10,844 nucleotides of DNA, from the NCBI GenBank assembly GCA_039794845.1, contig JAUQVK010000031.1, forward strand, positions 1 to 10,844, given 5' to 3'. Positions 1-10,844 of this stretch are shown here, one piece after another. The stretch's first letter is position 1. Each line of letters begins with the position of its first letter. Made by a program: the position numbers and the translations under genes. Source of the DNA: Thermostichus sp. DRC_bins_24. GTDB lineage: Bacteria > Cyanobacteriota > Cyanobacteriia > Thermostichales > Thermostichaceae. The notes beneath the pieces were generated by a model that did not search any database, was not told the DNA's origin, and worked only from the letters and a program-made list of their open reading frames with translations.

Positions 1-30
1 TGGTGTCGGTGTGACTGGATGTAAACTTCT

Positions 31-1332
31 ATGGCCTTGGCGCAGCCGCGATCCCCACAATCTGGGTGGAAAAAGTTCCGGCAAGCGTTTTCTGCCTGGC
101 GCGAGTTCGATGGCATTTTGTTGGCAACGGTGTTGGTCTTAACCGGCATCGGCATCTTGGCCATTCACAGCACCGTCCGGGAACGCCCGATCAGCAACTA
201 CTGGCTGCAGCAGTTGATCATGGCCGGGCTGAGTTTGATCCCGCTGGGGGTGTTGGCCCGGATCCCTTACGAGCGGTTGCTACGCTGGCATTGGTTTACC
301 TACTTCCTGACACTGGCGGGGTTGATCGCCGTCTTGTTTTTCGGTACAGCCGGGGGAGGGGCGGAGCGGTGGATCTCTGTTGCCGGGATCCACATTCAAC
401 CTTCTGAGTTCGCCAAGTTGGGGGTGATCCTCACCCTGGCTGCCATTCTGCACCACTGGCCGATCAGATATTTCAGTCAAATTTGGGTGGCTGTCGCCGT
501 GATTACCCCCCCTTGGGTGCTGATCTTCCTGCAGCCCAACTTGGGCACAGCATTGGTGTTCGTGGTGATTTTGCTAACCATGCTCTACTGGGCTGGAGCA
601 AAGGGCAGCTGGATCATTTTGCTCATGTCCCCTGGAGTGGGGGCGATTCTCTACGGCTTGCACACGCGCCCTGAGCTGAGCTGGATGCTGTGGGTGTGGT
701 TGATCTGGTGCTTGGGCATGGCGGGGCTGGCGGCATGGCGACTTCCTTGGCGCTGGACCGGGGCAATCACGTTTGGGGTGATTAACCTGCTCTCGGGGCA
801 TCTGGGACAAGTGGCTTGGCACTTCCTCAAGCCTTACCAGCGGCGGCGGTTGGAGATCTTCATCGATCCGGCTCAAGAACCCTGGGGATCCGGTTATCAC
901 TTGATTCAATCGCGCATTGCCATCGGGGCTGGCGGCTTTTGGGGACAAGGGCTTCAACAGGGCACCCAAACCCAACTGGACTTTATCCCGGAACAGCACA
1001 CCGATTTCATCTTTTCGGCGATTGGAGAAGAAATGGGCTTTTTCGGCACCCTCACGGTGTTGATTCTGCTTTGGATTTTGTGCGTCCGGCTGATCCTTAT
1101 CGCCCAAGGGGCCAAAGATAATTTTGGATCCCTGATCGCAATTGGGGTGCTGGCAATGATCCTGTTTCAGTCGGTGGTGAATATCGGCATGACGATTGGC
1201 TTAGCTCCGATTACTGGCTTGCCCCTGCCTTTTCTCAGCTACGGCCGCTCTGCCCTACTGACCAATTTTCTGGCGATTGGCCTGGTGGAATCGGTGGTGA
1301 TGCACCGCCAGCGCACCACGTTTTTCACTTGA
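31..1332 (+). CDS. rodA: Rod shape-determining protein RodA (SEDS family peptidoglycan glycosyltransferase)
   Basis: 433-aa polytopic membrane protein with FtsW/RodA/SpoVE motifs: GAERWI, IQPSEFAK, LQPNLGT, GYHLIQSRIAIGAGG, FIPEQHTDFIFS, PITGLPLPFLSYG. PEQHTDFIF and the YQRRRL..F.DP segment favour RodA over FtsW. Confidence 0.9.
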   Translation: MALAQPRSPQSGWKKFRQAFSAWREFDGILLATVLVLTGIGILAIHSTVRERPISNYWLQQLIMAGLSLIPLGVLARIPYERLLRWHWFTYFLTLAGLIAVLFFGTAGGGAERWISVAGIHIQPSEFAKLGVILTLAAILHHWPIRYFSQIWVAVAVITPPWVLIFLQPNLGTALVFVVILLTMLYWAGAKGSWIILLMSPGVGAILYGLHTRPELSWMLWVWLIWCLGMAGLAAWRLPWRWTGAITFGVINLLSGHLGQVAWHFLKPYQRRRLEIFIDPAQEPWGSGYHLIQSRIAIGAGGFWGQGLQQGTQTQLDFIPEQHTDFIFSAIGEEMGFFGTLTVLILLWILCVRLILIAQGAKDNFGSLIAIGVLAMILFQSVVNIGMTIGLAPITGLPLPFLSYGRSALLTNFLAIGLVESVVMHRQRTTFFT

Positions 1333-1384
1333 TCCCTCGGGTGTTTCAAGAAGTCGTGGCAAGGGATCCAGGCTTGCTCCGCGC

Positions 1385-1413
1385 TTGAGCCTGCCAGCCG
1401 AATCCTTTACACT
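1385..1413 (+). promoter_or_regulatory. Putative sigma70-type promoter of acs
   Basis: TTGAGC (1385-1390), a 17-nt spacer and TACACT (1408-1413), ending 45 nt before the ATG at 1459. Confidence 0.5.
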
Positions 1414-1458
1414 ACCCCTTGCTTGGGTCTGTACTTGGATCCCTTCTCACCCGTGGCT

Positions 1459-3417
1459 ATGTCTCAACCCACCCTCGAATCCATCCTGCACGAGCAACGC
1501 CTGTTCCCGCCCCCCACCGCCTTTGCTCAGCAGGCCCGCATCACCCCCGAACGCTACCAGCAGCTTTGCCAGGAGGCCGAAGCGGATCCTCTAGGGTTTT
1601 GGGAGCGGCTGGCCCAGCAGGAGTTGCACTGGTTCCGACCTTGGCAACAGGTATTGCAATGGGATCCGCCACAGGCGCAGTGGTTTGTGGGGGGACAACT
1701 CAACCTCAGTTACAACTGCCTGGATCGCCACCTGGAGAATGGCCGTCGCCACAAAACCGCCCTGATTTGGGAGGGGGAACCGGGGGAGATTCGCACCTTT
1801 ACCTACGAACAACTGCACCGAGAAGTCTGTCGCCTGGCCAATGGCCTCAAGGCCCTGGGCATTCAAACCGGGGATCGGGTGGGGATTTACCTGCCGATGA
1901 TCCCGGAAGCTGCCATGGCCATGCTGGCCTGTGCCCGCATTGGGGCCGCCCATACGGTGGTGTTTGGGGGATTTAGTGCTGAGGCCCTCAAGGATCGCTT
2001 GCGGGATGCGGAAGCCAAAGCGGTGATCACCGCCGATGGCGGTTGGCGCAAAGAGGCCATCGTCCCCCTTAAGCCGCAGGTGGATCTGGCCCTGGCAGAG
2101 GGGGTGCCCAGCGTCGAGAAAGTCCTGGTGGTGCAGCGCACCGGGCAGACAGTGGAAATGACCCCAGGCCGAGATGTGTGGTGGCATGAGTTGGCCCCTA
2201 CCCTCAGCGAGGATTGCCCCGCCCAACCGATGGACTCGGAGGCAATGCTGTTCATCCTCTACACCTCCGGCACCACGGGCAAACCCAAGGGGGTGGTGCA
2301 CACCACCGGCGGCTACAACCTCTACACCCACCTCACCTGCCAGTGGATCTTCGATCTGCGGGAAGAGGATATTTACTGGTGTACCGCTGATGTTGGTTGG
2401 ATCACAGGGCACAGCTACATCGTCTATGGCCCTCTCTCCAATGGGGCAACGGTGTTCATGTACGAAGGAGCCCCCCGACCGTCCAAGCCTGATTGCTTTT
2501 GGGATCTGATCGCCCGCCACCGAATTTCTATTTTCTACACCGCTCCCACGGCGATTCGGGCCTTTATGAAAAGTGGGGAGGCCCTGCCCCGTCAGCACGA
2601 TCTCTCCTCCTTGCGTCTGTTGGGCACCGTCGGTGAGCCCATCAACCCCGAGGCCTGGATGTGGTACCACCGCGTCATTGGCCATGAACGCTGCCCGATT
2701 GTGGATACCTGGTGGCAAACGGAAACCGGCGGCATCATGATTTCACCCCTACCGGGGGTTACCACCACCAAACCGGGATCCGCCACGCGTCCTTTCCCCG
2801 GCATTCAAGCGGATATTGTTGATTTGGAAGGGGATCCGGCCCCGGAAGGGGGCTATTTGGTGATCCGCCACCCTTGGCCAGGGATGATGCGCACGGTCTA
2901 TAAAGATCCGCAGCGGTTCCGGGCCAGCTATTGGGAGAAGATCCCCCCCAAGGACGGGCAGTACCTTTACTTCGCCGGGGATGGGGCCCACCGGGACGAA
3001 GACGGCTACTTCTGGGTGATGGGTCGGGTGGACGATGTCATCAGTGTGGCGGGTCATCGCCTCGGCACCATGGAGTTGGAATCTGCCTTGGTGTCTCATC
3101 CTGCCGTAGCCGAAGCGGCTGTGGTGGGTCGCCCCGATGAAATCAAGGGGGAAGCGATTGTGGCCTTTGTGATTTTGTCGGAGGGCCGGGAGGGCAGCGA
3201 GCCCCTGCGCCAGGAGCTGATGCAACACGTGGTCACGGAAATTGGGGCGATTGCCCGACCCAGTGAGATCCGCTTCACGGAGGCTTTGCCCAAAACCCGT
3301 TCCGGCAAGATCATGCGGCGCCTGCTCCGGGATTTGGCCGCCGGTTCCGGCATTAGCGGCGATACCTCCACCCTGGAGGATCGGGGGGTGCTGGAACGGT
3401 TGCGCCAAGGAGTGTAA
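1459..3417 (+). CDS. acs: Acetyl-coenzyme A synthetase (acetate--CoA ligase, AMP-forming)
   Basis: Motifs [49 protein letters not shown] and [11 protein letters not shown] (acetylatable Lys). Start placed at ATG 1459 ([13 protein letters not shown]) rather than TTG 1423, matching the usual Acs N-terminus and the promoter position. Confidence 0.96.
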
Positions 3418-4675
3418 TGCAAGACTTTTCGTAGAATGGAGCATTTTTCCTGCCTTCTAACTCTCTGAATGCCCTCCTTGATGAAGCAGATGGGATACAT
3501 CATTGAAGTTGATTTTGGCTTGAATGACTTGTGCTAGAAATAAGCCTATGATTGAATCGAAGCTATTTCGGATCCCAATGCTCGGTCCTGATGATGTCTC
3601 TGGGCTCAAGGCATTGGTTGACCAAGGAGTCATCAATCCCGAAGAAGTTATCGCGATTTTAGGGAAAACAGAGGGGAATGGTTGTGTAAACGACTTTAGT
3701 CGTGGATTTTCCACTCTTGCATTCAGAAGCTACCTCCAAGAGATAACGGGTAAATCTCACAGTGAACTTAGTAAGCAAGTTGCCTTTGTCATGTCTGGAG
3801 GCACTGAAGGTGTCATGTCTCCTCATGCGGTTGTGTTTACTAATCGGGTAAAGAATAATACACTTCAAGATGAGAAATCCTTCGTGGCAGTATCTGGCTT
3901 TACCCGAGAGTTTCTTCCTGAAGAAATTGGTACTAAATCAATGGTATCCGAGGTTGCAAAGTCTGTCATTAAGTTGATGGATAGCGCAGGCATCGACGAT
4001 CCTGAAGATGTTCATTTCGTTCAAGTTAAGTGTCCCCTTTTAACCTCTGAGCGGATTAACGACGCCCACACCCGTGGTAAACAAGTTGTTACCCATGACA
4101 CTTATAAATCAATGGCTTATTCTAGAGCTGCATCAGCTTTGGGAGTAGGTGTAGCAACAAAGGAGCTAAAAGAGGCCGATATTACTGAACAGGATATTGG
4201 TCATAACTGGAGCTTGTACTCATCGGTTGCATCAACCTCTGCAGGGATCGAATTGATGAATTGTGAGCTTATTTTAATGGGAAATTCACGACTGGGATCT
4301 GGAGAGTATTGGATCGGTCATGGGGTTATGCAAGACAGTATAGATCTTCAGGCCGTTTTGAGAACCCTAAAAAATGCAGGGCTGAATTTTGAGGAGTTGC
4401 CCAATCGAAGGGAACTAAATCGAATCGTAAGTGTCTTTGCCAAAGCGGAAATTAGCTCTACAGGGATCGTGCGCAACCGACGTACAACTGCGTTAACAGA
4501 CTCTGATATTAACCATACCCGCCATGCTCGTGCAGTAGTCAATGCTGTGATTGCTTCGGTGGTGGGCGATCCGATGATCTATGTATCAGGAGGTGCGGAA
4601 CACCAGGGCCCGGATGGAGGTGGCCCGATCGCGGTCATCGTTAGCCAATGAAATCTCATTGAAACATTCCTGTAA
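3418..4675. other. Low-GC, probably horizontally acquired single-gene islet
   Basis: Spot counts of 60-nt lines gave 38-50% GC inside versus about 65% in a line of acs. Codons inside often end in A/T. The shift begins at the acs stop codon and ends before the cysteine desulfurase gene. Boundaries are approximate. Confidence 0.75.
3548..4651 (+). CDS. atzD: Cyanuric acid amidohydrolase (AtzD/TrzD, ring-opening amidohydrolase family)
   Basis: 367 aa from ATG 3548 (an alternative ATG is at 3524). All three repeat units carry their Lys/Arg/Ser motifs: [15 protein letters not shown] and [26 protein letters not shown] and STSAG; FAKAE, TRHARA and [15 protein letters not shown]. The Arg in SRAASALG and HARA and the SGG in the last motif are cyanuric-acid-hydrolase-type, not barbiturase-type. 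Confidence 0.92.
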
Positions 4676-4730
4676 CCAGCGAATAGGCGCACTAAGATGG
4701 GGACATTGAATCCTTTGTTTTGGGCTTTTC

Positions 4731-5948
4731 ATGTTGCCTCTGGATCCCGCTCTCTATTTTGACCACAGCGCTACCACCCCCCCTCGGCCCGAGGTGATCG
4801 AGGCGATGCAAAGGGCCATGCAGGAGAGCTGGGGCAATCCCTCCAGTTTGCACGGCTGGGGAGAACGGGCGGCTCTGGCCATGGAACGGGCGCGGCAACA
4901 GGTGGCGGATCTGCTCAATTGTGAGCCGGAGTCGTTGGTGTTCACCTCGGGAGGCACCGAGTCCAATAATCTCGCCCTGTTTGGGGTTGCCCAAGGCTAC
5001 CGGACGCCCCAACATCTGATCATTTCTGCTGTTGAACATTCCTCGGTGGAGAATGCTGCCCGTCAGCTGGAATCTCAGGGGTGGCAGGTGACTCGATTGC
5101 CCGTAGATCCAGCCGGACAGGTGGACCCGCAGGCCTTGGCGCAGGCTTTGCAGCCCAACACCGTCTTGGTCTCGATCCTGCACGGCCAAAACGAAGTGGG
5201 ATCCCTGCAACCGATTGCCGAACTGGGCCGTCTTTGCCGAGAGGCGGGGGTGCTCTTTCACAGCGATGCCGTGCAGACGGTGGGGCGGATCCCGTTGGAT
5301 CTTTCGGAACTGCCCATCGATATGCTCTCCCTTTCGGGCCATAAGCTCTACGGGCCCCAGGGGGTAGGAGCCTTGTATGTGCGTGCGGGGGTGGAGTTGC
5401 GACCTCTGCTGCGGGGGGGCGGGCAAGAACGGCGTCTGCGCTCCGGTACCCAAGGGATCCCTGGGATCGTCGGTTTGGGGGTGGCAGCGGCTTTGGCCGC
5501 CCAGGAATTGCCGCAAGAAACAGCTCGTCTGCGCCGATTGCAGAGCCATTTGGCAAGTTTGCTGGTCAGTGTGCCGGAGTTATTGCCGACGGGGCCGTTG
5601 GATCTGGAGCAGCGGTTGCCCCATCACCTCAGCTACTGCAGCGAAAGGATCCCGGGCAATGTGTGGGTGCAGGGTATGAGCCGCCAGGGTATCGCCATCA
5701 GCGCCGGATCCGCCTGTAGCAGTGGCCAGTTGATCCCCAGTCGCATTCTCTTGGCCATGGGCTATTCAGAAGCAGAGGCGTTGGGGTCGATTCGCCTCAG
5801 CCTTGGCAAGGCCACCACCTTGGCGGCGGTTGAGTCTGTAGCCCGTGGTTTGCGGGCGTTGATCCCTTCGGCTTCGGCATCCGGATGGGATGGTGCAGCT
5901 CAACCCTTGTTGGTCGGCTCCCGTCGTGTCAGCGGGCCAGAAGCATAG
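4731..5948 (+). CDS. iscS: Cysteine desulfurase, group I (IscS/NifS-like, PLP-dependent)
   Basis: YFDHSATTP, GNPSSLH, FTSGGTESNN, HSDAVQ, SLSGHKLYGPQG (PLP Lys), GGGQE..LRSGT and SAGSACSS (catalytic Cys, group I signature). The iscS versus nifS paralogue identity is not resolved. Confidence 0.92.
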   Translation: MLPLDPALYFDHSATTPPRPEVIEAMQRAMQESWGNPSSLHGWGERAALAMERARQQVADLLNCEPESLVFTSGGTESNNLALFGVAQGYRTPQHLIISAVEHSSVENAARQLESQGWQVTRLPVDPAGQVDPQALAQALQPNTVLVSILHGQNEVGSLQPIAELGRLCREAGVLFHSDAVQTVGRIPLDLSELPIDMLSLSGHKLYGPQGVGALYVRAGVELRPLLRGGGQERRLRSGTQGIPGIVGLGVAAALAAQELPQETARLRRLQSHLASLLVSVPELLPTGPLDLEQRLPHHLSYCSERIPGNVWVQGMSRQGIAISAGSACSSGQLIPSRILLAMGYSEAEALGSIRLSLGKATTLAAVESVARGLRALIPSASASGWDGAAQPLLVGSRRVSGPEA

Positions 5949-6002
5949 TGCCTTGTGGGCTGGGTTTGGTTAAGGTATTGGAGAGTTACAGGGCTGGTCG
6001 TC

Positions 6003-6611
6003 ATGGCTGAGATGAGTCCGTATCAGGTGTTGGGAATCAGCGAAGAAGCCTCTTTTGAGGAGATTCAGTCGGCGCGGGAGCAACTCCTAGCCAACTTAAG
6101 CGCCGATGAACAGCAGCAGGAGCGGGTGGAGCAAGCCTACGATGCCATCCTGATGCAGCGCCTACGCCTGCGCAAAGAGGGCAAAATCGCCGTTCCCGAC
6201 CGCATTCGTTACGCCGAACAACGGGCGGCCAACCCTGAGCCGGAGCTGAGTGTGCCCCCACCCGCCAGCAAAACCCCCCGTTGGGTCGACCGTTGGCTGG
6301 ATACGCCTTCTACCACCGATGCCCTTCTGCCCGCGGCCCTGTTGGGGGGGTTAATCGGCTGGGTCGTCTTGGCTCCTGATGAGTATCCTTCGCTGCAACT
6401 GGCGCTGGGGTTGATGGCCTGTATCTATTTTCTGTACCGCAAAGAGCGCCGCTTTGTTCGTTCCTTTCTCTTGGCCTTGGCGGGCCTGAGCCTGGGGCTG
6501 TTGTTGGCCTATGGCATTGCCATTCCCCTCACGGGCGGCGATGCCCCCGGAGCGCTGTTGGTGGGGATCACCTTTGGGGTGATGTGGTTGGTGACCAGTT
6601 TTTTGCGCTAG
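6003..6611 (+). CDS. CPP1-like family protein (chaperone-like protein of POR1; J-like domain plus C-terminal membrane helices)
   Basis: SPYQVLGISEEASFEEIQSAR...VEQAYDAILMQRLRLRKEGKIAVPDRIRYAE is the cyanobacterial/plastid CPP1-like N-terminus (J-like, no HPD), followed by hydrophobic helices. ATG 6003 (or 6012) is preferred over GTG 5955. Confidence 0.85.
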   Translation: MAEMSPYQVLGISEEASFEEIQSAREQLLANLSADEQQQERVEQAYDAILMQRLRLRKEGKIAVPDRIRYAEQRAANPEPELSVPPPASKTPRWVDRWLDTPSTTDALLPAALLGGLIGWVVLAPDEYPSLQLALGLMACIYFLYRKERRFVRSFLLALAGLSLGLLLAYGIAIPLTGGDAPGALLVGITFGVMWLVTSFLR

Positions 6612-7603
6612 CTGTGGGCTTTGATCAGGGCGGCCAATTTGCGCCGCATCAGGATCCCGGGTTTATCCGCCAGCATGTGTTGTTCGGCCTCGAGGTTGAG
6701 GGGTACATCCGGGTGGGTGGTCTCTAAAATATCCCGATCCTCGGCGGCCACGGCCCGATTAAAGCGGAACACCGCATCGGCATCTACCCCAGCCGGGTCA
6801 TCGTTGCGCATGAAAAAGTGGGTAATTTGCGAGGCCGTATCGTCAATGGGGGTGGCAGACATGAAGATCAAGGTAACCAAGCCATTCGGATAGGCAACCC
6901 TGGCCCGATAGGTAAAGGGCAACATCCAGTTTTTCTCGTAAATGCGTAGGGTACGCTCCTCCGGGATCCCGACATTTTGCCGTTGCAGGGGGTTGTTTTT
7001 CACCGGCACGGTGGTGTGGGTGCGGATCCCGTCTTCCAGCTCGATGAGCTCAAAGGAGGCGGGCACCGGATTTTCCGTATCGCCAAAGGTGCCGGTGTGA
7101 ACAATGCTGAAGTGGGCATTGTCGAAGACATTTTCCATCAATCGCAGGCCAGCACAGTCCCAGCGCTCGTTGTAGGTATGCACCCGCCAAAACTGCGGAT
7201 CCTCCACCTCCGGCACCGCCGGAATATCCGCCAAAGGCCGATCCGACAAACACACCCAGACGTAGCCGTAGCGCTCTTGGGCCAAAAAGGCCGGCACCTT
7301 GTAGCTGGCCGGGATCCGTTCCTCGGGTCGGAGTTGCGGCACCTTTACACAGGATCCCTGACGGTTAAATTCCCAGCCGTGATAAGGACACTGAATTTGC
7401 CCCTGGCAGACCTTGCCCTGAGAGAGGCGAGCGGTGCGATGGCAGCAGCGATCCAACATAGCCGCCGGCCGCCCCGCTGCATCCAACCACAACACCAACT
7501 TCTCCCCCAAAAGCTGAAAGGGTTGTGGCCTTTGCCGAAGTGCTTCCAGGGGTAAGGTGGAATACCAAAAGCGGCGCAAGACCGGTTCCTGGGTTACCCG
7601 CAT
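6608..7603 (-). CDS. Rieske non-heme iron oxygenase alpha subunit (VanA/NdmA-like architecture), substrate unknown
   Basis: Rieske motif C-x-H-x16-C-x2-H (DRCCHR...QCPYHGW), mononuclear Fe motif ENVFDNAHFSIVH, and a distal Asp in AAEDRDILE; 331 aa. Confidence 0.9.
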   Translation of the reverse strand: MRVTQEPVLRRFWYSTLPLEALRQRPQPFQLLGEKLVLWLDAAGRPAAMLDRCCHRTARLSQGKVCQGQIQCPYHGWEFNRQGSCVKVPQLRPEERIPASYKVPAFLAQERYGYVWVCLSDRPLADIPAVPEVEDPQFWRVHTYNERWDCAGLRLMENVFDNAHFSIVHTGTFGDTENPVPASFELIELEDGIRTHTTVPVKNNPLQRQNVGIPEERTLRIYEKNWMLPFTYRARVAYPNGLVTLIFMSATPIDDTASQITHFFMRNDDPAGVDADAVFRFNRAVAAEDRDILETTHPDVPLNLEAEQHMLADKPGILMRRKLAALIKAHS

Positions 7604-7631
7604 AGTTCAGGCCCTAAATGAATTTGCCCTC

Positions 7632-7673
7632 AACGTATCAGCTCAGCAGAACCAGTCCGGTAGTGGGCACTAC
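7632..7673 (-). promoter_or_regulatory. NtcA-activated (class II) promoter of the Rieske oxygenase gene
   Basis: GTAGTGGGCACTAC (7660-7673) is GTA-N8-TAC. On the minus strand exactly 22 nt (7659-7638) separate it from TACGTT (7637-7632), a TAN3T -10 box, which is preceded by TGn. The -10 box ends 28 nt before the ATG at 7603. Confidence 0.75.
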
Positions 7674-7810
7674 GATATCAGGTATGCTTTGCAAGAAAAA
7701 ACAGACTTACATTCGTTGTACCCTCTGGGCCAGGAAAATTGACAACAGGTTGTCCCGCATGCACAAGGGATCCAGCCTACACTAGCGGTGGTGGTATCTG
7801 TTTGGGGATC

Positions 7811-9748
7811 ATGCTGGAAGGCAGGTCTAGGGGTGGGTTATCCCGGTTCGCAGCAGCGGGTCGCAGGTCAGTGCCGAGAAACATCCCCCTAGAGGCGGAC
7901 CAGAAGGGCCAGCGTCCCACCCAGCAGCGCCGACGCAGAGGCTCATGGCTTGCTTCTCAAGGGATCCATGGGCAATGGGGGGCAGGCTTGAGGTGGATTT
8001 TGGGAAAGCGGATCCCGACGAGCCGGCAACTGGACTTCCGCACCTGGATGACCGGATTGGTTCTGGTGATCGCCCTGTTTCTGACGGGGGTACGCCTGGT
8101 TTACCTGCAGCACCAACAGGCACCCATGTTGCAGGCACGGGCCCAAGCCCAACAACGCGCCCAGTTACGACCCTTCATTCCCCGCCGTTCTATTTTGGAT
8201 CGTCACTCCATCGCCAAGCAGCAGGCGGAACTGTTGGCGGTTGATCGCCCGGTTTATACGCTTTGGGCCCATCCCCGCCTGTTTGGCAGACGCACCCCAC
8301 AGGAGATTGCCGCGGCCTTGGCTCCGCTGTTGCGTCGTCCGGTGGAGCAACTGACGGAACAGCTATCGGCCCATCATCGTGCTGTGCGGGTGGAGCGCTG
8401 GGTATCGCAGGAGGTGGCGGATCAAATTCAGGCTTTGTACCTGGATGGGTTGGAATTGGTGAGCGAGCGGCAACGCATTTACCCACAAAAAGAGATGGCC
8501 GCCGAAGTGGTGGGCTATGTGGATCTGGATCATCAAGGGCAAGCCGGGTTGGAATATTCCCAACAGGGATTAATGGAGCGAACCGTTCAGCCTGTTACGA
8601 TTCCCCGCGATGGCTATGGACAGCTGTTGGCCGCGGAAGTGCCGGAAGGCTTGCTGCAATCTCGAGAGACAGTGTTGCAACTGACCCTGGATATGCGCTT
8701 GCAACGGGCCGCCCGCGCTGCTCTGAAAACCCAACTGCAACGATTTCAAGCGCTGCGGGGCACAGTGATTATTCTGCAGCCGCAAACGGGAGAAATTTTG
8801 GCTTTGGTAAGTGAGCCCACCTACGACCCCAACCGCTATTTCGAGTTTGATCCGGGCCTGTTTCGCAACTGGGCGGTGACGGATTTGTACGAGCCGGGAT
8901 CCACCTTCAAACCAATCAACATCGCCATTGGTCTGGATGCTGGGGCCTTCAGAGCAGATGAACGGGTATACGACGAAGGCCGGATCATGATCGGTCAGTG
9001 GCCGGTGCAAAACTACGATTACAACCAGCGGGGTGCCCATGGCTGGATGAGCGTCACCGATATCCTCAGGCAATCTAGCAATGTGGGGATGGTGCATCTG
9101 ATGCGCAAGCTGGATCCCCGCCAGTACTACAACGCCTTGGTCCGGCTGGGGCTCAACGAGCGCAGTGGGGTGGATTTACCCTTTGAGCCCGCCAGCCGCC
9201 TGAAACCGCTGCGTCAATTTGTCACGGTGCCTGTGGAACGGGCCACCGCTGCTTTTGGCCAAGGCTTTGCCCTCACTCCCCTACAGCTGGCCAGCTTGCA
9301 TTGCATCATCGCCAATGGCGGGTTGAAAGTGCAGCCCCATGTGGTGCGGGGCTTGGTAGAAAAAGACACCGATACGCTGGTGTGGGGATCCGCCCAACCG
9401 CGGCCGATACGGGTTCTCTCAGAACAAGCCACCTTGAGCGTGCGCACCCAGATGCGGGATGTGGTGGACTTTGGTACGGGTCAGTCCGCCAAAATTGAAG
9501 GCTACGAAATTGGGGGTAAAACTGGCACTGCCCAGAAGGCAGGCCCACGTGGAGGGTATTTACCCGGCAAACGGATCACCAGCTTTGTGGGATATTTCCC
9601 CGCCATTCGCCCCAACTATGTAATTTTGGCAGTGCTCGACGAACCGCGTGGGGAAGATGCCTTCGGCTCCACCACCGCTGCCCCCATCGTCCGCTCCGTG
9701 ATTCAAGAGATCATTACCCTGGAAGGGATTCGCCCGAATGCGACTTGA
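7811..9748 (+). CDS. ftsI: Class B penicillin-binding protein, FtsI/PBP3-like transpeptidase
   Basis: One TM helix (WMTGLVLVIALFLTG), a dimerisation domain (RRSILDR, RIYPQ, GQAGLE, LTLD) and transpeptidase motifs EPGSTFKP (SxxK), SSNVG (SxN) and GKTGTAQ (KTG). The start is uncertain; ATG 7811 is chosen over TTG 7739 because a TACACT -10-like box lies at 7778-7783. Confidence 0.88.
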   Translation: MLEGRSRGGLSRFAAAGRRSVPRNIPLEADQKGQRPTQQRRRRGSWLASQGIHGQWGAGLRWILGKRIPTSRQLDFRTWMTGLVLVIALFLTGVRLVYLQHQQAPMLQARAQAQQRAQLRPFIPRRSILDRHSIAKQQAELLAVDRPVYTLWAHPRLFGRRTPQEIAAALAPLLRRPVEQLTEQLSAHHRAVRVERWVSQEVADQIQALYLDGLELVSERQRIYPQKEMAAEVVGYVDLDHQGQAGLEYSQQGLMERTVQPVTIPRDGYGQLLAAEVPEGLLQSRETVLQLTLDMRLQRAARAALKTQLQRFQALRGTVIILQPQTGEILALVSEPTYDPNRYFEFDPGLFRNWAVTDLYEPGSTFKPINIAIGLDAGAFRADERVYDEGRIMIGQWPVQNYDYNQRGAHGWMSVTDILRQSSNVGMVHLMRKLDPRQYYNALVRLGLNERSGVDLPFEPASRLKPLRQFVTVPVERATAAFGQGFALTPLQLASLHCIIANGGLKVQPHVVRGLVEKDTDTLVWGSAQPRPIRVLSEQATLSVRTQMRDVVDFGTGQSAKIEGYEIGGKTGTAQKAGPRGGYLPGKRITSFVGYFPAIRPNYVILAVLDEPRGEDAFGSTTAAPIVRSVIQEIITLEGIRPNAT

Positions 9749-9756
9749 GGTTGCGG

Positions 9757-10097
9757 CTAAAAGGTATTAAATATAAACGTGCGGTTATCGTAAGTGGCGG
9801 AGGTTGGGGCAAACCCTTTAACAGGCTTCCCCTTCTGCTCAGCCGTCTTCCGGTTTGCACAGACACGCCGGATAGCGTGGATGGTCATTTGGGCAGACAA
9901 ACCAGAATGCGCTCGCGCCTCTTTGCAGATAAGAGAGTAGATAAGAGACTGCATCGCAATCTGATTTGTCAATTTTTGGGGGTATTGGCATTCACAAATT
10001 CACAACAGCGAGCAAATGCCGGCAAGACTGCGTCAAGCTTTTCAACCTGAGGCGCTGTAACCAGCATTTTGCAAGACACCGTAAGAACTTGTGTCAT
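9757..10097 (-). pseudogene. tnpB: Frameshifted, 3'-truncated TnpB (IS200/IS605 family RNA-guided nuclease), N-terminal fragment
   Basis: ATG 10097 reads MTQVLTVSCKMLVTAPQVEKLDAVLPAFARCCEFVNANTPKN* (stop 9971-9969). A shift at the A-run continues as LTNQIAMQSLIYSLICKEARAHSGLSAQMTIHAIRRVCANRKTAEQKGKPVKGFAPTSATYDNRTF. The joined peptide matches my recollection of cyanobacterial TnpB N-termini (LTVSCKL, GLSAQ...AIRRV, F.PTS..YD.R.F). No RuvC or zinc-finger region is present. Confidence 0.8.
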
Positions 10098-10191
10098 TTT
10101 CAAAGCATGAAGCTTGCTAGGGTAATTCTAGTGCATTCCTCCCAGCGCTCGCCGGTAGCAGAGCACAGGACTCCTGCGCCTTTAGTTGAAT
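9757..10191 (-). mobile_element. IS200/IS605-family element remnant (tnpB-only fragment with a putative left end)
   Basis: The tnpB fragment, lower GC than the flanks, and an imperfect hairpin upstream of tnpB (CCAGCGCTC 10142-10150 with GAGCACAGG 10161-10169, 7/9 complementary). Boundaries are inferred. Confidence 0.6.
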
Positions 10192-10300
10192 GTCAGGGAT
10201 CCGCTCTCTGTCGGCGTGGGGTACGGGATCCAGATCTACTCCAACTGGCCTGCTCCATAGCCAGATCCGATAGGCTGGATCCACCCTATGGTGTCAGCTC

Positions 10301-10844
10301 ATGGCTTCGCCAACTCCAACGCTCCTGCTGGTGGATGGGCATTCTTTGGCCTACCGCTCCTTCTATGCCTTTGCCTACAGCCGTGAGGGGGGCCTACGCA
10401 CCTCCACCGGGATCCCCACCAGCGTTAGCTTTGGCTTCTTGAAAGCGCTACTGGAGGTGCTGGACAAACACACCCCCACCCATGTGGCTGTTGCTTTTGA
10501 TGCGCGACAACCCACCTTTCGCCACGAAGTCGATGAAACCTACAAAGCAGGCCGTCCAGAAACCCCGCCAGAGTTTATCGAAGATGTGGAGAATCTCAAA
10601 CAGTTGTTGACGACCTTGCGGATCCCGATTTTGATGGCCCCCGGTTTTGAAGCGGATGACATTCTGGGCACCCTCAGCACCGTTGCTGCCAAAGATTATC
10701 ATGTACAGATTTTAAGTGGTGATCAAGATTTGTTTCAGTTAATTGATGCCGATGGCAGAGTGCGGGTTTTACATCTCAATAACAAAGATCGCATCAGTGA
10801 GTTTGGCCCGCAGCAGGTGAAAGAAAAGCTAGGGATTTGGCCCT
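10301..10844 (+). CDS. polA: DNA polymerase I, N-terminal 5'-3' exonuclease domain (runs off the window end)
   Basis: Absent from the ORF track because it has no stop in the window. ATG 10301, after an in-frame TAG at 10271, reads MASPTPTLLLVDGHSLAYRSFYAF...GLRTSTGIPTSVSFGFLK...VAFD...TFRHE....YKAGR...GFEADDILGTL...ILSGDQDLFQL. Confidence 0.93.
   Translation, partial: MASPTPTLLLVDGHSLAYRSFYAFAYSREGGLRTSTGIPTSVSFGFLKALLEVLDKHTPTHVAVAFDARQPTFRHEVDETYKAGRPETPPEFIEDVENLKQLLTTLRIPILMAPGFEADDILGTLSTVAAKDYHVQILSGDQDLFQLIDADGRVRVLHLNNKDRISEFGPQQVKEKLGIWP

Follow-up and report, generated by a model that had tools for sequence, protein, structure and literature searches.

The window, that is, the whole stretch of 10,844 nucleotides of DNA that was analysed, comes from a Thermostichus genome (G000; 3.50 Mb, 99.9% complete, assembled in 115 contigs) and carries eight clear genes, which are listed in Table 1 together with relevant genes from other contigs of the same genome. 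The gene under study, atzD, encodes a predicted cyanuric acid amidohydrolase (CAH) and is the sole AtzD-family match in the genome. It stands alone between the acs gene and a cysteine desulfurase gene, the gene order that a first, sequence-only reading of this DNA had described. The same reading had guessed at a hot-spring cyanobacterium, which agrees with the source: Thermostichus is a hot-spring genus, and the sequencing runs containing the window DNA carry the label 'hot springs metagenome'.

Table 1. Features of the window and candidate pathway genes on other contigs of genome G000.
Feature	Position or contig	Strand	Remarks
rodA	31-1332	+	
acs (acetate--CoA ligase), left neighbour	1423-3417	+	native GC; NF001208, 1044 bits
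Spacer, acs stop to atzD start	3418..3547	+	130 bp; within inserted low-GC segment; conserved with G010
atzD, predicted cyanuric acid amidohydrolase, Bacillota/Moorella type	3548..4651	+	367 aa; alternative upstream ATG at 3524
Spacer, atzD to cysteine desulfurase gene	4652..4730	+	79 bp
NifS/IscS-like class-V aminotransferase/cysteine desulfurase, right neighbour	4731-5948	+	native GC
CPP1-like protein	5955-6611	+	
Rieske/VanA_C oxygenase	6608-7603	-	
PBP2-type transpeptidase	7739-9748	+	
polA start	10301 onward	+	
BiuH	C11		adjoins 514-aa double ABC ATPase; NF050097, 420.7 bits (cut-off 370)
Second cysteine hydrolase	C103		66% identical to second Rhizobium one; BiuH model 260 bits, below cut-off
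BMP/PnrA-type binding protein, two permeases, formamidase	C101		56-77% identity to Rhizobium genes
Free-standing AH_C (allophanate-hydrolase C-terminal domain)	C101; weaker second copy on C115		PF21986, 137.6 bits (C101)
AtzG-like protein overlapping AtzE start	C67		PF13318, 76.9 bits; AtzE NF006631, 754 bits (cut-off 461)
AtzH/HpxZ	C25		PF11533, 179 bits; NF033625, 147 bits (cut-off 135)
Urease alpha	C102		969 bits (cut-off 680)

The longer of the two possible atzD frames spans 3524-4651 (+) and encodes 375 aa. The ATG at 3548 is preferred as the probable start, because the catalytic residue numbers then equal those of the Moorella enzyme exactly, because AtzD homologs measure 366-368 aa, and because the ortholog in genome G010 keeps the 3548 ATG and has no ATG at 3524. 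A further reason is provided by a variant contig from a second sequencing run (X2, record 10), in which a 22-nt insertion behind 3541 would frameshift the longer frame only. This strain variant, which duplicates the atzD start region, is weak evidence, being a single contig with a depth of about 4.7. Residue numbers of the window protein are given below in the 375-aa frame.

The window protein scores 509 bits against Pfam PF09663, 506.7 bits against TIGR02714, and 521.6 bits, at a cut-off of 360, against the NCBIfam equivalog NF052395, 'cyanuric acid amidohydrolase'. According to the available text on the Moorella thermoacetica enzyme (Shi et al. 2019, PMC6557486), this family member contains three Ser-Lys dyads with a partner Arg, one per domain (S83/K40/R52, S231/K161/R193, and S347/K299/R328), and a loop at residues 347-359. 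An alignment of 43 rows shows that the window protein has kept every one of the ten residues that correspond to Moorella K40, R52, S83, K161, R193, S231, K299, R325, R328, and S347; the tabulated columns read K, R, S, K, R, S, K, R, R, S (K48, R60, S91, K169, R201, S239, K307, R333, R336, and S355). The intact reading frame, the three Ser/Lys/Arg sets, and the C-terminal metal-binding loop, all of which the sequence-only reading had noticed, are thus present at equivalent alignment columns.

In the part of Guo et al. 2021 (PMC9118981) that was available, CAHs are diagnosed by two Arg residues aligned with R194 and R324 of the ADP enzyme and by the motif S-G-G-X-E-X-Q-G-P-X-G-G-G-P. The window protein has R at both of these columns, which separate CAHs from barbiturases and correspond to Moorella R193 and R328, and the motif is matched at residues 355-368. 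The same residue set and motif occur in the pADPe AtzD, the Rhizobium AtzD, and a Klebsiella plasmid enzyme. The pADPe row likewise has R at both separating columns, whereas the Nonomuraea row and the rows of a divergent 'type b' paralog do not. Among solved structures, the top three matches carry the name cyanuric acid amidohydrolase (6bum, 460 bits; 5t13, 452; 6dhj, 443), followed by AtzD 4bvq (364 bits), 4nq3 (303), the barbiturase 5hwe (301), and 5hy0 (243). The distinction between CAH and barbiturase rests on the curated model, the ranking of PDB entries, and the diagnostic residues, since the tree discussed below has no labelled barbiturase. On these grounds, the assignment of the window gene as a predicted cyanuric-acid-type member of the AtzD/barbiturase family is supported, in line with the residue type originally proposed. 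The likeness to the Moorella enzyme, which the first reading had noted for the N-terminus, also held, with 6bum as the best solved match.

The composition of atzD differs from that of its host. Its GC content is 0.455 and its GC3 is 0.400, about 4.2 SD off the genome ORFs (mean GC 0.582, sd 0.030; mean GC3 0.665, sd 0.063). Only 5 of the 1184 reference ORFs lie below it in GC and 4 in GC3, the reference being the mechanically defined set of G000 ORFs of at least 350 aa, in which some non-genes are included. Along the window, GC runs at about 0.60-0.64 in acs, drops to 0.42-0.46 over atzD, and is back at 0.61 in the cysteine desulfurase gene. Outside the genus, the closest proteins comprise one at 72% identity, which clusters with the AtzD of genome G015, and then a long list at 59-68%, with named homologs from Erysipelothrix, Tissierella, Tepidimicrobium, Halanaerobium, Alkaliphilus, Proteiniclasticum, and similar organisms.

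The relationships were analysed with a maximum likelihood tree (IQ-TREE, 43 rows, the Moorella sequence not among them). The window protein is paired with the G010 protein (support 100/100), and this pair is sister to G015 plus a database protein, P0002 (90/78). All four are nested in a 20-row clade (100/99) whose named members are Bacillota or Mycoplasmatota-labelled MAGs, and this group of four stands next to P0003, labelled Erysipelothrix sp. (100/98). A separate clade (100/100) is formed by seven 'type a' cyanobacterial AtzDs of native GC, whose genes lie within 0.07 of the GC of their fetched loci; the window gene departs from the long-ORF mean of its genome by about 0.13. The low-GC islet and the nesting in a Bacillota clade therefore indicate, on compositional and phylogenetic grounds, that atzD is a single-gene islet acquired horizontally from a Bacillota-like donor, an origin that the first reading had missed. 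Neither direct or inverted repeats, nor tRNA-like marks, nor mobile-element genes were found flanking the insert.

The history of the insertion site within the genus was followed by tblastn of the window proteins on fetched junctions of other genomes, together with alignments. Genome G010 has the order acs-atzD-nifS-cpp1-Rieske, with an AtzD 90% identical to that of the window. In G004, acs and nifS enclose a 38-residue AtzD fragment (residues 77-114, 58% identity) and 3'-flank sequence resembling that of G010. In G008, acs and nifS lie 98 bp apart, with no trace of atzD at this junction, and in G001 and G006 rodA adjoins nifS, both acs and atzD being absent. A profile search of seven further Thermostichus genomes yielded no AtzD-family match. 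The gene is dispensable, because only a relic is left in G004, the site lacks it in G008, G001, and G006, and the seven other genomes have no match. The G015 copy is on a contig of only 2.8 kb without any other window gene. Run X2, from the same study, provides one contig covering 2994-3597 (record 10) and another covering 4564-5194 (record 14), each with a few differences. These contigs bridge both atzD junctions, and a related strain therefore has both. Run X1 contains the whole stretch without differences; it may be the source of the window and was consequently not counted as independent.

No canonical NtcA site was found in the upstream spacer, and a promoter and terminator scan of the same 130 bp gave no convincing sigma-70 promoter or terminator, with no signal above shuffles. 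The downstream spacer turns after about 9 nt into a native nifS-upstream element, GCRCACTAAGATGRG, common to genomes with and without atzD. This element, directly upstream of nifS, ends all four aligned spacers. The G010 atzD-nifS spacer is about 150 nt longer than that of G000. None of the runs listed as containing the stretch is recorded as RNA. In one RNA run that was compared (X4), the only match was to a conserved acs segment of 35-40 nt from other organisms, which is uninformative on atzD expression either way.

The first reading had called atzD an orphan. This description stood with respect to position, since no pathway gene adjoins it, but not genome-wide: as had been offered as one possibility, the downstream enzymes lie elsewhere, with BiuH, AtzG and AtzE, AtzH/HpxZ, a transporter, and urease dispersed over other contigs (Table 1). 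The BiuH protein is 77% identical to the cysteine hydrolase whose gene immediately precedes atzD in the plasmid cluster of Rhizobium leguminosarum, and the C101 formamidase scores 582 bits against NF009803 (cut-off 406). AtzG, AtzE, and AtzH exceed their cut-offs, yet they are encoded apart from atzD and also occur in relatives without AtzD. A full-length allophanate hydrolase, AtzF, was not found in G000, where the best TIGR02713 match stays at 216 bits (cut-off 511) and GatA and AtzE account for the two amidase-signature matches. A search of the genome for urea carboxylase was also negative. It had been claimed that nitrogen release needs BiuH or AtzEG plus AtzF; BiuH and AtzEG are indeed present, and AtzF would in principle be dispensable. 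With BiuH and urease in the genome, both decay products would be usable, and nitrogen could be released even if AtzF is missing (available text of PMC6219798).

Several observations concern the pathway loci themselves. The BMP-transporter/formamidase operon on C101 is split by low-GC inserts (0.45-0.46; L089:5145-5786 and L089:6828-7631), which hold a DUF433 and DUF5615 pair and a 213-aa ORF without a family match. An Amidohydro_1 'chlorohydrolase-like' gene (L089:10189-11424), with 234 bits against NF005552, below the cut-off of 294, separates the BMP binding protein from the free AH_C on the same contig; its product might act on an aminotriazine or purine-like ring. In three other Thermostichus genomes (G007, G009, and G011) the AtzE-family matches contain internal stop codons, which may reflect decay of the AtzE gene in some members of the genus.

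The distribution of these genes was surveyed in 41 related genomes including G000; these are kin rather than independent samples, and the counts are descriptive only. AtzD-family proteins exceed the Pfam cut-off in 13 genomes, BiuH its own in 22, and AtzE in 24. BiuH is present in all 13 AtzD-family carriers and in 9 of the 28 non-carriers, AtzE in 11 of the 13 carriers and in 13 of the 28 others. BiuH and AtzE are thus more widely spread than AtzD and therefore have a role independent of it. Two of the 13 carriers, G008 and G017, appear to have only the 'type b' paralog, G017 being assigned solely from its score. When the phylum was sampled evenly (301 genomes including G000), 4 genomes passed the cut-off of the CAH equivalog. 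The enzyme is therefore rare across the phylum, whereas it is common in the family of the window organism.

The 'type b' paralog itself was located at L049:4245-5519 (G008:C89) and L076:3997-5169 (G031:C17) and sits on a long branch. Both proteins read QRIKKSNGKS instead of KRSKRSKRRS at the ten columns, so that most CAH residues are missing, and have no C-terminal motif. The G031 copy is flanked by genes for a GntR/FCD regulator and an HbpS-like protein.

Among known systems, the closest is the Moorella thermoacetica CAH (PDB 6bum series; PMC6557486). Like the window protein, it measures 367 aa, and the match spans residues 12-373 of the 375-aa frame. Its Ser/Lys/Arg positions are all identical, as are the 13 residues of the Ca2+ loop, and it would belong to the same Bacillota-type clade. 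The window protein has about five residues (near 290-295) where the crystallised Moorella chain shows a gap, and the hosts differ, an anaerobic acetogen in one case and an oxygenic phototroph in the other. The 'type a' AtzDs (G013, G018, G019, G020, G025, G031, and G032) have the full CAH residues and motif and occur, like that of the window, in genomes with BiuH, but they are about 48-51% identical to the window protein and form a different clade. In G031, the 'type a' atzD is directly downstream of a BiuH-like gene.

Two characterised gene clusters resemble the dispersed set in G000. The Rhizobium leguminosarum cluster (NC_012854; available text of PMC5806882) comprises a BMP transporter, a formamidase, a cysteine hydrolase, atzD, an ABC ATPase, and another cysteine hydrolase, and G000 has homologs of all its genes save the cupin, at 56-77% identity. 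However, atzD is part of the Rhizobium cluster, whereas the cyanobacterial atzD lies outside, and the cluster in G000 is split over C101, C11, and C103; the Rhizobium AtzD, 46% identical to that of the window, belongs to a different clade. A genome of the same family, G013, keeps one intact operon (C40, L078:1463-9141) with a BMP binding protein, two permeases, a CN-hydrolase (formamidase), BiuH, an ABC ATPase, a BiuH-like protein, and a free AH_C, which is collinear with the Rhizobium cyanuric acid/biuret cluster, minus atzD. The second system is atzDGEHF of Pseudomonas sp. ADP (pADPe, NZ_CP062123; Esquirol et al. 2018, PMC6219798, in the part available). The G000 homologs are AtzD at 50% identity, AtzE at 55%, and an AtzH-like protein at 46%, with an AtzG-like protein also present; these counterparts are dispersed (atzD on C31, atzGE on C67, atzH on C25), whereas the ADP genes form an operon. 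Biuret and urea are described as dead ends in strain ADP. Unlike that strain, G000 has BiuH and urease, so that neither compound would be a dead end.

Taken together, it is considered probable, at roughly 80%, that atzD encodes a functional Moorella/Bacillota-type CAH which was acquired as a single gene and feeds a nitrogen-releasing network already present in the host. The acquisition would have taken place in an ancestor of some Thermostichus lineages, with the gene inserted between acs and the cysteine desulfurase gene. In the family mechanism, as far as it is covered by the available text of PMC6557486 and PMC6219798, the Ser-Lys dyad of domain 2 acts as the attacking group on a ring carbonyl, and hydrolysis of the resulting acyl-enzyme gives 1-carboxybiuret. 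In the window protein, this dyad would be S239/K169, opening the s-triazine ring of cyanuric acid, while the remaining two Ser-Lys-Arg sets would orient the substrate and the Ca2+ loop would stabilise the substrate-binding strand. Uptake would probably proceed through the Rhizobium-type BMP-family ABC transporter, for which cyanurate, biuret, or another compound would be the candidate substrate.

From 1-carboxybiuret, flux may be expected through two branches. In the first, 1-carboxybiuret would lose CO2 spontaneously, giving biuret, which BiuH would convert into allophanate and NH3. In the second, AtzEG would deaminate 1-carboxybiuret to 1,3-dicarboxyurea, from which AtzH/HpxZ would yield allophanate. 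The available text of PMC6219798 describes the decarboxylation to biuret, the AtzEG reaction, and the decay of 1,3-dicarboxyurea and allophanate to urea, and proposes the step assigned to AtzH. In the host, allophanate (or 1,3-dicarboxyurea) would decay to urea, to be split by urease, and the last steps, with neither AtzF nor urea carboxylase, would rest on spontaneous decarboxylation and urease. These spontaneous steps should run faster at hot-spring temperatures. A nitrogen-scavenging role of atzD is likely.

It is also conceivable, though improbable, that atzD is a near-neutral passenger, an intact foreign gene that contributes nothing to host physiology and is heading for loss. The relic in G004 and the empty sites in G008, G001, and G006 would be expected in such a case, as would a codon composition still far from that of the host and an upstream region without a recognisable promoter or NtcA site. 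However, the comparison of G000 with G010 gives a dN of 0.048, a dS of 0.416, and a dN/dS of 0.115 for atzD, so that the gene evolves under purifying selection. The catalytic residues are all kept in G000, G010, and G015, and the constant company of BiuH in the sampled relatives also speaks against a passenger. The dS of the flanks is higher, at 0.93 for acs (partial), 1.09 for nifS, and 0.67 for cpp1, and the low atzD value could reflect spread between lineages after their split. A single genus displays the gain of the gene, its maintenance by purifying selection, and its loss with a relic left behind.

Slightly less credit still is given to the idea that the physiological substrate is another cyclic ureide, either barbiturate or an unknown natural ring, instead of cyanuric acid. 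The family does include barbiturases and members of unknown substrate (available text of PMC9118981), related cyanobacteria carry the divergent 'type b' paralog, and it is not evident where cyanuric acid would come from in a hot spring. Against this stand the two Arg residues that set CAHs apart from barbiturases, the CAH-specific C-terminal motif, a margin of 160 bits above the equivalog cut-off, and the identity of the nearest solved relatives, all of them entered under the name cyanuric acid amidohydrolase. An assembly or binning artefact, in which a Bacillota fragment was joined to a cyanobacterial contig, might be suspected from the 115-contig assembly and the sharp GC drop at the atzD borders, but such a chimera was rejected as extremely improbable, given that second-run contigs bridge both junctions, that the acs-atzD-nifS order is repeated in G010, and that a relic occupies the same site in G004, a 4-contig genome.

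With the functional, horizontally acquired CAH as the favoured reading, the locus extends the hosts of a well-studied enzyme to a phototroph of a thermal habitat and illustrates cleanly how a pathway can be assembled by the transfer of one gene; it also shows that a lone atzD is no evidence of a missing pathway. Knowledge of the enzyme family itself is unchanged, and the gene is of a well-understood kind. A relevant paper that turned up for Synechococcus deals with an engineered melamine pathway. In the literature searched, no report of a native cyanobacterial CAH was found, although the surveys of Aukema et al. 2020 (PMC6952224) and Seffernick et al. 2012 (PMC3415516) may already cover it. 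Thermostable CAHs have already been sought for pool-water treatment (PMC9118981), and the window protein is a reasonable candidate for such an enzyme.

Natural cyanuric acid has been described in Paramecium secretions (PMC12342508, in the part available) and as a guanine-oxidation product (a title cited in PMC12623156). A speculative extension, to which only a small chance is given, is that cyanuric acid, biuret, and perhaps triuret serve as natural nitrogen currencies in phototrophic hot-spring mats, where a Bacillota ring-opening enzyme would have been combined with an older biuret- and urea-releasing gene set in a patchwork pathway. These compounds might stem from guanine or urate oxidation under high light and oxygen, from hot cyanate/urea chemistry, or from eukaryote secretions. 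If true, an oxygenic phototroph would be a primary consumer of s-triazine nitrogen with no link to herbicides.

Two minor observations concern other parts of the window. The cysteine desulfurase shares 80-85% amino acid identity with its orthologs (dN 0.126 to G010), whereas acs and cpp1 are far less diverged, with 86-97% identity and a dN of 0.03-0.04 to G010. The NtcA-type pattern GTAN8TAC occurs four times in the window against 0.35 expected; two of these occurrences lie inside the AT-rich atzD coding sequence, and a canonical one is found at 7660-7673, in the spacer between the Rieske oxygenase and PBP2 genes.

Follow-up and report, generated by a model that had tools for sequence, protein, structure and literature searches.

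Why should a cyanobacterial Rieske oxygenase gene lie behind what looks like a nitrogen-stress promoter, and what kind of substrate would its product attack? The question is raised by the window, a 10,844-nt stretch of DNA from Thermostichus sp. DRC_bins_24 (contig JAUQVK010000031.1), in which the following features bear on the answer.

3524–4651, plus strand: AtzD/TrzD-family ring-opening amidohydrolase gene (PF09663, 509 bits; NF052395, 521.6 bits, cut-off 360)
6608–7603, minus strand: Rieske oxygenase coding sequence of 331 aa, ATG at 7603 (open reading frame and translation)
7625, minus strand: putative transcription start, placed by geometry only (box centre 7666.5 = −41.5; 5′ UTR of about 22 nt)
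7632–7640, minus strand: extended −10 element TGaTACGTT (TAN3T hexamer TACGTT at 7637–7632, TG at 7640–7639)
7660–7673, minus strand: candidate NtcA site GTAGTGCCCACTAC, a perfect GTA-N8-TAC and 6+6 palindrome (sequence reading; kept in the orthologue of genome G010)
7687–7705, minus strand: 19-nt block TCTGTTTTTTCTTGCAAAG, 19/19 identical in G010 and 13 nt upstream of the box

As judged from its sequence, the minus-strand frame encodes a complete alpha-only Rieske non-haem-iron oxygenase of the NdmA, SxtT–GxtA and HpxD-like group. Pfam recognizes a Rieske domain (74.4 bits, cut-off 20.3) and VanA_C (70.9 bits, cut-off 23.5), and beyond these returns just a sub-threshold KshA_C. The ligands listed as complete in the initial annotation are all present: the Rieske motif runs C53-x-H55, 16 residues, C72-x-x-H75, the iron site comprises H164, H169 and D289 with bridging D161 plus N158, the iron-site residues align with those of SxtT/GxtA, and all of the ligands are invariant in a 60-sequence alignment. 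Sequence searches of the PDB retrieve NdmA (E=2.7e-36, residues 7–330), GxtA (6e-36) and SxtT (2e-34), the closest solved relatives at about 28–30% identity. An AlphaFold model (pLDDT 92.1) submitted to Foldseek matches GxtA/SxtT best (TM 0.84–0.86), followed by NdmA (0.81–0.83) and DdmC (about 0.8), and an ESM Atlas search returned generic 'ring-hydroxylating dioxygenase' clusters only. The enzyme would probably assemble as α3. It is not of the pigment-oxygenase type (PaO, CAO or Tic55): the PaO C-terminal domain finds no match by Pfam, where the protein instead matches VanA_C, and the protein groups with NdmA and SxtT/GxtA. Within its own family its branch is long, at 1.11 changes per site, and it differs at 16 of 138 near-invariant columns, so the context of its relatives may not transfer to it; among the deviating positions is H262, a Q in 97% of other family members, which aligns with SxtT selectivity position 255.

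The upstream region matches, at the level of sequence, the canonical structure of a class II NtcA-activated promoter, which the available text of PMC3898017 gives as GTA-N8-TAC, about 22 nt and a TAN3T −10 hexamer with no −35 element; the consensus box itself is described in the accessible parts of PMC3898017 and PMC5714215. On the minus strand the box at 7673–7660 reads GTA-GTGCCCAC-TAC (plus strand GTAGTGGGCACTAC). Direct reading bears out both the palindrome and the geometry first proposed for it, with a spacer of exactly 22 nt (7659–7638) leading to TACGTT and its extended TGn. The hexamer ends 28 nt ahead of the oxygenase ATG, and the minus strand from 6400 to 8000 contains no sigma-70 −35/−10 pair. 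The 3.50-Mb genome holds 325 GTA-N8-TAC sites; counting both strands, 12 extend to the full GTA-N8-TAC-N22-TAN3T, where about 6.5 would be expected from that number of sites. The oxygenase-gene motif is the sole intergenic full motif within the window, and the chance expectation for one in an intergenic stretch of ≤135 nt is about 2e-4. Box, 22-nt spacing, TAN3T and lack of a −35 element are shared with the class II promoters of glnA, nirA, urtA and ntcB, as far as the consulted portions of the literature describe them; the difference lies in the target, here a Rieske oxygenase and, moreover, a whole paralogous family of them. We found no literature link between NtcA and Rieske oxygenases of this kind.

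Among six other genomes of the genus, the window oxygenase has one orthologue only, in G010 (91% amino-acid identity), which shares the Acs–AtzD–NifS–CPP1–Rieske synteny. Its upstream region carries GTAGCCCCCACTAC-N22-TATCCT, with the box at the same −70 position as in the window; the hexamer is still TAN3T, and pairwise alignment shows TGATA to be conserved. Between the conserved 19-nt block and the box, a stretch of 20–29 nt is unalignable and contains a 9-nt indel. This orthologue was also recovered (as L059) in a peptide-pattern search for related loci, whose very specific patterns returned mainly homologues of ~30% identity from Solirubrobacterales and other non-cyanobacterial groups; from that search we used L059 and, for the riboswitch test described below, a few others.

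The gene had been called stand-alone, which holds for its immediate surroundings but overlooks a family: it is one of seven full-length copies in this genome, accompanied by one split and one distant copy. All nine carry a GT-N10-AC box 22–23 nt ahead of a TAN3[T/A] hexamer. Set against a background of 77 in 2870 crude genes (2.7%) with the TAN3T motif, GT-N10-AC + N22/23 + TAN3T precedes 6/7 full-length paralogues (binomial P=2.6e-9), and with TAN3[T/A] allowed the motif is carried by 8/8 close copies (P=5e-12), P values that overstate the enrichment because kin within a genus are not independent samples. The distant copy (C25) has a perfect GTAGCAGAGAATAC-N22-TACTCA before a Bmp–Rieske–ABC operon. 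Conservation of the box, which the initial annotation had proposed to look for among orthologues, thus extends from the G010 gene to every paralogue in the genome and to 18/18 full-length homologues in the six other genomes (13 TAN3T, 5 TAN3A), and within orthologue groups the boxes are kept where the spacers have diverged. The number of oxygenase matches per Thermostichus genome searched ranges from none to 13. Outside the genus, the strict motif lies within 300 nt of 1/15 homologues and a relaxed motif in 3/5 further regions, and none was found upstream of the three homologue clusters G037, G025 and G026; with the box mostly missing there, NtcA control would be lineage-specific. We regard the copies as a battery of eight or nine paralogous oxygenases, all behind NtcA-type promoters and probably with differing substrates.

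The same motif precedes ntcA itself (TIGR03697, 392 bits, cut-off 245), glnA, glnN and nirA in this genome. It is also found before genes for a primary-amine oxidase (NF008559, 654 bits), flavin amine-oxidase-like proteins, a cytosine-deaminase-like amidohydrolase, an allantoate-amidohydrolase-family enzyme, a LysR regulator, and NMT1, Bmp and peptide binding proteins. Known NtcA targets carry the motif, which works as a predictor in the Thermostichus genome; NtcA binding, induction and the start site at the oxygenase gene are inferred. A search of sequencing runs for the window turned up four of DNA type and none of RNA. The nitrogen-scavenging role first suggested for the enzyme gains support from the other genes behind this motif, with their amine oxidases, ABC binding proteins and amidohydrolases of deaminase-like type, and further from homologues elsewhere that sit in purine-catabolic operons.

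How would such an enzyme be reduced? No reductase gene lies near any of the nine oxygenase copies. Both NAD_binding_1 proteins found in the genome are without a Fer2 domain, and therefore no VanB/NdmD-type reductase was found in it. A general ferredoxin is the most likely electron source because no dedicated reductase is encoded, which agrees with the earlier proposal of photosynthetic ferredoxin as donor.

Comparison with characterized systems narrows the function further. NdmA and NdmB are the methylxanthine N-demethylases of Pseudomonas putida CBB5 (PDB 6ick, 6icl), whose substrate is a purine. NdmA is the best sequence match among solved structures and has the same Rieske + VanA_C architecture and ligands; identity is ~29%, however, NdmA is not NtcA-regulated and uses the dedicated reductase NdmD, whereas the Thermostichus genome has no NAD_binding_1 + Fer2 reductase, and the window protein is at most a candidate N-demethylase. 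The window protein thus falls outside the NdmA/NdmB system. SxtT and GxtA are cyanobacterial Rieske hydroxylases of saxitoxin biosynthesis (PDB 6wn3, 6wnc); they offer the best fold match, equal length and the same alpha-only organization, at 27–30% identity. By the numbering in the accessible text of PMC7293229, N158, D161, H164 and H169 occupy identical positions and Asp280 there corresponds to D289 here; that text also describes a cluster without a dedicated reductase, VanB having served in vitro. Its guanidinium-ring residues Q226, D239, M/Y255 and T/V276 align with T231, I246, H262 and A284 in the window protein, a difference at all four substrate-binding positions given in that source, and the role there is biosynthetic, whereas the window gene is set in a nitrogen-regulated, catabolic context. 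Membership of the saxitoxin hydroxylases was rejected on these residues.

Gene contexts of homologues and paralogues point to a substrate class. Counting against such an assignment, neighbours are unrelated at 9 of the 12 annotated query-family loci outside the genus. In G037 (52% identity), genes for the urate hydroxylase HpxO (602 bits, cut-off 500), the Rieske protein and guanine deaminase (590 bits) follow one another on one strand; in G039 (55% identity, with an NtcA-type box), the Rieske gene converges with that for guanine deaminase; and in G025 (49% identity), an NMT1 binding protein gene precedes the Rieske gene, with an AtzD-family amidohydrolase, formamidase and ABC ATPase alongside. 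For the subfamily typified by the distant C25 copy, the Rieske gene leads into those for HIU hydrolase and OHCU decarboxylase (G026) or lies amid allantoate amidohydrolase, xanthine permease PbuX and HpxO (G029). Within the Thermostichus genome, one paralogue (C69) adjoins an NMT1 binding protein gene, another (C97) a DIOX_N/2OG oxygenase gene, and a third (C37) genes for an ABC transporter, a formamidase and an amine oxidase.

These purine contexts recall HpxD, the Mo-independent hypoxanthine/xanthine hydroxylase of Klebsiella, with its partner HpxE. The likeness is one of functional analogy, drawn from the query-family homologues between HpxO and guanine deaminase (G037) and beside guanine deaminase (G039); a further homologue (P0027, 54% identity) bears the NCBI name HpxD, a name that no NCBIfam model supports. 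The Thermostichus genome differs in being without an HpxE-type partner and without urate-to-allantoin genes: uricase, HIU hydrolase, OHCU decarboxylase and HpxO were not found in it at 99.9% completeness, nor was any guanine deaminase above cut-off, and it has one MoCo hydroxylase. With the canonical urate route missing, a plain xanthine-to-urate role is unlikely and was set aside as the only interpretation, so that the substrate is probably something other than xanthine alone.

A regulatory parallel exists in Proteobacteria, where the xanthine riboswitch (NMT1 motif) controls, according to the sections of PMC7373994 available to us, NMT1-type binding proteins, hcaE-type Rieske proteins and DIOX_N/2OG dioxygenases, together with metal amidohydrolases and nucleoside transport. 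The same gene families, as far as those sections list them, stand beside the paralogues or behind NtcA-type motifs in Thermostichus, the difference being a purine-sensing RNA OFF switch there and a nitrogen-status protein activator here. A search with RF03054 found nothing at 11 loci surrounding homologues from outside the cyanobacteria, and a match in 0/3 of their genomes; in the class of G041 one of 151 genomes had two riboswitches, with no homologue of the window protein within 16 kb.

In the window, the oxygenase gene is flanked by a convergent CPP1-like gene, which it overlaps by 4 nt, and by a divergent PBP2/FtsI-type gene, and the reported lack of an adjacent reductase, beta subunit or transporter is correct. 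The AtzD-type gene, 2 kb away and absent from the initial annotation, encodes a product that NCBIfam names cyanuric acid amidohydrolase. The region upstream of this gene (3524) is free of NtcA-type motifs, and NtcA control of it was rejected on that basis. An AtzD-family gene recurs ~2 kb from the query-family Rieske gene in G025, so that of 19 AtzD-family genes in 13 genomes two are independently co-located with such an oxygenase gene; the amidohydrolase might conceivably act as a downstream partner of the oxygenase.

We favour, with somewhat better than even confidence, an NtcA-activated and probably ferredoxin-fed hydroxylase of nitrogen heterocycles, belonging to a set of such enzymes. Under nitrogen limitation, rising 2-oxoglutarate would lead NtcA to bind the box at 7673–7660, centred near −41.5, and to recruit RNA polymerase to the −35-less TGnTACGTT, with transcription starting near 7625. 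The oxygenase, most likely supplied with electrons by general ferredoxin, would most likely hydroxylate a nitrogen heterocycle of the purine, pyrimidine or triazine kind, imported or salvaged. Ammonium could next be freed by amidohydrolases that cleave or deaminate the ring, and for this step the AtzD-type product encoded 2 kb away is one candidate. A broader version, which we hold only tentatively and consider rather less than an even prospect, would have NtcA command eight or nine ferredoxin-driven Rieske hydroxylases together with NMT1/Bmp ABC importers, TRZ/ATZ-type deaminases, formamidase and the AtzD-type amidohydrolase as a Mo-independent network mineralizing heterocycles that resemble purines, pyrimidines and triazines in hot-spring mats poor in nitrogen. 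The window copy would there supply the neighbouring cyanuric-acid/barbiturate hydrolase with a trihydroxylated ring to open, and the AtzD family would gain a natural, non-xenobiotic role.

The same promoter could instead serve an oxidative N-dealkylase (NdmA-, GbcA- or Stc2-like) that demethylates secondary or tertiary amines or methylated heterocycles, with NtcA-controlled amine oxidases then releasing ammonium. NdmA, itself an N-demethylase, is after all the top solved sequence match, the primary-amine oxidase and flavin amine-oxidase-like genes have NtcA-type promoters, one paralogue (C37) is divergent from a flavin amine oxidase gene and stands beside a polyamine-type ABC transporter and formamidase, and a glutathione-dependent formaldehyde-activating enzyme is encoded 2 kb downstream of the C69 copy. 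We consider this reading unlikely: the identity to NdmA equals that with the hydroxylases SxtT/GxtA, the genome has no NdmD-type reductase, and the clearest homologue operons speak of ring hydroxylation in purine breakdown, not demethylation. Improbable is an endogenous substrate, in which the enzyme would tailor or turn over a pigment, cofactor or secondary metabolite during nitrogen-starvation bleaching and NtcA control would reflect internal recycling. Its closest folds are indeed cyanobacterial biosynthetic tailoring enzymes, most oxygenase copies have no transporter alongside, and NtcA regulons reach genes beyond nitrogen uptake (as stated in the available part of PMC5714215); against this, the protein lacks the PaO domain and groups away from PaO/CAO, the SxtT substrate residues given in the accessible text are replaced here, three copies are directly tied to ABC binding proteins (C69 and C25, and G025 elsewhere), and homologue clusters are catabolic, not biosynthetic. 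That the box arose by chance or is a mere relic, another promoter driving the gene with no NtcA control, is very improbable: about half of the 12 full genome matches are expected by chance and several lie inside genes or have no downstream gene, but the G010 orthologue retains the box, its spacing and TGATA amid diverged flanks, 9/9 copies here and 18/18 in the genus have the motif against a background of 2.7–3.9%, and no alternative sigma-70 promoter is present.

The organic nitrogen sources that cyanobacteria are known to use are chiefly urea, cyanate and amino acids, joined recently by guanidine. To our knowledge, NtcA-controlled breakdown of nitrogen heterocycles initiated by an oxygenase lies outside the described NtcA regulon. 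The heterocycle-hydroxylase reading lends itself to direct testing, since its promoter and regulator are specified and so are the candidate substrates. If confirmed, it would provide thermostable, ferredoxin-run alpha-only Rieske hydroxylases, attractive for light-driven biocatalysis; it would explain the variable oxygenase gene content among Thermostichus genomes, and the cyanobacterial response to nitrogen stress would gain a new branch.

The Rieske oxygenase gene lies on a contig (C31, the entire window) of the Thermostichus sp. DRC_bins_24 genome (3.50 Mb, 115 contigs, 56.9% G+C), from the 'Synechococcus' JA/OS lineage of hot springs. Its surroundings are as follows:

3524–4651, plus strand: AtzD/TrzD ring-opening amidohydrolase, left of the CPP1-like gene
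5955–6611, plus strand: CPP1-like gene, convergent with the Rieske gene
6608–7603, minus strand: Rieske oxygenase ORF (ATG at 7603, 331 aa)
7637–7632, minus strand: −10 hexamer TACGTT, with TG ahead at 7640–7639
7673–7660, minus strand: candidate NtcA box GTAGTGCCCACTAC, read directly from the sequence
7739–9748, plus strand: PBP2/FtsI-type transpeptidase gene, divergent from the Rieske gene

A NifS/IscS-like gene, acetyl-CoA synthetase and RodA lie farther left. The CPP1-like and Rieske genes overlap by 4 nt at their stop codons (6608–6611), leaving no space for a terminator between them. The window also holds 4 copies of GGGATCCC, present 4573 times in the genome against 86 expected, whereas for the classical HIP1 word GCGATCGC the count is 78 (86 expected); GGGATCCC thus looks like a highly iterated palindrome specific to the lineage.

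Re-reading the upstream region recovers every element claimed in the initial annotation: the box, a spacer of exactly 22 nt on the minus strand, and TACGTT preceded by TG. If the box centre (7666.5) sits at −41.5, this geometry would place the start site near 7625, the position first proposed. GTA-N8-TAC sites number 325 in the genome, below the 610 predicted by composition; over both strands, 12 matches continue with N22 and TAN3T against ~6.5 expected from 325 sites, so one perfect match alone is modest evidence. A strong case that the motif exceeds chance comes from its prediction of nitrogen genes, its conservation in the orthologue and the absence of a sigma-70 promoter, no −35/−10 pair being found upstream of the gene on the minus strand. 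The sole true orthologue among 40 relatives (genome G010, 91% amino acid identity) keeps the Acs–AtzD–NifS–CPP1–Rieske synteny and, on the conservation check originally proposed, retains box and spacing (GTAGCCCCCACTAC-N22-TATCCT), likewise at −70. Pairwise alignment shows conservation from the box to TGATA, with divergent, indel-containing flanks. Just upstream of the box, a 19-nt block (TCTGTTTTTTCTTGCAAAG, 7687–7705, minus strand) is identical in the G010 region, with unalignable sequence between the two. Candidate roles for this block are a binding site for a second regulator, an UP-like element, or a piece of the promoter serving the divergent PBP gene.

As a sequence pattern, the motif (GTA-N8-TAC or GT-N10-AC, with TAN3T 22–23 nt downstream) predicts nitrogen genes in this genome. 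It stands ahead of ntcA (TIGR03697, 392 bits), glnA, nirA and the gene for type III glutamine synthetase, and also precedes genes for a primary-amine oxidase, a cytosine-deaminase-like amidohydrolase, a LysR regulator, an allantoate-amidohydrolase/carbamoylase-family enzyme, and NMT1-type, Bmp-type and peptide-type ABC binding proteins. Candidate targets by contig, from a list of 65 candidate sites, include a copper primary-amine oxidase (C11), two GlcD-like FAD oxidases (C46, C69), a TIGR03364 FAD oxidoreductase (C33), a flavin amine-oxidase-like gene (C106) and an amidohydrolase/deacetylase (C94); two of the binding proteins are NMT1-type and one Bmp-type. This predicted organic-nitrogen catabolic set appears unusually broad for a cyanobacterium.

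Seven full-length Rieske paralogues (50–60% identity) are present, on contigs C31, C103, C69, C86, C37, C44 and C97, plus one split copy (C101) and one distant copy (C25, 32% identity). Each close copy has a GT-N10-AC box 68–236 nt ahead of its ATG, followed after 22 or 23 nt by TAN3T (TACACA in C37). Among 2870 crude ORF-genes, the strict motif lies within 400 nt upstream of 77 (2.7%; 215 matches genome-wide on both strands) and the relaxed form, TAN3[T/A], of 111 (3.9%), giving enrichments of P = 2.6e-9 for 6/7 and 5e-12 for 8/8 paralogues. Six other Thermostichus genomes carry the motif at 18/18 homologues (13 TAN3T; 5 TAN3A, all of C37 type), counting full-length copies without fragments or stop-interrupted genes; these genomes are related to one another, which makes the P values overstate how independent the cases are. 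Orthologues share a near-identical box and vary in the spacer (for example, GTAGCAAGCACAAC in three genomes and GTAGCAAGCACGAC in a fourth). The C101 copy (1379–1914, minus strand), probably decaying, consists of two short ORFs matching residues 1–90 and 230–328 with the middle gone, and retains GTAGCTCTCAGCAC-N23-TAAGGT upstream. The distant copy sits, unusually for an oxygenase gene, in a nucleoside-type ABC importer operon (C25:128930–133840; locus L058, 4780–9658) of Bmp/PnrA-like binding protein, Rieske oxygenase, double ABC ATPase and permease, whose first gene follows a perfect GTAGCAGAGAATAC (GTA-N8-TAC) with N22 and TACTCA. Outside the genus, the strict motif lies within 300 nt of 1/15 homologues (G039) and the relaxed motif in 3/5 further regions; a C25-type gene in G029 has a perfect box with N21, and none was found upstream of the G037, G025, G026 and G040 clusters. 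From this sporadic occurrence, NtcA control of the family seems to characterise Thermostichus and a few other lineages.

Pfam assigns the protein a Rieske domain (74.4 bits) and a VanA_C domain (70.9 bits) but no PaO domain, and NCBIfam offers no equivalog (top match 65 bits, 600-bit cut-off). The closest solved structures by sequence are NdmA (E = 2.7e-36, residues 7–330), GxtA (6e-36) and SxtT (2e-34), then NdmB and dicamba monooxygenase; Foldseek ranks GxtA/SxtT (TM 0.84–0.86), NdmA (0.81–0.83), then DdmC and NdmB against an AlphaFold model (pLDDT 92.1) built from a 60-sequence alignment. The protein thus stands apart from the PaO/CAO oxygenases, the grouping named at the outset as fatal to a nitrogen-scavenging role. 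Rieske ligands C53, H55, C72 and H75 and iron-site residues N158, D161, H164, H169 and D289 are invariant in that alignment, confirming the complete ligand sets first described; the iron-site residues correspond to SxtT Asn158, Asp161, His164, His169 and Asp280. In SxtT/GxtA, saxitoxin intermediates are held by Q226, D239, M/Y255 and T/V276 (PMC7293229); these positions align to T231, I246, H262 and A284, which rules out an SxtT/GxtA orthologue. In a quick IQ-TREE tree (midpoint root), a long stem of 1.11 changes per site carries the protein and its G010 orthologue, and the C103 and C69 types form their sister group (SH-aLRT 99). It departs at 16/138 near-invariant family columns (C86, 1/133), including H262, which is Q in 97% of others and aligns with SxtT selectivity position 255. 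On these comparisons it is a divergent family member, a reason for caution on substrate.

Gene contexts point to ring catabolism. In the host genome, one Rieske copy is followed by an NMT1-type binding protein (C69) and another by a DIOX_N/2OG oxygenase (C97); a third adjoins an ABC transporter and formamidase and runs divergently to a flavin amine oxidase gene (C37). Elsewhere, with widened flanks, a single strand in G037 (52% identity) carries HpxO urate hydroxylase (602 bits against a cut-off of 500), the Rieske gene and a guanine deaminase scoring 590 bits; G039 (55%) has a convergent guanine deaminase and divergent EamA transporter; and G025 (49%) has an NMT1 binding protein then Rieske, formamidase and ABC ATPase downstream, and an AtzD-family amidohydrolase, PyrE-like gene and dihydroorotase divergent upstream. 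Neighbours are unrelated at 9/12 annotated non-genus query-family loci. Among C25-type genes, the G026 copy shares its strand with HIU hydrolase and OHCU decarboxylase, next to a hydantoinase, and the G029 copy lies among an allantoate-amidohydrolase-family gene, xanthine permease PbuX and HpxO. By context, both subfamilies are placed in purine or pyrimidine breakdown, resembling the gene set under xanthine-riboswitch control in Proteobacteria (PMC7373994). A plain xanthine-to-urate step is unlikely here: uricase, HpxO, HIU hydrolase and OHCU decarboxylase were not found in the genome (99.9% completeness), so its product would have no next step. The genome has one MoCo hydroxylase and four TRZ/ATZ-type relatives, with no guanine deaminase over cut-off.

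The window's AtzD/TrzD-family protein reaches 521.6 bits against the cyanuric acid amidohydrolase model NF052395, whose cut-off is 360. Its family numbers 19 genes in 13/41 genomes, some with two copies. A member and a query-family Rieske gene lie within ~3 kb of each other in the host genome and G010, counted as one event, and in G025. No NtcA motif precedes the window copy; a partnership with the Rieske gene 2 kb away is plausible, and the co-location is no more than suggestive.

As first noted, window annotation places no reductase, small (beta) subunit or transporter beside the Rieske gene, and no dedicated reductase was seen near any Rieske copy in the genome. Its only two NAD_binding_1 proteins are FNR-type and membrane ferric-reductase-like, both lacking a fused Fer2 domain, which, for the NAD_binding_1 class of reductases, fits general ferredoxin as the putative donor. 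In G040 (C35; locus L185, 6770–11217), three tandem C25-type Rieske genes precede a gene for an XdhA-like [2Fe-2S] small subunit, which scores 198 bits against TIGR02963, under the cut-off, and may be an electron-transfer partner.

Most likely, NtcA would activate the Rieske gene, the ferredoxin-fed enzyme would hydroxylate a nitrogen heterocycle, and amidohydrolases would then open it. The main rival is oxidative N-dealkylation, with the enzyme feeding amine oxidases. In the search listings, abstracts and passages covered, no paper linked NtcA to Rieske oxygenases or described this family; what is new is a member, and at regulon level a set, of kinds already known, rather than a system of a new kind. 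Motif, conservation and family-wide context support, as far as sequence reaches, the initial annotation of an NtcA-controlled nitrogen-scavenging oxygenase. On this evidence the gene encodes an alpha-only Rieske oxygenase of the NdmA/SxtT-like type, its NtcA-type promoter is canonical and conserved, and it belongs to a putative family-wide NtcA-motif regulon with a catabolic, nitrogen-releasing context.
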